Assembly: GCA_963822405.1 (NCBI GenBank)
Contig: CAWGHH010000002.1
Span: forward strand, 198,002-262,001
Length of the DNA: 64,000 nucleotides
Direction of reading: 5' to 3'
DNA from: Candidatus Uhrbacteria bacterium
GTDB lineage: Bacteria; Patescibacteriota; Patescibacteriia; UBA9934
This document shows, piece after piece, positions 1-64,000 of the stretch. The notes under the pieces are model-generated. The model saw only the letters and a list, made by a program, of their open reading frames with translations, was not told the origin of the DNA and made no database searches. Positions within the stretch are counted from its first letter, which is position 1, and every line of letters starts with the position of its first letter. The translations under genes were made by a program, and so were the position numbers.

Positions 1-139
1 ATGTTTTTAGCAGAATGTCAACCGAAAGATCAAATAATTTAATTAAAAAATTAGCTAACACTTGACAAATACTAAAAAATACAAGAAACTTCGCTCGGCT
101 CGACAAAGGCTCGTATCTATCCCACAAATGGAGGGCCAG

Positions 140-928
140 ATGAAAACCGCGATCGTTACCATCTGTAACCAACAGTATGCGGCTCTGCTGAGCCACTGGC
201 TGTCTGCGATTCGCAGCCTGACGGACATGCCAGTAGCTATACTGTGTCTCAATGGCTTCATCCCGGAGGTGAATCACCCCTGCCTAATCATTGAAGTCTC
301 GAGTGAAGGAAATCCTTTTACGCCAGATCTGCCGGATTACGCATGTGCGGAAAAGCTGAGAATCTTCAAGCATCTTCCGGACATCGATCGTATCCTGTTC
401 ATTGATCTCGACGCGTGGGTCATTCGTGCTTTCTGGAAAGATCAGCCGTATTTTGAACTGTGCGCCGAAAGGTTCATCGCCGCTCAAGATTTTTTCGTGG
501 GTTACAAGGAAAAAATGGTAATGGAGTTTCGTCCCTACGACCCAACGTTCCAGATGCGCTATCTACCTGACGGCTCCTTCTACTACATAAATACGGGCGT
601 TTTTTTCGCCTCGCGTGACAAGCACGCCGTATGGTTTTCCAAATTCATGGAAATTTGGAAGGAATACCTGGACACAGTTGGCCAGCGTCCGTCGATCTTT
701 GATCAAAATCTGATCAACTACTGCCTGATTCGTTTCCGTGAACAGATCCCCACGATACACATGCCTATCACAAACAACTGTATTCGTCAGTACGAGAAGC
801 AAACTATCGATGAAGGGATCCTACGACTGAACGGTGAGCCGATAAGCGTATACCATTTTAATGGCGGAGATGCCGAGAAAAAGGTGGAGCGCTGGGTGAA
901 GCTAAAAGAAGTACTGAAGAAGGCATGA
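140..928 (+). CDS. Putative nucleotide-diphospho-sugar glycosyltransferase (GT-A fold, DxD motif)
   Basis: The ORF 62..928 has a GGAGGG Shine-Dalgarno-like motif at 131-136, 3-4 nt upstream of the ATG at 140 (MKTAIVTICNQQYAALL...). The motif ILFIDLDAWV is a typical DxD of GT-A glycosyltransferases (GT8/GT32-like). The family assignment is inference. Confidence 0.5.
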   Translation: MKTAIVTICNQQYAALLSHWLSAIRSLTDMPVAILCLNGFIPEVNHPCLIIEVSSEGNPFTPDLPDYACAEKLRIFKHLPDIDRILFIDLDAWVIRAFWKDQPYFELCAERFIAAQDFFVGYKEKMVMEFRPYDPTFQMRYLPDGSFYYINTGVFFASRDKHAVWFSKFMEIWKEYLDTVGQRPSIFDQNLINYCLIRFREQIPTIHMPITNNCIRQYEKQTIDEGILRLNGEPISVYHFNGGDAEKKVERWVKLKEVLKKA

Positions 929-950
929 TAGATCACCGTTAAGGATTGAG

Positions 951-979
951 CCGGCGGACGCGTATCCGTCGGTTTTTTT
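951..979 (+). terminator. Rho-independent terminator (GC hairpin plus T7 run)
   Basis: The sequence ccggcggacgcgtatccgtcgg is followed by ttttttt directly after the stop at 928. Confidence 0.55.
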
Positions 980-1048
980 GTTCAGAGTTTTCATTGTTTT
1001 CAGCCTTAGATATTCGGTTGTATTATCAGTAGAGTAAGTGATTATTTA

Positions 1049-1363
1049 ATGGGATGTTATTGGTATCAGCTGGTGCATGGAAGCTGCGCAGATAGATGGA
1101 TCATTTCCAGAGAAATAATCGATGAAAATTGGATCCGTTACCCCCTGGCAACGTCTGCAAAGATGGCTGATCGGGTGATATCGATTGAGATACTATTTTT
1201 CCATTGTGAAACTTGGGATGATTATACGGCTTCCACATTTTTGTATCGCAGTTCTAACATCCTCCACGACGTGGAGTCAATAAATGCTTCAGCAGAAATG
1301 TTGGGGTTTTGTTATAGTTTTTGCGCTACCCAATGTGAGGTCGAGCTGATAGAATGGCATTAA
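1049..1363 (+). CDS. Hypothetical protein (104 aa)
   Basis: ORF track only; no recognisable motif. It starts just after the terminator and ends 4 nt before the next gene. Confidence 0.3.
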   Translation: MGCYWYQLVHGSCADRWIISREIIDENWIRYPLATSAKMADRVISIEILFFHCETWDDYTASTFLYRSSNILHDVESINASAEMLGFCYSFCATQCEVELIEWH

Positions 1364-1367
1364 TACT

Positions 1368-2177
1368 ATGAGTTATTCTTTTTCTTTCACCCAATTCCCC
1401 ACAAAAGAGTTTAACGAACTTTGGGATGATTTTGTTCGTGGCAAGATGTCTGAAAAAATTGGAGAGAAGATTTTGGAACTTCAAAATAAACAGGAGGAAC
1501 TTTTGAAACTTCCCAGATTTTCGCAAAAGACCTTTTATGAGGATCGTGAAGAATGGGTGCGATGCCAGAAGAATTTTGAGGCAGCGAAGTTAAACGAAGA
1601 GCAGGTAGGTTCTTGGCAGTCGCTCAAGATAACGATCGCTGAACAAGAGAGCTACTTGCAACAGGCAACGAGCGAAAAAGAAATTCGGAAGATTGTAAGA
1701 GACGCTCTCGAAATATTCATGGGATTATTTGGTAAGGATAATGCCTATGCCCCAAGAATTCTTTTTGTGGCTGATTGCGACACGTATTCCGATTCCGCAA
1801 AAGGAAACGGATATGCGTTCTTGCAACAGCTATATCGTCGGGTGCACGGCGTCAATCTCGAAGATATAAAAGAGATGCCAACAAATGAACAGTGGTACAC
1901 ATTGTTTCAAGCGTTAAAACCCGAATTCGTAGAAGCAGAACTCAGCACGCTTTTTGCCGAGATTCACGTTTCGAAAGCAGAATACGAAGACACACGAACG
2001 GAATGTCTTCAGTTTTTGCATATTCTGAAAGGTTTACTGAAAGGCTGCTTGGATCGAAAATGGGACTTATGGTTTAGTAGTGAATTTCAAGCGATTGACC
2101 TTGAAGAAAAACAGAAAAAGATTCTAGAAAATTCCTGCACCAAAGCAACCCTCGCCAGTAAAAGGTTGTCTAAATGA
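1368..2177 (+). CDS. Hypothetical protein (269 aa)
   Basis: Long ORF with a non-repetitive protein-like composition and no recognisable family. It is tightly linked to its neighbours in the same orientation. Confidence 0.5.
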   Translation: MSYSFSFTQFPTKEFNELWDDFVRGKMSEKIGEKILELQNKQEELLKLPRFSQKTFYEDREEWVRCQKNFEAAKLNEEQVGSWQSLKITIAEQESYLQQATSEKEIRKIVRDALEIFMGLFGKDNAYAPRILFVADCDTYSDSAKGNGYAFLQQLYRRVHGVNLEDIKEMPTNEQWYTLFQALKPEFVEAELSTLFAEIHVSKAEYEDTRTECLQFLHILKGLLKGCLDRKWDLWFSSEFQAIDLEEKQKKILENSCTKATLASKRLSK

Positions 2178-2196
2178 ATAGCTTAGCGCACATCCT

Positions 2197-3333
2197 GTGC
2201 CCTCGGTGCATAAGGTGATTCGTGAGTTCAAAGATGTATTAAAACAATTCAAGCACACTATGACCATGAAATCCATCATTATCCGAGGTCCACTCGGCGT
2301 TGGAAAAAGCACAGTCGCGAAAGCGGTAGCTGAGAAAATCGGAGGTATTTATATTTCGGTTGATGAAGTCATCGACCAAAACGGTTTAGACAAAACTGTT
2401 GAGGGCGAGGGTATTCCACTCGGCAATTTTCTTAAGGCGAACGAGATTATCGCTCTTGAAGCCAAGCAAGCGAATGACAAAGGGAAGCTGGTCGTTGTCG
2501 ACGGTAATTTTTATCACAAGGAGCAGATCGATCAGCTCGTTGATCTACTTGGAAAGGATGTAACCGTGTTTACACTCAAAGCCTCGGTTGAAACATGCGT
2601 CGCCCGTGATGCCGCAAGAGCGAAGCCTTACGGCGAAGATGCTACACGAGCCGTGCATCGGTTCGTTACCGCATTCGATTACGGAACGATTATCGATACA
2701 GAGCAACTGACCGCAGAAGAGACCATCAAATCAGTAATGGAAATGCTGGATTCTCGACTTGCCAGTTTCTTCAATCGATTTCCACTTTTAGAAAAAACTC
2801 TTGCCATCCTGAACCAGGCAAAGATTCCTTTCGCTGTCGGTGGTAGTGGCTGTTTGTTTCTTCTTGGCAACGAGCGTTTGCCTGACGATGTTGATATCTA
2901 TCTACCAAATGATAAACACGACGAGGTAGACCGACTATTTGGCATTACCCCCTTTCTATATCGTTCAGAACAGGAAGAAGTTCGAAATTCTAACGTTGAC
3001 GGAGATCATACGATTCAGCTCACGAGCAATCTCATCCTAAAGATTGGCGGAAGGAATTACGATCTTGCGTTGATTCAGGATACGCTATCAATGCGTCTTG
3101 AGATGGAATACGCTGGGCAGAAAGTATTTCTGTATCCTCCGGAAGATGTTTTGCTTATTAAGGCTCTGCTTCAACGCGGACAAGATGTCGGTAAACATGA
3201 TATTGAGGATATTCAGAATTTCATAAAAATTTATCCAAATCTTCGGATGGATTATCTTGAAAAACGTATTTCCGAACTTGGGGCAGAAGAGCGCGTTGGC
3301 AATATCTTGTGTACGCGGATTCAAAAAAAGTAG
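2197..3333 (+). CDS. Fusion protein: N-terminal P-loop NTP kinase (AAA_33/zeta-toxin/CPT-like) plus C-terminal Pol-beta-superfamily nucleotidyltransferase
   Basis: A Walker A motif GPLGVGKST and a hhhhD Walker-B-like motif VVVDGNF place the N-terminus among small-molecule P-loop kinases. The C-terminal half carries VGGSGCLFLLGNERLPDDVDIYL, a GS...DxD pattern typical of minimal nucleotidyltransferases. The track start is a GTG at 2197; in-frame ATGs at 2260 and 2266 are alternative starts. Confidence 0.6.
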   Translation: MPSVHKVIREFKDVLKQFKHTMTMKSIIIRGPLGVGKSTVAKAVAEKIGGIYISVDEVIDQNGLDKTVEGEGIPLGNFLKANEIIALEAKQANDKGKLVVVDGNFYHKEQIDQLVDLLGKDVTVFTLKASVETCVARDAARAKPYGEDATRAVHRFVTAFDYGTIIDTEQLTAEETIKSVMEMLDSRLASFFNRFPLLEKTLAILNQAKIPFAVGGSGCLFLLGNERLPDDVDIYLPNDKHDEVDRLFGITPFLYRSEQEEVRNSNVDGDHTIQLTSNLILKIGGRNYDLALIQDTLSMRLEMEYAGQKVFLYPPEDVLLIKALLQRGQDVGKHDIEDIQNFIKIYPNLRMDYLEKRISELGAEERVGNILCTRIQKK

Positions 3334-3343
3334 ACTAAAGCAT

Positions 3344-3865
3344 ATGAAATCAGAATTTGGAGAACCGGTAGACGAGCAGATCCAATTAGAGCGAGAACTG
3401 GATGATGTGCGATTGAGTGACGGATCAACTCTGAAGGAGGAATTTCAAATTTTGAAAGAACGTATTTCCCTGGAGCTTCCGCCAAAGATTACGATTGTTG
3501 ATGTGGTTGTTTCTGAAACGGCTGATTTTCAGAAGATTTTGTTACAACTTAAAGCCTATTTAAAGATTCCCGACATTCAGGTGGTAGATTCCAGCTCGTA
3601 CGCCAGCTTTGAGCAGGCGGTTCTAGCTTCTAAAGATTTGGCAGTTATTTTGAAAGATGAAGCGACGAGCAAAGAGGCTAACCACCCGGGGTGGATTCAT
3701 TCCCAGGATCAGGGATTCAAGCAGGGTAGGGAGCTGAAGGACTTTATGGCTTCGACAAATAAAGTAGTAGTCCTGGTTCGCTATTGGGACGCTAAGGATG
3801 ACATGAAGCGCAAGAATATCCTCACGCTCAATGATTTTAACGACTCCACGATTCGTCCAGTTTGA
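3344..3865 (+). CDS. Hypothetical protein (173 aa)
   Basis: Track ORF 3257..3865 overlaps the upstream gene. The first ATG after the upstream stop is at 3344 (MKSEFGEPVDEQ...). No recognisable family. Confidence 0.45.
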   Translation: MKSEFGEPVDEQIQLERELDDVRLSDGSTLKEEFQILKERISLELPPKITIVDVVVSETADFQKILLQLKAYLKIPDIQVVDSSSYASFEQAVLASKDLAVILKDEATSKEANHPGWIHSQDQGFKQGRELKDFMASTNKVVVLVRYWDAKDDMKRKNILTLNDFNDSTIRPV

Positions 3866-3885
3866 GATAAGTCAGAATATCAAAT

Positions 3886-5010
3886 ATGAAAAAAGTAGCT
3901 TGTGGAATAATCTCGAGAATTAGGGAAGGCGGCAATAAAGAATATTTGCTTGTGAGTTCGACGAAGAACTTTGGGGAATATACTGGTTTCTATTATCCTC
4001 CGGGCGGTCATATTGAAGATGGCGAGAGTGTTCAGGAGGCGCTTATTAGAGAAGTACAGGAAGAGCTTAGTTTGCAAATTAAACCAAATGTAGAGATCAC
4101 GGTGACACCTGGAGACGTTCCAGATCAAGAGACGCATTGGTGGAGTTGTGAATTGATTGGCGGAAACCTAAAGCTTCAACAAGACGAAATCGCTGATGCA
4201 GGATTTTTTACGCGTGAAGAAATGGCTAAGATGAAGATCTGGCCGCAACAAAAAATTTATTTGCGAAGTATATTTCGAAGGTTTAATACAGGCCGTTTAG
4301 ATGGTAGAACATCGCTAATTTTAGATACTTTTCGTTTGACAATTCGACAGAGAATTGTTAGTCTTTTGCGACCGCTGACGACAACCAAAGATTCCAAACT
4401 TTTGTCGGTGGTCCTTCTTTCTAAAAAAGATCGAAGGGGGAATCAATTGAGCAAGAGGTCATTGATCATGACAACGGATAGGACGTTTACTTTTCCTGTG
4501 GCGGTCGCCGCTCTCCTGGAGTGCGGTGCCAAGATTCGTCGTCTTGGCTGGCGAACCAAATTCCACTTGGAGCTGGAGGATTACTCGATATACAGCTCCG
4601 CCGTCATCGTGCGTGTCGCGGACGATGGGAGCAATTCCCGCAATCCGTGGGGAGTTGTCACTGAAGATGATTCCACTGCTGATGATTGGGAGATCATTGA
4701 GGGAGGCGCGAACAGCGAGATCTCGGACGACTTTCGTCCCTCCGTGGGCACCTACGCCCATGCCCTACAATGTCTTCTTGCAGGTTCTCCGGCTATCCGC
4801 ATGTCGGCCGGCTGGCACCCCGCGATGAAGATCTTGCTGGTCGACGGTCAGATCAAGATCGAAGATCGGATAGTCAGTATGGGCAAAGTCATGGTGCTCA
4901 CCCTGCCGAACGGTTCGTACAAGTACTACCGTCCGGCGCCCCAGGACCTGGCCTCGGCCTGGACCGTGATCGAGGAGGTCCGACCTGAACGTAAATCAGC
5001 TGAACCGTAA
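3886..5010 (+). CDS. Nudix hydrolase (N-terminus) continuing in-frame into a GC-rich tandem DUF2829-like (phage-type) domain
   Basis: A Nudix box GGHIEDGESVQEALIREVQEELSL lies in residues 40-63. Residues about 130-194 are a low-complexity R/L/T-rich linker. From the internal ATG at 4468 (MTTDRTFTFPVAVAALLECGAKIRRLGWR...) a second unit (TYAHALQCLLAGSPAIRMSAGWH) repeats the A..ALL.G..IRR.GW signature of the phage DUF2829 family. The DNA from about 4440 to 5010 is visibly much more GC-rich than the flanks. Confidence 0.55.
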   Translation: MKKVACGIISRIREGGNKEYLLVSSTKNFGEYTGFYYPPGGHIEDGESVQEALIREVQEELSLQIKPNVEITVTPGDVPDQETHWWSCELIGGNLKLQQDEIADAGFFTREEMAKMKIWPQQKIYLRSIFRRFNTGRLDGRTSLILDTFRLTIRQRIVSLLRPLTTTKDSKLLSVVLLSKKDRRGNQLSKRSLIMTTDRTFTFPVAVAALLECGAKIRRLGWRTKFHLELEDYSIYSSAVIVRVADDGSNSRNPWGVVTEDDSTADDWEIIEGGANSEISDDFRPSVGTYAHALQCLLAGSPAIRMSAGWHPAMKILLVDGQIKIEDRIVSMGKVMVLTLPNGSYKYYRPAPQDLASAWTVIEEVRPERKSAEP

Positions 5011-5057
5011 TCAGGAGGTTCGGCTCGAAGGTTACTTTCCGCTTAGCGATTACTACG

Positions 5058-5092
5058 GCCGCCCACGAGTCAAACTCTTGGGCGGCATTTGT
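5058..5092 (+). terminator. Rho-independent terminator
   Basis: The stem gccgcccacgagtcaaactcttgggcggc is followed by atttgtt. Confidence 0.5.
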
Positions 5093-5226
5093 TAAAATAG
5101 AATATTTATATACTGTCGGTGAGGGTGCGAATTCACGGGCTATTTTAGGAGGTGGTGTAATAAAACACGAAGTACATCGTTTAATGATAGACTAGGTGTA
5201 ATTTATCGTCGTTTTTTGCGTTATGT

Positions 5227-5796
5227 ATGAATGAGGAGGAGCACAAAAATTCCGAACTACAGGGAGCCGAGCTGATTCAGCGAGCAAAAGTTGACCAGCG
5301 TGCTTTCGAAGAACTTTATAACAAGTATTTTTCGGAATTGTATAGATATGTATTTAGGCGTGTCGGACATCGGGAAACTGCTGAAGACATCCTTTCAATC
5401 GCCTTTACAAAAGTATTCATAAGCCTTGATTCGTATACCGGTGACGAAAGGGGATTTAAATCGTGGTTGTACAAAATATCTACCAATTGCCTCATTGATC
5501 ATTATCGGAAACAGGGCGGGAGGAAAGAGACGCAAATTGAGACAGTCGAACATCTCTTAGAAAGTCAGAACACCGCAGACCAGGAAGTAAAAAGACAATT
5601 CACCAGGGCGGGTATTGACCACGCGCTCCGCAGGCTTTCAAAAGGGGATCAAGAAATAATTCATTTGAAATATTTTGCCGAGTATTCAAATCAAGAAATC
5701 GCCGAGCATCTCCGTATATCCGCGAACAGCTGCGGAGTAAAGATTTACCGAGCCCTGGCCAGGTTCAAGTCACTGTATACCTCTTATGATGAATAA
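5227..5796 (+). CDS. RNA polymerase ECF-type sigma-70 family factor
   Basis: Region 2 reads FEELYNKYFSELYRYVFRRVGHRETAEDILSIAFTKVF. The region 4 helix-turn-helix reads EIIHLKYFAEYSNQEIAEHLRISANSCGVKIYRALARFK. The stop TAA at 5794-5796 overlaps the ATGATG start of the next gene. Confidence 0.85.
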   Translation: MNEEEHKNSELQGAELIQRAKVDQRAFEELYNKYFSELYRYVFRRVGHRETAEDILSIAFTKVFISLDSYTGDERGFKSWLYKISTNCLIDHYRKQGGRKETQIETVEHLLESQNTADQEVKRQFTRAGIDHALRRLSKGDQEIIHLKYFAEYSNQEIAEHLRISANSCGVKIYRALARFKSLYTSYDE

Positions 5797-8700
5797 AAAA
5801 CGTGCTGAAGAATTAGAAAATGCCCTGAATTCAGGGGAAAATGCCGTTGAGCGTAATAATTCCAAATTACAGCCGTTATTAGAGGTAGACGAACTATTAA
5901 CAAAACACGTTTATCCTGATGAGGAGCCACGTTCCGACTTTAAAGAGCGGTTGTTGGCGTCTATAGCATCAGAACGAACTGCTCGCTCAAATCGTATGAA
6001 GCTCCCAAAGTTTTCCCTGCCACATGTCAGGTTTGCCGTGCCATTGCGTTGGTCTGCGGCTGTGGCGTTCGTTGTGCTGGTCTCGGTTGTTGTTGGATCA
6101 ACAGGCCTATTTCCGTTTGGCGGATCGCGTTTGGGGGACTTCAGCCGCCTGATTATTGATGAGGCCTATGCTCAAGATAACTTTGCCATTACCCCAACTG
6201 ACGGTGACACAACTGGTGTAAACGGCGCGTCAGGTTTTACTATTACGAGTCACGTTGATATCTCTCTTGAGGATCTTCGGAACAACATTCGTATTTCCCC
6301 TGAAACAGCCTTTAATCTCACCGCGGTAGACGCGAATACATTTTTTCTTGAGCCACTGACGGATCTCCAGGGTGGCCGGGTCTATACCGTGACTGTTGAC
6401 GCTTCTTACCAGAATTCTTCCGGGCAGTTATCTGAGCGTAATTATTCTTGGGCTTTCCAGGTAAAAGACTTATTTAAGGTTTTACATACCGTGCCAAGAG
6501 ATCTCTCTTCTGGCGTACCGACGGATACCGGAATTGAATTCACCTTTAGCTATCAAAATGTAGAGGGACTGAAGGACGCTTTTTCTATCACGCCCCAGGT
6601 TGATGGCCGGTTTGAAACTCATGGAAAAACTGTCGTTTTTGTTCCTAGCACCAGACTTTCCCCGGCGACTATTTACCACGTGTCTTTAGCTGATTCTGTC
6701 CGGGTGACTGGATCTGTGGAGAAATTACTTGAACCCGTTTCATTCCAATTTGAAACGAGTAGCGGGTCTTCGCAGTCTCACTTCAGCATTCAGGAGCCTA
6801 TGCTTGAATTTGCAACCAGCGATCAAGTAGTGATCCCGGTGTATAGCAGTGAAAAAGCAAAAAGCACCATCAGCACTAAAGTTTATGCGTTTAAGAGTGC
6901 AGATCAGTTTACTGACGCGCTTCGCGAACGAACGGAAATTCCTGTTTGGGCCCGAGCTTCGCGTGGAGCGCATACCGTAAAGACAACCAATCTCTCAGAA
7001 GTTTCTACTTCAGAGGCAAGCATCCAAACTGTTGGATATCAGAACTTTGTACCGCTGCCCGATGAATTAGGAGCGGGACTGTACCTGGTTGAGCTCCGAG
7101 AAGGCGCATACGCCTCACAAGTGCTTATTCAGATTACGGATCTGGCGGTGTATTCAGCTGTTACCTCTACAGATACGATTGTTTGGGTGAATGACACCTC
7201 TACTCGTGGCGCCGTGCAAAATGCCAAAATAGCCTCTCTTGATGGACGCTTGAACGCTTCAACGAACGTTGAAGGAGTTGCCGTCCTTAACGGCGCGGCC
7301 ATGCTTGAGGGCGTCCAGCATCCTTGGAATGTGAATGAATATATTACGGTAACCGCGGGTAATAAGCTGACCGTTGTCCAAATTGGTAAGTCGACAAATT
7401 ATTATTACATCGACACGGAATATACAAAGGATCAGTACTGGGACTATCTCTATACGGACCGGTCAATGTACCAGCCAACGGACACCATTTCTTTCTGGGG
7501 ATTTGTTCAAGGGCGGAATGGATCTACGCCAGGCACAGTGCGCGTCACGCTGGCAACTCAGTCTTACTATGATGATGCCGGTGAAACGATTCCGCTGTAT
7601 GAGGAGACTCTTCCAGTTGTTGGTGGAGCGTATACAGGCTCAACATCATTCTCTCGGTTGACGTCGGGTTCTTATGTCTTGAACGTGTATCAAAACGAAA
7701 CACAGATTGGCAGTCGGTATATTCGGGTAAATGAGTATGAGAAACCAGCCTACCAATTGAGTATCGAACCAGAGAAAAAGGCGGGCTTTGCTACGGAGTC
7801 TTTTGCCTACACGGTAGATGCATCGTTCTTTGAGGGAACACCTGTATCCAGTCTTCCGCTCAGCGCAAAATCATCAAATCGATCAACCATCTCTCCTCAG
7901 TTGACTACCACTTTGGACCAAGACGGGAAGGGCACCTTGACGTTTAAGACAAAATCACAAACCTGTGCCTTTGATAAGTCTTGCAGTCTTTACACCTACG
8001 GAAGCGTTTCTGTTCAGCCAACACTGGCGGAGGAGGCGGATATTGTGGCCTCAGCTCCGCAGATTGTTTTTAATTCCCGGGTGACGGCGGGTGTTTCTGT
8101 CGAGCGATCCGACAGTCAACTGATAACCACAACGGTGGATGCATTTAATATTGATCTTTTAAAGATTAACAAATCTGGGGGCAGCTATTATAGAGAAGAG
8201 GATTATCGTGGTTCTCTTGCGAGCGGAGTGCTGATTCGTGGTCAGATCACGGAAACATCCTACAGCCGCGTCCAAACGGGAGAGGTTTATGACTTCATAA
8301 ATAAAGTGCACTACCCGAAGTATCGGTATGATAGGCAGGAGAAGATTGTTGATACTTTTAATGGCACCACCGGGGCAGATGGTTCTTTTGCTGTCACATA
8401 CCAAGGCGCTGAGGACAAGAGTTACTCGGTGGAAGTGATTCTTCAAGATAAACAAGGAGGTGAGCATCTTCTCTCTGGGTGGAATTATGCAAATGAACGT
8501 TTCCGAGAATGGCGAGAATACGACTATTACAATATCGCGCGCGTTAAAGAAACAAATGCTTTCCGTTTAGGGGAGACGGCGGAGTTTGCCTTTCAGAAAA
8601 ATGGCGAGCCGGTAGTAGCGGATGCGGATGACTCTTTCCTTTTCTTGAAGCTTAAGGAGGGGCTCATAGATCATGAGGTGTCAAGGGATTCGCTCTACTC

Positions 8701-11359
8701 GTTTGTCTTTAACGAAGATGCCGTTCCGAACGTTTCGGTTGACGGAGTGTATTTTGATGGCCAGTCTTACATTGTGCCTGGATATTCCCTGGGCGGTTCA
8801 AACGCCACTGCAAACCTGGATTTGTCTGAACGAGAACTCCGTGTTGCGGTCAGTACGGATAAGGCTGAATATGAACCGGGGGAGAAAGTTATTCTATCCC
8901 TTCGCGTTACTGATGTGAACGGAAAACCGGCGACGTCTGCTGTAAATGTGAACCTTGTTGATGAAGCTTTCTACGCGTTACAAGAAGAAGCGGTAAATCC
9001 GCTTGGCTCGCTGTACCAAAATCTTGGTAGCGGTTTAGCTTTTGTAGGCGAAACACATAAGTATCGTTCGCTTGCAGGTTTAGATAACGGCGGTGAAGGC
9101 GGAGGTTGTTTCTTGCCGGGCACCAGGATTATGCTTGAAAATGGCAGAGAGAAATCCATTGAGGACATTAAAGTTGGGGACCGCATTCTCACAAAAGCGT
9201 CAGAACGATCAGATAAGCTTGTTGGTGCGACGGTGAAACAGGTGTTTGTTCATGACGTGAATGAATACATGGTCTTGAATGGCAAAATCCGGGTTACTCC
9301 CATCCACCGGATGTTTGTGAATTACGGCTGGCAGCCAATTGGGGAGGCTAAGCTTGGCGATGTGCTACTTGGTGCCAACGGTGAGATGGTGCCAATTGCT
9401 TCCATTGAATGGGTGCGTGAACCGGTGACAGTCTATAACTTTGAGGTTGAAGGGCTGCATACCTATATTGCCGATGGTGTCTACGTTCATAATGACAAGG
9501 GCGGTGTTCGGGAAGATTTTGCGGACACAGCGCTCTTTGAATCCGTGAGGACAGATGCAAATGGCCAGGCTACGCTCACCTTTGAGTTGCCGGACAATAT
9601 TACTTCTTGGCGTGTCACAGCGCAGGCCATTAGCCCTGACCTTTATGCAGGTGCCGGGGTGACTCCGATCCGTTCTACAAAACCGGTGTTTGCTGACGCG
9701 GTCATTGCCTCTGAATATCTGGCTTCAGATAAGCCTGAGATTAAAGTCCGCGCTTACGGCACTGCGCTCACAAATGATAGCCGGGTGAATTTTGAGGTCT
9801 CGTCAGAAAGTCTTAAGATTAATGAGTCATTTACAGAAAAGGCGTACGCTTCAAAGTATGTAAGCCTTGGAGATCTTTCTGGCCGCACTGGATCTCATGA
9901 CGTTCTAGTTTCCGCTAAGTCCGGAGCGTATGCTGACGCCCTTAAGCGGACCACGAGCGTTGTAGAATCCCGCATCATGCAGACGGAAGAATCTGTAGAA
10001 ACGGTTACGGATACCACCTCACTTGCGGACAAGGCAGGAGTTGAACTGATCTTCACTGACGCCTCAAGAGGAAAATATTATCAGAACGTTAGAAGTCTTC
10101 AGTACACAAGCGGCGGCAGGGCAGACCAGCTCTCAGCCAGCATTTTGAGCCAGCAACTTCTTGCTGACTACTTTGGCGGAACTAAGCTGTCAGATGCGGA
10201 TCTGACGGCGTATACGACTACAAATGGCTTGATTGCGCTCTTACCGTATGCTGACGGAGATCTGGCACTTACCGCTAAGATAGTTACGGCTGATCCAGAA
10301 CTGGTGGACGGCTATACACTGTCATCAACGCTCCGCGGAATTCTTGACTCTAAAAAATCAACCAATGAAGAGATTGCTCAGGCGCTGTTGGGACTGGCGG
10401 CTCTTGGCGAACCGATCTTAATTCCAATTCAAAACTTGGCCCGGCTTGAAGACCAGTCAGTAACAACCAGGCTCTACACGGCCATGGCTCTGGCGGAAAT
10501 CGGTGACCGTGAGAATGCGAGAGACATATTCGTTGACCTTCTCCGCGATTATGGTGAGAAGACGGACGCATATACTCGCCTAAAATTTTCATCTGACGCA
10601 GAGACGCTGGAAGTGACGGCGCTAGGAACAGTACTTGCAGCCATGGTTCAGGATCCACACATGGAGAAACTTTGGACATACACAAGTACCGTTTATGTGA
10701 AGAATGTCATTACCCCACTTGAGCGCGCGCTCTATCTGGGTGAGGTAATACCAGCGCTTCCGGTGTCGGACACCTCATTTGAACTTGCTGTAAAGGGAAA
10801 GTCTGTCACTATCGATCTCTCAAATGGCAAAACCTATAGCCTACGACTAACGGAAGACCAGGCTACAAGCGCGAACATTCGTTCCGTGAAGGGATCTGCT
10901 GTCCTAACAACGTCACGGCGGGTGGAGAGTAATGGAACCGAAAGGGATGAACTGGTGTCACTCACGCGTGAGTACCGTAATCTCCAGGGACAGGCGGTTA
11001 CTGAGTTTAAAGAAGGGGACGTGATAGAAGTACGCATCGCCACCTCCTTTAGTGGTTCAGCTCCTGACGGGGCGTATCAGATTACAGACCTTGTTCCAAG
11101 CGGACTGACGCCTGTCACTCAGCCGCGCCGTTACAGTAGCCCAAATAAGAACTCAACAGTTTTGCGGCCGTATTCGCTTCAGGGGCAGACGGCAAAGTTC
11201 ATGTATTACAAAGGACAGTACAACAATCGCACATTCAGTTATTACTTGCGCGTGACCTCAATTGGTGAATATACCGCCGAGCCTGCACTGATTGAATATG
11301 CGAACGCGCCGACTATCCGTAGCTTCTCGGAAAACGGGGCCTTAAAGATCACCAGATAG
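5786..11359 (+). CDS. Giant membrane-anchored protein (1857 aa) with an anti-sigma-factor-like N-terminus, an alpha-2-macroglobulin-like MG-domain body without thioester, and an inserted Hint/BIL domain
   Basis: The gene is translationally coupled to the ECF sigma gene by an 11-nt overlap. About 90 cytoplasmic residues are followed by a single transmembrane segment (AAVAFVVLVSVVVGS) and a large extracytoplasmic part. A2M-family hallmarks include YTDRSMYQPTDTISFWGFVQGRNG (MG2-like, nt about 7451-7520). They also include DKAEYEPGEKVILSLRVTDVNGKPATSAVNVNLVDEAF (nt about 8858-8960) and REDFADTALFESVRTDANGQATLTFELPDNITSWRVTAQAIS (MG6 motif, nt about 9500-9630). The C-terminus has an A2M-receptor-like TDLVPSGLTP. 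No CxEQ thioester motif is present. Confidence 0.75.
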   Translation: MMNKKRAEELENALNSGENAVERNNSKLQPLLEVDELLTKHVYPDEEPRSDFKERLLASIASERTARSNRMKLPKFSLPHVRFAVPLRWSAAVAFVVLVSVVVGSTGLFPFGGSRLGDFSRLIIDEAYAQDNFAITPTDGDTTGVNGASGFTITSHVDISLEDLRNNIRISPETAFNLTAVDANTFFLEPLTDLQGGRVYTVTVDASYQNSSGQLSERNYSWAFQVKDLFKVLHTVPRDLSSGVPTDTGIEFTFSYQNVEGLKDAFSITPQVDGRFETHGKTVVFVPSTRLSPATIYHVSLADSVRVTGSVEKLLEPVSFQFETSSGSSQSHFSIQEPMLEFATSDQVVIPVYSSEKAKSTISTKVYAFKSADQFTDALRERTEIPVWARASRGAHTVKTTNLSEVSTSEASIQTVGYQNFVPLPDELGAGLYLVELREGAYASQVLIQITDLAVYSAVTSTDTIVWVNDTSTRGAVQNAKIASLDGRLNASTNVEGVAVLNGAAMLEGVQHPWNVNEYITVTAGNKLTVVQIGKSTNYYYIDTEYTKDQYWDYLYTDRSMYQPTDTISFWGFVQGRNGSTPGTVRVTLATQSYYDDAGETIPLYEETLPVVGGAYTGSTSFSRLTSGSYVLNVYQNETQIGSRYIRVNEYEKPAYQLSIEPEKKAGFATESFAYTVDASFFEGTPVSSLPLSAKSSNRSTISPQLTTTLDQDGKGTLTFKTKSQTCAFDKSCSLYTYGSVSVQPTLAEEADIVASAPQIVFNSRVTAGVSVERSDSQLITTTVDAFNIDLLKINKSGGSYYREEDYRGSLASGVLIRGQITETSYSRVQTGEVYDFINKVHYPKYRYDRQEKIVDTFNGTTGADGSFAVTYQGAEDKSYSVEVILQDKQGGEHLLSGWNYANERFREWREYDYYNIARVKETNAFRLGETAEFAFQKNGEPVVADADDSFLFLKLKEGLIDHEVSRDSLYSFVFNEDAVPNVSVDGVYFDGQSYIVPGYSLGGSNATANLDLSERELRVAVSTDKAEYEPGEKVILSLRVTDVNGKPATSAVNVNLVDEAFYALQEEAVNPLGSLYQNLGSGLAFVGETHKYRSLAGLDNGGEGGGCFLPGTRIMLENGREKSIEDIKVGDRILTKASERSDKLVGATVKQVFVHDVNEYMVLNGKIRVTPIHRMFVNYGWQPIGEAKLGDVLLGANGEMVPIASIEWVREPVTVYNFEVEGLHTYIADGVYVHNDKGGVREDFADTALFESVRTDANGQATLTFELPDNITSWRVTAQAISPDLYAGAGVTPIRSTKPVFADAVIASEYLASDKPEIKVRAYGTALTNDSRVNFEVSSESLKINESFTEKAYASKYVSLGDLSGRTGSHDVLVSAKSGAYADALKRTTSVVESRIMQTEESVETVTDTTSLADKAGVELIFTDASRGKYYQNVRSLQYTSGGRADQLSASILSQQLLADYFGGTKLSDADLTAYTTTNGLIALLPYADGDLALTAKIVTADPELVDGYTLSSTLRGILDSKKSTNEEIAQALLGLAALGEPILIPIQNLARLEDQSVTTRLYTAMALAEIGDRENARDIFVDLLRDYGEKTDAYTRLKFSSDAETLEVTALGTVLAAMVQDPHMEKLWTYTSTVYVKNVITPLERALYLGEVIPALPVSDTSFELAVKGKSVTIDLSNGKTYSLRLTEDQATSANIRSVKGSAVLTTSRRVESNGTERDELVSLTREYRNLQGQAVTEFKEGDVIEVRIATSFSGSAPDGAYQITDLVPSGLTPVTQPRRYSSPNKNSTVLRPYSLQGQTAKFMYYKGQYNNRTFSYYLRVTSIGEYTAEPALIEYANAPTIRSFSENGALKITR
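9107..9493 (+). other. Hint (Hedgehog/intein) domain of bacterial-intein-like (BIL) type embedded in the giant protein
   Basis: Residues 1108-1236 begin GGEGGG-CFLPGTRIML and include ...TVYNFEVEGLHTYIADGVYVHN. Cys1, an intein block-F-like VYNFEVEG.HTY and a terminal His-Asn are all present. The +1 residue is Asp, so canonical protein splicing is not expected. This matches the description of A-type BIL domains. Confidence 0.7.
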
Positions 11360-11361
11360 AT

Positions 11362-12102
11362 ATGAAGGCAACAAAGAGAGGGCTGCTAATCATGCTAGTC
11401 CCTCTTTTTGTTATTTCGAGTATCTTTTTCTTACGAGACTCGCCAAAGACCGCTGCCGTGCGAGGGGTGATTCTGCCTCATCACTTAGTAGCGGGTGACA
11501 TGCTCACTGAAGTGTTAGAGACAATTGATACAAAAACAATTAAACGCATCATTCTCATCGGACCAAATCACTCTGAGCGCGGAGAGTACACCGCGCTGGC
11601 GGCTGGCGTGGAGCAAGAACTCTTTGCGGAGTTACAAAAGGAAGGGATTATTCTGCGCGATGATGCGGGCGTAATGGATGACCATGCCATCACCATGCCT
11701 CTCTCATATCTTCAAGAGGCGATTCCGCAGGCAAAGATATTGTCCATCATTCTGAGTGAGAACCAGTCGATTGAGCGTCTCAAAGAACTCGGCCAACGTC
11801 TGGCTCCGGATGAAGAAACACTCATTGTGGCATCAATTGATTTTTCACATTATCTCTCGCTAGACCAGGCAAACAAAAACGATGAAATCACTAGTGCTCT
11901 AATTGCTTCTCGTGACTACGCCGGACTGTATGAACTGAATAGCGATTATATTGACTCAAGCTCTTCCATCATTGTCTTTCTTACTGCTATGGATGCCGTA
12001 GGAGCCACCGATGGGCGCATAATCAACCACAGCAACTCCGCTCTCATCCTAGATGCCAGTTATGAGTACACTACGAGTTATTTTACAATGATGTTTCGAT
12101 GA
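11362..12102 (+). CDS. Memo-like / AmmeMemoRadiSam system protein B family
   Basis: Motifs in MEMO1 order are present: GVILPHH..AG (for AIIAPHAGY), RIILIGPNHS (for ILGPSHH), DDHAITMPLSYL (for DEHSIEMHLPY) and SIDFSHY (for SSDFCHWG). There is an N-terminal signal or transmembrane segment. The gene starts 2 nt after the giant gene's stop. Confidence 0.65.
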   Translation: MKATKRGLLIMLVPLFVISSIFFLRDSPKTAAVRGVILPHHLVAGDMLTEVLETIDTKTIKRIILIGPNHSERGEYTALAAGVEQELFAELQKEGIILRDDAGVMDDHAITMPLSYLQEAIPQAKILSIILSENQSIERLKELGQRLAPDEETLIVASIDFSHYLSLDQANKNDEITSALIASRDYAGLYELNSDYIDSSSSIIVFLTAMDAVGATDGRIINHSNSALILDASYEYTTSYFTMMFR

Positions 12103-12111
12103 GAAAGGTAT

Positions 12112-12333
12112 TTACCCTGTCTTTTTATGGTCTTTGTATTCAACCCGCCAGGTCAACCCAGGTTTAACTTCAGCTATGGCCGGGAGAAGATGATTAAGCA
12201 CCTGTTCCGCGGTCATTTTGAACTTTCTGCCTTTTGCAGAGATCTTGACCCAACCGTCTTTTTCTCTAAAGTATGTTTCGGTGAAATTCTTCGTGCCCAT
12301 TGAAATTATGTAGCTATCGTTGGTAAGTTTCAT
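12112..12333 (-). CDS. Hypothetical protein (73 aa)
   Basis: ORF track only. It sits alone on the minus strand between + strand genes. Confidence 0.3.
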   Translation of the reverse strand: MKLTNDSYIISMGTKNFTETYFREKDGWVKISAKGRKFKMTAEQVLNHLLPAIAEVKPGLTWRVEYKDHKKTG

Positions 12334-12402
12334 ATTCGTTAACGTACTGTAGACACTAGCATGTGTCCATGTATACTTTGTTAAATTATTACAAAACTAT
12401 TT

Positions 12403-12825
12403 ATGCAGGTAAATTACTTAGCGATTCTGGTTGCATCATTACTTCAGTTTATGTTTGGCGCGGTATGGTATACGCCGGTGTTTGGAAAAGTGTGGGGCAA
12501 GATTCATGGTTTTGATAAGGTTCCAAAAGAGAAACAACTAGAGATGATGAAGAAGATGCCACCGCTACTTGGTATGCAGTTTGTAGTCACTATTATCACT
12601 ACCGTTGTGTTAGCTGTATTGCTGGCGGGAACTGAGAGAACTTGGAATGCTTATGCTCTTGCTGGTCTTTGTTGGCTGGGCTTTATTCTCCCTACGCAGG
12701 TCAGCGCTGTACTTTTTGGTGGCACTGAACCAAAGTGGATTGTGACGAAAATTTTAATCATGGCTGGTGGTGCACTTGGTTGCCTGATGATTGCCACGGC
12801 CGTGTTGAGCGCAATGCCAGCGTAA
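12403..12825 (+). CDS. DUF1761 family membrane protein
   Basis: MQVNYLAILVASLLQFMFGAVWYTPVFGKVW... matches the DUF1761 N-terminal signature, with 3-4 predicted transmembrane segments. Confidence 0.6.
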   Translation: MQVNYLAILVASLLQFMFGAVWYTPVFGKVWGKIHGFDKVPKEKQLEMMKKMPPLLGMQFVVTIITTVVLAVLLAGTERTWNAYALAGLCWLGFILPTQVSAVLFGGTEPKWIVTKILIMAGGALGCLMIATAVLSAMPA

Positions 12826-12829
12826 GACT

Positions 12830-13438
12830 ATGAGAAAAATTATCACGACCACTTTTGTCACACTTGACGGCGTCATGCAGGCTCCTGGCGGGCCAACGGA
12901 GGACACATCGGGCGGGTTCGAATATGGCGGGTGGCAACTGGCTTTTCCTCAAGATGAGGTGCTGACTCCTATTCTCGACGGATTCTTTGGTATTCCGTTC
13001 GAGCTTCTCTTAGGTAAGACCACCTACGATATTTTTGCCGGATTCTGGCCCACCGCAACAACGGACCTAGAGGTAGCCGCTCCATTTAATACGACGAAAA
13101 AATATGTCGTGTCGGCGGAGGCTTTCGAGCCTACCTGGAACAACTCTATCTGCATCACCGGCGATGACGTTGTAGAGCAGATTCAGAAACTCAAAGAACA
13201 AGACGGTCCTGACTTATGGGTGTGGGGGAGCGGGAATCTCATTCAGACTTTGCTCAAGCATCATTTGGTCGACAGAATGCATCTCTGGATCCATCCCATC
13301 ACTCTTGGACAGGGTAAGCGATTGTTCGCAGCGGGTACACAGGCAGAGAGCCTGAAACTCGTCGATGCCAAAATCGGACCAACCGGCCTGATATTTGCTA
13401 CCTACGAACCAGCGGGCAAGCTTAAGGCTAAGGTATAA
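12830..13438 (+). CDS. Dihydrofolate reductase family protein (RibD C-terminal-like, YwjB-type)
   Basis: [22 protein letters not shown]... and ...[37 protein letters not shown] fit the bacterial deaminase-reductase C-terminal domain. Confidence 0.8.
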
Positions 13439-13448
13439 GAAATTCATT

Positions 13449-13808
13449 ATGATAAAGGGGAACCGACAGCTCCACAAAATGAGTTTTGCCCGCATCTATC
13501 CTCTTTATATTGCAAAAGCGGAGAGGAAGGGGCGCACCAAGTCAGAGGTGGATGAAGTCATTCGTTGGCTGGCGGGATATACCCAGAAAGGACTGGAATC
13601 ACAGATCGAGAAAGAGTCTGACCTTGAGACGTTCTTTGCGAATGCTCCGAAGCTTAACCCTTCGCGTTCCTTGATTAAGGGCGTCATTTGTGGTGTACGC
13701 ATTGAGGAGATCGAAGACCCACTCATGCGAGAGATCCGCTATATGGATAAGCTTATCGATGAACTGGCAAAGGGAAGAGCGATGGAAAAGATTTTGCGAA
13801 AGGAATAA
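13449..13808 (+). CDS. DUF2200 family protein
   Basis: [34 protein letters not shown] is the DUF2200 signature. Track ORF 13395..13808 overlaps the upstream gene, so the start was moved to the first ATG after it. Confidence 0.65.
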
Positions 13809-13815
13809 TTACGCT

Positions 13816-14016
13816 ATGACTAAAGCACTTTCGGCAGGCACGGTACACACGATGCCGGCAGATCTAGATAGAGCACTTTTTTCTAATCAAAAGGCGATTC
13901 AAAAATGGGAGGATCTCACGCCCCTCGCGCGCAACGAATGGATCTGTTGGGTGACCTTCGTCAAGCAAGACAAAACGAGAATAGAGCATATCAAAAGGAA
14001 CCATCAGTCAACTTAA
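13816..14016 (+). CDS. YdeI/OmpD-associated family protein (66 aa)
   Basis: Track ORF 13690..14016 overlaps the upstream gene. The internal ATG at 13816 gives MTKALSAGTVHTMPADLDRALFSNQKAIQKWEDLTPLARNEWICWVTFVKQDKTR, a YdeI/OmpD-associated signature. Confidence 0.55.
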   Translation: MTKALSAGTVHTMPADLDRALFSNQKAIQKWEDLTPLARNEWICWVTFVKQDKTRIEHIKRNHQST

Positions 14017-14137
14017 GGAAGGGAAGCGTCGGCCGTGTTGTTGGATAGGATGTATCCATCGTAAGGACAAGAAGGTGAGTCTTTCGGTGCAGGGGATACT
14101 TAGCAGCCGGTCTAAGAAAAAGTAAGTTTGCGGAAAT

Positions 14138-14533
14138 ATGCCAAACGACATTGAAAAATATAATGCCTCGCAGTCTGCTGATTACAAGAAGATGTGTGAC
14201 AAGCTCAAAGAGGTATTTGATCAGGAACTCAAAAAAGCCGAAAGCAAGGTGTGGCACGGTAGTCCGGTGTGGTTTCTCGAGGGTAATCCGGTGGTGGGCT
14301 ATAGCGTGAGAAAAAACGGGATTCAACTCCTGTTTTGGAGCGGACAGTCGTTTGAAGGGATCGGCTTGAGTCCCGAGGGATCGTTTAAGGCAGCTGAGAT
14401 GCATTACGTGAACCTTGAAGATATTAAGGTGACCGCGCTTCGTGGTTGGCTGAAACAGGCCAAACGTGTGCAATGGGATTATAAAAATATTGTGAAAAAT
14501 AAAGGCAAACTATCAAAAATAGGGAGTTGGTAA
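14138..14533 (+). CDS. DUF1801 domain protein (YdhG-like)
   Basis: The pattern Y.....DYKKMCDKLKEVFDQEL....KVWHGSPVWFLEGNPVVGYS...GIQLLFW is characteristic of DUF1801. Confidence 0.55.
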   Translation: MPNDIEKYNASQSADYKKMCDKLKEVFDQELKKAESKVWHGSPVWFLEGNPVVGYSVRKNGIQLLFWSGQSFEGIGLSPEGSFKAAEMHYVNLEDIKVTALRGWLKQAKRVQWDYKNIVKNKGKLSKIGSW

Positions 14534-14594
14534 ATTGAGCTATTGCCCATAAAGGCGGGATAATTTATTCTATAGGTACTTAATTATTTGTGCT

Positions 14595-14999
14595 ATGAAA
14601 AAGCTTTCTCTGCTCGTTCCAGCATTTGCAATCGTTCTCTTGGGCGCAGGTTGTGCTTCGTCAGCTCCAACCTCGACATCATCAACGTCTGGAAGTGCGA
14701 AGGTGGCTGATAAAGGTGTAGCCTTGCCAGCAGACTTTCCTAAGGAGATCCCGGTTTATAAGAGCGCTACCATTGATGGAGCCACCGCAGATTCTTTGGA
14801 CTTGATCAGTTCTGATAGCATGGAAACAGTTTACGCTTGGTACTCGAGCGAACTAACTGCGGCCGGTTGGAAGAACACAGCCGAGAATAAGGCTAAGAGC
14901 ATCTCCGCAGTTTGGGAGAAAGGCAATCAGTCCATGCCAATCAGCATCTACACTTCTGGCGGTAGCACTTACATCGGTGTTTCGCTGTCTACCTACTAA
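14595..14999 (+). CDS. Lipoprotein, function unknown
   Basis: A signal peptide with lipobox LLGAGC-AS is followed by a Ser/Thr-rich linker. Confidence 0.6.
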   Translation: MKKLSLLVPAFAIVLLGAGCASSAPTSTSSTSGSAKVADKGVALPADFPKEIPVYKSATIDGATADSLDLISSDSMETVYAWYSSELTAAGWKNTAENKAKSISAVWEKGNQSMPISIYTSGGSTYIGVSLSTY

Positions 15000-15021
15000 T
15001 CAATTGAACCTAAGTCGCAAA

Positions 15022-15047
15022 GCCTCAGAAGAAATTCTGGGGTTTTG
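15022..15047 (+). terminator. Rho-independent terminator
   Basis: The hairpin agcctcagaagaaattctgggg is followed by ttttgt. A related copy, aagcctcagcagcaa...ctggggttttgt, lies at about 16103-16170. Confidence 0.5.
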
Positions 15048-15067
15048 TGTGATTACTCCAGCTATAT

Positions 15068-16084
15068 ATGGGAAAACAAGAATTTTCAATGGTATCTCGT
15101 GAGACAGCTGAGATCAAGCGACCATTTCCATTGGTGCAAGATTTATTTAGTTTTGCCGAGAAACATAATATTACTTCTGCTGGTATCGGTGCTCAGGCTG
15201 GTGACGAGTATGTAACCATGCCCTTGCCTGAAGAGTACCGACCACTCGTAGAAGCATTTCCTGGAAAATATTTTGTTACAGCGTATGAGGATAGACGAGA
15301 CTCATATTACAAAGAGAACACTAGACACCAACTTGTACGGCTTTCTACCGTTCAGCGTCGTGAGGATTCAGACGCACGGACACGAGAGATGGATTTGAAG
15401 TTAGCCAGCGGAGGTCGAGCGGATAGAATTGAAGTGAGGGTCAGAGAGGCGGTGAAAGACCAGGCCTTCGAGCAGATAAATAAGGCAACTGGCGAGCAGA
15501 TTGAGCAACCCCATGGTGAGGCGAGATATACGTATGAACTTGATGAAAATGGTAAACAATACCCAAAGAAACTGGAATATAGTCGTCTTGATGAGGGATT
15601 ATTTGATTTAGGTGGCAAATCTAAACCGGTTCGATGGGTGCGCAGACTAAATATCGATAAAAATCCGGGAGCGCCAGATGCATTTCAATATCAGGATATG
15701 TATATTATTGGTCGAAATGAAGGAGCAACTAAAGATCAGCGTGCGGAGATAAAAGTGACTCTCGCTGGTGACTTATCAAACCCAAAAACACTGCTTGTTG
15801 AGATTGGTTTCGGTTCGTCTGATTCCGCTAAAGTAATATTTGAAGATAAGAAAAGAGGTTTCAAGTTTGTGATCCATACATTGAATCCGCGAGATCGGCC
15901 TCTTGAAATACTGAAGGATGACGTAGTTTATGCCGAATTATTAAAGGATAAGCCTAATGTAGACGTATTTATTCAGCTTCTCCAGCATAAGATTGAGATG
16001 TTACAGGACGAATGGGACAAGCCTCAGAGTGTCTACAGCGACAGTCGTGTTATCACCGAACAGCACAAGCAAATCGATTCGTAA
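15068..16084 (+). CDS. Hypothetical protein (338 aa)
   Basis: Long ORF with no recognisable family. Confidence 0.45.
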   Translation: MGKQEFSMVSRETAEIKRPFPLVQDLFSFAEKHNITSAGIGAQAGDEYVTMPLPEEYRPLVEAFPGKYFVTAYEDRRDSYYKENTRHQLVRLSTVQRREDSDARTREMDLKLASGGRADRIEVRVREAVKDQAFEQINKATGEQIEQPHGEARYTYELDENGKQYPKKLEYSRLDEGLFDLGGKSKPVRWVRRLNIDKNPGAPDAFQYQDMYIIGRNEGATKDQRAEIKVTLAGDLSNPKTLLVEIGFGSSDSAKVIFEDKKRGFKFVIHTLNPRDRPLEILKDDVVYAELLKDKPNVDVFIQLLQHKIEMLQDEWDKPQSVYSDSRVITEQHKQIDS

Positions 16085-16181
16085 ATTTGTTTGATATCAG
16101 TAAAGCCTCAGCAGCAATGTCCGCCTTCGCTCTGCGAGCTACGGACGGACAAGCTGGGGTTTTGTTATACTGAGCTTTGAT

Positions 16182-17243
16182 ATGAGCAATCGTGGGACAA
16201 TTCACACTTCGAGCGCGACCGTTGTGATGATGTTAGCGTTTTTGGTGATCTCTATATTTTTCGTTCCTGACCAAATTGTTAATGCGGAACTACCGATTGA
16301 TCAGCTGGTGACGTTGCCAGTAGCGGAAAACAATCCTGAAATACTTCCGATATTGGATACTAAGGCGTATGACTTGAAATTGCGCCAGCTCGCCCAGCTC
16401 AAAGAAGACGATGAGCCAGGTCTTTGGCCAGCGAAAGCGGTTTATCCTGAAGTCGACGCGTTGTTGCCGTTTAATCGAATTGTTGCCTACTACGGAAATT
16501 TTTACGCCAAAGGCATGGGGGTACTCGGTCAATATGCGCCCGATGAAGTGATTCGACGACTGAAAATTGAAATCGCCGCTTGGGAAACTGCAGACCCAAC
16601 TACGCCCGTAGTGCCAGCTATTGATTACATTGCCGTAACCGCTCAGCGGGATGCTGGGAAGGACGGCAAGTATCGTCGACGAATGCCTAGTTCGGAAATT
16701 GATAAAGCCGTAGCTATGGCTGATAAAGTTAACGGCATCGTTATTTTGGAAGTTCAGGCTGGGTTGTCAGATGTTATGGTCGAGGCGAAAGAACTCGAAC
16801 CGTATCTCTCGTTGCCGAACGTTCACCTCGCCATTGATCCAGAATTCGCCATGAAGAAATCTGGCTTGCGACCAGGTACAGCTGTCGGTACCGTCGACGC
16901 CGAAGAAATCAATGCAATATCTGGTTACTTGGCCTCGCTTGTCAAAGAGCATGAACTTCCGCCGAAGGTTTTGATTGTGCATCGATATACTCGCGCCATG
17001 GTGACTAACGCCGACAAGATCACCCCCCTCGCCCAAGTTCAATTCGTAATGGATATGGACGGGTGGGGACAGCCAGCAGCTAAAAAAGCTACTTATCAAG
17101 CCTATATCTATTCTCAACCTGTTCAATTTTCTGGGTTTAAACTGTTCTATCGAAACGACCGTCGGTACGCTGGATCAAGACTCCTCACTCCCGTAGAAAT
17201 TCTCAAACTAACCCCTCGGCCTTCGTTTATTCAGTATCAATAA
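16182..17243 (+). CDS. Hypothetical membrane-anchored or secreted protein (353 aa)
   Basis: An N-terminal hydrophobic segment VVMMLAFLVISIFFV is present. No recognisable catalytic motif. Confidence 0.45.
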   Translation: MSNRGTIHTSSATVVMMLAFLVISIFFVPDQIVNAELPIDQLVTLPVAENNPEILPILDTKAYDLKLRQLAQLKEDDEPGLWPAKAVYPEVDALLPFNRIVAYYGNFYAKGMGVLGQYAPDEVIRRLKIEIAAWETADPTTPVVPAIDYIAVTAQRDAGKDGKYRRRMPSSEIDKAVAMADKVNGIVILEVQAGLSDVMVEAKELEPYLSLPNVHLAIDPEFAMKKSGLRPGTAVGTVDAEEINAISGYLASLVKEHELPPKVLIVHRYTRAMVTNADKITPLAQVQFVMDMDGWGQPAAKKATYQAYIYSQPVQFSGFKLFYRNDRRYAGSRLLTPVEILKLTPRPSFIQYQ

Positions 17244-17246
17244 ACC

Positions 17247-17624
17247 ATGTTCAGTATGAAAAAAACTCTTTTAATAATTCTCGGCATTCTAGTCCTCGGC
17301 GTGGTTATAGTTTTGACCTCCGTTATTACTTATCTTGCTGTCACAAAACCATTCGGCATAAAGATTCAAAATATCCCGAGTGCCATCATCAAGTCGCAGA
17401 GTGGTTCGACTAATACCGTTTCTAATAATCCATTACTTACTCCTAAGCAAGCAACTACTTTGCAGAACCTTGGAGTAGACACCGCTTCGCTTCCTACAAG
17501 CATCACGCCTGCGATGGAAGACTGCTTCATTGCGAAACTCGGAGTGAAACGAGCCAATGAAATTAAAGGTGGTTCAACAGTTACCGTGGCCGATTATTTT
17601 AAGGCGAGTAGTTGCGTTAAATAA
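17247..17624 (+). CDS. Hypothetical membrane/secreted protein (125 aa)
   Basis: An N-terminal transmembrane segment LLIILGILVLGVVIVLTSVITYLAV is present. Confidence 0.4.
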   Translation: MFSMKKTLLIILGILVLGVVIVLTSVITYLAVTKPFGIKIQNIPSAIIKSQSGSTNTVSNNPLLTPKQATTLQNLGVDTASLPTSITPAMEDCFIAKLGVKRANEIKGGSTVTVADYFKASSCVK

Positions 17625-17638
17625 CTGCTAGTAGCCGG

Positions 17639-17893
17639 TTATTTCTTCTCCTGAATCGAAATAATTCTCACCGGACAATTTTCGCAGGCACGTTGATTTG
17701 CGGCTAAGTCCATTTCGTCTATTTCGACGGTAGTAAATTTGCCCTTTTCTACGCCACCTTTCAGTCTAGATAGGCCGTCGGTCGGATCTAGTTCCCAGGT
17801 TTGTGGGGCCTCGTACTCGCAGGATCCGCAGCCAATGCAACCGGCGCGTTCATGAGTAATCGTAAAGAATTTCATACTAACTAAAGTCTTCAC
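17639..17893 (-). CDS. Ferredoxin (single Fe-S cluster, CxxCxxC...CP)
   Basis: The motif CIGCGSC...CENCP is present. The gene lies immediately downstream of, and overlaps, the U32 gene on the minus strand. Confidence 0.7.
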   Translation of the reverse strand: MKTLVSMKFFTITHERAGCIGCGSCEYEAPQTWELDPTDGLSRLKGGVEKGKFTTVEIDEMDLAANQRACENCPVRIISIQEKK

Positions 17894-19130
17894 GACTTAT
17901 CAGTTTGTACATCTTGTCATTTGTTCTGACTACGGTGTCGATTGGCAAAGTGATGATCTGCTTGTTAGCGGTTTCGATTGGTTGCTTTTGTTCGTCGCGC
18001 ATTTCGGTCACGGTTGCGCGGACGAGGCCGGTGGTTTTACCGGTGATGATTATTTTTTCGCCTATCTTTAAATCGCTTGCCTCAAGGATTACCTCAGCTA
18101 CTTTAGGCTGGCCGAAATATTTGGTGACTTTGCCAACGAACACGCGTTCCTCTGTCGCCTGGTTGCTACTTGTCTCTGTCCAGAATCCGCCTTTGCGACC
18201 TAAGTAGTAACCACTGCTGAATTTACGATTGTAAACCTCGCCCAGTTTTGCTAACCAACCGGGAAACTTTTCTCTTGAGTAATTTCCGTCTTCGATTGCT
18301 TGCAAGGCTTCTTTGTATGTCGAGATGACCGTGTCGACGTATTCCGGTGGCCGGCCTCGACCTTCAAATTTCAAAACGCTGACTCCAGCATCAACGAGCT
18401 GATCAAGAATGTCGATAGTACACAAATCTGACGGACTCATGACGTAGTTATTGCGCAGCGTCATTTCGATTCCGGTGTCTTTGTCGATAATCTGATATTC
18501 GCGACGGCATTCTTGTCTGCAGGCTCCTCGACAAGCACTAGAGTTTTCATTATGCAAAGACATGAAGCACTGTCCGCTGACCGCAATGCAAAGTGCGCCA
18601 TGGGCAAAGACTTCAAGCTTGATTATTTCACCGCTCGGTCCCTTTAGATTGTTTTCGATGATTTGCTCGTGGATGCGTTTCATCATCGGAATAGAAACTT
18701 CGCGCGCGAGGACGATCACATCAGCGAACTGAGCGAAATATTCAACGGCATCGTAATTTGAAATCGACTGCATGGTTGAAATATGTACGTTCAGTCCGAT
18801 CTTCTTTGCATAAAGAATTGCTGCAATGTCGCTCGCAATAATTGCGTCAATGCCGTTGGCTTTAGCGGCGTCGAGAATCTTCTTCATCAAAATCTGATCG
18901 TGCTCATAGAGAATCGTATTCATCGTCAGATGAGCCTCGATGCCAGCTTCGTGACAAATTTTAGCGATTTCCGCCAGATCGTTCAGGTCAAAGTTCGCCG
19001 CTGCCACCGCTCTCATGTTCAGCTGAGTGACGCCGAAATAGATTGCGTGGGCTCCAGCCGCAATGGCCGCCTGGAGCGATTCGTAGCTACCGGCAGGCGC
19101 CAGGAGCTTAATATGTTTGGTTGAGGTCAT
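17877..19130 (-). CDS. Peptidase U32 family protein (RlhA/TrhP/UbiU-like)
   Basis: The 417-aa protein contains the U32 core with conserved Cys cluster EVFAHGALCIAVSGQCFMSLHNENSSACRGACRQEC. Confidence 0.75.
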   Translation of the reverse strand: MTSTKHIKLLAPAGSYESLQAAIAAGAHAIYFGVTQLNMRAVAAANFDLNDLAEIAKICHEAGIEAHLTMNTILYEHDQILMKKILDAAKANGIDAIIASDIAAILYAKKIGLNVHISTMQSISNYDAVEYFAQFADVIVLAREVSIPMMKRIHEQIIENNLKGPSGEIIKLEVFAHGALCIAVSGQCFMSLHNENSSACRGACRQECRREYQIIDKDTGIEMTLRNNYVMSPSDLCTIDILDQLVDAGVSVLKFEGRGRPPEYVDTVISTYKEALQAIEDGNYSREKFPGWLAKLGEVYNRKFSSGYYLGRKGGFWTETSSNQATEERVFVGKVTKYFGQPKVAEVILEASDLKIGEKIIITGKTTGLVRATVTEMRDEQKQPIETANKQIITLPIDTVVRTNDKMYKLISREDFS

Positions 19131-19195
19131 AATAGGGGACAGCCTACACTTCTTTTGAGATTAAATCCACTTTGCCGTGTTAAAATGCCAGGCAT

Positions 19196-20248
19196 ATGCG
19201 TCCAGCCATGCGGGAATCGTTTGAACACTACGGTGAAATAGCTAAAGACTTTAACAAGAAACGCGAAGACCAGCCAAAAGGATTGGGCGGAGCGCTTGAG
19301 TATGCTTTAGCTAAGGCGGCTGAGAAATTTAGTAATGACGAATCCGCACAGTTTGAAATCTTTGCTATTCAACAGGAAAAACAAAAGATCATGGACGAGC
19401 TAAAAACCAAGTTGCACGAACTTGATAATCCAGAGGCAAAGGCTGAACGCAGAACAGGCGCGAAATTAATTACTGCTATCGGCGATTCATATTCGTTTGG
19501 TGGGGCTGGTGGCGAGCGAATAGCTTTAACTGAAGCCGAACTGCTGACAGACGGCGAATGGGGGACGAAATATGATTTAGATCACAAAACGGTTCCTCGA
19601 AATATTCGCAAAGAATACTTGATTGAAGAGGCAAAGCGAAAACTTCTAGAACTGGCTGATAAACAGATCTTAAAACAGATGATTTCTTCTAGGGATGTAG
19701 ATGAATTTAGAAAGTCCGCATATTCTGGCCTTAAGCGAGAGCGAGCCTCGGGTGTAGAGCAACCAGGACATATAGCTGAAAAGATGGTTCGACTATTCTT
19801 ACGTAAGTTAGCCTTACAACACGATCTTGATTTCGATATCCAAACAGCTGACGTATCGGAGGACGTAGAACGAAAAGTTGATTTTATTATTGTTCGTAAG
19901 TCTCGAGCTCGAGGTGTGGGTGTTGAGGCGAACGAAACGGTTGATCGTTTGGGTGTGCAGTTTACCGTCAATTCAAATCCCGAGGTTCTAGAGAAGAAAC
20001 GTCAACAAATTAAGAAGGCAAAATCACGTTTGCGACCTGAAGATACCATTGAAGACCTGGTATTGGTCCAAATGAATGTGAGTGACGTCACAACCTTGCT
20101 TAAGAAGTGGAAGGATGCGGGGAGACCGCCAGGTGGTCCTGATAAACTTCTTCCAGAGAGCATTAAAGAACAGATTTTCAAGAAAGTACTAGCTGGATTT
20201 TATTCACCGGATGAACTAGAAGCCACTTGGGTTGCGTGTCGGTCATAG
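19196..20248 (+). CDS. Hypothetical protein (350 aa)
   Basis: Long ORF with a charged coiled-coil-like N-terminus. No recognisable family. Confidence 0.45.
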   Translation: MRPAMRESFEHYGEIAKDFNKKREDQPKGLGGALEYALAKAAEKFSNDESAQFEIFAIQQEKQKIMDELKTKLHELDNPEAKAERRTGAKLITAIGDSYSFGGAGGERIALTEAELLTDGEWGTKYDLDHKTVPRNIRKEYLIEEAKRKLLELADKQILKQMISSRDVDEFRKSAYSGLKRERASGVEQPGHIAEKMVRLFLRKLALQHDLDFDIQTADVSEDVERKVDFIIVRKSRARGVGVEANETVDRLGVQFTVNSNPEVLEKKRQQIKKAKSRLRPEDTIEDLVLVQMNVSDVTTLLKKWKDAGRPPGGPDKLLPESIKEQIFKKVLAGFYSPDELEATWVACRS

Positions 20249-20264
20249 CATTGGCTGAGTATCT

Positions 20265-20732
20265 ATGGTAACTATTAGACCTATGAAGACTTTGTACAGC
20301 TTGCTAATTGTTTCGAGTTTTGTCTTATTTGGTGCTGGCTGCGCTCAATCTGGACTCTTGTCGACTAAAATGGATTTGAGTGGAACTGCGCTCACGAAGG
20401 TTTCGATGAATATATTTGATCGAACCGATCTGACCGAGTTAAATCTTTCGAACAATAACTTGACTGACGCCTTACCTTCACAAATCGGCCAGCTAAGGAA
20501 TCTTCGAATTTTGAACGCCAGCAATAATCAAATGACCGGCGTGCCATCTGAAATCGGAAAACTATCAAAGCTCGAGGAATTAGATCTTTCCAATAACCAG
20601 CTTACGGGTTTGCCGAACGAGCTCGGAAATCTGACGAATCTTCGTAAATTAGACCTTCGCGGAAACACAATTTCCCCGCAGGATCTTGAGGGAATCCGTT
20701 CGAAGCTTAAAGATGGAGTAATCATCGAATAA
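20265..20732 (+). CDS. Leucine-rich-repeat lipoprotein
   Basis: Lipobox LFGAGC-AQ is followed by LxxLxLxxNxL repeats (LTELNLSNNNLTDALPSQIGQLRNLRILNASNNQMTGVPSEIGKLSKLEELDLSNNQLTGLP). Confidence 0.7.
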   Translation: MVTIRPMKTLYSLLIVSSFVLFGAGCAQSGLLSTKMDLSGTALTKVSMNIFDRTDLTELNLSNNNLTDALPSQIGQLRNLRILNASNNQMTGVPSEIGKLSKLEELDLSNNQLTGLPNELGNLTNLRKLDLRGNTISPQDLEGIRSKLKDGVIIE

Positions 20733-20752
20733 CTAGTGAATGTCAGAGGAAT

Positions 20753-21763
20753 ATGGAAAATGTTCCAGGTCAATCTTCGAGTTTCATTTTGTACACCACG
20801 CCGAATGGTGGGGTGAAACTTGATGTATTTATTCGGGATGAAACATTGTGGCTGACGCAAAAGATGATGGCTGAGCTATTCGAGACCACACCACAAAACA
20901 TCACCATTCATTTAAAAAATTTGTATTCTGAGGCGGAGATTAGCGAAGTTTCAACTTGTAAGGAATTTTTACAGGTTCGAAAAGAGGGTGATCGGGAAGT
21001 CAGGAGAGAAACCATGTTTTACAATCTTGATGCGATTATCTCGGTTGGTTACCGAGTAAATTCAAGTCAAGCAACGCAGTTTCGTATTTGGGCTACGCAG
21101 GTTTTGCGCGAATATATTGTGAAGGGATTCGCGATGAATGATGAACGCCTTAAGAATCCAAACAATGTATTTGGGAAGGATTATTTTGAGGAACAGTTGG
21201 CGCGTGTCCGAGATATTAGAGCCAGCGAGAGAAGGATGTATCAGAAGATTACGGATATATATTCGCAGTGTAGCGTCGACTATTCGCCGGACACGGATAT
21301 CACTAAACAGTTTTACGCTGTGGTTCAGAATAAATTGCACTTTGCTATCACTGGGCAGACGGCAGCGGAAATTATTCATGGTCGAGCTGACAGCGCGAAG
21401 CCAAATATGGGTTTGACGACCTGGAAAAATGCGCCGCAGGGAAAGATTCGTGAAACTGATGTAGTCGTTGCAAAGAATTATCTCAACGTCACGGAAATGG
21501 ATCATCTTAATCGAATCGTCACTATGTACCTTGACTACGCCGAGCTTCAGGCGCGACGAGGTATGGTGATCCGAATGAATGATTGGATTGAAAAACTAAA
21601 TGCGTTTCTTGAGTTTAACGAACGCGAGATTCTGGCCAATGCTGGAAATATCAGTCATGATGTGGCTGAGGCTTTGGCTTTGGGGGAGTTCGAAAAATAT
21701 CGCGTTCAGCAAGACAGAGATTACATTTCAGATTTCGACGAAGAAATAAAGAAAATATTATGA
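20753..21763 (+). CDS. RhuM family protein
   Basis: YNLDAIISVGYRVNSSQATQFRIWATQVLREYIVKGFAMNDERLKN is the RhuM family signature. The gene overlaps engB by ATGA. Confidence 0.7.
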   Translation: MENVPGQSSSFILYTTPNGGVKLDVFIRDETLWLTQKMMAELFETTPQNITIHLKNLYSEAEISEVSTCKEFLQVRKEGDREVRRETMFYNLDAIISVGYRVNSSQATQFRIWATQVLREYIVKGFAMNDERLKNPNNVFGKDYFEEQLARVRDIRASERRMYQKITDIYSQCSVDYSPDTDITKQFYAVVQNKLHFAITGQTAAEIIHGRADSAKPNMGLTTWKNAPQGKIRETDVVVAKNYLNVTEMDHLNRIVTMYLDYAELQARRGMVIRMNDWIEKLNAFLEFNEREILANAGNISHDVAEALALGEFEKYRVQQDRDYISDFDEEIKKIL

Positions 21764-22356
21764 TTTCTGCCGAGTATTTTTCCAGCACCGTTAAGTTGGA
21801 AGAGCTACCAAAAGACAAGCGGCCGCATATTGCCATGGTTGGTCGGTCAAATGTAGGGAAGTCTTCCATGATCAACCACTTAACAAGTCGGAATAATTTG
21901 GCGCGCACTAGCTCTAAGCCGGGACGAACGCAGACGATTAACCTGTATGAAATCAACAAGAAGTATTTTTTAGTTGATCTTCCTGGTTACGGATACGCCA
22001 AAAAGTCTTTGGAACAACGCGAAGCCTTTGCGCAGATGATTCATGACTATTTGAAGGACACGCCTCAGTTGCGGCTAGCCTTGCTGATTATTGATGCACG
22101 TATTCCTCTGACAGACCTCGACGCTAACACGCTTCAGTGGCTCCAGAATAACAACGTTCCATTTATAATGATTGTGAATAAGATAGACGCGTTAAGTAAG
22201 ATAGATGTGATAAAACTTAACGAAGAACTTGATAGGAAATATCCCGGCGTTCAGAGGGTTGAGCATTCGATACACTCGACTAAAAATAGAAATGAAATTC
22301 TGGCCATTATAGAAAAAGCGGCCAGAACACCGGCCAGGGACATTTCCAGCAGATAG
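21760..22356 (+). CDS. engB: Ribosome biogenesis GTP-binding protein YsxC/EngB
   Basis: HIAMVGRSNVGKSSMIN (G1), DLPGYG (G3) and NKID (G4) are present. Length is 198 aa. Confidence 0.85.
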   Translation: MISAEYFSSTVKLEELPKDKRPHIAMVGRSNVGKSSMINHLTSRNNLARTSSKPGRTQTINLYEINKKYFLVDLPGYGYAKKSLEQREAFAQMIHDYLKDTPQLRLALLIIDARIPLTDLDANTLQWLQNNNVPFIMIVNKIDALSKIDVIKLNEELDRKYPGVQRVEHSIHSTKNRNEILAIIEKAARTPARDISSR

Positions 22357-22393
22357 ATGCTATGATGACGAGTAATACTCGTCATTTTGCTTT

Positions 22394-23677
22394 ATGAAGA
22401 GCCCTGTTTTGCCAGTTGTTGATGACACAATAATCCTCGCGCCAGGAGCCCACGCAATTATTGATGCTTCGCCTATCCCAATGGCGGTGAATGATGACCA
22501 AGAACGCGTCACATATCTTAACCAGGCGTTTATCAAAACGTTCGGCTATACCTTGAAGGACATCCCTACATTAGGTGAATGGTGGCCAAAGGCATATCCC
22601 GAACTGGCATACAGAAAGAAGGTTTCTGAAGATTGGAAGACAGAGTTTGAGCGGGCTAGAAAATCTAAGACCGAATTCGTGCCAATGACAGTGACGGTTA
22701 GATGTAAGAATGGTTCAGATAAAATCATTAAAGTGAGTGCTGCGCCGCTGACGAATTCTTTGACCGGTAATCACTTGGCGGTGTTACTAGATATTACTGA
22801 GCAGGAAGAGATTGAGCAGAAGCTTCAGGACGCTCAGTATCGTTTATCGTCAATTGTGGAATCAGAGCCAGATTGCGTGAAGCAAATAGATTCGGATGGG
22901 ATATTGTTGACTATGAATCAAGCCGGTTTAGCTATGATCGAAGCTGATTCGCTTGAACAAATTAAAGGTAAGTCGTTATATGATTTGATCGTGCCGGAGA
23001 GTTTAGCTAGTTTTAAAGAGTTGAATAGAAAAGTTTTTGCCGGTCAACCAGGGACGCTTGAATTTGAAATAATTGGGTTAAAGGGGACACATCGTATCCT
23101 GGAGACTAAGGCCGTGCCATTACGAGATAGCCACGGAAAGGTTATTAGCAATCTTGAGCTCACGCGTGACATTACTGAGCAAAAGAAAGTAGCGAATGCT
23201 CTAAAAGAAAGCTCTGATAAATATCGAGATTTATTTAATAATGCGCAGGTAGGGATGTTTAGATCTAGAGCTGATGGCAGTGAACTCATAGATGCTAATG
23301 CGAAGTATTTATCTTTGGCAGGAATGACGCGTGAGGAGTGTGTTGGCAAACCATCGGTAAATTTTTGGGTAGACATAAAGCAACGGGATAAACTGCTAGA
23401 AATAGTTAGAGATCGGGGTTACGAGAATGATTACGAGTGGCTCATGCGTACTAAATCTGGAGAAATACGGACTTGTTTAACTTCATTGAAGTTGGATAAA
23501 GAAACTGGGATTCTGGAAGGTTCGATCATAGATATTAGCGATCGAGCGCGATTACAAGAAGAGCTCAAGAAAAAAGTAGATGAATTGGAGAGGATGAACA
23601 AACTAATGCTTGGTCGGGAACTTAAGATGGTGGAGTTAAAGAAAGAAAATAGGATTCTTAAGATAAAAAATTCTTAA
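22394..23677 (+). CDS. Multi-PAS-domain sensor protein without a recognisable output domain
   Basis: Three PAS-like repeats are each followed by ...TRDITEQKK or ...DITEQEE. The C-terminus is coiled-coil. No H-box kinase or GGDEF motif was seen. Confidence 0.6.
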   Translation: MKSPVLPVVDDTIILAPGAHAIIDASPIPMAVNDDQERVTYLNQAFIKTFGYTLKDIPTLGEWWPKAYPELAYRKKVSEDWKTEFERARKSKTEFVPMTVTVRCKNGSDKIIKVSAAPLTNSLTGNHLAVLLDITEQEEIEQKLQDAQYRLSSIVESEPDCVKQIDSDGILLTMNQAGLAMIEADSLEQIKGKSLYDLIVPESLASFKELNRKVFAGQPGTLEFEIIGLKGTHRILETKAVPLRDSHGKVISNLELTRDITEQKKVANALKESSDKYRDLFNNAQVGMFRSRADGSELIDANAKYLSLAGMTREECVGKPSVNFWVDIKQRDKLLEIVRDRGYENDYEWLMRTKSGEIRTCLTSLKLDKETGILEGSIIDISDRARLQEELKKKVDELERMNKLMLGRELKMVELKKENRILKIKNS

Positions 23678-23683
23678 ACCAAT

Positions 23684-26275
23684 ATGAAACCAGCCATGTT
23701 GGTGAAGTCTGCACCGCTTGGTTCCGATTTAATTTTTGCGGCGACTCATGAGCCGGAGAAGATTTTACGGGCGCTCGGCGCACGAGCGGAAGGTTTAACG
23801 CACAATGAGGTCCGTCATCGACTAGTACAGTACGGACATAACGAGATCGCTACTGAGAGCAGGCAAACTTGGTATCACATGTTATTTCAGAACATTAAAG
23901 ATCCATTGGCTATCTTGCTGATGGTTCTTTGCGTTATTTCGGCTTTAACGGGGGACATTAAGGCTACGGTCATGATTGGTTTCATGGTCGTCATGAGTGT
24001 AACTATGCGTTTTGTGCAGGAGATGAAGGCAGATAAAGCGGCCGAGAAGCTGAAAGCAATGGTGAGAACTACTGTTTCGGTTGTTCGCGAGGGGAAGAAA
24101 CACGATATTGCTCTTAGATGTTTGGTGCCTGGCGATATTGTTCACTTGTCTGCTGGTGACATGGTGCCGGCGGATTTGCGGTTGATCGAGTCGCGTGACC
24201 TCTCAGTCGATCAATCGAGTTTGACCGGGGAGGCCATGCCGGTAGACAAGCACGATCCAGCCTTGGACAAGTTTCCCAAGAATCCGCTTGATCTTCCGAA
24301 TATCTGTTTCATGGGCACGAACGTGAACAGCGGAACAGCCACGGCGGTGGTGATTGCCACTGGTTCATACACTCGGTTCGGGGTGTTGGCGCACGATGTA
24401 GCGTCACAGCCGGAAGCGCCGACTAGTTTTGACAAGGGCGTCACTAGTTACACTTGGCTCATGATTAAGTTCATTAGTGTCATGGTGCCGGCGGTATTTT
24501 TGATTAACGGCATTGCCAAGCACGATTGGTTGCAGGCATTTTTATTTGCCATGGCTGTAGCAGTTGGTCTTACGCCGGAGCTGCTACCGGTGATTGTGAC
24601 GGTGAATTTATCGAAGGGCGCGCTCGACATGTCAAAAAAGAAAGTGATCGTGAAGCGTTTGAACGCTATTCAAGACTTTGGCGCGATGGATGTTCTTTGT
24701 ACTGACAAAACTGGAACGCTGACGGAGGGTCGAGTTGTTCTAACTCGGTACATTGACATTGAAGGCAAAGATGACAAGCGGTTACTTGAGTATGCATTTT
24801 TGAATAGCCATTTTCAGACTGGCTTGAAGAATTTGCTCGATGAAGCAGTGCTTGCGCATGAGGGCATCGGACGCGAGAGACTAGAACATCAATATAAAAA
24901 AGTAGACGAGATTCCGTTTGATTTTCAGCGTCGACGAATGTCGGTGGTGGTCGAAGATGGAGAGGGGGAGCACTTGTTGATTTGTAAGGGCGCGGTTGAA
25001 GAGATACTTGCCGAGTGCGACTCGGTAGCGTACGGCGAGCGAACTGAAAAGATCCACAAGGATCACGGTAAGCACGCAGAAGAGATGGTGGCCAAGATGA
25101 GCAGTGAAGGATTCCGTTCGGTCGCCCTTGCTGTTAAGCGTTTGCCAATGACTAAAACAGTTTACGCGTCAGCGGACGAGTCGAAAATGACGCTTGTTGG
25201 TTTCCTCGCTTTCCTTGATCCCGCTAAAGCCTCGGCCAGTAAAGCGATTGCCGAGTTGGCTAAGTACGGGGTCGCAGTTAAAATTCTGACCGGTGATAAT
25301 GAATCGGTGACTCGTAAAATTTGTTCGGACGTTGGCTTCACCATTGTCGGCGCATTAACTGGGAGCGACATTACTGCGATGAATGACGCTGAGCTCGCCA
25401 AGGCCGTTGAGACCGTTGCGGTTTTTAGCAAGCTCGAACCGGCGCATAAGGAGCGAGTTATTCGCGCTATTCAAAAGAATGGCCACGTAGTCGGCTTCTT
25501 AGGGGACGGCATAAACGATGCGCCTGCTCTGAAAGCCGCCGATGTAGGTATCTCGGTGAACAGCGCGGTCGACATCGCTAAAGAGTCGTCTGATATTATT
25601 TTAATCGAACATAGTTTAATGGTGCTCAAAGACGGGGTTGTCGAAGGTCGTCGCGCCTTCGGTAATATCACGAAGTATATAAAGATGACGGCGAGTTCTA
25701 ACTTTGGCAACATGTTTAGCGTGGTTGGCGGCAGCATCTTCCTTCCGTTTTTACCGATGCTTCCACTGCAAATTATTATCAATAATTTATTGTACGATTT
25801 TTCGCAGGCGAGTATTCCAACTGATACTGTCGATGCCGATTATCTCGAGAAACCTCGACCGTGGAATATTGATCGCATTCAGAAATTCATTTTCTGGATT
25901 GGTCCAGTTAGTTCGATTTTTGACTACGCCACTTTCGGCTTAATGTTGTTTGTGTTCAATGCCTGGTCAGATCCCGTTCTCTTTCATACTGGTTGGTTTG
26001 TCGAATCGCTCTTCACGCAGACCCTAATTGTTCACATTATCCGCACAAAGAAAATTCCATTTCTGCAGAGTCGTGCCAGCGCAGCTTTAACTGTTACGAC
26101 GCTGTTAATCATTTCGTTCGGGGCTTGGCTGCCATACTCGCCAATTGCTGATGTGCTCGGGTTTAAGCCGTTACCGGTCTTGTTCTGGGGGTATTTAGCG
26201 GTATTCATTGTTGTTTACTTCGTCCTAGCCCAACTGGTTAAGAACATGTTTATTAAGAAATACGGGTGGGATTAG
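23684..26275 (+). CDS. mgtA: Magnesium-translocating P-type ATPase (MgtA-like)
   Basis: DKTGTLT and GDGINDAP are present. EIPFDFQRRRMSVVV and 10-TM topology fit P-type IIIB MgtA. Length is 863 aa. Confidence 0.7.
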   Translation: MKPAMLVKSAPLGSDLIFAATHEPEKILRALGARAEGLTHNEVRHRLVQYGHNEIATESRQTWYHMLFQNIKDPLAILLMVLCVISALTGDIKATVMIGFMVVMSVTMRFVQEMKADKAAEKLKAMVRTTVSVVREGKKHDIALRCLVPGDIVHLSAGDMVPADLRLIESRDLSVDQSSLTGEAMPVDKHDPALDKFPKNPLDLPNICFMGTNVNSGTATAVVIATGSYTRFGVLAHDVASQPEAPTSFDKGVTSYTWLMIKFISVMVPAVFLINGIAKHDWLQAFLFAMAVAVGLTPELLPVIVTVNLSKGALDMSKKKVIVKRLNAIQDFGAMDVLCTDKTGTLTEGRVVLTRYIDIEGKDDKRLLEYAFLNSHFQTGLKNLLDEAVLAHEGIGRERLEHQYKKVDEIPFDFQRRRMSVVVEDGEGEHLLICKGAVEEILAECDSVAYGERTEKIHKDHGKHAEEMVAKMSSEGFRSVALAVKRLPMTKTVYASADESKMTLVGFLAFLDPAKASASKAIAELAKYGVAVKILTGDNESVTRKICSDVGFTIVGALTGSDITAMNDAELAKAVETVAVFSKLEPAHKERVIRAIQKNGHVVGFLGDGINDAPALKAADVGISVNSAVDIAKESSDIILIEHSLMVLKDGVVEGRRAFGNITKYIKMTASSNFGNMFSVVGGSIFLPFLPMLPLQIIINNLLYDFSQASIPTDTVDADYLEKPRPWNIDRIQKFIFWIGPVSSIFDYATFGLMLFVFNAWSDPVLFHTGWFVESLFTQTLIVHIIRTKKIPFLQSRASAALTVTTLLIISFGAWLPYSPIADVLGFKPLPVLFWGYLAVFIVVYFVLAQLVKNMFIKKYGWD

Positions 26276-26332
26276 GAGTAGGTTAAAATTTGGTATATTT
26301 ATTATTACTAATTCGTGTTATGTTGAAAACCT

Positions 26333-26659
26333 ATGGAAAACATGTTTAAGAAAGGGTTGATCTTGGGCGGTATTTTAGCTGCCGCCGCGGCTGTAGGTTT
26401 TGGCCTAAGTAAAGAGGGAAAAGAGTTAAGTGAAGATTTGCAGAAGGATTTGAAATCAATCGCGAAGCATTTGAAGAAGAGTCTTCACGAGCTAGAGGAC
26501 ATCTCAAAAGAGAAATACGATGCTTTAGTTGAGGCAGTTGTTGATGAATATGTTAAAGAGAAAAAACTAGTTATTGACGCTAGAAATGAGTTGGTGCACG
26601 CCTTACAGTCAAAGTGGCACGAGATGGAGGCTGAATACAAAGCTGATCATAAGAAATAA
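26333..26659 (+). CDS. YtxH-like protein
   Basis: A hydrophobic N-terminus GLILGGILAAAAAVGFGL is followed by a charged coiled-coil. Confidence 0.5.
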   Translation: MENMFKKGLILGGILAAAAAVGFGLSKEGKELSEDLQKDLKSIAKHLKKSLHELEDISKEKYDALVEAVVDEYVKEKKLVIDARNELVHALQSKWHEMEAEYKADHKK

Positions 26660-26662
26660 TAT

Positions 26663-26812
26663 ATGTTGTGGACTATTGCCGTCATTCTAATTATTCTCTG
26701 GTTGCTCGGTGTCGTCACATCGCACGTGCTCGGTGGCTTTATTCACATCCTGCTCGTGATCGCCATCATCGTCATCTTGGTAAGGGTGATTAAGGGAGAG
26801 AAACCGTTCTAA
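26663..26812 (+). CDS. lmo0937-family small membrane protein (49 aa), not in the ORF track
   Basis: ATG 26663 to TAA 26810-26812 encodes MLWTIAVILIILWLLGVVTSHVLGGFIHILLVIAIIVILVRVIKGEKPF. This closely matches the widespread roughly 50-aa lmo0937 family. A terminator follows. Confidence 0.6.
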   Translation: MLWTIAVILIILWLLGVVTSHVLGGFIHILLVIAIIVILVRVIKGEKPF

Positions 26813-26819
26813 TAATAAA

Positions 26820-26846
26820 ACCGACCAGAGAAATCTGGCCGGTTTT
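26820..26846. terminator. Bidirectional Rho-independent terminator between convergent genes
   Basis: The hairpin ccgaccagagaaatctggccgg is followed by tttt. Confidence 0.55.
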
Positions 26847-26859
26847 GATATGCAGCGAA

Positions 26860-27183
26860 TTATTTGTTTGACCGCTTAGTCAGTCGAATGTCTTTTGCGC
26901 CGAGTATAAAGAGTACGAGAACAACTAGTTTAACTATGATGCCACCGTGTGGATCAATGAAGTCACGAGTGAGAGGAGTGATAGTGTTTACGAGGAGATG
27001 GATTAGGACGCTGATTGGTACAGTGAAATATAGCCAGCTGTACTTTGGAATATCGACTCCGATCTTTTTGAACATCTTTGAAAGCCACGGAGCTAACAGG
27101 TAGGCGGCGAGAAAAGAAACAGCGAAGTCAAAGATTGCGTAGCCGTCGATTCGAAACTGCCGAAGATACGTTATAATACCCAT
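26860..27183 (-). CDS. Hypothetical membrane protein (107 aa)
   Basis: Three predicted transmembrane segments. Confidence 0.45.
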   Translation of the reverse strand: MGIITYLRQFRIDGYAIFDFAVSFLAAYLLAPWLSKMFKKIGVDIPKYSWLYFTVPISVLIHLLVNTITPLTRDFIDPHGGIIVKLVVLVLFILGAKDIRLTKRSNK

Positions 27184-27217
27184 ATAGATTAAATCATAAC
27201 ACGTAATCTTTGATTCT

Positions 27218-27499
27218 ATGAATCAGATCAATGCGCATAAGGTAGGGTTAGTGATCGGGGGAGTGATGGCTGCTTGGCACGCTGTTTGGGCAAGTATGGT
27301 ATTGGTTGGTGTGGCTAAAGCATTTATGGATTGGATTCTTGGCCTGCACTTCATTCAACTCTCATATAGTGTTCAACCATTCAATTTGGTTAATGCGCTT
27401 CTACTGGTGCTCGTTACTGGTGCGATCGGTTACGTCATCGGATACTTTGCTGGTTTCCTTTGGAATACCGCGCACAGGGCATCACACGGGAAAAAGTAA
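27218..27499 (+). CDS. Hypothetical membrane protein (93 aa)
   Basis: Three hydrophobic segments. Confidence 0.4.
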   Translation: MNQINAHKVGLVIGGVMAAWHAVWASMVLVGVAKAFMDWILGLHFIQLSYSVQPFNLVNALLLVLVTGAIGYVIGYFAGFLWNTAHRASHGKK

Positions 27500-27575
27500 T
27501 TCAAAAACACAAAGCGTCGAGCAGTTGCTCGGCGTTTTTGTTTGTTTCAAAAATTTCTGCTAGCATAGGCGCAAT

Positions 27576-28814
27576 ATGCGTGTAGCGATTATTGGGGGAG
27601 GAGCAGCGGGAATGATGTGTGCGGCGAGCATCCATGAGACGGATCCGTCTGCGGAGATTTTTTTGCTTGATAGAAATGATGGCCTAGGCAAAAAAGTAAT
27701 TATCTCTGGTGGTGGTCGATGCAACGTCACTACGGGCATAACCGACGTTAAAACAGTGCTGACCAAATATCCTCGCGGTGGCAAGTTTTTGAGTCACGCT
27801 ATGTACGCGTTTCCGCCGGAGTCAGTGTTCGAGTGGTTCGAGTCCCACGGGGTACCACTCAAGACACAGCCTGATCTGCGAGTGTTTCCGGTGTCGGACG
27901 ACGGTCATGACATTGTTGGCGTGTTCGAGAAGATGTTCGACAACCCAAAAATTCATGTCATGCTCAAGAAGTCTGTCGAGTCTGTCGAAAAACGCGGCAA
28001 TGAGTTCGTCGTCAATACGAAAGATCAAATGGCGCCGGTCATTGTCGATAAGCTCGTGCTCACTACTGGCGGGCAAGCATATCGACAAACTGGTTCGATG
28101 GGCGATGGCTATTCATTTGCGGCTTCGCTCGGTCATTCGATCACACCACTCGCGCCGAGCTTGAATGCGTTCTCGACCAAAGAATCCTGGCCAGCGAAAA
28201 TATCTGGTCTGTCTTTCGAGAAAGTGAAGATAACTGCTAATAGAGAAAAGCATCCAAACTTCACTGGACCATTCTTGTTCACACATAAAGGAATAAGTGG
28301 TCCTGCGGTTTTCGCTTTGTCATCGTTGGTTGCATTTGAGAAGTATGACGCGGCTAATCCGCTTGAGATCACACTCGACATCTTCCCGGATGAAACGCTC
28401 GACGAACTGCGTACTAGGTTCGAAGAAATTTGCGCCGAGAATAGCAACAAACAGTTTAACAATGTTCTCGGTTTATTAATTCCGAAGTCGCTCGCCGAAA
28501 TAGTCGTCGATCAGCTCGATATCTCAACTTCTAAACGAGTGAACCAAGTAGCCAAGAAAGACATTAATCGTTGCTTGATCTACTTGAAGGCAATCCCGCT
28601 TACCGTTATTGGTCGAGGTGCTGGCGATGAGTTTGTGACAGCCGGGGGAGTAAAACTCGACGAGATTAACCCCCAGACAATGGAGTCAAAGATTTGTCCC
28701 GGTCTCTATTTCGCCGGGGAGGTTATGGATGTCGACGGTTTTACCGGCGGGTTCAATTTGCAGGCTTCGTGGGCTACCGGCAGGCTCGCTGGAGAGAGTA
28801 CTATTCGTATATAA
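27576..28814 (+). CDS. NAD(P)/FAD-dependent oxidoreductase, HI0933/BaiN family
   Basis: MRVAIIGGGAAGMM (Rossmann GxGxxG), LGKKVIISGGGRCNVT and a C-terminal GRLAGE are present. Confidence 0.8.
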   Translation: MRVAIIGGGAAGMMCAASIHETDPSAEIFLLDRNDGLGKKVIISGGGRCNVTTGITDVKTVLTKYPRGGKFLSHAMYAFPPESVFEWFESHGVPLKTQPDLRVFPVSDDGHDIVGVFEKMFDNPKIHVMLKKSVESVEKRGNEFVVNTKDQMAPVIVDKLVLTTGGQAYRQTGSMGDGYSFAASLGHSITPLAPSLNAFSTKESWPAKISGLSFEKVKITANREKHPNFTGPFLFTHKGISGPAVFALSSLVAFEKYDAANPLEITLDIFPDETLDELRTRFEEICAENSNKQFNNVLGLLIPKSLAEIVVDQLDISTSKRVNQVAKKDINRCLIYLKAIPLTVIGRGAGDEFVTAGGVKLDEINPQTMESKICPGLYFAGEVMDVDGFTGGFNLQASWATGRLAGESTIRI

Positions 28815-30056
28815 TTGAGAATATTTTGTATGGCCGAATTCTTGAGGCGAGGTGAACGAGTAAGAGAGCGGCAGGAATCTGGCGGACGGGCTGAAATCGT
28901 ACGTGAATTATTTGAAGCTGAGAACATTAAGTCTCGGGTAATCGAGCTTAAGGACGGGACACTATATCGGCAGGCAATAATTTTCTCGCCAGAATCGGTG
29001 AAACAAGATGAGCCCCTTGTTCGGGTGTATCGCGGAATTAATCATTTGGATAAGTCTATACTCCATCAAACCTCGTATGCTTTACGTACTCGGGAGGGTT
29101 CGGGTGGATATATTTCTGAGCTTGAGCATGCACGTGAACAGGTAGAGGCATTAACAGATAATCCGACTCACGAAAATCTCATTCGGTACGTCGAAGCGGT
29201 GTGGCCTGACGTCGCCGATGACGAGGTTGAGCGGCTTGAGTCTGATCTCGAAGCTATAGAAGATGATGTTTTGAACGGCTTGCCTTTACGACTGGCGCTT
29301 GTTCATATGACCTTTGGCCATAATGGAGGAATGTATACAGACACAGGCATTGCGCCGTATATTTCCGCTTCGAGTGACATGAATGAGGCGGCGGGATATG
29401 GCGGCAAAGGGATCATGGTCCTTGACGTGCCAGTTTCGAAAATTGAAGCTTTGACCGGCGGGTCGTCGCGTGAGGTAGCGATTAAGGGCGCGATTCCTAA
29501 AGAATACATTTCAGCCATTTTATTAAAAGAAAATCCCGTTGGGGTTTCGGAAGAGCCGGCAGACGAACTAGCCCTGGTGTCGAAAGTCCTTTCAGACGAG
29601 ATTCCACATGAAGTCATCGAAGGTTCTGCGATTGACCAGCAATTCAGCCACTTACGCGCAGAGGAGGAAGCGAAAGATTCTTTACAACACGAGAAAGACG
29701 TAGCGTCAATCGTTGAGCGTAGATCGAAGCTTGTTTTGTCGAAGTATCCTGATAGTCGTCCGAGTGAGGAAGAAATCGGGCGGCTTGAAACCGGAGAACA
29801 TACTGACAAATATACTGCTACTAGACGAGCCATTTATGACAAGTTAGCCGAACGACTTGAAGCGGCGGGGCGCAAAAAAGAAGACCTGGAAGATTTTTTT
29901 GTCTTTGACCGCCAGCTTGATCGGGAAACGTATACTCAGAAAGATGTTCACTACTCTAGGGCCGAGGTAACGGATAAAATGCTAGCCAAATTGCGTAAAT
30001 TGGTTGTTCGTGAAGAACAATACCGAGCCTCCCGAAAGAGTGCTCTGGGGGAGTAA
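28815..30056 (+). CDS. Hypothetical protein (413 aa)
   Basis: The gene begins at the stop of the upstream flavoprotein gene. It is acidic with no recognisable family. Confidence 0.45.
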   Translation: MRIFCMAEFLRRGERVRERQESGGRAEIVRELFEAENIKSRVIELKDGTLYRQAIIFSPESVKQDEPLVRVYRGINHLDKSILHQTSYALRTREGSGGYISELEHAREQVEALTDNPTHENLIRYVEAVWPDVADDEVERLESDLEAIEDDVLNGLPLRLALVHMTFGHNGGMYTDTGIAPYISASSDMNEAAGYGGKGIMVLDVPVSKIEALTGGSSREVAIKGAIPKEYISAILLKENPVGVSEEPADELALVSKVLSDEIPHEVIEGSAIDQQFSHLRAEEEAKDSLQHEKDVASIVERRSKLVLSKYPDSRPSEEEIGRLETGEHTDKYTATRRAIYDKLAERLEAAGRKKEDLEDFFVFDRQLDRETYTQKDVHYSRAEVTDKMLAKLRKLVVREEQYRASRKSALGE

Positions 30057-30141
30057 GACGGAGACGGACTTGCCAAGAATGAAATTTTCCGCTAAGATTC
30101 GCCAATCACTTTAAGAAACGAGTAGAAACGAGTAAATCATT

Positions 30142-30573
30142 ATGTTTAATAGCTTTAAGGGTAAGAGTGCTGGTGGTTGGAAGGACAAGAAGAAGAGCTA
30201 CGGTGGCAGCGACTCTCGCCCAATGGAGATGCATGAGGCTGTGTGTGCCCAGTGTAACAAGACTTGTGAAGTTCCATTCAAGCCGAATGGTCGCAAGCCA
30301 GTGTTCTGTAGCGACTGCTTCAGACGCGACGAAGGTGGTGAGGAATCTCGCCCATCATTTAGCGAGAAGCGTTCCTTCCGCGATGATCGCGGCGGCGACA
30401 GAGGTTTTGACCGCAGCTTTGATCGTGGTGCAGACCGCGGTTCAGATCGTGCAGAACGTGCTCCAGAGCGCCCAAGCAATGATCGCCAGATGGCCGAAGT
30501 ACTTGGTGAAATGCGTATCATGAACTCTAAGCTCGAATCGATCTTGAAAGCGTTGACCGCAACACAGGAATAG
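30142..30573 (+). CDS. CxxC...CxxC zinc-ribbon protein with an RD/RG-rich disordered tail
   Basis: CAQCNKTCEVPF...PVFCSDCF forms a four-Cys ribbon. RDDRGGDRGFDRSFDRGADRGSDR low-complexity repeats follow. Confidence 0.55.
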   Translation: MFNSFKGKSAGGWKDKKKSYGGSDSRPMEMHEAVCAQCNKTCEVPFKPNGRKPVFCSDCFRRDEGGEESRPSFSEKRSFRDDRGGDRGFDRSFDRGADRGSDRAERAPERPSNDRQMAEVLGEMRIMNSKLESILKALTATQE

Positions 30574-30581
30574 TTCGCAGC

Positions 30582-30666
30582 AAAAACAAAACAACCAGTG
30601 TTGTCGAGAAATTTTTAGGAGGTACTCCGACTCAAATTTCGAGGCAATACTGGTTGTTTTGTTTTT
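30582..30666. repeat. About 85-bp palindromic intergenic repeat, copy A (inverted partner at 52257-52339)
   Basis: The arm aaaacaaaacaaccagt pairs with actggttgttttgtttt, and the loop contains ttaggaggtactcc. The reverse complement matches the second copy almost base-for-base. Confidence 0.7.
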
Positions 30667-30686
30667 GCGGTACAATATAACTAAGT

Positions 30687-32444
30687 GTGAAAGCTAGCTT
30701 ATTTATATTGCCAGGTATTGTCTCTATTTTGTTCATTGCCGGTTTGGCTGGCGTGCCTTTTTGTTTATTGACGGCCATTGCCATAGGCGTGTGTAAAATC
30801 GTTATTGATTCGGCTAGAAGTATTGCAGAGGGCAGATACTCGCTGGACTACATTGCTTTTGCGGCCATGGTCATGTCGCTTTTGACCGGTGAGTATATAG
30901 CAGGTGCAGTAATCGCCTTTATGTTTACGGGTGGAGAAGCTCTTGAGGCCTATGCATCGGCTCGTGCCCATGACGCGCTTAAGACTTTGAGTGAAACTAT
31001 TCCAAAAGTCTGTTTGGTTAGGAGAGGCTCGATTTACGAGGAGGAACCAATCCAAGAAGTTAAAGAAGGACAGATTATTTTGGTGAAAAGAAGTGAGATC
31101 ATCCCGCTTGACGGAACCATTAGTTCTAAAGGTAAAGCCATTTTGAACCTAGCTAATTTGACTGGCGAGGCTGAAGCAGTTACGAGAGAGACTGGAATGT
31201 TCGTGAAAAGTGGTTCGGTGAATGCCGGCGAATCACTGGAGTTGAAAGTGGTGGGTAATTTTTCCTCGTCGACATATCACAAAATCGCCTTACTCGTTGA
31301 AGACGCAAAGATAAATCCGGCGCGAACGGTTAGGCTTTCTGAGCAGGCAAATTGGTATTTTACAGCGGCCACATTTCTCATCGCGACTGTTACTTACTTA
31401 GCGTCTGGTGATATTGATCGAGTGTTGTCCGTGCTCGTGATTGCTACTCCGTGCCCATTGATTATTGCAGCACCAGTAGCTTTTGTGAGTGGTATGTCAC
31501 GGACGGCCAGGGCTGGAATTATTATTCGTAAGCCCGCTGCCTTTGAAGCTATTGCGAAAGCGACTGTCGTATTTTTTGATAAGACTGGAACATTGACTCT
31601 TGGCGAGCCGGTGCTGACTGAGGTTGAAATAACTTCGAAGAACAGCGCGGTCAAATCGATAGATGACGCATTACGGATTGCGGCCGGAATTGAAATTCAT
31701 TCATTGCATCCTTTGGCTCGAACCTTAGTGGCTGAGGCAACTAAGCGCGAGATAGCTTTTCCGGTGGCCGGCATGGTGCGTGAGTTGATCGGTAAGGGAA
31801 TTGCTGGCTCGATAAACGGAAAAACATATTCTATTAGTCGAGCCGAAAATGCGAAAGGCGCAATTTCGCTCTCATTGCTTGAGGGAACTTCTGAGCTCGC
31901 CAGATTCCACTTTGCTGACGTACTTAAGGAAGGCGCAGTCGAGCTACTTGCGGCTTTGAAGGCTCGGGGCATTCGGGCAGTGGTCATTACTGGTGACAAA
32001 AAAGAAAATGCAAAACGAGTGTTTAAGGGTACCGGGATTGAAATCTTTGCCGAGCAGTCACCAGAAGATAAGCACCGGTTAATTGATAATGCCAAGAAGA
32101 AGGGGGAGACCGTGGTGATGGTGGGCGATGGAATAAATGATGCTCCGGCTCTGGCTCGCGCGGATGTTGGGATAGTTTTTTCTGGTACTGAGAACGGGGT
32201 CTCTATAGAGGCGGCTGATGTGGCAGTTCTTGGTCACGGCATTGAGAAACTATTCGCCCTGTTTCTGATTTCTCGACGAACAGTCTCCGTTGCCAGGGAA
32301 AGTATTTACGGCGGTATTGGTTTATCAACTATTGGTATGCTCTTTGCGGCGTTTGGCTATCTCCCGCCAATCTCCGGAGCGCTAATCCAGGAGGGCATAG
32401 ATGTGATAGTTATTTTGAACGCTCTTCGTGCGTTACGGGGCTAG
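30687..32444 (+). CDS. Heavy-metal translocating P1B-type ATPase (no N-terminal metal-binding domain)
   Basis: The CPC motif (ATPCPLIIAAP), DKTGTLT, HP (SLHPLA) and GDGINDAP are present. The track start is a GTG. Confidence 0.75.
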   Translation: MKASLFILPGIVSILFIAGLAGVPFCLLTAIAIGVCKIVIDSARSIAEGRYSLDYIAFAAMVMSLLTGEYIAGAVIAFMFTGGEALEAYASARAHDALKTLSETIPKVCLVRRGSIYEEEPIQEVKEGQIILVKRSEIIPLDGTISSKGKAILNLANLTGEAEAVTRETGMFVKSGSVNAGESLELKVVGNFSSSTYHKIALLVEDAKINPARTVRLSEQANWYFTAATFLIATVTYLASGDIDRVLSVLVIATPCPLIIAAPVAFVSGMSRTARAGIIIRKPAAFEAIAKATVVFFDKTGTLTLGEPVLTEVEITSKNSAVKSIDDALRIAAGIEIHSLHPLARTLVAEATKREIAFPVAGMVRELIGKGIAGSINGKTYSISRAENAKGAISLSLLEGTSELARFHFADVLKEGAVELLAALKARGIRAVVITGDKKENAKRVFKGTGIEIFAEQSPEDKHRLIDNAKKKGETVVMVGDGINDAPALARADVGIVFSGTENGVSIEAADVAVLGHGIEKLFALFLISRRTVSVARESIYGGIGLSTIGMLFAAFGYLPPISGALIQEGIDVIVILNALRALRG

Positions 32445-32463
32445 CTGATATGATGAACGGGTA

Positions 32464-33789
32464 ATGGCTAAGCAAATAACAATTTCTAGACTTGGGCTAC
32501 TCGCAGGAACGCTAGCGATAGTTTTTCAGGTTCCTTTTGTTGCTAAAGCCGGAGACACGCCTTCAGCGCTTCAAGCGCAGCTTCAAGAAATAGAGAAACA
32601 AATTATTGCAGATAAGCTAGAGATAAAACAGACGCAGGGGCAAGCAAAGACTTTAGCAAACAAGATTGCCACCCTCACTAAACAGCGAGCGGTATTGCAA
32701 TTGCAAATGCAACAAACTGAAATTTCATTACTAGATGTTGAAAATAGATTACAAGATACTCAGATTGCTATTGGGGACGGAGAAAAACAGACGCAGGCGC
32801 TTCGTGAGCGGTTATCCACGCTCATTAGGCATATTAATGTTGCTGATAATAAATCGTTTATCTATTCTGTAATTTCGAGCAAAGATATTCTTGAGGTGAT
32901 AACAACTACTGAAGAGTACGGCAGACTTACGAATGATCTGAGCACAGCCGTGTCAAACGCTAAAGAACAAACGGCTAGGTTAAAAATTCAGGAAGAAGAG
33001 CTAGCCATACAGCAGGAGGACGCGAGTAATCTGCAGAAACTTCGAGGTATTCAGCAGTCTTCTATTCAGTCTAGTGTTGGCGAGCAGAAAACTTTGTTAA
33101 CGGAAACTAGGGGGCAGGAGGCCATTTATCAAGCTGAGCTTGGTGATCATAAGGCGCAAGCCGCGGCTATCAGAAACAGAATTTACGAAATGTTGGACAC
33201 CGGCAATACACACATTACTTTTGGCGAGGCGGTGAAAATTGCTACTTGGGTGCAGTCGGCCACTGGAATAGAGCCAGCATTTCTTTTGTCAGTCCTAACG
33301 CAAGAGTCGAATCTCGGTTCAAATGTCGGCACTTGTAATCGAGTTGGTGATCCGCCGAGTAAGAATTGGAAAGTAGTCATGAAGCCAACTCGTGACCAAG
33401 AACCATTTTTGAAAATCATGGAAGCGCTTGGCCGAAGTCCAGAAGGCACGCCTATCTCTTGCCCAATGCATGACAAGTCGGGGGAGCAAATTGGTTGGGG
33501 CGGTGGCATGGGACCAGCGCAGTTCATTCCGTCTACTTGGATTGGCTACTCGACCAAAGTAACAAACATAACCGGCAAAGCTGCTGATCCTTGGGATATT
33601 CGGGACGCGTTCATTGCTGCTGCCATTAAATTAACAAACGACGGTGCCTCCACCGGTACAGACGAAGGCGAATGGAACGCTGCCATGCGCTACTTCAGTG
33701 GTTCGACGAATACGCGGTTTCGTTTTTACGGGGATCAAGTAATGACGAGAACTGAGCAATACAGACAGGATATTAAAGAGCTAAATTAA
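32464..33789 (+). CDS. Secreted coiled-coil protein with a C-terminal lytic-transglycosylase-like domain
   Basis: A signal peptide is followed by a long Q-rich coiled-coil. The C-terminal LTQESNLG...GMGPAQFIPSTW resembles SLT-domain motifs (ES.. / GLMQ..p.TW). Confidence 0.5.
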   Translation: MAKQITISRLGLLAGTLAIVFQVPFVAKAGDTPSALQAQLQEIEKQIIADKLEIKQTQGQAKTLANKIATLTKQRAVLQLQMQQTEISLLDVENRLQDTQIAIGDGEKQTQALRERLSTLIRHINVADNKSFIYSVISSKDILEVITTTEEYGRLTNDLSTAVSNAKEQTARLKIQEEELAIQQEDASNLQKLRGIQQSSIQSSVGEQKTLLTETRGQEAIYQAELGDHKAQAAAIRNRIYEMLDTGNTHITFGEAVKIATWVQSATGIEPAFLLSVLTQESNLGSNVGTCNRVGDPPSKNWKVVMKPTRDQEPFLKIMEALGRSPEGTPISCPMHDKSGEQIGWGGGMGPAQFIPSTWIGYSTKVTNITGKAADPWDIRDAFIAAAIKLTNDGASTGTDEGEWNAAMRYFSGSTNTRFRFYGDQVMTRTEQYRQDIKELN

Positions 33790-33859
33790 TAAGTTTTTCG
33801 CTAAAATTAGCCAAATAGACCTTGACAAAAGGCCTATTTTTTGCTACTATAATAAGGTA

Positions 33860-35002
33860 TTGCAGTTTACTCACTACTTGGAGGTTCCCGTGAAGTTCTT
33901 GTTTGTACTTGTTGCTCTCGTCGGCTGTCACAGTCAACCGACGGACACCGAGGAGACCGACTCGGATATGACGGTTGACACGACCGATACCGACGTGGCG
34001 CCTGTCGGCTGCGACAACGTGATGACGTTTGACGGAGATTCCAACGGCGACGCCGACGGCATTCCTGAGAACGTGATGACGCAGACATTCGTGAATGGAC
34101 TTCCGATTCGGTACGTGCAGGTGCAGTACTTCGCCGGTATCACGGTCGTGAACGAGCTCACGCACGACGAGGACGGTCGGTATCTCGGTTACGTCACTAC
34201 CTCCTACCCGTGTGTCGACTGCGACTTCACGAGCGTGGAAGGCGTCATCACGGACGTCTACACCAGGGAGTACCTTGACGCGCAGAACGCGATCCGGGAG
34301 ACGTTCGAAAGTGACACTTACCCGGATTACAGTCGCTCGGATCTGTACTTCTTCAATGAGGATGATCAGATTGTCCGAGTGGAGTCAGACTCGCCACTCG
34401 ATGGCGTGGTGGACGGCGTGTATACGTACACGTACAACGAACACGGCGACATGTTGTCCGTGACGGTTGAGAGCCCGGACGGGCTCTGGCCGACGCAGAT
34501 TCACACGTGGCGTTATGACTCCTCAAACCGAATGATTCGGGACGAGGATGATTCGCAGCTCACGTTCTGGATCTACGCGTCCAACGACCGGTCGTACTAC
34601 ATGGCCAAGCAGTGGAAGCCGCTACATGATTATCCGGATAGCGTGCAATACGCGGATCTGGACGAGAACGGGCGGTGGACCTACATGGAATACGACGGAA
34701 ACGCAGACGGCGTTATTGACGACGCGTACTACCAATCGTACGACCTCGCCGGTCGGGTAATCCTCATGCAGGGAGACCGAAACGCCGATGAAGTAATCGA
34801 CAGTTCCGAATCCTTCACCTACGACCAGGGTGGGCACTTGCTCACGGACGTAGCGGACAACGCCCCGTACGACGGAACCCCGGACGATGTGCAAACCTGG
34901 ACGTACGACGCGTACGGCCGGGAGATCATCTGGGAGTCCAACTGGCCGGTGGACAGCATCATCGACCAGCGTCAGACTTGGACCTACGACTGCGCGCCCT
35001 AA
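33860..35002 (+). CDS. YD-repeat-like lipoprotein encoded in a GC-rich island
   Basis: Lipobox LVGC-HS is present. The protein is acidic with recurring TYTYNEHGDML, TFTYDQGGHLL, TWTYDAYGREI and TWTYDC units (YD/Rhs-like). The gene is visibly GC-rich and produces many spurious alternative-frame ORFs. Confidence 0.6.
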   Translation: MQFTHYLEVPVKFLFVLVALVGCHSQPTDTEETDSDMTVDTTDTDVAPVGCDNVMTFDGDSNGDADGIPENVMTQTFVNGLPIRYVQVQYFAGITVVNELTHDEDGRYLGYVTTSYPCVDCDFTSVEGVITDVYTREYLDAQNAIRETFESDTYPDYSRSDLYFFNEDDQIVRVESDSPLDGVVDGVYTYTYNEHGDMLSVTVESPDGLWPTQIHTWRYDSSNRMIRDEDDSQLTFWIYASNDRSYYMAKQWKPLHDYPDSVQYADLDENGRWTYMEYDGNADGVIDDAYYQSYDLAGRVILMQGDRNADEVIDSSESFTYDQGGHLLTDVADNAPYDGTPDDVQTWTYDAYGREIIWESNWPVDSIIDQRQTWTYDCAP

Positions 35003-35025
35003 GCGCTGACAGCCATTAGGTCCGC

Positions 35026-35060
35026 GAACGCCCCTGCACCAGTTGCACGGGGCGTTTTTC
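35026..35060 (+). terminator. Rho-independent terminator
   Basis: The hairpin acgcccctgcaccagttgcacggggcgt is followed by ttttt. Confidence 0.55.
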
Positions 35061-35108
35061 TTTTATGGTGAAGAGATGCTACGATGTTTGAAATTTCAAA
35101 TTCATATT

Positions 35109-35666
35109 ATGGACTTCGGCAAACAAGCAATCATCATTCACGGCAAAGGGAGCGGGAATCCTAATTCAGGTTGGTATCAGCATGTAGCGAAAGAGCTTAC
35201 TAAACTTGGCATAGATGCGATCTATGAGGCGTTCCCAGAGCCAAACACGGCGCGGGAGCGAGATTGGTTGCCGTTCATAGCTGAGCTTGGGGCTGACGAG
35301 AATACTATTTTGATCGGCCATTCTACGGGCGCCGTCGCAGCCATGCGATACGCGGAGGAGAACGAAATCCTCGGCTCTGTCCTGGTTGCGCCTTGTTACA
35401 CGGACCTTGATGATGAGAGCGAACGTGAGAGCGGATATTTTGACCGTCCATGGGATTGGGACGCCATCAAAAAGAACCAATCTTGGATTATTCAGTTTTC
35501 TTCTACGGATGACCCATTGATTCCCATTGAGGAAGCCAGGCACATTCACCAGGCTCTTGATACTGAATATGTCGAGTTCACAGACCGTGGACATTTTGGC
35601 TATCCAAAAAAGATGACCGAGTTCCCGGAGCTTGTTTCAGCCGTTAAAGAGAAGTTGAAGAAGTAA
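35109..35666 (+). CDS. Alpha/beta serine hydrolase, RBBP9/YdeN-like
   Basis: IIIHGKGSGNPNSGWYQHV and the nucleophile elbow LIGHSTGA are present. The start was taken at the ATG at 35109 within track ORF 35043..35666. Confidence 0.65.
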   Translation: MDFGKQAIIIHGKGSGNPNSGWYQHVAKELTKLGIDAIYEAFPEPNTARERDWLPFIAELGADENTILIGHSTGAVAAMRYAEENEILGSVLVAPCYTDLDDESERESGYFDRPWDWDAIKKNQSWIIQFSSTDDPLIPIEEARHIHQALDTEYVEFTDRGHFGYPKKMTEFPELVSAVKEKLKK

Positions 35667-35729
35667 TAATTTAGATGCTTCTAATTTGTTCGGCTATAAT
35701 AGGCCAAACGAACTCTTTTATTATTTCTT

Positions 35730-37034
35730 ATGTCCAAGATTTCAAATATTCACGCCCGGGAAATCCTTGACTCGCGCGGGAACCCAACAGTTGAGGTCGA
35801 CCTCGTGATCGACAGTGGTGAGCTCGTGCGGGCGAGTGTGCCAAGTGGGGCGTCGACGGGTAAGCGTGAGGCGGTAGAACTGCGTGACGGCGACAAGAAG
35901 CGGTATGCCGGGCAGGGCGTTTTGAAAGCAGTGAATAATGTGAACACGGAACTCACAAAGCTTGTCACTGGTCAGAATCCACTCGAACTTGAGAAAATCG
36001 ACAAGCTGATGATCGACCTCGACGGTACAGAGAACAAGGGACGACTCGGCGCGAACGCGATTCTTGGCGTGTCCATGGCAGTTTTGAAGGCTGCGGCGGC
36101 TGTGTCGAACGTTCCTCTGTACCAGTACATCAAGGAAAAATACCGACCAAACACGCCGTACATCATGCCGGTGCCGATGTTCAACATTTTGAATGGTGGT
36201 TTGCACGCTGAAGGTTCGTCCGACTTCCAGGAATACAAGATCGCTGCTATTGGCGCGCCGAGCCTTACCGAAGCAGTTCGTTGGAGCGCGGAAGTATTCC
36301 ATGTATTGAAAAAGTTATTACATGATCGTGGACTCACGACCACCGTCGGTGATGAGGGCGGTTTTGCGCCCGCCATGAAATCGAATGACGACTACCCGCA
36401 GATCATTGTCGAAGCAATTGAAAAGGCGGGCTACAAACCAGGCAAGGACATCTTCCTCGCCCTTGATCCAGCGTCTAGTTCGTTTTACGACGACGGTAAA
36501 TACACTTTGAAGCGTGATGGTCGAGTGTTAAATTCGGACGAGATGATTGCGTTTTGGGCAGACTGGATTAGCAAGTACCCGATTATTTCTATTGAGGATG
36601 GACTCGGTGAAGATGATTGGGATAACTGGAAGAAGCTTTATGCAACGCTCGGCAAGAAAATTCAAATCATGGGCGACGACTTGCTGGTAACAAATCCAAA
36701 GATCATCAAGAAGGCGATCGCTGACAAGCTCGCAAACTCAGCGTTGATCAAGATTAACCAGATCGGTTCGATGTCAGAGACCATCGAGGCAGTAACCCTC
36801 GCGCAAGCTGCTAAATGGTCGGCGGTTGTGTCACATCGCTCTGGCGAAACCGAAGATACAACTATCGCTGACCTCGTCGTTGGCCTCGGCACCGGCATGA
36901 TCAAGACTGGTTCTGCGAGCAGGTCAGAACGTGTAGCGAAGTACAACCAGTTAATGCGCATAGAAGAAGAGCTCGGCGAAAAGGCCGGTTATCCAGGGAT
37001 GAAAGCATTCGACAATATCAAGAATGTTTCCTGA
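35730..37034 (+). CDS. eno: Enolase (phosphopyruvate hydratase)
   Basis: MSKISNIHAREILDSRGNPTVEV... and SHRSGETED are present. Length is 434 aa. Confidence 0.95.
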   Translation: MSKISNIHAREILDSRGNPTVEVDLVIDSGELVRASVPSGASTGKREAVELRDGDKKRYAGQGVLKAVNNVNTELTKLVTGQNPLELEKIDKLMIDLDGTENKGRLGANAILGVSMAVLKAAAAVSNVPLYQYIKEKYRPNTPYIMPVPMFNILNGGLHAEGSSDFQEYKIAAIGAPSLTEAVRWSAEVFHVLKKLLHDRGLTTTVGDEGGFAPAMKSNDDYPQIIVEAIEKAGYKPGKDIFLALDPASSSFYDDGKYTLKRDGRVLNSDEMIAFWADWISKYPIISIEDGLGEDDWDNWKKLYATLGKKIQIMGDDLLVTNPKIIKKAIADKLANSALIKINQIGSMSETIEAVTLAQAAKWSAVVSHRSGETEDTTIADLVVGLGTGMIKTGSASRSERVAKYNQLMRIEEELGEKAGYPGMKAFDNIKNVS

Positions 37035-37112
37035 GTCATCCTGAGCAGAGCGAAGGATCTGATTGGTTAACCATTCAGATCCTTCGTCCCGTCGGACGGG
37101 ACTCAGGATGAC
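37035..37112 (+). ncRNA. Structured 3'UTR element after eno (nested multi-stem palindrome), followed by a T-run terminator
   Basis: The outer stem gtcatcctgag/ctcaggatgac encloses stem gaaggatctg/cagatccttc (with a ggttaacc hairpin) and hairpin cccgtcggacggg. The tract gggtttaaaaccttggtttttttt follows at 37120-37140. Confidence 0.4.
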
Positions 37113-37165
37113 TGAACGAGGGTTTAAAACCTTGGTTTTTTTTGCTGTGATAGAATGTCGCCACT

Positions 37166-38809
37166 ATGACCCAAGCCGAAGCCCTCACGATTCTAAAAAC
37201 CGGAGCCAATGTCTTTCTGACGGGGGAGCCGGGAGCGGGCAAAAGCCATACGGTGCGTGAATATGTGCACTATTTGCGTACTCATGGCGTAGAGCCGGCT
37301 ATCACGGCCTCGACCGGTATTGCCGCTACACATATTGGTGGACTAACTATTCATTCCTGGAGTGGTATCGGTATTAAGAAGGTTTTGACTAAGTACGACA
37401 TCCGCGAGATTGGAACGAACGATCGAGTCGCTAAGCGCATGCGGAACATGCATGTGTTGATTATTGACGAGGTTTCAATGCTCGACGCAAATACGCTCGG
37501 ACTGGTCGACGCGGTTCTGCGGGGAGTACGTGAGAACCATGCGCCGTTTGGCGGGATGCAGGTTATCTTTGTTGGTGATTTTTTTCAATTGCCACCGGTG
37601 AGTAAGTATGACGAGGAGCCGGCGGAATTTTCGTTTACCGCAGACGCTTGGCATTCGGCTAAACCGACTATTTGTTATTTGAGCGAGCAACATCGCCAAG
37701 AGGATCCTGAATTCCTCGAGGTGCTGTCGTCTATGCGTTCGGGCGAGGTACCAGAAGAACACCGCGAGCGACTGTTGGCGAGGCAATATACGGGCGAGTC
37801 AACCGAAGACATCACAAAGCTGTTTCCGCATAACGCTGATGTCGACAGAATTAATACAGCCAAGCTGGCCCAGATTCCAGGGGAACAGAAAACATTTAAA
37901 ATGTTGGACCTCGGTAATCCTAAGATGTGCGAGGCCTTACGTCGCGGCTGTTTGTCGCCAGAAAAGCTTGACCTAAAAGTTGGCGCGCGAGTGATGTTTA
38001 CGCGCAATAATTTTGATGACGGTTATGTGAATGGAACTACGGGGGAGATCGAGGGATTCTCGCGGGATACAGGCTTCCCGATAGTGAAAACGCGATCCGG
38101 TAAAATAATAGAAGCGAAGCCGGCCTCATGGGCGATTGATGGAGAGTCGAGAACGCTGGCGTCGATCTCGCAGATTCCGTTGCGTTTAGCGTGGGCCATG
38201 ACCGTGCACAAGAGCCAAGGGATGTCCCTCGATGCCGCTTACGTGGACCTGTCGGGTGCGTTTGCGTATGGACAGGGGTACGTTGCGCTCTCGCGTGTAC
38301 GTACGCTTGGCGGTCTATTCCTTGGCGGGCTAAACGAACGTGCGCTTGAAGTAGACCAGACAGTGCTTGAACAAGACGGCGAGTTCCGCGAGCGATCGAC
38401 CAGTGCCCGAGAGAAGTACGGCGCGCTTGATGAAGCTAAACTTGAACTTAAGCAAAAGGGGTTTATCGTCGCCTGCGGGGGGAGAGTGACAGCGCGAACG
38501 CCTATTGAGATGCTTGCAGCGCCGCTCACTCGAACGCCTCGGAGTAAGGAGCCGCGTTATGAGCAGACACTCGCGTTATTGCTCGAAGGCAAGACGGTCG
38601 AGGAAGTAGCGACCGAGCGGGGGAGAAAAGCGGGGACGATTATTGAACATCTTGAAAAACTGAAGGAACTCGGTGGACTCCCAAAGACCGGACTCGACCA
38701 TTTAAAGGACGAGAAAATGCTGGCGGACATTCACGGCGCTTTTAAGGTTCTAAAAACTCAGCAGCTTCGCCCCAGTTCTCGCCCATCTAAAACGAAAGTA
38801 TACTTATGA
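37166..38809 (+). CDS. Pif1/RecD-like ATP-dependent DNA helicase with a C-terminal HTH
   Basis: Walker A LTGEPGAGKSH, LIIDEVSM and VGDFFQLPPV (Pif1 family motifs) are present. A C-terminal helix-turn-helix-like region follows. Confidence 0.75.
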   Translation: MTQAEALTILKTGANVFLTGEPGAGKSHTVREYVHYLRTHGVEPAITASTGIAATHIGGLTIHSWSGIGIKKVLTKYDIREIGTNDRVAKRMRNMHVLIIDEVSMLDANTLGLVDAVLRGVRENHAPFGGMQVIFVGDFFQLPPVSKYDEEPAEFSFTADAWHSAKPTICYLSEQHRQEDPEFLEVLSSMRSGEVPEEHRERLLARQYTGESTEDITKLFPHNADVDRINTAKLAQIPGEQKTFKMLDLGNPKMCEALRRGCLSPEKLDLKVGARVMFTRNNFDDGYVNGTTGEIEGFSRDTGFPIVKTRSGKIIEAKPASWAIDGESRTLASISQIPLRLAWAMTVHKSQGMSLDAAYVDLSGAFAYGQGYVALSRVRTLGGLFLGGLNERALEVDQTVLEQDGEFRERSTSAREKYGALDEAKLELKQKGFIVACGGRVTARTPIEMLAAPLTRTPRSKEPRYEQTLALLLEGKTVEEVATERGRKAGTIIEHLEKLKELGGLPKTGLDHLKDEKMLADIHGAFKVLKTQQLRPSSRPSKTKVYL

Positions 38810-38852
38810 CAACATTAAACTTGCTAGGCTTTTCTATTCAAAATAACAAACT

Positions 38853-39503
38853 ATGTGTTTTTCAGCCACAGCTAGTTTTGTAGCGAGCGGTGTTCTGGTT
38901 GGCGCATCCATTGTTACTTTTTCGAGTCTTAAGAAACAACCGACTAAACTATTTGCCGTTATCCCTTTGTTGTTCGCTGTTCAACAGGCGGTAGAAGGAT
39001 TTCAGTGGATTGTGCTTGGTCATGGTTCGCCGAGCATGCCGTTAGCTTACGCCTTTGTATTTTTTGCGTATTTATTTTGGCCGGTATTTCTACCGCTCGC
39101 GTCTCTACAAGCGGAGAGTGATCCAACTCGACGAAAACTTATAATGGTTTGTTTCGGGGCCGGAATTTTTACGGCGCTCGTGCTTGGGTATTCAATGATC
39201 ATTCATCCGCTGATAGTTAGTGTGCCTGGTCAATGTATATCTTATAGAATAGACACTATTTATCAGATGCCATTAAAGCTGTTATTGCCAGTTACGTATT
39301 TGGTTTCAGTAATTGGCGGGGGATTACTAGTTAGACGATTTTGGATTCAAATGTTTGGCGCGCTCGGTCTAGTAGGTTTGGCGGTGAGCTATATTGGTTT
39401 CACCTTAGCCTATCAGTCCGTGTGGTGTTTTTTTGCGGCTGCTATTAGTTTGTGTATTATTATGGAATTGAGATCGGTAAAAACATCCGCACCTAAAAAA
39501 TAA
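38853..39503 (+). CDS. Hypothetical polytopic membrane protein (216 aa)
   Basis: About six hydrophobic segments. Confidence 0.45.
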   Translation: MCFSATASFVASGVLVGASIVTFSSLKKQPTKLFAVIPLLFAVQQAVEGFQWIVLGHGSPSMPLAYAFVFFAYLFWPVFLPLASLQAESDPTRRKLIMVCFGAGIFTALVLGYSMIIHPLIVSVPGQCISYRIDTIYQMPLKLLLPVTYLVSVIGGGLLVRRFWIQMFGALGLVGLAVSYIGFTLAYQSVWCFFAAAISLCIIMELRSVKTSAPKK

Positions 39504-39510
39504 TTTATAT

Positions 39511-39909
39511 ATGAACATATCGCGTAGTTTGAGCTTGATGGGCGGAGCTATTGCCTTGTTGCTGATTGGAGCGGGTTGTACGCCAGCGACCCCGAGCACC
39601 GACAGAACAGTGAACGCGCCTACCGCTTCATCAGCTATCACCCTTACTTCGCCCAAAGCCAATGACGTTGTTTCTAATCCTTTTTCTATCATTGGCAAGT
39701 CTCCAATCGGGCAAACAGTTTTTGCTACTGCCTCAATAGACGGAAATTTGGTTTCAATGACCATGGACGATCCTGACGAGTCGGGAAATTTCCAAATGGA
39801 CAGTCTTCCATTACAGTCCGTTTTTGGTAACTTCGAACTCACCGTTTACAACATGAATGATAATGGCGATCAACTGAACACAGTTTCCATTCCACTTACG
39901 CTAAAATAG
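39511..39909 (+). CDS. Lipoprotein, function unknown
   Basis: Lipobox LLIGAGC-TP is present. Confidence 0.55.
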   Translation: MNISRSLSLMGGAIALLLIGAGCTPATPSTDRTVNAPTASSAITLTSPKANDVVSNPFSIIGKSPIGQTVFATASIDGNLVSMTMDDPDESGNFQMDSLPLQSVFGNFELTVYNMNDNGDQLNTVSIPLTLK

Positions 39910-39924
39910 TTCGTTATAATGAAG

Positions 39925-39951
39925 CACCCCGCCGGCGAATCCGGTGGGGTG
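39925..39951. repeat. GC-rich REP-like hairpin (caccccgccgg-N5-ccggtggggtg), copy 1 of 3
   Basis: An 11-bp stem, identical in copies at 41135-41161 and 42504-42529. Each copy lies 3-15 nt after a + strand stop codon and is followed by T's on one or both strands. Confidence 0.65.
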
Positions 39952-39959
39952 TTTTGCGC

Positions 39960-40307
39960 TTACGCGGCGACGACGTTGAAACGGGCGATTTCTCCGTTGA
40001 CGGTGTTTCCCGGAATGAAGGCCGTGATGCATCGGCAGATCTCGACGAGCAACGCATGGAAGCGTTCATCCGTGCGCTCCGGACAGCTTGTCAGCTCTTC
40101 CACGGACACCAGGATGACGCAATCGTCAGTTCGGGCACGTTCGTTTTCGAACGCCACTTTCACTTGATCAAAGATGCGCAGACCAAGAACGTCGGCCGTC
40201 ACGCATAACGAACGGAGTTCTTTCCTGAGTCGCGCCTGTTGATCGCCAATGAGTGTTGTCCTATTCCACTGAGCTTTTGGATGACGCTGAATAAGAATAC
40301 TGAGCAT
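39960..40307 (-). CDS. Hypothetical protein (115 aa), GC-rich
   Basis: Longest ORF in a GC-rich segment. No recognisable family. Confidence 0.3.
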   Translation of the reverse strand: MLSILIQRHPKAQWNRTTLIGDQQARLRKELRSLCVTADVLGLRIFDQVKVAFENERARTDDCVILVSVEELTSCPERTDERFHALLVEICRCITAFIPGNTVNGEIARFNVVAA

Positions 40308-40425
40308 CTTTCCTCCCGGGTCTATTTCGACGTGATTAGATTAGGTGATGACTAGTAACTCGTCAATAAAATTTGGTCACTTCTGCATTGCTGCGATTCG
40401 AGTTAAACGGTAAACTGAAATAGAT

Positions 40426-41132
40426 ATGAAGAATAAAGAAACAACGTTATCTCTCGCCGTTTACCAGACTCGCCAAGGTGCTCTGGAGCTTCGGAAGGAC
40501 TCGACGGCCACTATTTGGGCAACCCAGGCACAGATTGTCGAGCTTTTTGGTATTGATCAATCGGTCGTTTCACGTCACGTGAAGAACATCTTTCACGATG
40601 GCGAGATCCATCAAAAAAGCAATATGCAAAAAATGCATATTGCAAATGCTGATAGACCTGTTGATTTGTATTCGTTGGATGTCATTTTGGCAGTCGGATA
40701 TCGGACCAATTCGGCAAAAGCGATTGCGTTTCGTCAGTGGGCTACGAAGGTCCTTTCGTTCGCATATCGTCGACGGCTACACGATTAACCCTAATCGGAT
40801 AGGGAAGAATTATGATGCTTTCATGGAGGCGGTGAAAAAAGTAAAAGCACTTCTTTCACATGCGGTCCTTCGGCGGAAGGGAGCTTTATCCGACCATTGA
40901 GGAGAAAGCGGCGCATCTTCTCTATTTTATGGTGAAGAATCATCCCTTTACGGACGGCAACAAACGGTCTGGCGCTTTTGCGTTCGTTTGGTTTTTAAAG
41001 AAGGCAAAGATTTTGAATTCGGCACGCATGTCACCAGAGGCATTGACTGCGCTCACTTTGCTTGTGGCTGAGAGTAATCCAAAGGAGAAAGAAAAAACGG
41101 TCGGTTTGATCACGCTCCTACTTGGAAAATAA
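40426..41132 (+). pseudogene. RhuM-family N-domain fused to a Doc (Fic/Doc) toxin domain, disrupted by two +1 frameshifts
   Basis: Frame 1 reads LYSLDVILAVGYRTNSAKAIAFRQWATKVL. Frame 2 continues with HIVDGYTINPNRIGKNYDAFMEAVKKV. This is homologous to YIVKGFAMNDERLKNPNNVFGKDYFEEQLARV in the intact RhuM at 20753. Frame 3 reads GGRELYPTIEEKAAHLLYFMVKNHPFTDGNKRSGAF, the Doc signature HxFxDGNKR. Confidence 0.6.
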
Positions 41133-41134
41133 AA

Positions 41135-41161
41135 CACCCCGCCGGCGATAACGGTGGGGTG
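41135..41161. repeat. GC-rich REP-like hairpin, copy 2
   Basis: The sequence is caccccgccggcgataacggtggggtg. A T-rich tract follows on the minus strand. Confidence 0.6.
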
Positions 41162-41183
41162 CAGTTGGGCGATGATTACGGTT

Positions 41184-41750
41184 TTAGGAGGCGACTGATC
41201 TGATAGGCGTTGGCGTCGTCTGTTGGCTGGAGTGAGTAGCCGACTTCGGCGCCAAATGTCTCGAACAATACGGGTCTGGTATTTGGGTAGGGCCGGCGAT
41301 CCAGAACCCATGTTGGCGACTGATTCGCTCCAGATCATTTGTGAATCGCTCGACGCGTGTTCGTAGGCAGGTTTCTGTACGGGGGAGATCCGGCCACATC
41401 AGTTCCGCGCAGCGGATAGCTGTTGCGATTTCGTGATCCGTGACGGGTTTGACCGCTCTGAAGTCTTCTAGAGTCACTTCGCGAAGTATATACGGCGGAC
41501 GCTTTCCGTACGGTTGTCCGAAGTCACTTTCGGATACAATACCGCGAATGTCACGGATTTGACCCTTCTGATCCTTTACACCGGCGTGAAGAATAACGTC
41601 TTCTTCCATGAGCCCGATCATCGTCCAGCCAGTTAATGAGTGTAATCCTGCCGCGAATGAGTAGCACCACCCATGCAGGTAGAATCCTTTGTAAGTCGCT
41701 AATAGCTGTTCACGAGCCTCTTGGTCGAAGTCGAGAAACTGCGTAGTCAT
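41184..41750 (-). CDS. Hypothetical protein (188 aa)
   Basis: ORF track only. The C-terminal roughly 35 residues look like read-through. No recognisable family. Confidence 0.35.
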   Translation of the reverse strand: MTTQFLDFDQEAREQLLATYKGFYLHGWCYSFAAGLHSLTGWTMIGLMEEDVILHAGVKDQKGQIRDIRGIVSESDFGQPYGKRPPYILREVTLEDFRAVKPVTDHEIATAIRCAELMWPDLPRTETCLRTRVERFTNDLERISRQHGFWIAGPTQIPDPYCSRHLAPKSATHSSQQTTPTPIRSVAS

Positions 41751-41833
41751 TTGTTCCCCCTATTTACGAACAGTTCATCCTAGGATAATTACGTTCATAG
41801 GTCAATATTTGGTTATCTAGGGACGAGCGAGTA

Positions 41834-42499
41834 TTGTTTGTGTACTTTATGCTTCAATTTGGATTCAAAAAGATCGCGGTTTTTCTTTTGTGTGGCCTTG
41901 TTGTTCTTGCTGCGCTCGTAGTATTTCCATATTTTGTTATTCAAGGACAGAAAAGTCAGGTGAAAGATAAGGTCGAGGACGTGGCAGTTCAGCCGGTGGC
42001 CATAGTTTTTGGCGCGGGCATAAAACGCGACAACACTCCATCTGATATGCTTGAAGATCGTCTGACTGTAGCCTCGCGGCTTTATCATTTAGGTAAGGTC
42101 AAAACCATTTTAGTGTCGGGCGATAATCGATTTGAAAATTATTCCGAGCCTGACGTGATGCGTGATGTTCTTGTTCGCGACTTTAAGATTCCCGTCGAGG
42201 ATATCCAGATCGACTACGCCGGTCGACGGACATATGACACCTGTATTCGCGCCAAGAAGTTTTGGGGCGTAGATCACGCTGTTCTGATAACTCAAGACTT
42301 TCATTTGCCTCGAGCCATTTGGACTTGCGAAAAACTGGGTATTGAAAGCGTCGGCGTATCAGCCTCTCTTCGTCCGTATATGTTTGCTGGCAAGTCTCAG
42401 CTTCGAGAACTCCCGGCAGACCTCAACGCATTTATTGATATTTACCTGTGGCATCCAAGTTACTTGAAGGGCGAGTTTGTGAAGGATATTGATCCATAA
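41834..42499 (+). CDS. SanA/YdcF (DUF218) family protein
   Basis: An N-terminal transmembrane segment is followed by AIVFGAGIKRDNTPSDMLEDRLTVASRLYHLGKVKTILVSGDNR, the DUF218 signature. Confidence 0.7.
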   Translation: MFVYFMLQFGFKKIAVFLLCGLVVLAALVVFPYFVIQGQKSQVKDKVEDVAVQPVAIVFGAGIKRDNTPSDMLEDRLTVASRLYHLGKVKTILVSGDNRFENYSEPDVMRDVLVRDFKIPVEDIQIDYAGRRTYDTCIRAKKFWGVDHAVLITQDFHLPRAIWTCEKLGIESVGVSASLRPYMFAGKSQLRELPADLNAFIDIYLWHPSYLKGEFVKDIDP

Positions 42500-42503
42500 A
42501 AAA

Positions 42504-42529
42504 CACCCCGCCGGCGGTTCCGGTGGGGC
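42504..42529. repeat. GC-rich REP-like hairpin, copy 3
   Basis: The sequence is caccccgccggcggttccggtggggc. Confidence 0.6.
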
Positions 42530-42549
42530 ATGTCATAAACTTGATCGAA

Positions 42550-42894
42550 CTATCGGTTCGTCAGTTCGGGAACTTCGATCGCGCCGAGATCGGTTCGGAG
42601 ACGGCCGAGTATCGTGCTGATTGCTGATCGATATTCTTTGATGGTTTGCGGTCTGAGAGCGGCTATTTCCGCGTAGCAGTCGCGGTGGAAAGCCAGATAA
42701 TGCCTTTGAAATAGATCAGGTTTCGCGCCCAAGCATCGGTCAAGTTTCTCGATAGTGTCAGCAATGCCTTTGAGCGGGGGCATTTCCCTTCTTTCGATGA
42801 CCTGTCCTAAACGTATCGCTGAGCTAGCGAAGACATCTAGAAAGTCATTCAATTCTCTGCTGTTAATGTCGAGAGGACCGTTCAAAGATATCAT
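42550..42894 (-). CDS. Hypothetical protein (114 aa)
   Basis: ORF track only. Confidence 0.35.
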   Translation of the reverse strand: MISLNGPLDINSRELNDFLDVFASSAIRLGQVIERREMPPLKGIADTIEKLDRCLGAKPDLFQRHYLAFHRDCYAEIAALRPQTIKEYRSAISTILGRLRTDLGAIEVPELTNR

Positions 42895-43005
42895 GACGCC
42901 TCCAAAAGGTTCGTTAGAATGCTTAAATAAGAATAAGTGTTGGTTTGTGCTTTGTCAACAAAATTTGGCTATTTTTAGTTCTGTAGTGTATTATCCCCCA
43001 GCTTT

Positions 43006-44457
43006 ATGGATCATGGCGATGTAATTATCAGATTTCAGGGCGTTAGCTTTGGCTATGACGCGGAGAACATGCTTTTAGACGAGGCTGATTTTTCGGTACG
43101 CGAGAACTCGAAGATGACGGTCATGGGCCAGAACGGAGCGGGGAAGTCTACTATTTTCAAATTGTTAACCGGCGCTTTGAAGCCGGATCGGGGAGAGATT
43201 CACATTAAACAGGGCGCCTCAATCGCTATTGCGACCCAGGTGATGCCACTGGATAAATTACCAAATACGGTTCGTGAGTTTTTCGCCTCGGCGTTTACTG
43301 AGTTGCATTACGATCTTGATAAGAAGATTGCTGATGTTCTGGCTATCGTGAACCTTAAGGCGCCACTCGACAAAGTAATCAAAGAATTTTCTGGTGGTCA
43401 GCAGGCGCGTCTTTTGCTTGCCTACGCTCTTATTCAGGGGCCGGATATTTTGTTGCTCGACGAGCCAACGAACAACCTCGACGCTGACGGGATTGCCGAG
43501 CTGACTGCGTTTTTGATCATGTACGAAAAGACCGTACTCGTCATTTCGCACGACGCAGATTTCTTGAATTCGTTTACGGATGGCGTGTTGCACCTCGACG
43601 TATATACAGGAAAGGTCGATAAGTATGATGGTAACTATGCAGACGTAGTCGTTGAAATCACCGCTCGTGTTGAACGTGAGCAGATGAAGAACGCTCGATT
43701 ATTAAAAGAGATCCAGGACAGAAAAGATAAGGTGAACTTCTTTGCGCACAAAGGTGGAAAGATGCGTAAGCTGGCTAGCAAGCTGAAGGATCAAGTAGAA
43801 GAAGCAGAAGAGAACATGGTCGAGGTTAAGCGTGATGACCGGACAATCCGCGATTTCCAGATTCCTGCCCAGGCTTGGAGCAATAACGTTGTAACAATCA
43901 CCTCGATCAAAGTTATCAAGGATCATGAGGCAGTAGAAAAGCCGGTAAAGGTGTACTTGCGTAAAGGTCAGCGACTTATCGTTACTGGACCAAACGGAAT
44001 CGGCAAGAGTACTTTTTTGCGTTCGCTCGCCGCTGGGGATTATGAAGGCGCGAAGATCGCGAAGGACGTTGAAGTCGGTTATTACCGCCAGGATTTTAGT
44101 GGACTAGACTTTAGTAAGTCGACTTATGATTCTCTAGCTGAAATGATGCACACGCCGGATGTTGAGTCGATCAGAAAAGTCGGCGCGCACTTCTTATTGA
44201 ACGGTGATGCCATGGCGACAAAAGTCGGCTCGCTGTCAGAAGGACAGAAGGGTTTGCTCTGTTTTGCGCGGTTTGTTCTCCAGAAACCTGGCCTTCTGAT
44301 CCTCGACGAGCCAACCAACCACATCAACTTCCGCCACTTGCCAGTTATTGCGAGAGCTATAGAAAACTACGAAGGAACTATCGTTATGGTTAGCCACGTT
44401 CCGGACTTTGTGAGCCAAATTCACTTTGGAGAAGAGCTAAATCTTGCCCAACTTTAG
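43006..44457 (+). CDS. ABC-F family ATPase (two ABC domains, no transmembrane domain)
   Basis: Two Walker A motifs (GQNGAGKST, GPNGIGKST), two LSGGQ signatures and a charged inter-domain linker are present. Confidence 0.8.
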   Translation: MDHGDVIIRFQGVSFGYDAENMLLDEADFSVRENSKMTVMGQNGAGKSTIFKLLTGALKPDRGEIHIKQGASIAIATQVMPLDKLPNTVREFFASAFTELHYDLDKKIADVLAIVNLKAPLDKVIKEFSGGQQARLLLAYALIQGPDILLLDEPTNNLDADGIAELTAFLIMYEKTVLVISHDADFLNSFTDGVLHLDVYTGKVDKYDGNYADVVVEITARVEREQMKNARLLKEIQDRKDKVNFFAHKGGKMRKLASKLKDQVEEAEENMVEVKRDDRTIRDFQIPAQAWSNNVVTITSIKVIKDHEAVEKPVKVYLRKGQRLIVTGPNGIGKSTFLRSLAAGDYEGAKIAKDVEVGYYRQDFSGLDFSKSTYDSLAEMMHTPDVESIRKVGAHFLLNGDAMATKVGSLSEGQKGLLCFARFVLQKPGLLILDEPTNHINFRHLPVIARAIENYEGTIVMVSHVPDFVSQIHFGEELNLAQL

Positions 44458-44518
44458 CTACAAAATACGCGTTCACAGGCGTATTTTTGTTTGACAGAAT
44501 CACCATATTCAGCTAGTA

Positions 44519-46303
44519 TTGGCCATTCCTATGGAATCAATCAACCTCCTCCAAAAGCCCGTCTCTCCTCTACGCAAGTGGTTCATGCTTGTTGTTCTTT
44601 CCCTTGCCCTAGCGGTGATCATTTTGGACACCACTATTTTGAACGTTGCCCTGGCTTCCATCATCCGTGACCTTCATACGGACATCCAAAGCATCCAGTG
44701 GGTGATTACGTCATATTCTCTAACTCTAGCCGCGTTGACTATTACCGGCGGTCGTCTTGGCGACCTTTTCGGGCGCAAGAAAATGTTCGTGTTTGGCGCA
44801 GTTCTTTTTGCCGTTGGTTCGTTCATTGCGTCTATCAGTCAGAACGTGGGCACGTTAATTATTGGCGAGTCGATCATAGAAGGCATCGGCGCAGCGCTCA
44901 TGATGCCGGCCACCGCGTCACTGCTTGTGACAAACTTTGAGGGACGAGCCAGGGCCGTTGCCTTTGGTGTGTGGGGAGGAATTGCCGGTGCGTCAGCCGC
45001 GCTCGGCCCAATCCTGGGCGGATACCTCGCCACTAACTATTCTTGGCGTTGGGGTTTTCGAGTTAATTTGATTGTTGTTCTTCTTTTAGTTATTGGTTCT
45101 GTTCTTATCCCGGAATCTCGTGATCAGAAAGAAAAGAAACAGCTTGATATTGTTGGCGTGATTCTTTCGGCCTTTGGTCTTTTGTCTTTTGTTTTCGGCA
45201 TCATCGAATCGACTACCTACGGCTGGTGGAAGGCTAAGGCTATTGTTTCAGCTTTTGGTTACAGTTTTACCATGCCATACGATTTATCAATCGTTCCGGC
45301 CTTCCTTTTGCTCGGGGCAATTATTCTTGGCGTGTTTATGATTTGGGAAGTGGTTCGAGAGCGTTCCGGTAAGACGCCGCTAGTTTCCATGGGCATCTTT
45401 GCTAACCGAGCGTTTAGCTCTGGTTTGGCAATGACCGGTGTGATGTCTTTAGGCCAAGCCGGCCTTATCTTTGCCTTACCGGTGTTTCTACAGTCTGTAC
45501 GCGGTTTGGATGCCTTCCACACGGGTTTAGCGCTTCTCCCAATGTCAGTTGCTTTATTGATTGTCGCCCCATTGTCTGCTGGCCTGAGCAAATTTGTGTC
45601 ACCAAAGAGATTAGTTAACCTTGGTTTATTTACGAACGTGATTTCTTACGTTGTCATGTGGAATACGTTGACCGTCCAGACAACAGCCGCTGAACTAGCT
45701 CCTGGGTTAGCCTTGTTCGGTGTTGGTATGGGCTTGGTTATGTCTCAGATTAATAACCTAACGCTGTCAGCTGTGCCAATTCATCAAGTAGGCGAGGCAT
45801 CCGGAATTAATGCTACGTTACGTCAGGTTGGCTCGACACTTGGTTCGGCGATTATTGGTGCAATCTTGATCGGCACCCTCGGCACTCAGATGACGGTTGG
45901 AGTCGAGGAAAGCAAAGTAATTCCCGAAGGTTATAAAGAGCAGCTAGCCCAAGTGTTGTCTACTCAGACTTCGAATATTGAATTTGGTGGGGGAGCGCAG
46001 GTTGGTAAGAATCTGCCGGAATCTATCTCGATCGAAATCACAAATATCGGCCACGCCGCTACAGTTGCTTCGGCCAAGAATACGTTTGCCGTTGGTGGGC
46101 TGTTTGCGCTCCTTGGTTTCTTGTCTTCCTTGGTCTTCTTGCCTTCGGGAAAGAAACAGCGTGAAACTGATCCGAATGAGATAGAGCTGACCACGGAGCT
46201 CATTGGAGAATTAATAGAAACAGATTTGACCTTAGTTAGAAACGACAAGCCAAGTCTTGGCGCGGATGTCCGGAAGATTATTGACGAAGCTTTCCAAGTC
46301 TAA
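44519..46303 (+). CDS. MFS transporter, DHA2 (14-TMS, EmrB/QacA-like) family
   Basis: Motif A GRLGDLFGRKK is present, with about 14 hydrophobic segments. Confidence 0.8.
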   Translation: MAIPMESINLLQKPVSPLRKWFMLVVLSLALAVIILDTTILNVALASIIRDLHTDIQSIQWVITSYSLTLAALTITGGRLGDLFGRKKMFVFGAVLFAVGSFIASISQNVGTLIIGESIIEGIGAALMMPATASLLVTNFEGRARAVAFGVWGGIAGASAALGPILGGYLATNYSWRWGFRVNLIVVLLLVIGSVLIPESRDQKEKKQLDIVGVILSAFGLLSFVFGIIESTTYGWWKAKAIVSAFGYSFTMPYDLSIVPAFLLLGAIILGVFMIWEVVRERSGKTPLVSMGIFANRAFSSGLAMTGVMSLGQAGLIFALPVFLQSVRGLDAFHTGLALLPMSVALLIVAPLSAGLSKFVSPKRLVNLGLFTNVISYVVMWNTLTVQTTAAELAPGLALFGVGMGLVMSQINNLTLSAVPIHQVGEASGINATLRQVGSTLGSAIIGAILIGTLGTQMTVGVEESKVIPEGYKEQLAQVLSTQTSNIEFGGGAQVGKNLPESISIEITNIGHAATVASAKNTFAVGGLFALLGFLSSLVFLPSGKKQRETDPNEIELTTELIGELIETDLTLVRNDKPSLGADVRKIIDEAFQV

Positions 46304-47150
46304 TTTTCCAGTGACTTCCAGGATAGTGAACTCGACTAATCCCAAAGTGAGTCTTGAAGAGCGAGTAGCCAATGTCGGATTGAAACGGGAGTGGGTTCGG
46401 GCCACACATGTCGCCAAAGTTACAAAGCTTAAGTTGTTTTTCCCGAGTGCGTTCGAACCAATAGTTTACAAGTCCCACCATGGCGTGGGACTTTTTGGCT
46501 TCGGGCAAATAGAAACCAAGCAAGTAAAAACTAGTTGATGCTTCCTGGCATTCGCCGGCTACAAAACAGGCCACTATTCCGTGTTCGAGGGAATCAGCGA
46601 TTAATACTTCGATTGTTTCGGGATGCGCTGCTTGATGGCGAAGGGTAAGGTCAATAAATACTTTTTGGAGACTGCGGGGAATATTTGATTTAGCGTAAGC
46701 GGTTTTGATTTCGTCGAGCCGACCGAGACGTAAAGTAATGTCACTTTGTTTCTGGAATATCTTTAAGTGTCTCTTGGCCTGATTACGCCAGCTAGCACTA
46801 ACCGAACCGACAAGTGGCACCTCAGCTATCCCATGAAGACGAGGTGCGCCAAACGAACGGAACCCGTGCTTGTTTACATTGCTTTGAAAGGCGGGAACCC
46901 ACTCGTCTACTGAGATGAGCGAAGTAGAAGTTGCGGTTGGGGGAGGGAGATTGTCTGTGGTGAAGGCGCGGCGCCAGGAGATGAGCGGGTTGTTAAAGAC
47001 GGTCATTGAGAACCCCTGGTCAAATAGAATAGGCTGACCAGAGCCGATAGCGGCCACCGCTGCCCAATGAGTAGCGTCATAGGGCGGCAGGGCTCGATCC
47101 GTATAGACGGGACAGACGTCATTTAGATATTTGAGGTCAAGGCGTCGCAT
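46278..47150 (-). CDS. Hypothetical protein (290 aa), possibly FemAB/GNAT-fold
   Basis: Long ORF convergent with, and overlapping, the MFS gene's 3' end. The family is a guess. Confidence 0.4.
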   Translation of the reverse strand: MRRLDLKYLNDVCPVYTDRALPPYDATHWAAVAAIGSGQPILFDQGFSMTVFNNPLISWRRAFTTDNLPPPTATSTSLISVDEWVPAFQSNVNKHGFRSFGAPRLHGIAEVPLVGSVSASWRNQAKRHLKIFQKQSDITLRLGRLDEIKTAYAKSNIPRSLQKVFIDLTLRHQAAHPETIEVLIADSLEHGIVACFVAGECQEASTSFYLLGFYLPEAKKSHAMVGLVNYWFERTREKQLKLCNFGDMCGPNPLPFQSDIGYSLFKTHFGISRVHYPGSHWKIRLGKLRQ

Positions 47151-47185
47151 AGGATATGATGGAGAGTGTAGTTTGATAAACCAAT

Positions 47186-48028
47186 ATGATCAATCGAGAA
47201 ACCGGCATTCAGATTTTAGTTAGTCTAACGTTTGTAACAGTCGTTGCTACTCTTGGCTCGTATATTACTTCACTTGGTCTTCAGGATTGGTACGGTACCC
47301 TCGTGTTGCCGGCTTTTGCGCCACCTGGGCAGGTAATTGGTTTGGTTTGGACTACGCTGTTTGTTATGCTGGCAACGGCTATCACCATTTCTTGGAACGC
47401 ATCAAAGAAGCAGTTCTTGAGTAAACTCGCCCCTTTGTATTTTGTAAACGGACTTTTGAATGTACTTTGGAGTTTAGTATTTTTCGGGATGCACAATCTT
47501 TCCGGAGCGGCGGTCACGTCTGGGTTGTTGGGTTGTTCCGTGTTAGTTTTAATTTTTGCGAACATTAAATTCTCAAAAATTGCTGCGGGACTACTTGTGC
47601 CATATTTTCTGTGGGTATCGTTTGCGACGGCACTAAATGTGCAGATAGTTGTCCTTAACGCTCCGTCGACAACGACAGGTGACGTTGTTATTTTGCCGGG
47701 ACAAAAAGATCAACTACCAGTCGAGGGCGTCTCAAATCAAGTAACTGGATATGGCTTTACGCTGACAACTGGCATGACCAAGAAAATCGACAGTCATTTA
47801 ACGCTCAAGCTTGATGGGGTGAATGATTCTCGTTGTCCGGCGGTTGATGGCGTGAAATGTATTTGGGCGGGGGAGCTCTCGCCTGAACTAACGGCCACGC
47901 TCGACGGAAAAGTTTCGCAGATTAGACTGGGTACAACTAGAGCAAAAGAAATTGATATTGGGACATATCATGTGACCTTGATCGACGCCGGGCTTGAGAG
48001 CGCAAAGATTAAAGTTACACTCCCGTAA
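47186..48028 (+). CDS. TspO/MBR family protein with an additional roughly 120-aa C-terminal domain
   Basis: The pattern PP..VIGLVWTTLFVMLA...LYFVNGLLNVLWSLVFFG...LLVPYFLWVSFATALN is the TspO signature across five transmembrane segments. The C-terminal extension is hydrophilic. Confidence 0.65.
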   Translation: MINRETGIQILVSLTFVTVVATLGSYITSLGLQDWYGTLVLPAFAPPGQVIGLVWTTLFVMLATAITISWNASKKQFLSKLAPLYFVNGLLNVLWSLVFFGMHNLSGAAVTSGLLGCSVLVLIFANIKFSKIAAGLLVPYFLWVSFATALNVQIVVLNAPSTTTGDVVILPGQKDQLPVEGVSNQVTGYGFTLTTGMTKKIDSHLTLKLDGVNDSRCPAVDGVKCIWAGELSPELTATLDGKVSQIRLGTTRAKEIDIGTYHVTLIDAGLESAKIKVTLP

Positions 48029-48034
48029 AACAGA

Positions 48035-48060
48035 AGAGCTCCCGAGTGGGAGCTCTTTTT
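48035..48060 (+). terminator. Rho-independent terminator
   Basis: The perfect hairpin agagctcccgagtgggagctct is followed by tttt. Confidence 0.7.
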
Positions 48061-48383
48061 GAATGTACATTCTGATGAACCAGCTGCTATTTCTGTGGCG
48101 GAATCATTGCTGGTGGTGGCACTGGCTTTCCGTCGAACTGTGGCTTTGATTGTCCGTCGTTACGCATAATCCTTGAGATAAAGATTAATACTTCCAACGC
48201 ACGTAACTCACGTACTCCTGCAGGGAGTCCATTCACAATAGGCCTAGGGGGTGGTGGGGGCAAACAGATGTCCACATGAAGCTTTTTTCTGCGCTACTGT
48301 TGGCCATAAAGACTGATTGTATTTTACGACACCGAAAGTTTGTGAATAGTTTTTTGGAGGGATTTCTAGTAAACTGTTCAATT

Positions 48384-49406
48384 ATGAAAAAGGACGTACA
48401 AAAAAAGGCCATTGAAAATGTTTCCGGGATTCTGCGTGATATTTTTGAACACGATGAACGTCATCAGGCCATTGTTGTCTTTGATGAAAGCTGTCCACTC
48501 AGTCGGGTTATGGCTGACGCGTATAGGACCGTCTTGCCGACTGCCCAACATATTCTTTTTGACGAGGGTAAGGCAACGGAGATCGTGGCGGCATTAAGCT
48601 CGCTTGCGCCGGGCGACTTGGTAGTTCTTATTCAGTCCGGAAGTTTTCGCTTAAACGAATTTCGTATCAGGATCGAACTATTCAAAAAGGGCTTGAAAGT
48701 TATTGAGCATCCTCATTTGGATCGCATGCAGTCCGCTGAGCATATTGAGACATATATCGACTCGCTCGCCTATGACAAAGCTTACTACCGTGGTACCGGT
48801 TCGGCTTTGAAAATGCTGATTGATAAGGCGAAGTCAATTATTGTCGAGTCACCCGGATGCGCGCTCACGTACGTGGGTCCGTTCGAAGACGCAAAGTTGA
48901 ACGTTGGCGACTATACAAATATTAAGAATTGGGGCGGAATGTTTCCTATTGGTGAGGTGTTCACTGAGCCAAAGGACCTTGAGAAAGTAAGTGGGTCAGT
49001 AAAATTAACTGCTTTTGGCGATAGAAACTTTTTCACTAATGTTCCAGCGGTGCCAATCGAAATAATCGTTGAGCACGGGGTAGTTGTCGACACTAAAAAT
49101 TCAACCCCTGAGTTTGACGCTGTCCTCATGGAAATTAGGGAAGAAGAAACGGCCGTGTTACGCGAGCTTGGTTTGGGACTGAACCGAGCGTTCACGAACG
49201 TGCGAACCGTGCCTGACATTGGAACCTATGAACGCAAATGCGGAATTCATTTTTCTCTTGGAGGTAAGCACGGCACTTATGCTAAAGAGGGATTCTCGCG
49301 GAAGCACTCAAAGTTCCATGTAGACGTCTTTGCCGATGTCACTAGGGTATTGATCGATGGAATGGTGGTGTTCGATAATGGTGCGTGGCAAATAAATAAT
49401 CCCTGA
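48384..49406 (+). CDS. Hypothetical protein (340 aa), possibly an aminopeptidase-like enzyme
   Basis: The start was set at the ATG at 48384 within track ORF 48276..49406; the upstream 36 codons look non-coding. The family is not recognised with confidence. Confidence 0.45.
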   Translation: MKKDVQKKAIENVSGILRDIFEHDERHQAIVVFDESCPLSRVMADAYRTVLPTAQHILFDEGKATEIVAALSSLAPGDLVVLIQSGSFRLNEFRIRIELFKKGLKVIEHPHLDRMQSAEHIETYIDSLAYDKAYYRGTGSALKMLIDKAKSIIVESPGCALTYVGPFEDAKLNVGDYTNIKNWGGMFPIGEVFTEPKDLEKVSGSVKLTAFGDRNFFTNVPAVPIEIIVEHGVVVDTKNSTPEFDAVLMEIREEETAVLRELGLGLNRAFTNVRTVPDIGTYERKCGIHFSLGGKHGTYAKEGFSRKHSKFHVDVFADVTRVLIDGMVVFDNGAWQINNP

Positions 49407-49672
49407 TTACTCAGGGATTATTTATTTAGGCCTTCACCTTTGCCTTAGCTTCTAGCTTTCCAAGACGGAGTGCCTTCTGCTTACGGCGACGGAACTCAGC
49501 TTCCTTTCGCTTTACGGCGAACATAGCGTTCTGATCTTTGCGGGAGGTGTGTTGTCGTTGTGGCATATGGTGGGGTTGGGGTCGACCCATGCGTCGACCC
49601 AAATAAGATGGATGGAAGTATACCGGATACCCATTATTCGTCAAGCATTAGCTCTTTTGAAAATTAATAAGC

Positions 49673-49695
49673 CGGCAGCGTGGTTCTGCCGGCCT
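49673..49695 (-). terminator. Rho-independent terminator for the minus-strand gene 49724..50380
   Basis: The hairpin gccggcagcgtggttctgccggc has a T-rich tract on the minus strand. Confidence 0.5.
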
Positions 49696-49723
49696 GTAAG
49701 GTCGAATGAAATCAGAGGTTGGA

Positions 49724-50380
49724 CTATCCCGGGGAGGGGACTCCGTTCTGTATGGCGAGGGTACGGTTCGTGAGACCGAGTTCGACGGCTCGGCTGAGCG
49801 TGATCCACTCGCCGTTGCATTTGGGCAACTCGTTGTAGTGGCCGTAATGGATCAACCATTGTTCGTCAACGATCGTTGACCAGGGCACCGGGAACTGGAC
49901 GGTCAGTGAACGGAACGGTACTCGTAGAAGCGGCGGCGGGTCATCGGGCTTCGCCAGCGGAGGAATGAAGTAGCAACTTTTGAACGGGCCGTCCGTAGCG
50001 GCGAAGACGAAGACTTCCGGTGGACCGGCTACCTCGCGGTTTTGGTTCTCGGCGAGTGTGGCGTTCTGGAAGCCCAGCATTAACGCTCTCGCGACCTGGA
50101 TCCACTGACCGGTGCACCGAGCGGGGTGTCGCGGGTTTCCATCGTAGTGCGTGACCCACTCTTTCCGCAGGAACGGAAATGCTTCGAAGACATTCACGAT
50201 GACGTTATCGAGCCGTAATGCGCGAACCCGCTCCGTTGCGGTGTCGTAGTCGGGCGGATGTGTGGCGCGGTAGCTGGCCATTGTGTGGGGGTCGAAATAC
50301 CTGTCTTTGAGCGGGCCGTCACTGGTCAGAAAGACCATCGAATCAGGCCAATTATACTGTGTAGGTTTTTCGTCGGGCAC
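49724..50380 (-). CDS. Tandem-repeat protein of unknown function in a GC-rich island
   Basis: A GTG start is preceded by AAGGAGG. Two roughly 95-aa repeats share F..DGP.K..YF.P...W..HY...P.C.G.WI...RA..LG. The segment is visibly GC-rich. Confidence 0.55.
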   Translation of the reverse strand: MPDEKPTQYNWPDSMVFLTSDGPLKDRYFDPHTMASYRATHPPDYDTATERVRALRLDNVIVNVFEAFPFLRKEWVTHYDGNPRHPARCTGQWIQVARALMLGFQNATLAENQNREVAGPPEVFVFAATDGPFKSCYFIPPLAKPDDPPPLLRVPFRSLTVQFPVPWSTIVDEQWLIHYGHYNELPKCNGEWITLSRAVELGLTNRTLAIQNGVPSPG

Positions 50381-50484
50381 GTTGCCTCCTTTTGGTGTAG
50401 TCGCCCGCAGAGGTTAGCGGAAAACGCCGAGAAAGTCAAAGCCGACAGCATGAGGCTGTCGGCTAGCGGGAAACGAACCGCGGG

Positions 50485-50721
50485 TTACGGCATCGGTTCG
50501 GTACGGGGTGGCGCAATGGGCGCCGTAGCTTTCTCATCGTCTCTTGGACTCGCCGGAGGAACCGTTGGTTCATTATCAGCGGGTGGGCTTACTTGTACTG
50601 GTCCCTTTTTCGGCGAGGAGCCGAATAGGGCGTTCCAGAACTTCTGTAGCAGCGTGGGATCTTTCATGGGGACACCTCCGGAGGGGAACCAAGCATAGCA
50701 ATTTGCAACTTTCTTGTACAT
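50485..50721 (-). CDS. Small Pro-rich hypothetical protein (78 aa)
   Basis: ORF track only. A minus-strand hairpin terminator (gccgacagcatgaggctgtcggc, 50441-50463) follows it. Confidence 0.3.
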   Translation of the reverse strand: MYKKVANCYAWFPSGGVPMKDPTLLQKFWNALFGSSPKKGPVQVSPPADNEPTVPPASPRDDEKATAPIAPPRTEPMP

Positions 50722-50760
50722 GGTTGACGAATCTTTAGAAATACGACAAAACTACTCTAT

Positions 50761-52260
50761 ATGCAGATAACCGTTCTCAAGGCTACCGCTGAATCGTGTC
50801 AGGCAAATTTGATTGTGATTCCGATGTTCGCTGGGAAAGCTTTTACGCTTAAGAGTGTTAAGGGGATTCCGGCAGATCTAGTTGATAGATTCATGGTAAG
50901 TGCCGAGCGAACAGGATTCGCTGCTAAGCCGAATGAGACCGTGCTGTTGCAATTGCCCGTAGGACGGAATGCCGACGCGATACTTGTTGTTGGTTTGGGG
51001 GAGAAGCACTCCTCGAACCTTCAGGCGGTCCGTGAGGCTATAGGAACCGCAACGGGGTTCGCTCGAAAGAACGGGATGAAGTCAGTCGGCGTTATTTTGT
51101 CTAAGGAGCTGGCGAAGGCGGATGTTAGTGAGGCGGTAGCTGTAGCCGCTATCTTGAGCGACTACTCTTTTGACATGTTTAAGAAAGAACCGAACACAAA
51201 GCATCTTGATCAACTAGAGATTGCGGTAGAAGACAGAACAAAGATTCAGGCTCTTAGAAAAGCGGTTGAGCATGCAGAAATTATTTGTGATGGTTTGACC
51301 GTAGCTCGTGACCTTGTGAACACGCCAGGAGGACACATGACGCCGACACTTTTGGCACTTGCCGCCATAGAGATAGCCAAGACATCTAAAGAGATGGTTG
51401 AGGCAAAGATCATGGAGGCGGGGGAGTGTGAGAAGCTCGGCATGGGAGCGTACTTGTCAGTAGCCAAGGGAAGCGGACAAGAACCAAAGTTTATTCATTT
51501 GATATATAAGTCTCCTCGCCCAAGCAAGAAAACGGTGGCGATTGTTGGGAAGGGCGTGACGTTTGATTCGGGTGGCTTGTCGCTCAAGCCGGCTGATGGG
51601 ATGATGACCATGAAGTGTGATATGGCGGGAGCAGCCGCCGTGCTCGGTTTCTTTGCAACGCTTTCGCGCTTGAAGCCACGCGTTCATATTCACGGAATCA
51701 TTGCGGCTACAGAGAATATGCCAAGTGGACATTCGACCAAGCCGGGAGATGTGGTGAAGTCTATGAACGGGAAGACTATAGAGGTCTTGAATACTGACGC
51801 CGAGGGACGTTTGACACTCGCAGATGCCATGACGTATGTCCAGCGTGAAGTTAAACCTGACGTGATGATCGACTTGGCTACTTTGACGGGTGCTGTTGTG
51901 GCCGCGCTTGGTGAAGAAGTTGCCGGAGCGATGGGGAATGACAAGAAGCTAATGAAAGAAGTCCTGAATGCAGCTGATGAGGCGGGGGAGCGCACCTGGG
52001 AGTTACCGCTAGTTGATAGATACGCACCGCTCATCAAGTCTGACGTGGCCGACCTGCGTAATATTTCTTTGACTCGTTACGGGGGAGCTCTGACGGCCGG
52101 AATGTTCTTAGTCGAATTCGTCGAAGACAACACACCGTGGGTGCACCTCGATATTGCCGGTCCAGCCTTTGCTGAGCGACCTTTGTCGAGCTACCTTGGA
52201 AAAGGCGGAACTGGGTTTGGAGTCGGCACGCTCGTGAAGTACATCCAGAGTTTAGAATAA
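50761..52260 (+). CDS. pepA: Leucyl aminopeptidase (M17 family)
   Basis: The NTDAEGRLTLADAMTYVQ signature and VGKGVTFDSGG are present. Confidence 0.9.
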   Translation: MQITVLKATAESCQANLIVIPMFAGKAFTLKSVKGIPADLVDRFMVSAERTGFAAKPNETVLLQLPVGRNADAILVVGLGEKHSSNLQAVREAIGTATGFARKNGMKSVGVILSKELAKADVSEAVAVAAILSDYSFDMFKKEPNTKHLDQLEIAVEDRTKIQALRKAVEHAEIICDGLTVARDLVNTPGGHMTPTLLALAAIEIAKTSKEMVEAKIMEAGECEKLGMGAYLSVAKGSGQEPKFIHLIYKSPRPSKKTVAIVGKGVTFDSGGLSLKPADGMMTMKCDMAGAAAVLGFFATLSRLKPRVHIHGIIAATENMPSGHSTKPGDVVKSMNGKTIEVLNTDAEGRLTLADAMTYVQREVKPDVMIDLATLTGAVVAALGEEVAGAMGNDKKLMKEVLNAADEAGERTWELPLVDRYAPLIKSDVADLRNISLTRYGGALTAGMFLVEFVEDNTPWVHLDIAGPAFAERPLSSYLGKGGTGFGVGTLVKYIQSLE

Positions 52261-52339
52261 ACAAAATAACCAGTATTGCCTCGAAATTTGAGTCGGATTA
52301 CCTCCTAAAAATTTCTCGACAACACTGGTTGTTTTGTTT
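52257..52339. repeat. About 85-bp palindromic intergenic repeat, copy B (inverted partner of 30582-30666)
   Basis: The sequence aacaaaataaccagtattgcctcgaaatttgagtcggattacctcctaaaaatttctcgacaacactggttgttttgttt lies between convergent pepA and the peroxiredoxin gene. Confidence 0.7.
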
Positions 52340-52350
52340 ATTCTGTGAAA

Positions 52351-52875
52351 TTAGGCCTTGCCTAAAGTTTTCTCGCCCGGTTCCCATTCTACGGGACACA
52401 GCTCGCCGGACTGTAATGCCCCGAGCACTCGCAACACTTCTTTGACTGAACGACCAACAGAACCTGCAGAGATGACTGCGTATTTAACAATGCCTTCTGG
52501 GTCAATGATGAAGAGACCTCGTTCGGCGCTACCGTCGTCCTCGTTTAGCACTCCGTAGTCGCGGGATACGCGTTGGGTAGTATCGGCCAAAACAGGGTAG
52601 GTGACTTCTGGCAGATCCTTTTCGAACCAATTCTTGTGAGACCATTCTGAATCAGTTGACGCACCAAGAACTTTCGCGTTCAGCTTAGCGAAGTCAGCTT
52701 CGTGTTTAGCAAAACCTCTAATCTCAGTTGGACAGATAAAAGTGAAGTCACGTGGATAGAAGAACAAGACTAACCATGAACCTTTGTAGTCACTGAGACT
52801 GGTTTTTGTGAATTCGCCCTTTGTATATGACGTAACGTTCTCAAAACTAGGTGCCGGTTTGTTTATGGAGATCAT
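52351..52875 (-). CDS. 2-Cys peroxiredoxin (AhpC/Tsa family)
   Basis: A peroxidatic FTFICPTEI and a resolving GELCPVEW are present. The start was set at MISINKPAPSF. Confidence 0.85.
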   Translation of the reverse strand: MISINKPAPSFENVTSYTKGEFTKTSLSDYKGSWLVLFFYPRDFTFICPTEIRGFAKHEADFAKLNAKVLGASTDSEWSHKNWFEKDLPEVTYPVLADTTQRVSRDYGVLNEDDGSAERGLFIIDPEGIVKYAVISAGSVGRSVKEVLRVLGALQSGELCPVEWEPGEKTLGKA

Positions 52876-52937
52876 AGAGTCACACATTACCACATCTTTA
52901 CTCTTTTTCCTTTACGCTTTACTCTAATGCCATTCCT

Positions 52938-54164
52938 ATGAAGAAAGAACTCAAGAAATTCCTCCCGGTAGTTGTGGGCGTGGTAGTCCTCATTATTCTT
53001 ATTGGTGCTCGTGCTTGGAGACTTTCCGTTATGCCAGCTGGTGGCCGGTGGCCTGATGTGGCTGGGGGAACGTATGCAACTCCGGTAATGAAAGATGGTT
53101 TGAATTATTTGATTCCGCCGGATGAACTTTATGACAATGGAATGGGCAAGGATGGAATCCCGGCTCTAAATTCGCCAACCTATGTTTCTGTAGCAACGGC
53201 TGATGACGCGTTGGCTGACGAGGTAGAGGGAATTGATGTTGAAGTTAACGGCAAGCATCGGTTCTATTCTTTTCAAATTCTGAATTGGCATGAAATAGTT
53301 AATGACAAATTCGGGGACAAGGAACTACTCATTTCATATTCTCCTTTGTGTGGATCAGCTGTTGTTTATGACAGACATTCGTCTAACGCCGCCGAGAACG
53401 CTCTTCAGTTCGGGGATTCCGGTAAAGTTTATAACAACTGTCCGGTGTTTTACGACACAACTACCTCGGCACTTTGGAGTCAGACCACCGGTCAAACAAT
53501 TGTTGGAAATGATAAGGCTGTAGGTGACGGTGGAACTGTAATTACTCTTTCTCGCTACCCAAGCGCCGTAATGACCTGGGACGCCTGGAAGAAAGCTAAC
53601 CCAAACGGGGAAGCGCTTTCTACGGAAACTGGGTTTGTTCGTGACTACCGCCGTCATCCTTATGGAAATTACGACAACAATACGTCTCTTTTCTTCCCAG
53701 TTAATAAGTTGGATACTCGGTTAGCAAATAAAGACGTAATCAATGACTATTTGATTGGTGGCGAGCAGCGTCATATTGGAACCTCGGCCAAATTCCTATC
53801 CTTTGTTAAGGAGCCGAACTATACTGCAGGTGATACAAGCTATACGGCGTTTGTTGATAGTAAGAACGTAGCGCACTTGTTTAACCGATTAGTTGCTGGT
53901 CAAACGTTGAGCTTCGTCAGGGAAAATAATGAGATCAAGGATAAAGAGACGGATTCTCGTTGGAGCGCTGAGGGCGTTTGTATCAAAGGAAAACTAAAGG
54001 GCAAAACGCTCTCTACCATTCTTCCTTCGGCTCGTTACTTCGCCTTTGCTTACGTCTCAAACTTTCCAACAGCAATTCTTCTTGGCTCAGAAATTTTTGA
54101 CCAAGCGAACGCTCCAAAAACCGAACCTTCAGTTGAACCAACTACCCTCAATGTCGGAGAATAA
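52938..54164 (+). CDS. DUF3179 domain protein
   Basis: An N-terminal transmembrane segment is followed by DGIPALNSP, NWHEIVNDKFGDKELLISYSPLCGS and TSALWSQTTGQTIVG. Confidence 0.65.
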   Translation: MKKELKKFLPVVVGVVVLIILIGARAWRLSVMPAGGRWPDVAGGTYATPVMKDGLNYLIPPDELYDNGMGKDGIPALNSPTYVSVATADDALADEVEGIDVEVNGKHRFYSFQILNWHEIVNDKFGDKELLISYSPLCGSAVVYDRHSSNAAENALQFGDSGKVYNNCPVFYDTTTSALWSQTTGQTIVGNDKAVGDGGTVITLSRYPSAVMTWDAWKKANPNGEALSTETGFVRDYRRHPYGNYDNNTSLFFPVNKLDTRLANKDVINDYLIGGEQRHIGTSAKFLSFVKEPNYTAGDTSYTAFVDSKNVAHLFNRLVAGQTLSFVRENNEIKDKETDSRWSAEGVCIKGKLKGKTLSTILPSARYFAFAYVSNFPTAILLGSEIFDQANAPKTEPSVEPTTLNVGE

Positions 54165-54822
54165 CGGACAACTATTTATTGTCGCTACACCGATCGGTAA
54201 TCTCGGTGATATTTCGACGCGTGCCAAGGAGATTTTGTCGAGCGTAGATCACGTGCTTTGTGAGGACACGCGCGTGACGAGTCGCTTGCTAGCGCACTTG
54301 CAAATTACGCCTAGCACCATGTCATTTCACGAACACACGGATCTGTTGAAGCGCAAACACATCGTGGAAATGCTGGTCGAGGGTAAGAAGCTCGCCCTGG
54401 TAACAGACGCTGGAACGCCGGCGATTTCTGACCCAGGTGGATTCCTTGTCGCCGACGCTGTCGCGGCCGGTATCGAGGTAACACCAATTCCCGGACCAAG
54501 TGCCATTATCGCGGCTCTTTCGATCTCAGGATTTCCTCTCGACCGCTTTACCTTCCTTGGCTTCCCGCCGCACAAGAAGGGGAGAGAGACGTTCTTCAAA
54601 GAGGTGTCCGAGGCCGACCATGTACAAGTATTTTACGAAGCAACTCACCGGATCGAAAAAGCCCTCGAGTCCCTCGCGTCCTGCCCTAAGCCCCTCGTCG
54701 TCTGCCGCGAACTCACTAAACTTCATGAGACAATATATCGTGGAACAGCGGTCGAAGTTCTGAAGGCGCTGAAAGAGACAAGTATGAAGGGCGAGTTCGT
54801 GGTTGTGGTTGGTAAGCTCTAA
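54151..54822 (+). CDS. rsmI: 16S rRNA (cytidine1402-2'-O)-methyltransferase
   Basis: LFIVATPIGNLGDISTRAKEILSSVDHVLCEDTRVTSRLL is present. The start was set at the ATG at 54151 within track ORF 54046..54822. Confidence 0.85.
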   Translation: MSENNGQLFIVATPIGNLGDISTRAKEILSSVDHVLCEDTRVTSRLLAHLQITPSTMSFHEHTDLLKRKHIVEMLVEGKKLALVTDAGTPAISDPGGFLVADAVAAGIEVTPIPGPSAIIAALSISGFPLDRFTFLGFPPHKKGRETFFKEVSEADHVQVFYEATHRIEKALESLASCPKPLVVCRELTKLHETIYRGTAVEVLKALKETSMKGEFVVVVGKL

Positions 54823-54880
54823 ACCTATCTCAAACCCCGCGTTTGTCCTAGATACCCTGGACAAACTTTGACCTCTACCT

Positions 54881-56320
54881 ATGGCAAACTACTACATCAC
54901 CACCACGCTTCCGTACGTCAACGCCGATCCGCATATTGGGTTCGCGCTTGAGATTGTTCAGGCGGATATGATTGCGCGTTATCGACGCTCACTTGGTGAT
55001 GAAGTAATTTTTAATACGGGAACGGACGAGCATGGCCAGAAGATTTATAAAAAGGCGCTAGAACTCGGCGTAGACCCAAAGGCGTACTGCGATGACTACG
55101 CGGCAAAGTTTCATGAGCTGCGCGATCAATTAAATTTGACGTACACGAACTTCATTCGCACGACAGATCCGAAGCACGTCGAGGCCGCTCAAGAGTTCTG
55201 GAAGCGTTGTAATGCGTCAGGTGACATCTATAAGAAGCAATACCAGACCAAATACTGCGTTGGCTGTGAACTCGAAAAGACAGATTCGGATCTCGTCGAC
55301 AACAAGTGTCCCGTTCATCCAAAGATGGAAATTGAAATGCGCGACGAGGAGAATTATTTCTTCCGGTGGTCAAAGTACGAGAAGGCAATCCTCGACTATT
55401 ACGAAACACACCCTGACTTCGTCGTGCCCAACGAAAAGTTCAACGAGATCAAAAACTTTGTAAAAGGAGGACTTCATGATTTCAGCATTTCTCGACTAAA
55501 GGAAAAAATGCCGTGGGGAATTGCGGTGCCAGGAGACGAGGATCACGTTATGTACGTTTGGTTCGACGCGCTCGTGAACTATATTTCAACACTTGATTGG
55601 CCGAAGTCCGGTAACTTCGAAAAATTTTGGCCAGGTGTACAGGTTGCCGGTATCGACAACCTTCGACAACAGTCTGCAATGTGGCAGGGCATGCTTCTCT
55701 CGGCGGGTCTACCAATGAGCAAGCAGATCTTTATTCATTCGTTCATCACGGTGAACGGTCAGAAGATGAGCAAATCGCTCGGCAATGTTATCAATCCAAA
55801 AGATTTGGTCGACAAGTACGGAACCGATGCGGTGCGATATTACTTGTTGCGCGAAATGCCGTACGGAACTGACGGCGACTACTCGGAGGCCAGGATGGAA
55901 GAACGTTACAACGAACTCGCAAACAACCTGGGCAACCTAGCTGGACGAGTCGCCGCCATGGCGAATAAGTATTTTGATGGCGTAGTTGGCGAGCAGGCCT
56001 TCGACCATGCAGAGCTCGATAAGTCACTCGACGCTTCACTGCGTGAGTACAACTTCAAACAGTACATTGAACATGTTTGGACGGTGATCGACTCGGCTAA
56101 CCACAAGATCGACGTTGAGGCGCCATTCAGGCTCGTCAAAACAGATCCTGAGGCGGCGAAAAAATCACTCGCTGAATTAGCGGCAATGATTCGTTGGATA
56201 GCAACGGCCCTGGCCCCGGTCATTCCGTCGACGAGCGAAGAAATTCTCAAGCGGTATAATGGAGAGAAGCTAATTCACGGCGAACCACTTTTTCCAAAGA
56301 GGGAAGAGGAAGCAAAATAA
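54881..56320 (+). CDS. metG: Methionine--tRNA ligase (short form)
   Basis: A HIGH-type P.HIGF motif, KMSKS and Zn-knuckle-region Cys residues are present. Confidence 0.9.
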   Translation: MANYYITTTLPYVNADPHIGFALEIVQADMIARYRRSLGDEVIFNTGTDEHGQKIYKKALELGVDPKAYCDDYAAKFHELRDQLNLTYTNFIRTTDPKHVEAAQEFWKRCNASGDIYKKQYQTKYCVGCELEKTDSDLVDNKCPVHPKMEIEMRDEENYFFRWSKYEKAILDYYETHPDFVVPNEKFNEIKNFVKGGLHDFSISRLKEKMPWGIAVPGDEDHVMYVWFDALVNYISTLDWPKSGNFEKFWPGVQVAGIDNLRQQSAMWQGMLLSAGLPMSKQIFIHSFITVNGQKMSKSLGNVINPKDLVDKYGTDAVRYYLLREMPYGTDGDYSEARMEERYNELANNLGNLAGRVAAMANKYFDGVVGEQAFDHAELDKSLDASLREYNFKQYIEHVWTVIDSANHKIDVEAPFRLVKTDPEAAKKSLAELAAMIRWIATALAPVIPSTSEEILKRYNGEKLIHGEPLFPKREEEAK

Positions 56321-56323
56321 ATT

Positions 56324-56803
56324 GTGCAACCAATCTTCGTCGACATCGCATTTCTTGTTCTAGCCATCATTCTTTGTCTTCAGGGCTGGCGACAGGGCTT
56401 TGTGAAGATGGGCGGAAGTTTGATTGCGCTTGCGGTATCGGTAGTCGTAGCGACTTGGGGCGTGGCTTGGATTGAGCAGGTTTCCGGTTGGCATTTTAGC
56501 GGCAACCCAATAGTTTTTGTAATCGTTTTCCTTCTGTTGACTCTTATCCTCTCTAGGTTAATGGGTTTCATTATTACGCTTCTCGATCTCGTGCGAAAGA
56601 TTTTTTCGATCATTCCGGGGATTGGAATTTTGAATAGCATTCTTGGCTTCGTAGTCGGCGCACTTGAAACCGGCATGGTTGCTCTTGCTCTGGCCTTTGC
56701 AACCGTTAACTTTTTCCCACCAAGTGAGATTAGAAATGCTTTGGTCGAGTCAAATACTGTTTCGAATGCGATAAATGCACTGGTTAAGATGAATGTACTT
56801 TAA
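56324..56803 (+). CDS. CvpA family membrane protein
   Basis: The 159-aa protein has 4 transmembrane segments and starts IFVDIAFLVLAIILCLQGWRQGF. Confidence 0.5.
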   Translation: MQPIFVDIAFLVLAIILCLQGWRQGFVKMGGSLIALAVSVVVATWGVAWIEQVSGWHFSGNPIVFVIVFLLLTLILSRLMGFIITLLDLVRKIFSIIPGIGILNSILGFVVGALETGMVALALAFATVNFFPPSEIRNALVESNTVSNAINALVKMNVL

Positions 56804-56804
56804 C

Positions 56805-56893
56805 TCCGGTTTCCGGTATCCGGTTAAGGAAGGGGAATCACTGAATTTAAATTCTTTGTTCAGGCTCATTCACCGGACACCGGAAACCGGAGT
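56805..56893. repeat. About 90-bp palindromic repeat, copy A (direct partner at 59666-59768)
   Basis: The arm ctccggtttccggtatccggt pairs with accggacaccggaaaccggag. It encloses taaggaaggggaatcactgaatttaaattctttgttcaggctcattc. Confidence 0.7.
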
Positions 56894-56909
56894 GGTCACA
56901 CTATCTTTT

Positions 56910-57776
56910 ATGAAATTTGTAGATACTCATTGTCACGTTCACTTTCAAGCCTTTAAGGATGACATGGACGAAGTTGTTGGCCGAGCGCTTGATAAGGGCG
57001 TTGGAATGATTACAGTCGGCACGCAGTCGACGACTAGCAAGAACGGAATTGCCTTGGCTGAGCGTTATGACAATGTTTGGTGTTCGGTAGGTTTGCATCC
57101 AAACCATTTGCACGCACAAGAATTTGCGGACGACAGTGAATTGTCGCCGAATGATCCCCAACACACGCACGGAGTGAAAATTAAGACGCGTGCTGAGCAT
57201 TTCGACGCGGAATATTACCGTGAGTTGGTGAAACATCCAAAGGTTGTGGCGATTGGAGAATTTGGTTTGGATTATTTTAGAGTACCGCCGAATGTGGATT
57301 TAGAACAATTAAAAGCCGATCAGTCTTTTGCTGTACGAGAACAACTGCGTTTTACGACGCAATCTCAGAAGCCCGTAATCATTCATTGCCGAGACGCTCA
57401 CGCGGACCAAATCCAATTACTACGTGAGGAAATCGCTAAAGACGGATTGACTCGACGCGGAGTAATTCATTGTTTTACAGGAACCGCTGAGGAGGCGGCG
57501 GCTTATCGGGAAATTGGTTTTTATCTTGGTTTTACCGGTATCGCCACTTTTGGAAAAAACGTGATGGAGGTGGTCCGAGAGATACCGCTCGATCAAATTC
57601 TGATAGAGACTGATTCGCCGTACTTATCGCCGGCTCCTTTGCGTGGCAAAAGAAACGAACCGGCCAATGTCATATATATCGCCGAAACCATCGCAAAGCT
57701 CAAAGGAATCTCAGTTGATGAAGTCGCTCGAGTCACGACTGAAAATGCTGGAAAACTATTTGGGATAAATGTTTGA
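56910..57776 (+). CDS. tatD: TatD family hydrolase (metal-dependent DNase)
   Basis: MKFVDTHCHVHF, an internal HCR, and DSPY are present. Confidence 0.85.
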   Translation: MKFVDTHCHVHFQAFKDDMDEVVGRALDKGVGMITVGTQSTTSKNGIALAERYDNVWCSVGLHPNHLHAQEFADDSELSPNDPQHTHGVKIKTRAEHFDAEYYRELVKHPKVVAIGEFGLDYFRVPPNVDLEQLKADQSFAVREQLRFTTQSQKPVIIHCRDAHADQIQLLREEIAKDGLTRRGVIHCFTGTAEEAAAYREIGFYLGFTGIATFGKNVMEVVREIPLDQILIETDSPYLSPAPLRGKRNEPANVIYIAETIAKLKGISVDEVARVTTENAGKLFGINV

Positions 57777-57832
57777 CGTTCGCGAAAAAGTCGTGTACTC
57801 TTTGCCACCGTGCCCATTAAGGGATCGGAGGT

Positions 57833-58234
57833 TTGATGACTTGCGAAAGAACACGCGAGGACTTCGCGGCCTTGGGTGATCAATCTGAGGGGGTGACAAT
57901 GGCTAAAGCATCCCACGGACACTCAAAAATTTCGTGGTTTTCTGATGCTGGCACCGGTGGTCGGCCAGAAAACATTGAAGAAATTCTGATGGCCCTACTG
58001 ACGTGCAACAACTCGAACGAGTGGTTTGCTGACAAAGAGGAACTGTGTGAGTTCCTTGTCGGCCTTGGTGAGGGCATGCAATCGGATACGGCCATTTGTG
58101 GGATTGTTGATTACCTTCTGAGCGCCGGCTTCGTGCGTATGGGTGAGACCCGCGATGGCGTGCCAGGCGTCCCAATCTGTGCCGACCGGCGAATACGACA
58201 GTTTTTGGAACGAATACGACGCACCTCTCGGTAG
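57833..58234 (+). CDS. Hypothetical protein
   Basis: The best of several overlapping ORFs in a moderately GC-rich stretch. Confidence 0.25.
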   Translation: MMTCERTREDFAALGDQSEGVTMAKASHGHSKISWFSDAGTGGRPENIEEILMALLTCNNSNEWFADKEELCEFLVGLGEGMQSDTAICGIVDYLLSAGFVRMGETRDGVPGVPICADRRIRQFLERIRRTSR

Positions 58235-58333
58235 CGACTCCTCGGGCCGGTTTTCCAACAGGGAAGCCGGCTCTTATCATTTCCACAGTGTTCTTGACCT
58301 ATTTTCTGACCAACCGTATACTACCGGCGTTTT

Positions 58334-58594
58334 ATGGCGGGCGATGATGTGCGGAAATATTACGTGTTCGCGATGCGAGCCTTTGCAGACGTGCTTGGAA
58401 CCATTCTGGTTCCGGCAGTTGCTGCGGTCGTGATCAAGAATGTGTTTCACCTTCCGTACAGCATCTTTCTCGTCCTAATAATCCTCGCCTTCGTCTTGAC
58501 GGCGTTTGTTCTCACGAAAAAGATTAATCAGTATGGCCGATCGTTCCAACAACTCAACAAGTCTGAAGATGAGCTTCGCGGCCGTCGCAGCTGA
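58334..58594 (+). CDS. AtpZ/AtpI-like small membrane protein
   Basis: An 86-aa protein with two transmembrane segments lies immediately before atpB. Confidence 0.45.
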   Translation: MAGDDVRKYYVFAMRAFADVLGTILVPAVAAVVIKNVFHLPYSIFLVLIILAFVLTAFVLTKKINQYGRSFQQLNKSEDELRGRRS

Positions 58595-59366
58595 ACCTCT
58601 CTTTCACTTTGGAAATTTCCCCGTAACTAATTCCTTGCTGAACGCTTGGATTTCAGTTGCGGTTTTTTGTCTCATTGCTTTTGTCGCTTCTCGACGCAAG
58701 ACTCTCGTGCCACACGGCGTCCATAATTTCATCGAAGCAGTTATTGAGGGCTTGCTCGGCGAAGTACAGAAGGTTACCGGTGACCGGAAGCGCGCGCTCA
58801 TGTTCTTCCCGGTTTGCGCTACTTTGTTCTTGTATATTCTTGTAAACAATTGGATGGGTTTGTTGCCTGGCACGGGCACGATAGGTTGGAGTGGTGGGGA
58901 AGAGTTCTTGCCGTTGTTCAGACCGGCGGCTGCCGACTTAAACTTTACGTTGGCGATTGCTGTCTTCTCGGTTGTACTCGTTCAGTTCGCAGGTATTAGA
59001 GCTACTGGACTCATGAACTACGGCAGTAAGTTTGTGAACATCCGCGGAATCTTTCAGGCGATTCCTAAGGGACCGACAGCAATCGTTGTTGCGTTTATCG
59101 AGTTCGGAGTTGGGTTGATCGAAATTGTGAGCGAGCTCGCCAAGATCATCTCTCTTTCGCTCCGATTATTCGGAAATGTTTTCGCCGGCGAAATTTTGAT
59201 CGGCGTGATGATGAGCTTGTTCTCATTTGTCCTTCCGGTACCGTTCATGTTCTTGGAAATTCTCGTCGGCGCCATTCAGGCAACGGTCTTCTCTATCCTT
59301 GTCCTTGCGTTCTTAACCGTCGCGACCGATGCGCATGGAGGACATGAAGAAGAGGCGCACCACTAG
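58569..59366 (+). CDS. atpB: F0F1 ATP synthase subunit a
   Basis: LSLRLFGNVFAGEIL (the essential Arg region) is present. The start is the ATG at 58569; 58533 is an alternative. Confidence 0.85.
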   Translation: MSFAAVAAEPLFHFGNFPVTNSLLNAWISVAVFCLIAFVASRRKTLVPHGVHNFIEAVIEGLLGEVQKVTGDRKRALMFFPVCATLFLYILVNNWMGLLPGTGTIGWSGGEEFLPLFRPAAADLNFTLAIAVFSVVLVQFAGIRATGLMNYGSKFVNIRGIFQAIPKGPTAIVVAFIEFGVGLIEIVSELAKIISLSLRLFGNVFAGEILIGVMMSLFSFVLPVPFMFLEILVGAIQATVFSILVLAFLTVATDAHGGHEEEAHH

Positions 59367-59430
59367 GTTGCAGGTTGCGGGTTGCAGGTTAGTGAAAACT
59401 AATCTATAACGCGGAACGTATAACCATTAA

Positions 59431-59661
<231 letters not shown>

Positions 59662-59665
59662 TCCA

Positions 59666-59768
59666 CTCCGGTTTCCGGTGTCCGGTTTCCGGTTAAGGAA
59701 GGGGAGTTACTGAATTTAAATTCTTTGTTCAGGCTCATTCACCGGAAACCGGACACCGGAAACCGGAT
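59666..59768. repeat. About 100-bp palindromic repeat, copy B, inside the ATP synthase operon between atpE and atpF
   Basis: The sequence ctccggtttccggtgtccggtttccggttaaggaaggggagttactgaatttaaattctttgttcaggctcattcaccggaaaccggacaccggaaaccgg shares its core with the copy at 56805. Confidence 0.7.
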
Positions 59769-59777
59769 CTTCTAACT

Positions 59778-60311
59778 ATGGCAGAATCTACTTCTTCCGA
59801 ATCTCCCTCCGGCATTGCTGGCGTTGCTCATACCTTCGGGTTAGAGCCAGCATTATTTGCTGGTCAGCTTATTAACTTCCTCATCGTCCTTGGGGTGATG
59901 TGGCTGTTTGCGTACAAGCCGATTCTTAAAATGTTGAATGATCGCGAAGAGCGAATTACCAAAAGCGTAAAAGACGCTGAGGAAATTGAAAAACGCGTCA
60001 TGGCAAATGAGAAAGAGCGGAATGAGTTACTCGCCCAAGCACAGAAGGACGCTCAGGCGTTGCATGCTCAAGCGATGATCGATTCTGAGGCTCGCAAAGT
60101 TGAAATGGTTGAGGCCGCAAAACGGGAAGTAGAACGCGTCATCCAAAAGGGTAAAGAGCAGCTAAAAGATGAACATACCGCAATGATGATCGAAGCCCGA
60201 AAAGATTTGGTCGAGATTGCCGTCAAGGCTGCGGCGAAGATTATCTCAACAGAAATGGACGAGAAGAAATCAAAGTCACTTGCTGAAGAGGTAGTCCGCA
60301 AGCTCACTTAG
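59778..60311 (+). CDS. atpF: F0F1 ATP synthase subunit b
   Basis: An N-terminal transmembrane segment is followed by a long charged helix. Confidence 0.8.
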   Translation: MAESTSSESPSGIAGVAHTFGLEPALFAGQLINFLIVLGVMWLFAYKPILKMLNDREERITKSVKDAEEIEKRVMANEKERNELLAQAQKDAQALHAQAMIDSEARKVEMVEAAKREVERVIQKGKEQLKDEHTAMMIEARKDLVEIAVKAAAKIISTEMDEKKSKSLAEEVVRKLT

Positions 60312-60312
60312 T

Positions 60313-60696
60313 ATGAAAAAGAGCTTGAAAGGATTGGCCAAAAGTATTGTTGAGGAACTAGCCGAATTGAAGCCCGCCGAAGTCACGAAGGAGATGATAA
60401 AAGTCGTATCCTTCATGAAAGACAACGGATTGCTTGGCCGGTGGCGTGAACTCGAAAAAGAAATCAATGCAGCTTGGAAGAATAAGTTTGGAGCTAGCAA
60501 GGTCACCGTTCTCTCGGCGCACGAGCTTTCGAAGGAAGCACGCAAACAGCTTGAAGAATCCGTGAAGGGCGCCGAATTGATTGAACGAGTTGACGAACGA
60601 CTCATGGGCGGGGCCGTGATCAGAATTGACGATAGACGACTGGACGGCTCGATCATCGGGGCGCTCCAAAGGCTGAAGAACACATTGCTCGCATAG
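60313..60696 (+). CDS. atpH: F0F1 ATP synthase subunit delta (short)
   Basis: The gene sits between atpF and atpA and has an OSCP-like C-terminus [23 protein letters not shown]. Confidence 0.7.
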
Positions 60697-60697
60697 T

Positions 60698-62203
60698 ATG
60701 GCTAAAAAAATGGACATCATTGAATCATTGCGCGCTCAAGTCGCCGCCTTTAAATCCGGCGTTGAAGAAGAACGCGTTGGAACTATCTTGTCATTCTCTG
60801 ACGGCGTGGCTCGCATGAGCGGACTGTCGAACGTCATGAGCCAAGAAATGCTTGACTTCGGCGGAGGAACTTTTGGTATCGCACTTAACCTTGAGGAAGA
60901 AACAACGGGTGCAATTTTACTTACTTCAAGCCCGAACACAAAAGCTGGTGACTCAGTTAAAGCTACTGGCCGCATTCTTTCTATTCCGGTTGGTGATGGA
61001 ATTATTGGTCGAGTTGTTGATGCACTCGGCAACCCAGTTGACGGCAAAGGCCCAGTAGCTGACACAACTTTCGTGCCAGTTGAAAAGATCGCTCCAGGCG
61101 TTATGGCACGTGAGGGAGTTGGTGTGCCTATGCAAACCGGTATCAAGGCAATTGACGCTTTGATTCCAATTGGTCGTGGTCAGCGCGAGCTCATTATCGG
61201 CGACCGCCAAACTGGAAAGACCGCCATTGCAATCGACACTATCTTGAACCAGAAAGGCGGGAACGTGAAATGCGTTTACGTCGCTATCGGTCAAAAAGAA
61301 TCGAAGGTTGCGCAGATCCGCGCCAGATTCGAAAAGGCCGGCGCTATGGATTACACGACTATCGTCCTAGCCGGTGCGAGCGACCCTGCTGCCATGCTTT
61401 ACATCGCGCCATATTCCGGCTGTGCTATTGCCGAATACTTCATGGCCAAGGGCGAAGATGTACTTATTGTTTACGATGATCTTTCGAAGCACGCTTGGGC
61501 TTATCGTGAAATCTCTCTCTTGCTTCGTCGCCCACCAGGACGCGAGGCCTATCCTGGAGACGTTTTCTACTTGCACTCTCGTCTACTCGAACGCTCTGCG
61601 CGTGTGAACGCCGCGAACGGCGGGGGATCAATCACCGCTCTTCCTATCATTGAAACCCAAGGAGGCGATGTGGCAGCTTACATTCCAACGAACGTGATTT
61701 CAATCACCGACGGTCAGATCTACCTCGAGTCCGATTTGTTCTACAAGGGTCAGCGCCCAGCTCTTAACATCGGTCTTTCAGTTTCTCGTGTAGGTTCCGC
61801 TGCGCAGACCAAAGCAATTAAGAGTGTGTCGAAAACTTTGAAAGTCGACCTCGCTCAGTTCCGCGAGCTTGAAGCCTTTGCACAGTTCGCCACAGACCTC
61901 GACGACGCAACAAAGAAACAAATTGAACGTGGTCGTCGCTCCATGGAAATCATGAAGCAGAAGCAGTATTCGCCGATGGGCTTTGCTGAACAGGCTGTAG
62001 TTATTTTCGCACTCAACAACGGCTACATCGACACCATCCCGCTAGCTGACGTTTCACGCTTCGAATCCGAACTCCTCGATCTTATGCATGGTGTAGGCGC
62101 AAACCTCATTAAGGACATAACCGAAAAGAAGGATCTTATTCCGGAAACAAAAGCTGAAGTTGAAAAGATGATTAAGAAGTTGGTTGAAGGATTTAAGAGC
62201 TAG
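60698..62203 (+). CDS. atpA: F0F1 ATP synthase subunit alpha
   Basis: GDRQTGKT is present. Length is 501 aa. Confidence 0.95.
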
Positions 62204-62205
62204 TT

Positions 62206-64000
<1,795 letters not shown>

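Follow-up and report, generated by a model that had tools for sequence, protein, structure and literature searches.

A rare kinase-nucleotidyltransferase fusion in a strain-specific row of accessory genes of Candidatus Uhrbacteria

Introduction

Nudix enzymes have ADP-ribose-type pyrophosphates among their substrates. Tad2/DUF2829 proteins sequester the signal 1''-3' gcADPR (bioRxiv 10.1101/2023.05.01.538930), and nucleotidyltransferase (NTase) toxins of the MenT type are turned off by phosphorylation (PMC11375011). Domains with likeness to each of these were found, together with a kinase, in one array of genes within the window, here the whole 64-kb stretch of a Candidatus Uhrbacteria (Patescibacteria) contig that was analysed.

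Gene arrangement of the array

A preliminary description of this DNA placed five + strand ORFs between positions 1049 and 5010, and all five were verified there. Identical gene calls were obtained from a second, independent assembly of this organism (L004). The features are:

948..975, +, terminator-like hairpin and T-run from a consensus scan (11-pair stem, 6 GC pairs, TTTTTGTT tail), 3' of ORF 62-928
997..1026, +, sigma-70-like promoter match TTTTCA-18-TATTAT, a consensus match only, 23 nt 5' of the first gene
1049..1363, +, hypothetical protein, 104 aa, Cys- and Trp-rich; no family match, singleton at 90 % clustering
1368..2177, +, hypothetical protein, 269 aa; no family or PDB match, singleton at 90 % clustering
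2197..3333, +, kinase-NTase fusion gene, 378 aa from GTG 2197
2266..2766, +, P-loop hydroxyl-kinase domain (AAA_33, 44.7 bits)
2287-2313, +, Walker A motif of the kinase half, G31-T39 (378-aa numbering)
2767..3333, +, Pol-beta-fold NTase domain with C-terminal helical subdomain (invariant columns; fold model)
2839-2895, +, NTase motifs GGSG (aa 215-218) and R227-L-P229-D-D231-V-D233, with K322, D335 and D338 further on
3344..3865, +, hypothetical protein, 173 aa from ATG (202 aa from an upstream TTG); no family match, singleton at 90 % clustering
3886..5010, +, Nudix and Tad2-like ORF, 374 aa (Nudix, linker, two DUF2829 repeats)
3886..4290, +, Nudix hydrolase domain (PF00293, 54.4 bits; PDB relatives 1sjy and 3gwy)
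4291..4467, +, in-frame stop-free linker of 59 codons, GC1/2/3 of 0.41/0.44/0.37, unlike coding sequence
4468..5010, +, tandem Tad2-like (DUF2829) cassette, 180 aa (PF11195, 33 bits, cutoff 25; weak internal repeat)
5057..5088 (about), +, GC-rich hairpin GCCGCCCA...TGGGCGGC followed by ATTTGTT, seen by reading the sequence

Consecutive ORFs are separated by 4, 19, 10 and 20 nt. This tight spacing, the hairpin at 948-975 (probably the upstream limit), the promoter-like site at 997-1026 and the hairpin at about 5057-5088 (possibly the end) suggest a single, probably co-transcribed unit, its boundary elements being consensus matches only. In the consensus scan, shuffled sequence yields more promoter-like sites than the real one, and the second hairpin was missed by the terminator scan because its loop exceeds 8 nt. 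Co-directionality, which had been taken as a mark of the cluster, is not special since the + strand holds nearly every long ORF of the window. ORF 62-928, formerly labelled a DxD glycosyltransferase, had no match in Pfam, NCBIfam, PHROGs, PADLOC or PDB sequences, and the label is putative.

The kinase-nucleotidyltransferase fusion

The third gene encodes an N-terminal P-loop hydroxyl kinase joined to a small C-terminal Pol-beta NTase, 378 aa in all. As orthologues begin with MK[AS]II and residues 1-23 are modelled with pLDDT below 50, the true start is probably ATG 2260 or 2266 (357 or 355 aa). The motifs by which the gene had been recognised, GPLGVGKST (aa 31-39), VVVDGNF (aa 99-105) and GGSG...DDVDI (aa 215-234), are all present. 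The other key residues of the kinase are the catalytic Asp56, D102-G103 (Walker B-like) and the lid motif R137-D138-x2-R141, and K37, D56, D102, R137 and R141 are unvarying in a family alignment of 40 kinases, as are GG, R-x-P-x-D-x-D, K and D in an alignment of 7 NTases. Catalytic residues are intact in both halves by these alignments, and the unusual fusion reported earlier is bona fide and very rare. The model of the whole protein has a pLDDT of 84.6 and a pTM of 0.55, against 89.2 and 0.86 for the NTase modelled alone, a pTM contrast that fits flexibly linked domains.

Only four distinct sequences of the fusion were found, the orthologues P0002, P0003 and L011 having 86, 82 and 82 % identity. 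A standalone NTase of Uhrbacteria UBA11707 (L012, 81 % identity) starts with MKTLDSRL, which aligns exactly with the fusion junction ...VMEMLDSRL, and in genes joining the kinase to other partners DNA identity ends sharply at the junction. The gene originated when the kinase, its stop codon and the following spacer being lost, ran into the first codons of a formerly separate NTase gene of TM1012/DUF2204 type.

By sequence profile the kinase family lies nearest, among solved structures, to the PSTK kinase domain (50 bits, E 2e-12), followed by Fap7 and shikimate kinase; members also match KTI12 and AAA_33, and in fold the kinase domain matches gluconate kinase (TM 0.77). The family is small (362 representatives pass E<=1e-3 in a set of 1.84 billion proteins), its members are mostly standalone proteins of 160-170 aa, and within this analysis it turned up in CPR bacteria and DPANN archaea alone, with members placed in DPANN archaea and Uhrbacteria. 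In Uhrbacteria the kinase (63-80 % identity) has ten or more unrelated enzyme domains as fusion partners, including PRK/uridine-kinase-type, HAD, GrpB, S51 peptidase, GNAT, APH, methyltransferase and DUF2204-type NTase domains; GrpB is classed as an NTase-fold family. The best fold match of the NTase half is TM1012 (TM 0.70), an uncharacterised DUF2204 protein, and the DUF2204 model gives 17.4 bits for the window NTase, 35.1 for P0016 and 33.3 for P0018.

Gene neighbourhoods of related loci

Linkage of the fusion to its neighbours was not conserved: in the loci of the 82-86 % identical orthologues the fusion gene alone is in common and all other neighbours differ. Among the fetched loci, the 269-aa hypothetical has relatives only in L004, from the same organism, and the 173-aa hypothetical is absent beside every fusion orthologue. 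The array is thus, by this lack of synteny, a strain-specific row of accessory genes in the Ca. Uhrbacteria chromosome and no conserved system. The preliminary description had named housekeeping-type halves without conserved linkage as the outcome that would tell against it, and about half of that was found; its observation is confirmed and its interpretation partly supported.

Within three genes on either side, in 23 loci, the commonest neighbour families are NUDIX (6), HIT (3), HAD (3) and CYTH (2). The Nudix co-occurrence that the preliminary description proposed to check was found as an enrichment near kinase and NTase family members, 6/114 genes against 1/214 elsewhere in the DNA retrieved (p=0.008, a gene-level value inflated by tandem Nudix genes), and for Nudix and HIT combined p=0.005; it comes from three of the 23 loci for each family, with motif-based detection and a small background. 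This modest over-representation hints at nucleotide-conjugate chemistry. In L012 the NTase gene is followed directly by two Nudix genes, and in L011 the order is fusion-HAD-HIT.

Proposed function and alternatives

Tentatively, and with somewhat less than even confidence, we propose that this row of accessory genes carries, in the fusion, a two-step modifier of nucleotide-conjugate metabolism. The kinase half, whose Walker A, catalytic Asp following strand 2 and RxxxR lid give it a PNK/PSTK-type architecture, would use ATP to phosphorylate a nucleoside-, nucleotide- or RNA-end-like hydroxyl. The NTase half, through the DxD metal site together with Lys322 and Asp335/338, would transfer NMP from NTP onto that substrate or one related to it. 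On a flexible linker the halves could form a two-step enzyme of salvage, house-cleaning or end-healing, and nearby Nudix and HIT-type hydrolases might act on the resulting conjugates. We infer the substrate class, the coupling of the halves and their coupling with Nudix. The PRK/uridine-kinase-type, HAD and GrpB fusion partners suit a nucleotide-related theme. In fold, however, the kinase is as near to sugar and antibiotic kinases as to polynucleotide kinases, and the NTase stands equally far from antibiotic NTases and a tRNA-modifying toxin; these points, the few enriched loci and the off-theme partners weigh against the proposal: S51 peptidase, GNAT, APH and methyltransferase lie outside the nucleotide theme, and the kinase gene may simply border a variable region.

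The fusion could instead be a bifunctional modifier of xenobiotics or antibiotics, a CPT/TmrD/Gar-like kinase acting by O-phosphorylation and an ANT(2'')/Lnu-like adenylyltransferase by O-nucleotidylylation, its joined halves likened to bifunctional aminoglycoside-modifying enzymes. The resemblance to CPT and to Lnu/ANT enzymes noted earlier holds at the level of fold: the kinase matches CPT (1qhs) with TM 0.71 and TmrD (2vli) with 0.66, and the NTase matches ANT(2'')-Ia with 0.58-0.60 and LnuA with 0.57. APH, GNAT and methyltransferase, all classic folds of resistance enzymes, are also among the fusion partners of this kinase. As family labels, however, these names fail. The NTase is at least as near in fold to the MenT1 tRNA-NTase toxin and to TM1012; the CPT Pfam model scores just over its cutoff (24.0 bits against 22) and ranks fourth among P-loop models on that region; the match to the Gar/GrdA gentamicin-resistance model is weak (27 bits against 170). 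CPT is absent among the best 60 matches listed for the family profile, which favours PSTK and gives TmrD 25.9 bits. The NTase scores 16.2 bits with the ANT(2'') Pfam model, under the threshold of 21, and has 15-17 % sequence identity to ANT and Lnu. Moreover, most family members are standalone kinases of DPANN archaea, organisms in which selection by typical antibacterial drugs is improbable, and no efflux or other resistance genes lie close by. Modification of drugs thus seems unlikely.

We also consider it doubtful that the fusion and the array are by-products of genome compaction at a variable locus, in which the kinase would border a hotspot where downstream cassettes are swapped and often end up fused in translation, the halves would work independently and the neighbours would share no pathway. 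The abrupt break of DNA homology at the junction, the range of unrelated partners, the wholly different neighbours of close orthologues, the compositionally foreign Tad2-like insertion and a large serine recombinase adjoining the fusion in L002 and L011 are all in keeping with it. Against it, the NTase fusion is intact in four diverged lineages and the S51 fusion is present in six sequences, NTase-fold partners (DUF2204 and GrpB) were gained twice independently, Nudix and HIT are enriched near the family, and the linker 5' of the cassette is stop-free (p about 0.016).

It is very unlikely that the NTase is a MenT/AbiEii-like tRNA 3'-end toxin restrained by the kinase, or by the small downstream ORF, in a single-chain or type VII-like toxin-antitoxin arrangement. 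The MenT1 match (8an4, TMq 0.57) equals that of any characterised NTase, the domain being equally far in fold from ANT(2'')-Ia, LnuA and the MenT1 toxin; R-x-x-x-D-x-D, Lys and Asp parallel MenT1 R37/D41xD43, K137 and D152; a small ORF of no known family comes after the fusion in every fusion locus; and the control of MenT toxins by phosphorylation was counted in favour. However, the phospho-acceptor Ser/Thr of MenT (R-x-T-x-D-x-D) is an invariant Pro here (RLPDDVD), the DUF1814 Pfam model does not match the NTase, no neighbour is AbiEi/COG5340-like or MenA-like, the downstream ORFs are mutually unrelated, standalone NTase homologues are located among ordinary enzymes, and the kinase is mostly standalone or joined to non-toxin domains.

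The Nudix and Tad2-like gene

The last ORF had been described as a Nudix hydrolase. Its Nudix domain (aa 2-124) is present, with a near-canonical box, GHIEDGESVQEALIREVQEELSL, from nt 4006 in a motif scan; the ORF is longer than that label implies, 374 aa, and continues through a linker of 60 aa into two Tad2-like/DUF2829 repeats. Absence of in-frame stops from the linker has p = 0.016 in shuffled sequence, and the other frames hold 6 and 4 stops. The window Nudix gene is no orthologous partner of the fusion.

A role in nucleotide-signalling defence or counter-defence, in which the kinase-NTase would make or modify a signal and the Nudix-Tad2-like protein would bind and cleave ADPR-derived or cyclic-nucleotide signals, is highly improbable: the above-threshold Tad2-like domain, the properties of Tad2 and Nudix proteins, the horizontal acquisition of the cassette and weak PADLOC matches (VakA 23.9 bits, PDC-S07 47.7 bits) speak for it, but those matches are generic P-loop and Nudix ones lacking system-level composition, no TIR, cyclase, effector or other defence genes lie nearby, viral relatives were not found, solved Tad2 structures have no sequence match to the cassette, and no other genome showed the Nudix-Tad2 fusion, whose standalone homologue adjoins priA and def and whose linkage to the kinase-NTase is peculiar to this genome. 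Nor does the array sit in a defence island: it holds no recognisable defence system, and its surroundings are housekeeping or miscellaneous genes.

The Tad2-like cassette is horizontally acquired and now in frame with Nudix. Its composition is foreign, with a GC content of 57 %, where the flanks have about 40 %, and a GC3 of 0.66 against 0.36-0.48, a pattern also seen in L009, and it has its own ATG and a AGGGGGAAT ribosome-binding site. A standalone homologue of 172 aa (P0028, 70 % identity) begins at the equivalent Met.

A rare kinase-nucleotidyltransferase fusion in a gene row that is not conserved

The protein of 378 aa encoded at 2197-3333 on the + strand of the window was found to combine a P-loop kinase with a nucleotidyltransferase (NTase) of the Pol-beta type. 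The fusion is a rare, lineage-specific combination of domains in a gene row that is not conserved, and as a whole it is a variation on known kinds of enzyme. As stated in the preliminary description, the gene is part of a row of five tightly spaced + strand ORFs. The gaps between them are 4-20 nt, and an independent assembly of the same organism (locus L004) has identical gene calls. The observation made there is confirmed, and its interpretation is partly supported. Nearly all of the long ORFs in the 64-kb window are on the + strand, so the co-directionality of the row is uninformative. The tight spacing, together with terminator-like, promoter-like and hairpin matches, fits a single putative transcription unit.

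Features of the row and its borders (window positions)
948-975: terminator-like hairpin upstream of the row, consensus match only
997-1026: promoter-like site upstream of the row, consensus match only
1049-5010, + strand: five ORFs, encoding in order proteins of 104 aa, 269 aa, the kinase-NTase fusion, 173 aa and the Nudix protein
2197-3333, + strand: kinase-NTase fusion, 378 aa from GTG 2197
3886-5010, + strand: Nudix ORF, which includes the Tad2-like cassette at 4468-5010
about 5057-5088: GC-rich hairpin, read from the sequence

The proteins of 104, 269 and 173 aa matched no family or library and are singletons at 90% clustering, and no Rfam element, riboswitches included, was found at E<=1 in positions 1-6000. 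The ORF upstream of the row (62-928, 288 aa) had been described as a DxD glycosyltransferase. Searches of Pfam, NCBIfam, PHROGs, PADLOC and PDB sequences gave no match to it, and the protein collection does not contain precisely this translation, which starts from TTG.

A conserved operon was considered and rejected, as tblastn of all seven window proteins against the loci of fusion orthologues (82-86% identity) returned only the fusion gene. Nothing but this gene is common to the row and to the orthologue loci L001, L002, L003 and L011. All-against-all clustering of 396 ORFs from 34 loci disclosed no common neighbour except loose groups of Nudix, HIT and alpha/beta-hydrolase genes. The neighbours of the orthologue in L001 are small unknowns and DUF1761, hemerythrin and S51 genes. 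The DUF1761 gene, located two genes downstream of the orthologue (L001 4415-4831), has a homologue about 9 kb downstream in the window (12403-12825), and DUF1761 is the only further family common to the window and L001. A large serine recombinase gene (Resolvase/Recombinase/Zn_ribbon_recom) is found on the opposite strand just downstream of the orthologue in L002 (3202-4521) and L011 (2952-3959), which hints at a mobile or variable context. The contig of L011 is labelled Bacteroidetes, probably by mis-binning.

Standalone homologues of the NTase half occur beside a UbiE-like methyltransferase gene (L005-7) or between an unknown gene and an HD hydrolase gene (L008), and the DPANN kinase genes had no conserved neighbour among the loci compared. 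In Uhrbacteria UBA11707 (L012, 6004-8451) a standalone NTase gene has a cupin gene before it and, directly after it, two Nudix genes and then a 3-dehydroquinate-synthase-like gene. Over its full domain the product of the first Nudix gene is 31% identical to the window Nudix, whereas the alignment of the second is confined to the Nudix box. HIT genes directly adjoin the kinase or a kinase fusion in three otherwise unrelated loci, L011 (1876-2962, gene order fusion-HAD-HIT), L014 (7087-7566) and L019 (5354-5773). Two of the three are contigs of bacterial MAGs, including the one with the Bacteroidetes label, and the third is from a Woesearchaeota genome. In a census of the three neighbours on either side (114 genes, 23 loci) the commonest were NUDIX (6), HIT (3) and HAD (3), followed by CYTH, GNAT and APH (2 each). 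When the remaining ORFs of the same loci and the rest of the window were taken as background, Nudix genes were enriched near family members (6/114 versus 1/214, Fisher p=0.008; Nudix and HIT, p=0.005). As these Nudix genes come from only three loci (L012, L020 and L021) and are partly tandem, the enrichment is a hint and not a linkage.

The kinase half and its family

The kinase half gave a Pfam match to AAA_33 at aa 27-154 (44.7 bits, cutoff 27). Other P-loop models matched the same region, namely AAA_18 (33.6 bits), Cytidylate_kin (28.7 bits) and, as the fourth-best, CPT (PF07931, 24.0 bits, cutoff 22), and the shikimate-kinase model also matched it, more weakly than AAA_33. In an alignment of 40 members of the kinase family the Gly and Lys of Walker A, an Asp after strand 2 and the motif R-D-x-x-R are invariant, while in the Walker B-like motif DGNFY the Tyr is invariant and D and G are >90% conserved. 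The key residues of the fusion are G31, G36, K37, D56, D102-G103, R137 and R141. The half thus scores above the AAA_33 gathering threshold and combines Walker A with the catalytic Asp after strand 2, the Walker B-like Asp and the RxxxR lid, which are the features of AAA_33/PNK/PSTK-type kinases; we take its catalytic residues to be equivalent to those of PNK and PSTK.

Among PDB entries matched over the full domain, archaeal PSTK, through its kinase domain, was closest to the family profile (50 bits, E 2e-12, profile positions 3-136), with Fap7 (36 bits), shikimate kinase (30 bits) and TmrD (25.9 bits) lower, and family members also matched KTI12. Orthology to Fap7 was rejected because the profile scores it under PSTK. 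The kinase had been termed CPT-like, but CPT was not among the 60 best PDB matches of the profile, which prefers PSTK, and came only fourth in Pfam. We conclude that the half is a predicted active hydroxyl kinase of the PNK/PSTK/AAA_33 type and probably not a specific relative of CPT. It has the same ordered catalytic set as PSTK (PDB 3adb/3a4l), KTI12 and the T4-PNK-type kinases. Unlike PSTK and KTI12, it has no C-terminal tRNA-binding domain, its C-terminal partner being the Pol-beta NTase and the standalone members of the family measuring about 165 aa, and its sequence identity to PSTK is low. Selenocysteine decoding is not known from the DPANN and CPR lineages that carry the family.

An exhaustive HMMER search of 1.84 billion representatives gave 362 relatives at E<=1e-3, most of which are standalone proteins of 160-170 aa. 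A scan that took a single genome for each GTDB species detected the module in Uhrbacteria and, at 40-52% identity, in Woese-, Pace-, Micr- and Nanoarchaeota. The kinase family is uncharacterised, and in this analysis its members came only from CPR bacteria and DPANN archaea. An N-terminal extension in two DPANN kinase fusions (P0021 and P0040) resembles HEPN in its motif, but Pfam gave no support for this identity.

Comparison of folds (Foldseek against PDB) placed the kinase half nearest to gluconate/sugar kinases (TM 0.74-0.77), followed by CPT (0.71) and TmrD (0.66), with the kinase of Clostridium thermocellum Pnkp (0.61) and Fap7 (0.57) weaker. The fold is therefore common to CPT (1qhs), TmrD (2vli) and the gluconate and shikimate kinases (TM 0.66-0.77), whereas their identity to the fusion kinase is 17-22%. 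The Gar/GrdA gentamicin-resistance model NF038208 gave 27.1 bits, far under its cutoff of 170. That the fusion modifies an antibiotic or another xenobiotic is suggested only at the level of fold and is unlikely, the DPANN distribution of the kinase speaking against it.

Origin of the fusion and exchange of partners

The AlphaFold model of the whole fusion, built with 11 sequences, had a pLDDT of 84.6 and a pTM of 0.55. As the pTM of the NTase half modelled alone was 0.86, this indicates two domains that are predicted to fold confidently, with their mutual orientation undefined. Residues 1-23 were disordered in the model and the orthologues begin with MK[AS]II, so that the real start of the protein is probably ATG 2260 or 2266.

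The joining of such a kinase to such an NTase had been called unusual, and rightly so: only four distinct sequences of this kind were found, in the window, in the homologous proteins P0002 and P0003 and in L011. The window belongs to a genome of Candidatus Uhrbacteria (Patescibacteria/CPR), and the closest relatives of the protein are labelled Uhrbacteria or Patescibacteria. The standalone NTase of UBA11707 (L012, 81% identity) begins with MKTLDSRL, which aligns with VMEMLDSRL at the junction of the fusion; the 3' end of the kinase gene was therefore joined to the opening codons of an NTase gene that had been independent. The two genes were not found separate and adjacent, as no P-loop gene lies beside the standalone NTases of L005, L008, L012 and L015 and no NTase motif adjoins the DPANN kinase genes.

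In other Uhrbacteria the same kinase module (63-80% identity) is fused to Peptidase_S51 (six sequences), to a class I methyltransferase, to kinases of the APH, PRK/uridine-kinase and Zeta-like types, and to HAD or GNAT domains. In more distant members the partner is GrpB (P0049), which is classified as an NTase fold, HAD, GNAT or a second P-loop domain.

Proteins and loci with kinase-module fusions in Uhrbacteria and relatives
P0004-P0015, P0017, P0020, P0023
P0049, P0056, P0077, P0096, P0110
L013, L014, L016

The DNA identity of about 80% among the genes in which the kinase is joined to different partners breaks off sharply at the junction. In the PRK-type fusion the codons for TLDSRL, with which the NTase gene starts, are still present, and this suggests serial replacement of cassettes at one junction. 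A recombination hotspot could also have brought together domains that work independently of each other, a reading to which we assign a low probability. Bifunctional or dual modifying enzymes are exemplified by HldE/RfaE, fucokinase/GDP-fucose pyrophosphorylase (FKP), AAC(6')-APH(2'') and CoaE-GrpB. The fusion is like these in its two group-transfer domains per chain, which would act sequentially or on one class of substrate, but both of its halves have folds other than those of HldE and FKP, and the likeness is one of concept.

The nucleotidyltransferase half

Members of the Pol-beta NTase superfamily have an alpha-beta-alpha-beta-alpha-beta core in which an hG[GS] loop precedes a metal-binding DxD pair located on the following strand. 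The NTase half contains GGSG (215-218) followed by D231-V-D233, both invariant in seven homologues, and belongs to this superfamily; the segments invariant in the seven are GG..G, R-x-P-x-D-x-D, VRNSN and PEDVLL-K-..LQRG....K-DI-DI. The half gave no PDB match by sequence. Its model (pLDDT 89.2) matched NTase folds only, the best being TM1012 of Thermotoga maritima (2ewr/2fcl/4hx0; TM 0.70, rmsd 3.6 A over 157 columns), followed by ANT(2'')-Ia (0.58-0.60), MenT1 (about 0.57-0.58) and LnuA (0.57), all at identities of 15-18%. The DUF2204 model (PF09970, cutoff 20.3) gave 17.4 bits on the window domain alone, and 35.1 and 33.3 bits on its standalone homologues P0016 and P0018 (48-54% identical). 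Like TM1012 and the DUF2204 proteins, the half is a small Pol-beta NTase, and it is a putative member of their group; its identity to TM1012 is 17-18%. We know of no substrate for these proteins, nor of any reported as a kinase fusion.

The label Lnu/ANT-like, proposed previously, holds for the class of fold, since a small NTase core with a helical C-terminal subdomain is also present in ANT(2'')-Ia (4wqk/5cfs) and LnuA (4fo1), at TM 0.57-0.60. It does not hold at the level of family: identity is 15-17%, the similarity being of fold only, and the ANT(2'') model PF10706, which covered no more than the N-terminal 67 residues, reached 16.2 bits (cutoff 21). The data would fit an activity directed at tRNA just as well.

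In MenT1 the phospho-acceptor is T39, and D41xD43, K137 and D152 complete the pattern (PMC11375011). The NTase half resembles MenT1 (Rv0078A) and the AbiEii DUF1814 toxins in its G-rich loop, R-x-x-x-D-x-D, catalytic Lys and late Asp, and the Lys/Asp motifs of its C-terminal helices (LLIKALLQRG...GKHDIEDI) recall the K137/D152 pattern. However, the regulatory and catalytic Ser/Thr of those toxins (R-x-[ST]-x-D-x-D) is an invariant Pro in the present family (R227-L-P229-D-D231-V-D233), the DUF1814 model did not match the NTase half, and the genomic contexts of the family consist of ordinary enzyme genes. No cognate antitoxin gene was found, the neighbours of the fusion having no family matches and no conservation, and a MenT-like toxin is highly improbable.

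Predicted activity of the fusion

We tentatively read the row as a lineage-specific assemblage of accessory genes, and the fusion as a predicted two-step group-transfer enzyme whose substrates would most likely be of the nucleoside, nucleotide or RNA-end type. The kinase half would phosphorylate a hydroxyl group and the NTase half would transfer an NMP. A substrate of nucleotide type is preferred because a PSTK/PNK-type kinase is combined with a MenT1/TM1012-like NTase, and because of the PRK, HAD and GrpB fusion partners and the Nudix, HIT, HAD and CYTH neighbours of the family.

CPR bacteria and DPANN archaea rely on partners for nucleotides, and much of their gene content is uncharacterised. 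The kinase family, with about 360 representatives in 1.8 billion proteins, would be a tractable entry into their accessory metabolism because it is compact, found here in two groups only, and repeatedly fused to nucleotide-handling and group-transfer domains; the kinase-NTase fusion itself would be a ready-made assay construct. The main interest lies in this family, whose fusions are promiscuous, and in the combination of a Nudix domain with a Tad2-like cassette of foreign origin.

The Nudix ORF and its Tad2-like cassette

The last ORF of the row encodes 374 aa. Its description as a Nudix hydrolase applies to one domain (PF00293, 54.4 bits), in which the Nudix box GHIEDGESVQEALIREVQEELSL matches GX5EX7REUXEEXGU except that the penultimate G is S; the ORF also contains a 59-codon linker and two Tad2-like (DUF2829) repeats. 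The first repeat (aa 202-271) matched PF11195 with 33 bits (cutoff 25), and the second is recognisable through weak internal similarity only (E 0.029). For the C-terminal part a single close relative was found, P0028, a standalone protein of 172 aa with 70% identity, which starts at a Met equivalent to M195 (ATG 4468); its gene is placed after priA and def in another genome (L009), with no Nudix gene nearby. A metagenome scan gave one weak relative of the Tad2-like part and no more. In the clustered collection the whole protein is represented by a fragment of 39 aa, and a homologue search with it as query did not retrieve even its own sequence.

The two copies of the cassette (window 4468-5010, L009 8001-8519) have the ribosome-binding site AGGGGGAAT in common, and both are GC islands in AT-rich hosts. 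Their GC content is 57%, that of the flanking DNA about 40% or 33%, and their GC3 values are 0.66 (window) and 0.71 (L009) versus 0.28-0.48 in neighbouring genes. The sharpness of these islands marks the cassette as acquired horizontally in both hosts. The linker does not show the codon-position composition of coding sequence, yet it has no in-frame stop (chance 0.016 by shuffling), the other two frames having 6 and 4 stops. Across this stop-free linker the window cassette continues the reading frame of the Nudix gene upstream; the product may be a fusion protein, a Tad2-like protein initiated internally, or both.

Tad2 is a DUF2829 protein of 89 aa that sequesters 1''-3' gcADPR (bioRxiv 10.1101/2023.05.01.538930). 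The cassette is similar to this phage sponge in that its first repeat exceeds the PF11195 threshold and its unit measures about 85-90 aa. It differs in being a tandem of two divergent repeats, in its location on a CPR bacterial chromosome and in being in frame with a Nudix domain, and it has no sequence match to solved Tad2 structures. No paper linking DUF2829 with Nudix in this sense was found in the library searched; if expressed as one chain, the ORF would be the first instance of a signal-sponge domain joined to a hydrolase.

A wider proposal, which we regard as speculative and very unlikely, has the kinase as the hub of an undescribed toolkit of ultra-small symbionts for the processing of nucleotide conjugates or RNA ends. 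Phosphorylation of a hydroxyl by the kinase would be followed by addition of an NMP through a Pol-beta NTase (DUF2204 or GrpB type), either fused to it or encoded nearby, and the Nudix and HIT proteins that recur in the neighbourhood would undo or edit what had been made. In the present genome such a toolkit would include a captured bind-and-cleave enzyme, in which the horizontally obtained tandem ligand-binding cassette is joined to Nudix and the resulting protein might bind and cleave ADPR-type or cyclic nucleotide signals.

The search for defence systems with PADLOC gave only generic matches in the row, VakA for the P-loop (23.9 bits) and PDC-S07 for Nudix (47.7 bits), with nothing for the other row genes and no system-specific set. 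The genes downstream encode an ECF sigma factor, a giant alpha-2-macroglobulin-like protein, Memo, DUF1761, RibD_C, a U32 peptidase, RhuM and a PAS protein. A defence island, a setting that the preliminary description had asked about, was rejected on the generic nature of the matches and the other kinds of genes downstream. Neither the fusion nor the Nudix-Tad2 ORF has relatives in IMG/VR, so that a phage or prophage origin is unsupported. A signalling or counter-defence module around the Nudix-Tad2 protein lacks system genes, its arrangement is unique to this genome, and it is the least probable of the readings considered.

Other features of the window

The alpha-2-macroglobulin-like protein (5786-11359, 1857 aa) consists of Big_5, MG2, A2M_BRD, A2M and bMG10 domains; its bait-region domain is separated from the A2M domain by an inserted module resembling HINT/inteins (PT-HINT, 48 bits, aa about 1104-1237). 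Its gene overlaps the last 11 nt of the gene for the ECF sigma factor (5227-5796). A search of the 64-kb window with ARAGORN gave no tRNA gene, and the cumulative GC skew of the window rises almost monotonically. A gene for a RhuM-family 'virulence protein' (375 bits) is located at 20753-21763 amid unannotated ORFs, and an ORF of 331 aa near the kinase-S51 fusion of L014 (8298-9293) is a putative homologue.

Follow-up and report, generated by a model that had tools for sequence, protein, structure and literature searches.

Results

Three consecutive genes lie on the + strand, which carries every feature described below, of the 64-kb stretch of DNA analysed here (the window), which probably comes from a candidate-phyla (CPR) bacterium: an ECF sigma factor gene (5227..5796; ORF of 189 aa), a giant alpha-2-macroglobulin (A2M)-like gene (5786..11359; ORF of 1857 aa) and a Memo-like gene (11362..12102; ORF of 246 aa). 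The 3' end of the sigma gene overlaps the giant ORF by 11 nt, with an ATGATG start inside the sigma gene (TATGATGAATAA), or by 8 nt when counted from the second ATG, and 2 nt separate the stop of the giant ORF from the Memo-like ORF. Both junctions had been described in the original prediction, and the ORF coordinates, together with the Memo Pfam match, bear them out. No candidate anti-sigma ORF was found between or beside the sigma and giant genes, either here or in relatives at 64%, 54% and 40% identity. These relatives keep the order sigma, Hint-containing A2M and Memo with overlapping genes, and their other neighbours differ.

The 189-aa product matches the Pfam families Sigma70_r2 (7.8e-14), Sigma70_r4_2 (4.4e-11) and Sigma70_ECF (4.9e-8), scores 100.5 bits against NCBIfam TIGR02937 (cut-off 42.9), and is by these profiles an ECF (group IV) sigma factor, with SigW (5wuq, 3.4e-15) and sigma-BldN (6dxo, 6.1e-15) as nearest solved structures. 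Tandem ECF-type promoter motifs occupy 5157..5222, with GTAAT-N16-CGTT at 5157-5181 and at 5198-5222. The -10 element of the second copy lies 5 nt 5' of the sigma ATG, suggesting a transcript with little or no leader. On both strands of the window GTAAY-N16-CGTW has three matches in total, two of them in the 216-nt region 5' of sigma. The same motif stands just 5' of sigma at eight related loci and in variant form at two more, and GTAA[CT]-N16-CGT[TA] is common to CPR-type and Firmicutes members. For comparison, the SigW promoter consensus is TGAAAC-N16-CGTA.

A Kyte-Doolittle scan of the giant protein returned one N-terminal TM segment (aa 91-111, 6056..6118; AAVAFVVLVSVVVGSTGLFPF) after 90 mostly charged residues (5786..6055), the cytoplasmic segment and helix that had been predicted and not a signal peptide; a basic stretch before the helix is consistent with N-in orientation. 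This putative anti-sigma module, assigned from the sigma overlap and a motif, carries the conserved EEPRSDFKERLLASI at aa 46-60. Its shared form P..(D/E)F...L...I, a regular expression devised after inspection of the data, occurs at 22 of 29 sigma-linked versus 1 of 54 unlinked loci. An N-terminus of 50 or more residues before the TM helix is seen in 17/18 sigma-linked versus 7/51 unlinked genome loci (p = 9e-10), and in the combined set a long N-terminus is found in 25/29 versus 6/54 loci (p = 1e-11), p-values that overstate independence, as the loci are phylogenetically related. In CPR-type lineages, and separately in Firmicutes ones, both features accompany sigma. No anti-sigma match to aa 1-90 was obtained among Pfam, NCBIfam and PDB profiles or chains, whether singly or as a 17-sequence profile; this profile likewise had no matches among 5.8 billion proteins, and the zinc-binding HxxxCxxC motif is absent from the N-terminus. 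Because no profile recognises this region, the case for an anti-sigma role is one from context. Most likely, aa 1-90 hold sigma inactive. The predicted sigma/anti-sigma pairing has thus gained a linkage at 29/83 loci, a characteristic N-terminus, a motif and a promoter, but no anti-sigma profile match.

The outer part of the giant protein, ~1750 residues, is a complete but thioester-less bacterial A2M. Its N-terminal half (aa 121-1107, 6146..9106) holds, according to Pfam and AlphaFold/Foldseek, Big_5 Ig-like domains, an MG array and A2M_BRD; among the Pfam matches, MG2 (aa 554-648) lies exactly at the cut-off, MG3 is weak and A2M_BRD (aa 922-1065) reaches 1.9e-8. The C-terminal half contains the A2M (MG7) domain (aa 1248-1320, 9527..9745; PF00207, 1.3e-8), a helical TED-like domain assigned by AlphaFold and Foldseek (about aa 1426-1657, 10061..10756) and a bMG10 (MG8-like) domain (aa 1725-1839, 10958..11302; PF17973, 9.7e-7). 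The four motifs originally read as A2M signatures all fall within domains that pass the Pfam cut-offs: YTDRSMYQPTDTISFWGF (aa 556-573) in MG2, DKAEYEPGEKV...VDEAF (aa 1025-1062) in A2M_BRD, PDNITSWRV (aa 1269-1277) in A2M and TDLVPSGL (aa 1767-1774) in bMG10. A sequence profile matched ECAM/YfhM in the PDB at 3e-19, the family profile aligned human A2M residues 728-805 directly C-terminal of the Hint domain, and in a profile search the bMG10 region aligned with ECAM residues 1415-1611. For the AlphaFold model of the N-terminal half (pLDDT 85), the best Foldseek matches were ECAM (5a42, 3.1e-29), SaA2M (4u48, 1.6e-26) and the C5/C4/C3 beta chains; as modelled, this half corresponds to the complement C3/C4/C5 beta chain. 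The model of aa 1085-1857, with helices at model residues 342-573 (pLDDT around 90), best matched ECAM (5a42, 1.9e-23), 4u48, 4ziu and the C5/C3 alpha chains. Profile and fold searches both return A2M, not generic Ig-like repeats.

As predicted, no CxEQ thioester was found in the 1857-aa protein, whose three cysteines are residues 727, 733 and 1108. Its place, located by position relative to sister proteins, is taken by the degenerate site GGRADQ (aa 1443-1448, nt 10112-10129). The loss is specific to this lineage: YPYGCVEQ, at the same distance from PDNxTxW, survives in CPR-type sister proteins that carry the same Hint and are encoded next to the same sigma and Memo genes.

The Hint domain that had been noticed mid-protein comprises 129 residues (aa 1108-1236, 9107..9493; PT-HINT at aa 1123-1237, 1.7e-12) and is inserted precisely at the beta/alpha junction, in the Gly-rich loop of the bait region (...GGEGGG/CFLPG...VYVHN/DKGGVREDF) with Asp1237 as +1 residue. 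The best solved relative is 2lwy, a "bacterial intein-like domain" (1.3e-16). All 37 aligned Hint sequences share Cys1 and the Thr and His of TxxH, and the 36 that can be read at the C-terminal end all have the terminal His-Asn. Of 56 sequences readable at +1, 54 have D/E/Q/A/N/G there and two have Ser. Neither a homing endonuclease nor a compositional difference from the host gene was detected. Among the 83 complete related loci the domain occurs in CPR-type members, and it is kept across many of their lineages at ~30% host identity; Hint-less homologues have an uninterrupted loop, GAE.GG-(E)-GG..R.DF. With Asp at +1, the insertion is classed by its residues as an A-type bacterial intein-like (BIL) domain and not a canonical intein. 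The would-be bait loop is short and Gly-rich, so that protease trapping is not assured.

The Memo-like protein matches Memo (Pfam, 5.6e-21) and TIGR04336 (NCBIfam, 6.8e-23), and PH, GPNH, DDH and DFSH are conserved in its alignment with human MEMO1. It bears an N-terminal TM/signal-anchor helix and is therefore probably extracytoplasmic. The gene lies directly 3' of the A2M gene in 57/80 genome loci (median overlap 4 nt) and is the usual A2M partner (60/83 complete related loci); in 11 loci partner enzymes are fused to a PGA_cap capsule-synthesis domain (CapA).

Discussion

The giant protein shares domain order and fold with known bacterial A2Ms of Type I (E. coli ECAM/YfhM, Salmonella SaA2M) and Type II (P. 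aeruginosa MagD, E. coli YfaS), with 5a42, 4u48 and 4ziu as best matches. These too are associated with the cytoplasmic membrane, on its outer face, and encoded beside an envelope enzyme, and Type II members likewise lack CxEQ. They use a lipobox or partner protein for anchoring, whereas the giant protein has an N-terminal TM helix; they occur in Gram-negatives, its family in single-membrane CPR, Firmicutes and Chloroflexi; and their partners are PBP1c or a six-gene mag operon instead of a Memo-like protein. The Big_5 domains, the Hint in the bait loop and the sigma-linked cytoplasmic head are additions. In complement C3/C4/C5, whose beta and alpha chains resemble the N- and C-terminal halves of the giant protein, the beta/alpha junction is the site of a furin cut and of the anaphylatoxin (ANA) domain; the Hint occupies this processing site, which is also the A2M bait region, so that a self-catalytic module stands where complement has furin site and anaphylatoxin.

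The upstream, translationally coupled sigma gene recalls RsiW/SigW of B. subtilis and RsbN/sigma-BldN of S. venezuelae, as do the plan of a ~90-residue cytoplasmic part joined through a single TM helix to an extracytoplasmic sensor, and, for SigW-type systems, the autoregulated AAC...CGT promoter type. Unlike those anti-sigmas, the giant protein lacks HxxxCxxC and an anti-sigma profile match, and its sensor is a 1750-aa macroglobulin. With A-type BIL and pretoxin HINT domains (2lwy; Amitai 2003 and Dassa 2004, summarised in PMC7765530) the Hint shares motifs, N-terminal Cys, C-terminal His-Asn, a non-nucleophilic +1, absence of an endonuclease and a secreted or surface bacterial host protein. 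Those domains lie in hypervariable regions or before toxin modules, whereas this one keeps a single conserved loop of a multi-domain host across deep lineages. The Memo-like protein belongs above curated cut-offs to the family of AmmeMemoRadiSam system protein B (TIGR04336), with the His/His/Asp-His metal-site motifs of MEMO1, but is paired with a macroglobulin instead of AMMECR1 and a radical-SAM enzyme, and has gained a membrane anchor and, in some lineages, the PGA_cap fusion.

We propose an autoregulated sigma/anti-sigma envelope operon of three genes with an A2M as sensor, a reading that, taken as a whole, we hold with about even confidence. Sigma would transcribe its own operon from the GTAAT-N16-CGTT promoters, and the giant product would be a type-II (N-in, C-out) membrane protein that exposes the A2M at the surface of a cell with one membrane while its 90-residue head binds sigma and keeps it inactive. 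Damage, proteolysis or conformational change of the ectodomain could be the trigger, upon which the anti-sigma would be degraded and sigma released, yielding more macroglobulin and more of the co-exported Memo-like metalloenzyme. A protease-trapping or protease-sensing role may be envisaged, as thioester-less MagD is a precedent for such a trap and its bait-cleaved halves stay associated (PMC5764988). The Hint, whose catalytic residues are intact and which occupies the loop cut by proteases in other macroglobulins, would process itself after export, either splicing out to restore the short Gly-rich loop of Hint-less relatives or cutting the protein in two, with a beta-like and an alpha-like half remaining associated. 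As thioester-bearing sister proteins share the Hint, where constitutive cleavage is unlikely to be harmless, we lean to splicing or conditional action.

It is possible, if doubtful, that the Hint is only a passenger that, like a mini-intein, removes itself by splicing after translation, leaves a normal macroglobulin and has no part in sensing or activation. The joined flanks (...GGEGGG-DKGGVREDF) reproduce the loop of Hint-less homologues (GAEKGG-E-GGSERSDF) as in a clean insertion, every splicing-type catalytic residue is conserved, the site is shared with thioester-bearing paralogues, in which premature cleavage should harm, and A-type BILs reportedly splice without a +1 nucleophile (Dassa et al. 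2004; 2lwy). However, +1 is Asp, Glu or Gln and not Cys, Ser or Thr in about 96% of members, and the missing endonuclease, the host-like composition and the retention across many CPR-type lineages speak against a passenger; a review moreover states that A-type BILs cleave C-terminally and cannot ligate their flanks (PMC7765530). A decidedly unlikely alternative leaves the macroglobulin operon under sigma control, with another protein, or transcription alone, determining sigma activity and the N-terminus not an anti-sigma. In favour of this view, aa 1-90 show no recognisable resemblance to any family or structure of anti-sigmas, and some ECF sigmas have no membrane anti-sigma of their own (PMC8999054); yet the two genes are flanked by no other anti-sigma ORF, their overlap is conserved, and long N-terminus and motif come with sigma in separate lineages, CPR-type and Firmicutes, and not otherwise.

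Rather than inhibiting proteases, the giant protein may serve a small episymbiotic cell as surface scaffold or adhesin, reusing the macroglobulin fold, with the Memo-like (at times CapA-fused) enzyme modifying the envelope around it. Thioester loss, short bait loop, N-terminal-side Big_5 domains and the PGA_cap fusion of partner enzymes in 11 loci would suit such a role, and CPR episymbionts typically have large surface proteins (PMC8080830). We consider it unlikely, in that free-living Firmicutes and Chloroflexi also keep the complete MG1-MG8/CUB/TED architecture under selection, sister proteins retain a canonical thioester and thioester-less MagD still traps protease (PMC5764988).

Neither the sigma-A2M(Hint)-Memo combination nor a macroglobulin as sensor domain of an anti-sigma was found in the literature searched, in keeping with the novelty originally claimed, but metagenomes commonly contain the architecture (338 cluster representatives at E <= 1e-30). 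A co-oriented ECF sigma gene is the immediate 5' neighbour in 18/69 genome loci, and in 29/83 complete loci overall; homologues are thus linked to sigma, as foreseen, though most family members (54/83) lack it. By the same token, the macroglobulin needs no signalling for its primary job. Because most members are without sigma and the Memo-like gene is a near-constant partner, signalling supplements an A2M-Memo module and does not form its core.

A macroglobulin gene coupled to an ECF sigma factor and a Memo-like gene

The ECF sigma ORF (5227..5796, +), the giant alpha-2-macroglobulin (A2M)-like ORF (5786..11359, +) and the Memo-like ORF (11362..12102, +) were all located at the positions given in the original prediction. 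The sigma gene ends in ...TCT TAT GAT GAA TAA with the ATGATG start of the giant ORF inside it, an overlap of 11 nt, and the Memo-like ATG lies 2 nt past the giant-ORF stop; both junctions read in the sequence as they had been described. The sigma factor, of about 190 aa, matches Sigma70_r2, Sigma70_r4_2 and Sigma70_ECF in Pfam and comprises regions 2 and 4 only, as in group IV ECF factors. In NCBIfam it exceeds the cut-off of TIGR02937 (sigma70-ECF), and no equivalog-level sigma family was found above cut-off. Its closest solved structures are SigW and sigma-BldN, each of which has a single-pass anti-sigma partner.

Two tandem copies of the element GTAA[CT]-N16-CGT[TA] precede the sigma gene (5157-5181 and 5198-5222). 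The same element was found upstream of sigma in the homologous loci L081, L083, L002 and L032; it also precedes sigma in four loci from Firmicutes (L039, L056, L062 and L073), and L082 and L046 have close variants of it. Autoregulated ECF promoters usually take this form, the SigW consensus being TGAAAC-N16-CGTA. On both strands of the 64-kb window, GTAAY-N16-CGTW occurs 3 times versus 1.6 expected, and two of these three matches lie in the 216-nt gap before the sigma gene. The third (5853-5877, +) is within the 5' end of the macroglobulin gene and may be a chance occurrence, given that 1.6 matches are expected per window. In loci of candidate-phyla radiation (CPR) type, only 3-10 nt separate the -10 element and the start codon, suggestive of leaderless mRNAs; Firmicutes loci have the element about 60-70 nt upstream of a Shine-Dalgarno sequence.

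A generic scan of the window for sigma-70 promoters and terminators gave results at chance level. Inspection by eye revealed a hairpin, GCCGCCCA-N13-TGGGCGGC followed by ATTTGTT, past the upstream gene (5059-5090, +), which the terminator scan left out because its loop exceeds 8 nt; it is plausibly a terminator parting the upstream gene from the operon. A 374-aa ORF at 3886-5010 (+) encodes a NUDIX hydrolase domain (aa 2-124, 1.7e-14) and a Tad2-like (Thoeris anti-defence 2-like) domain (aa 202-271, 8.7e-8). Rfam returned no family at gathering score over window positions 1-64000 on both strands (no tRNA, rRNA or riboswitch). PADLOC gave no match for the locus, which is hence not a known defence-system component.

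The third gene proved Memo-like as proposed, scoring above the cut-offs of both Pfam Memo (PF01875, 75.4 bits, cut-off 27) and NCBIfam TIGR04336 (AmmeMemoRadiSam protein B, 81.3 bits, cut-off 26). Its product carries an N-terminal hydrophobic anchor, and its PH, GPNH, DDH and DFSH motifs align with the metal-site residues of MEMO1. Profile and metal-site residues are thus shared with AmmeMemoRadiSam protein B, but the association with AMMECR1 and the radical-SAM activase is absent from this family: neither was found among the conserved neighbours of 80 loci or the annotated genes of loci L081-L084. Fusions of the Memo-like protein with a C-terminal PGA_cap domain (CapA, poly-gamma-glutamate capsule synthesis), ~580 aa in total, were found in 11 loci of CPR type (L006, 15387-17156; L009, 10434-12311; L013, 5653-7428; and eight other loci), and in L083 a standalone PGA_cap gene lies 2 kb upstream.

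The ectodomain has a complete macroglobulin architecture

Pfam assigns Big_5, MG2, a weak MG3, A2M_BRD, PT-HINT, A2M and bMG10 domains to the giant protein, with scores of 35.2 for A2M_BRD (cut-off 22.7), 34.9 for A2M (21), 29.5 for bMG10 (26.2) and 32.8 bits for MG2 (32.8). The domain set of the A2M/C3 superfamily, namely an MG array, A2M_BRD, A2M (MG7) and C-terminal MG8/MG10, is present. Each peptide that had been quoted as an MG signature falls inside the corresponding Pfam domain, and in this HMM search the A2M-family domains reached their cut-offs; anti-sigma domains did not. Compared with solved structures, a 33-sequence family profile matched ECAM/YfhM of E. coli (3e-19) and Salmonella A2M (1.6e-17), with insect TEP1, human A2M, CD109 and C3/C4/C5 at lower rank.

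Structural models were generated with AlphaFold for two pieces of the protein, aa 121-1107 (mean pLDDT 85) and aa 1085-1857 (mean pLDDT 80). Foldseek comparison with the PDB placed ECAM (5a42) and Salmonella A2M (4u48) at the top for both pieces, with E values ranging from 1e-23 to 3e-29; 5a42 was retrieved at 3.1e-29 by the N-terminal and at 1.9e-23 by the C-terminal piece, the latter also matching 4ziu, an MG7-to-C-terminus fragment. Complement (C5/C3/C4) chains followed, beta chains for the N-terminal piece and alpha chains for the C-terminal one. In the models, the N-terminal half thus forms an MG ring like that of a beta chain and the C-terminal half has the CUB-TED-MG8 fold, including a helical TED-like domain at residues 342-573 of the C-terminal model. 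Taken together, domain matches and modelled folds indicate that the ectodomain is a complete macroglobulin.

The thioester is missing, as had been noted: CxEQ is absent throughout the giant protein, which contains only three cysteines (727, 733 and 1108), and the site reads GGRADQ, with a family consensus of GDRxDQ in which Arg is invariant. Sister proteins carry the canonical YPYGCVEQ there. The loop at the bait position exists where expected, is short and Gly-rich, and holds a Hint domain, leaving its bait function putative. We consider the chances evenly balanced that the ectodomain binds or traps proteases.

The macroglobulin-Memo pair is the core of a widespread family

A protein search with the giant protein returned 106 relatives. 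Those that bear a Hint domain and are named derive from Uhrbacteria and Falkowbacteria MAGs, and Hint-less relatives of 1600-1750 aa belong to Moraniibacteriota, Tepidanaerobacter, Oscillospiraceae and others. When GTDB species genomes were scanned once, relatives were identified in at least 586 species-level genomes, which belong to CPR, Firmicutes and Chloroflexi, and the best 80 of these at least 586 were taken for locus analysis by ORF calling and phmmer. A Memo-like gene lies directly downstream of the macroglobulin gene in 57/80 loci, with a median overlap of 4 nt, and an ECF sigma gene directly upstream in 18; clustering of neighbours in the 80 loci revealed no other conserved partner. 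The complete triad of sigma, Hint-bearing macroglobulin and Memo-like gene, with overlapping genes, is retained in relatives at 64%, 54% and 40% identity, where all other neighbours differ.

The genome set was combined with 30 metagenome loci to give 83 complete loci with upstream sequence. Hint and Memo without sigma (26 loci, one with a thioester) and Memo alone (22, one with a thioester) are the most frequent states, followed by Hint and sigma without Memo (16), sigma and Memo without Hint (6), all three (6, one with a thioester) and sigma alone (1); the remaining 6 loci have none of them. These counts identify the window's combination as a minority form and the macroglobulin-Memo pair as the core of the system. 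The sigma-macroglobulin-Memo linkage originally envisaged is present in these three closer relatives, and the full Hint-bearing combination occurs in 6 of the 83 loci.

A metagenome scan with a single thioester-type protein gave 0 matches, and an alignment-based query did give matches. When the Hint domain with 22-25 flanking residues on each side was searched against 1.84 billion cluster representatives, 338 matches were obtained at E <= 1e-30. Among the 150 matches listed, 147 are new proteins; 86 of these 147 are macroglobulins with a Hint at the same site, 19 of which have a canonical YPYGC[VIM]EQ thioester ~190 residues after PDNxTxW; several of the thioester-bearing proteins also share the CNDPE..LLE / P..F..L N-terminus. 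Two loci, L085 (2425-9154) and L086 (13-6265), are arranged in the order Memo, sigma and macroglobulin (Hint, GCVEQ) instead of sigma, macroglobulin and Memo, and in L088 (4602-10674) a macroglobulin (Hint, GCMEQ) precedes Memo. Since Hint macroglobulins with a thioester have the same partners, the window protein appears, judged from these sequences, to come from a branch in which the thioester was lost, inside a larger Hint/sigma/Memo macroglobulin group, which is found on CPR-type and unassigned metagenome contigs. The Hint-bearing proteins identified in this analysis come almost entirely from CPR-type records. Several TPA MAG records among L009, L010, L014, L015, L018, L020, L021, L036 and L064 are titled uncultured Pseudomonadales, Gammaproteobacteria or Flavobacteriales and encode CPR-type Hint-bearing proteins, and in the tree three of them, L009, L010 and L014, group with loci of Collierbacteria; the organism labels of these records look unreliable.

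The cytoplasmic N-terminus co-varies with the sigma factor

A hydropathy scan of the giant protein revealed one N-terminal transmembrane (TM) segment (aa 91-111) preceded by 90 largely charged residues, in agreement with the topology first proposed. The layout is that of an anti-sigma factor: the protein is single-pass with its N-terminus in the cytoplasm, and its gene directly follows the sigma gene, to which it is coupled. An anti-sigma domain (ZAS, RskA, RsdA or class I-III) was not found by sequence, the whole protein yielding only a sub-threshold match to NF052375 (E = 0.047). Comparison of 17 N-terminal domains, singly or as a profile, with Pfam, NCBIfam and the PDB gave chance matches only, and the profile returned 0 matches among 5.8 billion proteins, a library so large that a short domain cannot reach significance in it. 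RsbN is an anti-sigma factor that is not known to resemble the classical anti-sigma domain.

Length and motif content of the N-terminus follow sigma linkage. Among the 69 genome loci with enough upstream sequence, at least 50 residues precede the TM segment in 17/18 sigma-linked versus 7/51 unlinked proteins (Fisher p = 9e-10; Mann-Whitney p = 1.6e-8), and in the combined set of 83 loci the figures are 25/29 versus 6/54 (p = 1e-11). The motif P..(D/E)F(K/Q)..L...I, which reads EEPRSDFKERLLASI in the window, was detected in 22/29 sigma-linked and 1/54 unlinked N-termini, with an expression written post hoc, once the sequences had been seen. The loci behind all of these figures are phylogenetically non-independent. 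In a crude tree, sigma-linked members fall on separate CPR-type and Firmicutes branches. Of the original view that the giant protein is an anti-sigma factor, the contextual part stands, namely coupling, topology and co-variation with sigma, and matches to anti-sigma profiles in Pfam, NCBIfam or the PDB did not materialize. An anti-sigma role of the N-terminus, drawn from context and not from sequence, is in our judgment probable.

Other N-termini were observed in the family. The Peribacteria-type subgroup L007, L008, L011 and L012, with Hint and sigma and no Memo, has a differing N-terminal motif, VDK..V.KSKEYLWKYI, and its own conserved pair upstream of sigma, GCAAC-N~16-TGTTAT. In some sigma-less members (L013 155-, L020 415-, L036 2503-), the sigma-linked motif gives way to another small N-terminal domain in the cytoplasm (...AKKSGKTDDEIRQSLLGAGWQETDIIEAL...).

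A bacterial intein-like domain occupies the bait-region loop

The Hint domain (aa 1108-1236) is located between A2M_BRD and A2M (MG7). The family profile aligns human A2M residues 728-805 directly behind it, a position that in established A2M numbering is the C-terminal end of the bait region and that is also the beta/alpha junction of C3/C4/C5. Among solved structures, the Hint sequence is best matched by 2lwy, whose deposited name is 'bacterial intein-like domain' (1.3e-16); Hint modules from ADP-ribosyltransferase toxins and RecA mini-inteins come next. The catalytic residues in the window are C1108, T..H (VTPIH) and H1235-N1236. All 37 aligned copies have Cys1 and the block-B Thr and His, every one of the 36 copies readable at the end has the terminal His-Asn, and Gly precedes Cys1 in 36/37. 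We regard the domain as very probably active.

Canonical inteins require Cys, Ser or Thr at the +1 position. Here, this residue is E in 17, D in 10, Q in 4, A in 3 and S in 2 of the 36 readable aligned copies, and D in 15, G in 2, and N, A and E in one each of 20 further database proteins, giving D/E/Q/A/N/G in 54/56 and Ser in 2. With Asp1237 at +1 in the window and no endonuclease, a canonical intein was rejected. A pretoxin Hint of polymorphic toxins was rejected as well, as no toxin module follows and the macroglobulin continues. Hint motifs, His-Asn, a non-nucleophilic +1, no endonuclease and a bacterial secreted host agree with the definition of A-type bacterial intein-like (BIL) domains, although the fixed site in a conserved loop and protein across at least 37 loci departs from the hypervariable, non-conserved setting typical of these.

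The domain may either splice itself out or cleave the chain. Hint-less homologues have an unbroken Gly-rich loop in the same place (GAE.GG-(E)-GG..R.DF), from which it follows that the Hint is a clean insertion and the acidic +1 an ancestral loop residue. Such a clean insertion favors splicing, as does the presence of the same Hint in thioester-bearing proteins, where early cleavage should waste the thioester. Cleavage is favored by the non-nucleophilic +1 residue and by the behavior of A-type BILs, which have His-Asn without a +1 nucleophile, cleave themselves and do not ligate their flanks (PMC7765530, a review summarising Amitai 2003 and Dassa 2004). Should the outcome be cleavage, both halves would be expected to remain associated, by analogy with the fragments of bait-cleaved MagD (PMC5764988).

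The Hint coding region does not differ from the rest of the gene in GC or GC3, hence shows no sign of recent transfer. A neighbor-joining tree of 71 proteins is star-like and compatible both with a single Hint gain followed by losses and with several gains. Hints 36-47% identical to that of the window occur as two to eight tandem copies in P0117 (3399 aa), P0118, P0119 and P0125, other large proteins that contain PKD, Big_7, Big_9, cadherin-like or Tim44-like domains; these tandem copies suggest that surface proteins use this type of Hint more widely.

Discussion

Bacterial A2Ms have been divided into two types, both Gram-negative: Type I with a thioester and a pbpC neighbor, and Type II without a thioester and encoded in a six-gene mag operon (PMC5764988). 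The fold is common to Type I (ECAM/YfhM) and the window family, but the window protein lacks the thioester, is anchored by an N-terminal TM helix after 90 residues without a lipobox instead of as a lipoprotein, and the conserved neighbors of its family are only Memo and sigma, not pbpC. Fold and missing thioester are shared with Type II (MagD/YfaS), whereas the Gram-negative mag operon is replaced by Memo/sigma partners in CPR, Firmicutes and Chloroflexi. Membership in either type was rejected on the grounds of anchor, operon and host lineage; N-terminal domains, Hint and sigma link set the family apart as well. Full-text literature searches retrieved no paper joining anti-sigma or ECF factors with a macroglobulin, bacterial intein-like domains with a macroglobulin or inteins with a bait region, or a bacterial alpha-2-macroglobulin with Memo. 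A CPR genome paper mentions two large A2M-domain membrane proteins, possibly defensive (PMC8080830). Every module is known, but neither their combination nor where the Hint sits has been described, and the group is large.

We propose a model in which the ECF sigma factor would autoregulate the operon and the cytoplasmic head of the macroglobulin would act as its anti-sigma factor. The ectodomain would report the state of the cell surface, its proteolysis or rearrangement leading to sigma release, and the Memo-like enzyme would work with the macroglobulin outside the membrane. A far more speculative extension, which we hold to be improbable, casts the Hint as the trigger, a conditional 'self-bait' cutting the macroglobulin at the beta/alpha junction on an environmental cue (for example redox, metal or pH). 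Were the Hint such a trigger, sigma release in sigma-linked members would begin with self-cleavage, which would open the anti-sigma factor to intramembrane proteolysis. In thioester-bearing sisters it would fire the thioester without an external protease, and the protein could, for example, become covalently attached to the wall of its own cell or to a host cell.

To the current description of two Gram-negative periplasmic types, the window family adds a large third macroglobulin group, from single-membrane bacteria and with a different partner enzyme. A macroglobulin as the outer domain of a likely anti-sigma factor would tie a complement-like fold directly to transcription and would let the cell sense proteolytic attack on its surface. 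An autocatalytic Hint at the one loop whose cleavage activates the A2M/C3 family raises the question of self-maturation or self-firing. As Hint-bearing proteins are almost all of CPR type and rank with the largest surface proteins that have been noted for CPR genomes (PMC8080830), they may bear on the survival of CPR episymbionts on, or their attachment to, their hosts.

Follow-up and report, generated by a model that had tools for sequence, protein, structure and literature searches.

A probable self-excising A-type BIL (PT-HINT) domain in the putative bait-equivalent loop of an A2M-like surface protein of Patescibacteria

The locus and its host protein

The window, by which we mean the whole 64,000-nucleotide stretch that was analysed, encodes a large A2M-like surface protein between an ECF sigma factor gene and a Memo-like gene (Table 1). 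NCBI/ENA contains a protein identical to the host (P0001 of our family alignment). The domain order (Pfam) is a cytoplasmic N-terminal segment, one transmembrane helix (about aa 89-109), Big_5, MG2, A2M_BRD, Hint, A2M and bMG10, and the A2M domain plus the preceding R1242-E-D-F contains the RxxFxDT...LPDNITSWR motif, which in A2M and C5 comes after the bait region. Only three cysteines were found in the entire protein, one of them being Cys1108, the first residue of the Hint domain.

The CxEQ thioester motif is absent from the host and from all of P0001-P0070 in the family alignment, unlike classical A2M relatives (P0071-P0106), where it is present. A candidate place of the lost motif is listed in Table 1; the family alignment has GDRxDQ-like sequence there. 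The multi-MG-domain A2M-like scaffold without CxEQ is shared with YfaS/MagD-type bacterial A2M relatives, a likeness at the level of Pfam domains only, and one source labels a family member "YfaS (alpha-2-macroglobulin family)"; a single-sequence search of the PDB gave no hit. The family differs from YfaS/MagD in its N-terminal transmembrane anchor, its often fused anti-sigma-like segment and its pairing with the Memo-like gene, a conserved partner across the compared relative loci.

Table 1. Coordinates in the window of the Hint domain, its catalytic and flanking residues, and the surrounding genes and domains
Feature	Position	Strand	Evidence
ECF sigma factor gene, overlaps start of A2M-like gene	5227..5796	+	Pfam Sigma70_r2/r4_2/ECF
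Host gene, A2M-like surface protein, 1857 aa, single ORF	5786..11359	+	ORF list, translation, Pfam
A2M_BRD, aa 922-1065, upstream of insertion loop	8549..8980	+	Pfam E 1.9e-8, 35.2 bits, cut-off 22.7
N-terminal flank GLDNGGEGGG, aa 1098-1107, Gly-rich half of putative bait-equivalent loop, Gly-Gly end	9077..9106	+	alignments
Hint domain, A-type BIL/PT-HINT kind, 129 aa, aa 1108-1236	9107..9493	+	Pfam, NCBIfam, profile, Foldseek
Cys1108 codon TGT, block A nucleophile; predicted N-S acyl shift at Gly1107-Cys1108	9107..9109	+	invariant 40/40
Block B T-P-I-H, aa 1171-1174	9296..9307	+	Thr, His invariant 40/40
Block F VTVYNFEVEGLHTYIADG, aa 1214-1231	9425..9478	+	V, N, T invariant
Block G VYVHN, aa 1232-1236, ends in His-Asn; predicted succinimide-forming C-terminal cleavage	9479..9493	+	V-H-N invariant 40/40
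C-terminal flank D-K-G-G, aa 1237-1240; Asp as non-nucleophilic +1	9494..9505	+	alignments
Lys1238, AAG	9497..9499	+	+2 is K in 40/40
A2M domain, aa 1248-1320	9527..9745	+	Pfam
YTSGGRADQ, aa 1440-1448, candidate place of lost thioester motif	10103..10129	+	picked by eye, GCGEQ-like; no alignment to thioester-bearing A2M
Memo-like gene, directly downstream of A2M-like gene	11362..12102	+	Pfam Memo E 5.6e-21

A complete Hint domain of the A-type BIL class

Residues 1108-1236 are a complete Hint domain of the A-type BIL (PT-HINT) class and not an intein. The earlier note had placed the domain exactly, to the base, and had its flanks right: translation gives 129 residues, CFLPGTRIML...TVYNFEVEGLHTYIADGVYVHN, with GLDNGGEGGG before them and DKGGVREDFADTALFESVRTDANGQATLTFELPDNITSWR after. 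PT-HINT matched the whole protein with E 1.7e-12 (48.2 bits against a cut-off of 27.7) and the segment alone with 1e-13, and the NCBIfam model intein_Cterm scored above its cut-off. Searched against the PDB, the family profile found the C. thermocellum BIL 2lwy best (E 4e-27) and Tetrahymena BIL2 next (3e-20), with the best true intein at 7e-13. The AlphaFold2 model of the domain (mean pLDDT 86.9) superposed on BIL structures with TM 0.78-0.85, and its top five Foldseek matches were BIL2 and 2lwy. Because the PT-HINT, intein_Cterm, profile and superposition results agree, the match is not due to chance.

Among 40 family proteins, all of which have a Hint domain of exactly 129 residues, the Cys1, the block B Thr and His, N(F:4) and the terminal His-Asn are invariant. 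As the earlier note proposed, these features are those of an A-type BIL domain rather than a canonical intein, the +1 nucleophile being the one element missing, and its reservation that the fold might be degenerate, lacking the block B Thr/His, falls away with T1171 and H1174. Mean pairwise identity was 53% in the Hint domain and about 37% outside it (first 19 relatives), the Hint value being higher in every pair, and the mean consensus fraction among the 40 was 0.65 in the domain compared to 0.49 elsewhere. From its conserved residues the domain is probably catalytically competent. Such conservation fits a useful maturation step, and equally a parasitic insert that is obliged to excise for the host protein to function. 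Cys1108 could be oxidised outside the cell, where there is no thiol or obvious cofactor.

Similarities to 2lwy and other A-type BILs (PF07591) include the fold, Cys1, TxxH, the block F pattern "VYNF..HTY", the terminal His-Asn, the lack of a +1 Cys/Ser/Thr and a secreted or surface protein as host; 2lwy, the best sequence match, was also among the best structural ones (TM 0.85, target-normalised). Classical BIL-A domains, however, are described from the hypervariable regions of proteins that are not conserved (PMC7765530), or from CdiA and polymorphic toxins just before the C-terminal toxin (PMC4725963), whereas this Hint domain has no toxin downstream and, in at least 52 species, occupies one homologous site in one protein family, flanked by the two halves of a conserved multidomain scaffold. 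BIL2 of Tetrahymena thermophila BUBL (6y75/6tmm) was the top Foldseek match (E 2.6e-11, TM 0.80), and its solved construct, with His-Ala-Met after the N143A change, likewise lacks a +1 nucleophile. BIL2 differs in being eukaryotic and cytosolic, in its ubiquitin-like flanking domains, and in having His where block F of the Hint domain has Asn; identity is ~25%.

Class-1 mini-inteins (Mtu RecA 3ifj, Npu DnaB 4o1r) share the fold, blocks A, B, F and G, a length of ~130-140 residues and the lack of an endonuclease, but the Hint domain has no +1 nucleophile and a host that is not a conserved housekeeping enzyme. In block F, Asn1218 takes the Asp position of the Mtu RecA intein; VYNF is common to the Hint domain and 2lwy, and the Mtu RecA intein has YDLEV. 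It is very improbable that the domain is a canonical intein or an inactive relic serving as a structural spacer. The Intein_splicing, intein_Nterm and intein_Cterm models do match the segment weakly, and in one species representative (L020) the +1 residue is Ser, but a non-nucleophile stands there in 90 of 91 sequences, the BIL match is far better than the intein match, and the site, a loop of a fast-evolving surface protein, is no conserved active site. The relic reading was excluded, since every catalytic residue is invariant in the 40 proteins.

Flanking residues

The +1 residue was Asp in 34, Glu in three and Asn, Gly or Ala in the remainder of the 40 proteins, with no Cys, Ser or Thr, and D/Q/E/A/G/N in 50 of 51 species-representative genomes; among the nearest non-A2M Hints, only 27 of 295 have Cys, Ser or Thr there. 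The earlier note had left room for a true intein with a nucleophile a little downstream, but no residue usable as +1 was found. Its view that canonical splicing is impossible holds for the class-1 mechanism and not beyond it, since the thioester of Tetrahymena BIL2 is resolved by a Lys epsilon-amine, joining the flanks by an isopeptide bond (PMC8616854). BIL domains yield mostly cleaved products (PMC7664689); where they have no +1 nucleophile, both ends are cut, and a single mutation can turn such a domain into a splicer (PMC7664689, PMC7765530).

An invariant Lys that the earlier note did not remark on follows the His-Asn, at +2 in 43 and at +3 in eight of the 51 species genomes; most Hint-less relatives are without this Lys, and none has Lys in the aligned column. 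Gly-1 was found in 40/40 proteins and 52/52 species sequences, and Gly-2 in 39/40 and 48/52. The N-terminal flank of BIL2, a ubiquitin-like domain, also ends in Gly-Gly. The Lys after His-Asn, whose role we infer, and the Gly-Gly ahead of Cys1 suggest that the acyl acceptor is a specific group and not water.

The insertion site

The Hint domain lies between A2M_BRD and A2M, splitting a ~20-residue Gly-rich loop, both linkers of which are predicted to be disordered. In the alignment of the family profile to human A2M 727-806 and to C5, the residues directly behind the insertion match human A2M 727-HTETVRKYFPETW and the C5 site that follows the linker/ANA. The human bait region comprises residues 690-728 (PMC8267569), so the placement near the bait region suggested earlier is borne out, the insertion point aligning to its C-terminal end. 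In a 431-residue AlphaFold2 model the N-terminal linker had pLDDT <50, and the multi-domain pTM of 0.57 makes the placement of the Hint domain relative to the MG body unreliable.

From these alignments, the loop appears to be the counterpart of the bait region of A2M and of the insertion point of the C3/C5 linker/anaphylatoxin; as in A2M and C3/C4/C5, it is directly N-terminal of the RxxFxET...PDxxTxW segment. This is the site of activation cleavage in A2M, and of an inserted domain and a maturation cut in C3/C5. There, external proteases (target proteases, furin, convertases) make the cut, whereas the inserted Hint is predicted to bring its own cleavage chemistry. The loop also differs from the A2M bait, which is 39 residues long and unconserved (PMC8267569), in being short and partly conserved ("AExGG"). 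No description of such an arrangement, with a Hint domain kept at a macroglobulin activation loop, was found in the searchable literature.

Without the Hint domain the loop has a median length of 20 residues (range 16-26), the same median as in Hint-less relatives, so that removal of the domain leaves a loop as long as theirs. This bears on the possibility, which we regard as doubtful, that cutting the loop is itself the selected function, by thioester hydrolysis and/or Asn cyclisation with no re-ligation. The outcome might then be a two-chain or conformationally activated A2M-like protein made without a foreign protease, comparable to furin acting on C3 or to bait cleavage in A2M, and this too we hold only tentatively. 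The position of the insert, the invariance of both cleavage-competent ends, the mainly cleaved products of BIL domains that lack a +1 nucleophile (PMC7664689) and bait cleavage as the activation trigger of solved bacterial A2Ms (PMC4498604) are in its favor. However, relatives that share the clade and operon but have no Hint retain an intact loop of equal length, which argues that constitutive nicking is unneeded for the function of the family, the invariant Lys and Gly-Gly point away from water as the acceptor, and a constitutively self-activated molecule would be a trap already sprung.

Distribution and inheritance

The domain was found at the same site in at least 52 species-representative genomes of Patescibacteria. 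Hint and extein pairwise identities correlate closely (r = 0.91) and the base composition of the domain shows no anomaly, while Hint-less P0019 and P0023 nest among Hint-bearing proteins with 94% and 97% bootstrap. These data suggest that domain and host have diverged together, with at least two losses or gains of the domain; how many events there were, and in which direction, is uncertain in neighbour-joining trees (100 bootstraps) with unresolved deep nodes. Hint-less relatives with the same operon imply that the domain is dispensable for the core function. It is neither a homing intein nor a toxin-releasing module; it is probably an insert that excises itself and that has long been resident, passing on vertically and being lost now and then.

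A selfish or benign passenger is possible, though we would not favor it: a mini-intein-like element, inserted once in a tolerant loop, that leaves by BIL-A aminolysis with no benefit to the cell. Its catalytic residues might, with the same reserve, have been kept for no other reason than that a copy unable to excise would disable the host protein. Excision would regain the ancestral loop length, the domain was lost at least once with the gene retained (P0019), and whether it is present does not depend on the sigma module or on the N-terminal domain (relatives' alignment and loci). Its nearest Hint relatives are found across many unrelated secreted proteins and also in tandem arrays, suggestive of a module that spreads. 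But there is no homing endonuclease, and with loop lengths of 16 to 56 residues in relatives, the site should tolerate imprecise deletion and a useless insert should often be lost; yet it is retained in those many species at a fixed length, conserved above its host and with Gly-Gly and Lys co-conserved in its flanks.

The ECF sigma factor

The earlier note's suggestion that cleavage signals to an anti-sigma domain found no support in co-occurrence: loci with both ECF sigma and Hint, with either one and with neither all exist, and the presence of the Hint domain is independent of the ECF-sigma/anti-sigma module. Hint-bearing P0005, P0006, P0012 and P0027 have the sigma gene upstream as well, as do the Hint-less P0028 and P0042; P0016 and P0018 have Hint and no sigma gene. 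Self-cleaving anti-sigma factors are known, FoxR undergoing an N-O acyl shift, and this precedent, with the overlap of the sigma gene and the A2M-like gene start in the window, P0005, P0006, P0012 and P0027, could favor a scheme in which Hint autocleavage frees the distal ectodomain, the N-terminal anti-sigma segment is degraded and the sigma factor is released. We consider this quite unlikely, and it is already disfavoured by the sigma-bearing Hint-less loci and the reverse, and by several Hint-bearing proteins that have no cytoplasmic segment. Moreover, after a cut at residue 1108 some 1000 extracytoplasmic residues would stay on the anchor, a very large stump unlike that of a site-1 cut, and site-2 proteases would be expected from RseA/RsiW-type systems to need a short one.

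Proposed mechanism

Taken together, it seems probable that this is a competent A-type BIL/PT-HINT domain, fixed in a Patescibacteria lineage within the Gly-rich loop of an A2M-like protein that is membrane-anchored and has no thioester, and that it is self-excising. As judged from sequence, excision after export by an N-S acyl shift and Asn cyclisation is most likely. The ectodomain would be exported via Sec and the Hint domain would fold outside the cell, where Cys1108 would attack the Gly1107 carbonyl, giving a Gly-thioester. With no +1 Cys/Ser/Thr there would be no transesterification, and cyclisation of Asn1236, assisted by His1235, would break the Asn1236-Asp1237 bond. The Gly-thioester could then be resolved by the new alpha-amine of Asp1237, by the epsilon-amine of Lys1238 or by hydrolysis, each of which would remove the Hint domain from the loop. 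The mature form would have either a re-joined loop, of the length seen in Hint-less relatives, or two chains nicked at the activation site, which the split MG domain would keep together as it does in C3 after furin processing.

Location and type of the Hint domain

Translation of the Hint segment gave 129 stop-free residues (CFLPGTRIML...VYNFEVEGLHTYIADGVYVHN), with Cys1108 preceded by GLDNGGEGGG and Asn1236 followed by DKGGVREDFADTALFESVRTDANGQATLTFELPDNITSWR, which confirmed the position and both flanks that the earlier note had read from the sequence. The likeness to Hint families is, at the sequence level, far beyond chance. The Pfam model PT-HINT matched the whole protein at E 1.7e-12 (48.2 bits against a cut-off of 27.7) and the isolated segment at E 1e-13, and the NCBIfam model intein_Cterm matched above its own cut-off. 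Weaker overlapping Pfam matches were to Intein_splicing (27.2 on the whole protein, below its cut-off of 35.8), Vint, Hom_end_hint, Hint and Hint_2. No further Hint copies were found in the 64-kb window. Coordinates of the domain, its host and the neighbouring genes are collected in the table.

Positions in the window of the A2M-like gene, its parts and its neighbours
Feature	Window (strand)	Residues	Remarks
NUDIX/Tad2-like protein gene	3886-5010 (+)		374 aa
ECF sigma gene	5227-5796		overlaps A2M-like start codon
A2M-like host ORF	5786-11359 (+)	1-1857	single ORF
Cytoplasmic N-terminal segment	5786-6050	1-88
A2M_BRD		922-1065	Pfam; upstream of Hint
Insertion loop, before Hint	~9029-9106	~1082-1107
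Hint domain	9107-9493 (+)	1108-1236
Insertion loop, after Hint	9494-9520	1237-1245
A2M		1248-1320	Pfam; downstream of Hint
Memo-like gene	11362-12102		directly after A2M-like gene

A profile built from 23 related Hint segments was run against all PDB sequences. It matched the bacterial intein-like (BIL) domain of C. thermocellum (2lwy; E 4.1e-27), Tetrahymena BUBL BIL2 (6tmm/6y75; E ~3e-20), a 1368-aa chain deposited as "Intein C-terminal splicing domain-containing protein" with its Hint at aa 1080-1223 (8w20; E 5e-17), the best true intein, Mtu RecA (E 7e-13), and Sonic hedgehog (E 2.8e-3). An AlphaFold2 model of aa 1098-1248 had a mean pLDDT of 86.9, above 90 in the core and below 50 in each flank, and Foldseek placed BIL2 (E 2.6e-11, TM 0.80) and 2lwy (TM 0.85 on the target) at the top. 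These BIL matches had probability 1.00 and TM 0.77-0.85; mini-inteins scored lower and Hedgehog far lower. The block F motif VYNF..HTY is of BIL type, and alignments place Asn where the Mtu RecA intein has Asp. By every sequence- and structure-based criterion that we tried the domain classifies as an A-type BIL, with a predicted Hint fold, a Cys nucleophile, block B T-x-x-H, a His-Asn end and a non-nucleophilic residue after it (+1).

A Hedgehog-type Hog domain carries a sterol-recognition region after the Hint, has no terminal His-Asn and acts only at its own N-terminus. This identity was rejected because the domain studied here ends in His-Asn with the host loop following directly, and because Hedgehog structures rank far below BILs.

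The host protein and the insertion site

On domain content the host is placed in the A2M superfamily as a member whose thioester is missing. The Pfam domains MG2, A2M_BRD, A2M and bMG10 were all at or above their cut-offs, and Big_5 was also present. The CxEQ thioester motif was absent from homologues P0001-P0070, the first of which is the identical database copy, and present in the distant classical relatives P0071-P0106. A pretoxin HINT of the kind found in polymorphic toxins was rejected, since A2M and bMG10 lie downstream, homologous and collinear with Hint-less relatives; Pfam gave no match to a toxin family downstream of the Hint. Public names of family members either tell little ("hypothetical", "Ig-like domain-containing") or mislead ("polymorphic toxin-type HINT domain-containing").

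A PDB search with the whole protein as a single sequence matched the Hint alone, so that the A2M part had to be searched with a family profile. A profile of the insert region, with Hint columns treated as insert states, matched human A2M, A2ML1, CD109, C5 and E. coli ECAM at E 1e-11 to 1e-8. Just past the insertion point this profile ("ekgg-aRedFkdtalF...lpDnlTsWr") aligns with human A2M 727-HTETVRKYFPETWIW...VPDTITEWK, and in C5 the equivalent point falls at the long linker/ANA segment. The bait region of ECAM includes Arg923-Leu942 (PMC4498604), and the aligned ECAM spans (810-1001 in 5a42; 827-1018 in 4rtd) enclose these residues, with the reading that chain and paper numbering may differ. 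In a 431-aa AlphaFold2 model (pLDDT 81.5, pTM 0.57) beta-sandwich domains flank the Hint and the linkers at aa 1095-1105 and 1237-1247 are disordered; Foldseek matched this model to BILs and to A2M, C3, C4 and C5 chains.

The A2M bait is long, unconserved and susceptible to proteases; the host loop is about 20 aa, Gly-rich and carries a conserved AExGG. The insertion loop does not resemble an unconserved bait: members with the Hint (Hint+) and without it share conserved SH..P and AExGG ahead of the insertion point and R-x-x-F behind it.

Conservation among relatives

A search with the whole protein returned an identical NCBI/ENA entry together with relatives of gradually falling identity. PT-HINT was carried by P0002-P0018 and P0027, at identities from 76% down to 30%; P0019-P0070, P0027 excepted, belong to the same family without it. 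Source names of the Hint+ proteins were Uhrbacteria, Falkowbacteria, Peregrinibacteria and "Patescibacteria group", and those of the Hint-less proteins Moraniibacteria, Tepidanaerobacter, Oscillospiraceae and Defluviitaleaceae. The insertion point is constant in the alignment, between AEGGG and DKGG-xRExF, where Hint-less proteins have the Gly-rich loop alone (for example AERGG-DGG-ARRDF). An exhaustive profile search over 1.84 billion representatives added at least 27 A2M-like representatives from its best 150 matches; it was used in place of a word-indexed homologue search with the 129-aa Hint, which scored 17 candidates, missed the A2M-like family and returned small PKD-Hint proteins.

Across 40 Hint+ proteins the Hint is always exactly 129 residues long. 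The Gly before the domain (Gly-1), Cys1, Phe2, Thr6, the block B Thr and His, the block F Val, Asn and Thr, and the terminal Val-His-Asn are invariant. Position +1 is D in 34, E in three, and N, G and A in one each, and +2 is Lys in all 40; no Hint-less protein has Lys in that aligned column, although one (P0040) has a Lys elsewhere in the loop. Relatives of the surrounding region numbered 587 in a scan that took one genome per GTDB species. Among the best 80, 52 had a scorable Hint, every one with Gly-1, and 51 could be read through His-Asn. Residue +1 in these 51 was D (20), Q (17), E (10), A, G, N or a single Ser, and Lys stood at +2 in 43 and at +3 in 8.

The earlier note had allowed that the domain might be a degenerate fold lacking the block B Thr and His, or that a hidden downstream nucleophile was the real +1 residue. 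Both ideas fail on the conservation counts, the two block B residues being present in 40/40 proteins and Cys, Ser or Thr occupying +1 in none of the 40 and, as one Ser, in 1/51 genomes. These counts, together with Asp1237 at +1 in the window protein and an insertion site that is a Gly-rich loop in an A2M-like surface protein, also led us to reject a class 1 intein. The single Ser, at a locus from a Patescibacteria group bacterium (L020, DAIRGB010000008.1; VHN-SKGGG), was the only one found in the family, and on sequence this locus would be an obvious place to look for canonical intein-type splicing.

A-type BILs typically inhabit hypervariable regions of non-conserved secreted proteins. The present host, a surface protein, evolves fast, and the site is a length-variable loop, with an insertion point fixed in at least 52 species.

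For many Hint+ loci the source is a TPA assembly that bears the label "uncultured Gammaproteobacteria", "Pseudomonadales", "Flavobacteriales" or "Nevskiaceae" (including L011, L016, L024, L032, L036-L038, L040, L043, L044 and L046). The sequences of these loci group with those of Patescibacteria, so the labels seem untrustworthy and do not speak for a wider host range; we therefore claim no presence outside Patescibacteria.

Evolution of the insert

Canonical inteins sit in conserved functional sites of housekeeping proteins and have a sporadic, homing-driven distribution. Against a homing intein here are the length of 129 aa without an endonuclease and the covariation of Hint and host: among the first 19 Hint+ proteins, pairwise identities of the Hint and of the rest of the protein correlate with a Pearson r of 0.91. 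The Hint was the more conserved in every pair (mean 53% vs 37%). Recent horizontal arrival likewise found no support, as the composition of the Hint resembles that of the rest of the gene (GC 0.475 vs 0.484 +/- 0.018; GC3 within range).

In a bootstrapped neighbour-joining tree of the host with Hint columns removed, the Hint+ proteins formed a single clade in 0/100 bootstraps, and this arrangement was rejected. Hint-less P0019 grouped with Hint+ P0276/P0259 (94% bootstrap) and Hint-less P0023 with Hint+ P0017/P0018 (97%); this nesting points to more than one loss of the Hint or, less likely, gain. Deep nodes were weak, so the count of events is limited to these two well-supported mixed groups. 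Between two conserved anchors, the loop minus the Hint has a median length of 20 (range 16-26), the same median as in Hint-less proteins (range 16-56).

Proposed chemistry and outcome

Conservation and structural models together show a catalytically complete A-type BIL domain, under purifying selection, in a predicted flexible loop that corresponds to the A2M activation site; the flanking Gly-Gly and Lys are co-conserved with the Hint. Following established Hint chemistry (PMC8616854, PMC7664689, PMC7765530), an N-S acyl shift at Gly1107-Cys1108 would form a thioester, cyclisation of Asn1236 would cut the C-terminal junction and, the +1 nucleophile being missing, the thioester would be resolved by an amine or by water. 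Given this chemistry and the conserved catalytic residues and flanks, it is quite probable that the Hint excises itself from the loop after export. Opinion on what would follow is split roughly evenly: re-joining of the flanks would give a loop resembling that of Hint-less relatives, and nicking would leave two chains, a form that can be likened to processed C3. BIL domains have mostly yielded cleaved products, and a single mutation can make them efficient splicers (PMC7664689).

BIL2 forms a Lys isopeptide (PMC8616854). Among the nearest non-A2M Hints, +1 is Lys in 203/295 (HN-KGG), many of them in head-to-tail BIL arrays, and Cys, Ser or Thr in 27/295. The invariant Lys at +2/+3, paralleled by this HN-KGG Lys, is the strongest pointer, and a hint at most, to an amine rather than water as the acceptor. 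Lys-directed (isopeptide) resolution may be general in this Hint subfamily.

A bolder and rather improbable reading is that the BIL is a domesticated acyl-transfer device, through which a thioester-less macroglobulin would gain a reactive thioester at its activation loop and pass Gly1107~Cys1108 to an amine. Were Lys1238 the acceptor, the mature protein would be branched and stapled by an isopeptide, a parallel to Tetrahymena BIL2, which makes its isopeptide with ubiquitin-like domains. Were a lysine of a foreign protein the acceptor, that protein would be tethered covalently to the membrane-anchored N-terminal half, and covalent capture would, if true, have been independently re-invented in the A2M superfamily. 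The related idea that the Hint thioester compensates for the lost TED thioester is weakened because Hint-less relatives also lack CxEQ. The HN-K-G-G signature is common to ~70% of the nearest Hint relatives, tandem BIL arrays among them, and if acyl transfer were true it would mark a wider bacterial class of Lys-directed protein ligases.

Several of the nearest non-A2M relatives (P0143, P0144, P0148-P0151) have 2-10 BIL domains head to tail, joined by HN-KGG-C or HN-KG-C linkers. The small proteins P0107-P0116 (~220 aa) are built from a single PKD domain, a linker rich in Gly and Asn, and a Hint that shares 42-45% identity with that of the window; they end in LVHNK plus 0-8 residues. Their layout is Hedgehog-like (cargo-GG|C-Hint), with the C-terminal flank nearly absent.

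Significance

Much is known about BIL/Hint autoprocessing domains and about A2M-superfamily proteins, and their combination is new; we found no Hint/BIL-macroglobulin link in the searchable literature. The novelty is one of architecture: in >50 patescibacterial species the bait/ANA site of an A2M-like protein holds a fixed, predicted autoprocessing module. For the A2M/complement field it offers a natural experiment on how cutting or re-joining the bait loop affects the scaffold. Within the intein/BIL field it stands out as a rare BIL long held at one homologous site, with a fixed 129-aa length, an invariant catalytic set and Gly-Gly and Lys flanks. Hint-less sister proteins are built-in controls, and the long-open question of what a BIL does for its host becomes directly testable. 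The hosts are large surface proteins of Patescibacteria, the cell-surface biology of which is almost unknown, and the compact 129-aa domain may be of interest for protein engineering.

Sigma factor, Memo-like gene and neighbours

The earlier note had suggested that Hint cleavage might signal to an anti-sigma domain, a role disfavoured by the finding of all four combinations of sigma gene and Hint. An ECF sigma gene lies directly upstream of Hint+ genes (window, P0005, P0006, P0012, P0027) and Hint-less ones (P0028, P0042), and is absent upstream of others of both kinds (Hint+ P0016, P0018; Hint-less P0025, P0033). Since the two occur independently, the Hint appears to stand outside the sigma/anti-sigma logic; the presence of the cytoplasmic N-terminal segment, too, does not depend on that of the Hint. 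In many members this segment carries a conserved C-N-D-(P/S)-E...LLE motif, where the window protein has R-N-N, and its sole anti-sigma model match was weak (NCBIfam NF052375, E 0.047).

The A2M-like gene has a Memo-like gene (PF01875; fused to PGA_cap in some cases) as its immediate downstream neighbour in 9/11 loci, both Hint+ and Hint-less: the window, L002, L003, L004, L005, L006, L007, L089 and L090, which include Hint-less Bacillota (Tepidanaerobacter) and Moraniibacteria. From this gene order, the A2M-like/Memo pair looks like a conserved module of two genes in monoderm-type bacteria, and the ECF sigma gene overlapping the A2M-like start is an extra in a subset of these loci. Upstream of the sigma gene, the NUDIX/Tad2-like protein has an N-terminal NUDIX domain (E 1.7e-14) and a domain resembling Thoeris anti-defence 2 (Tad2-like; E 8.7e-8).
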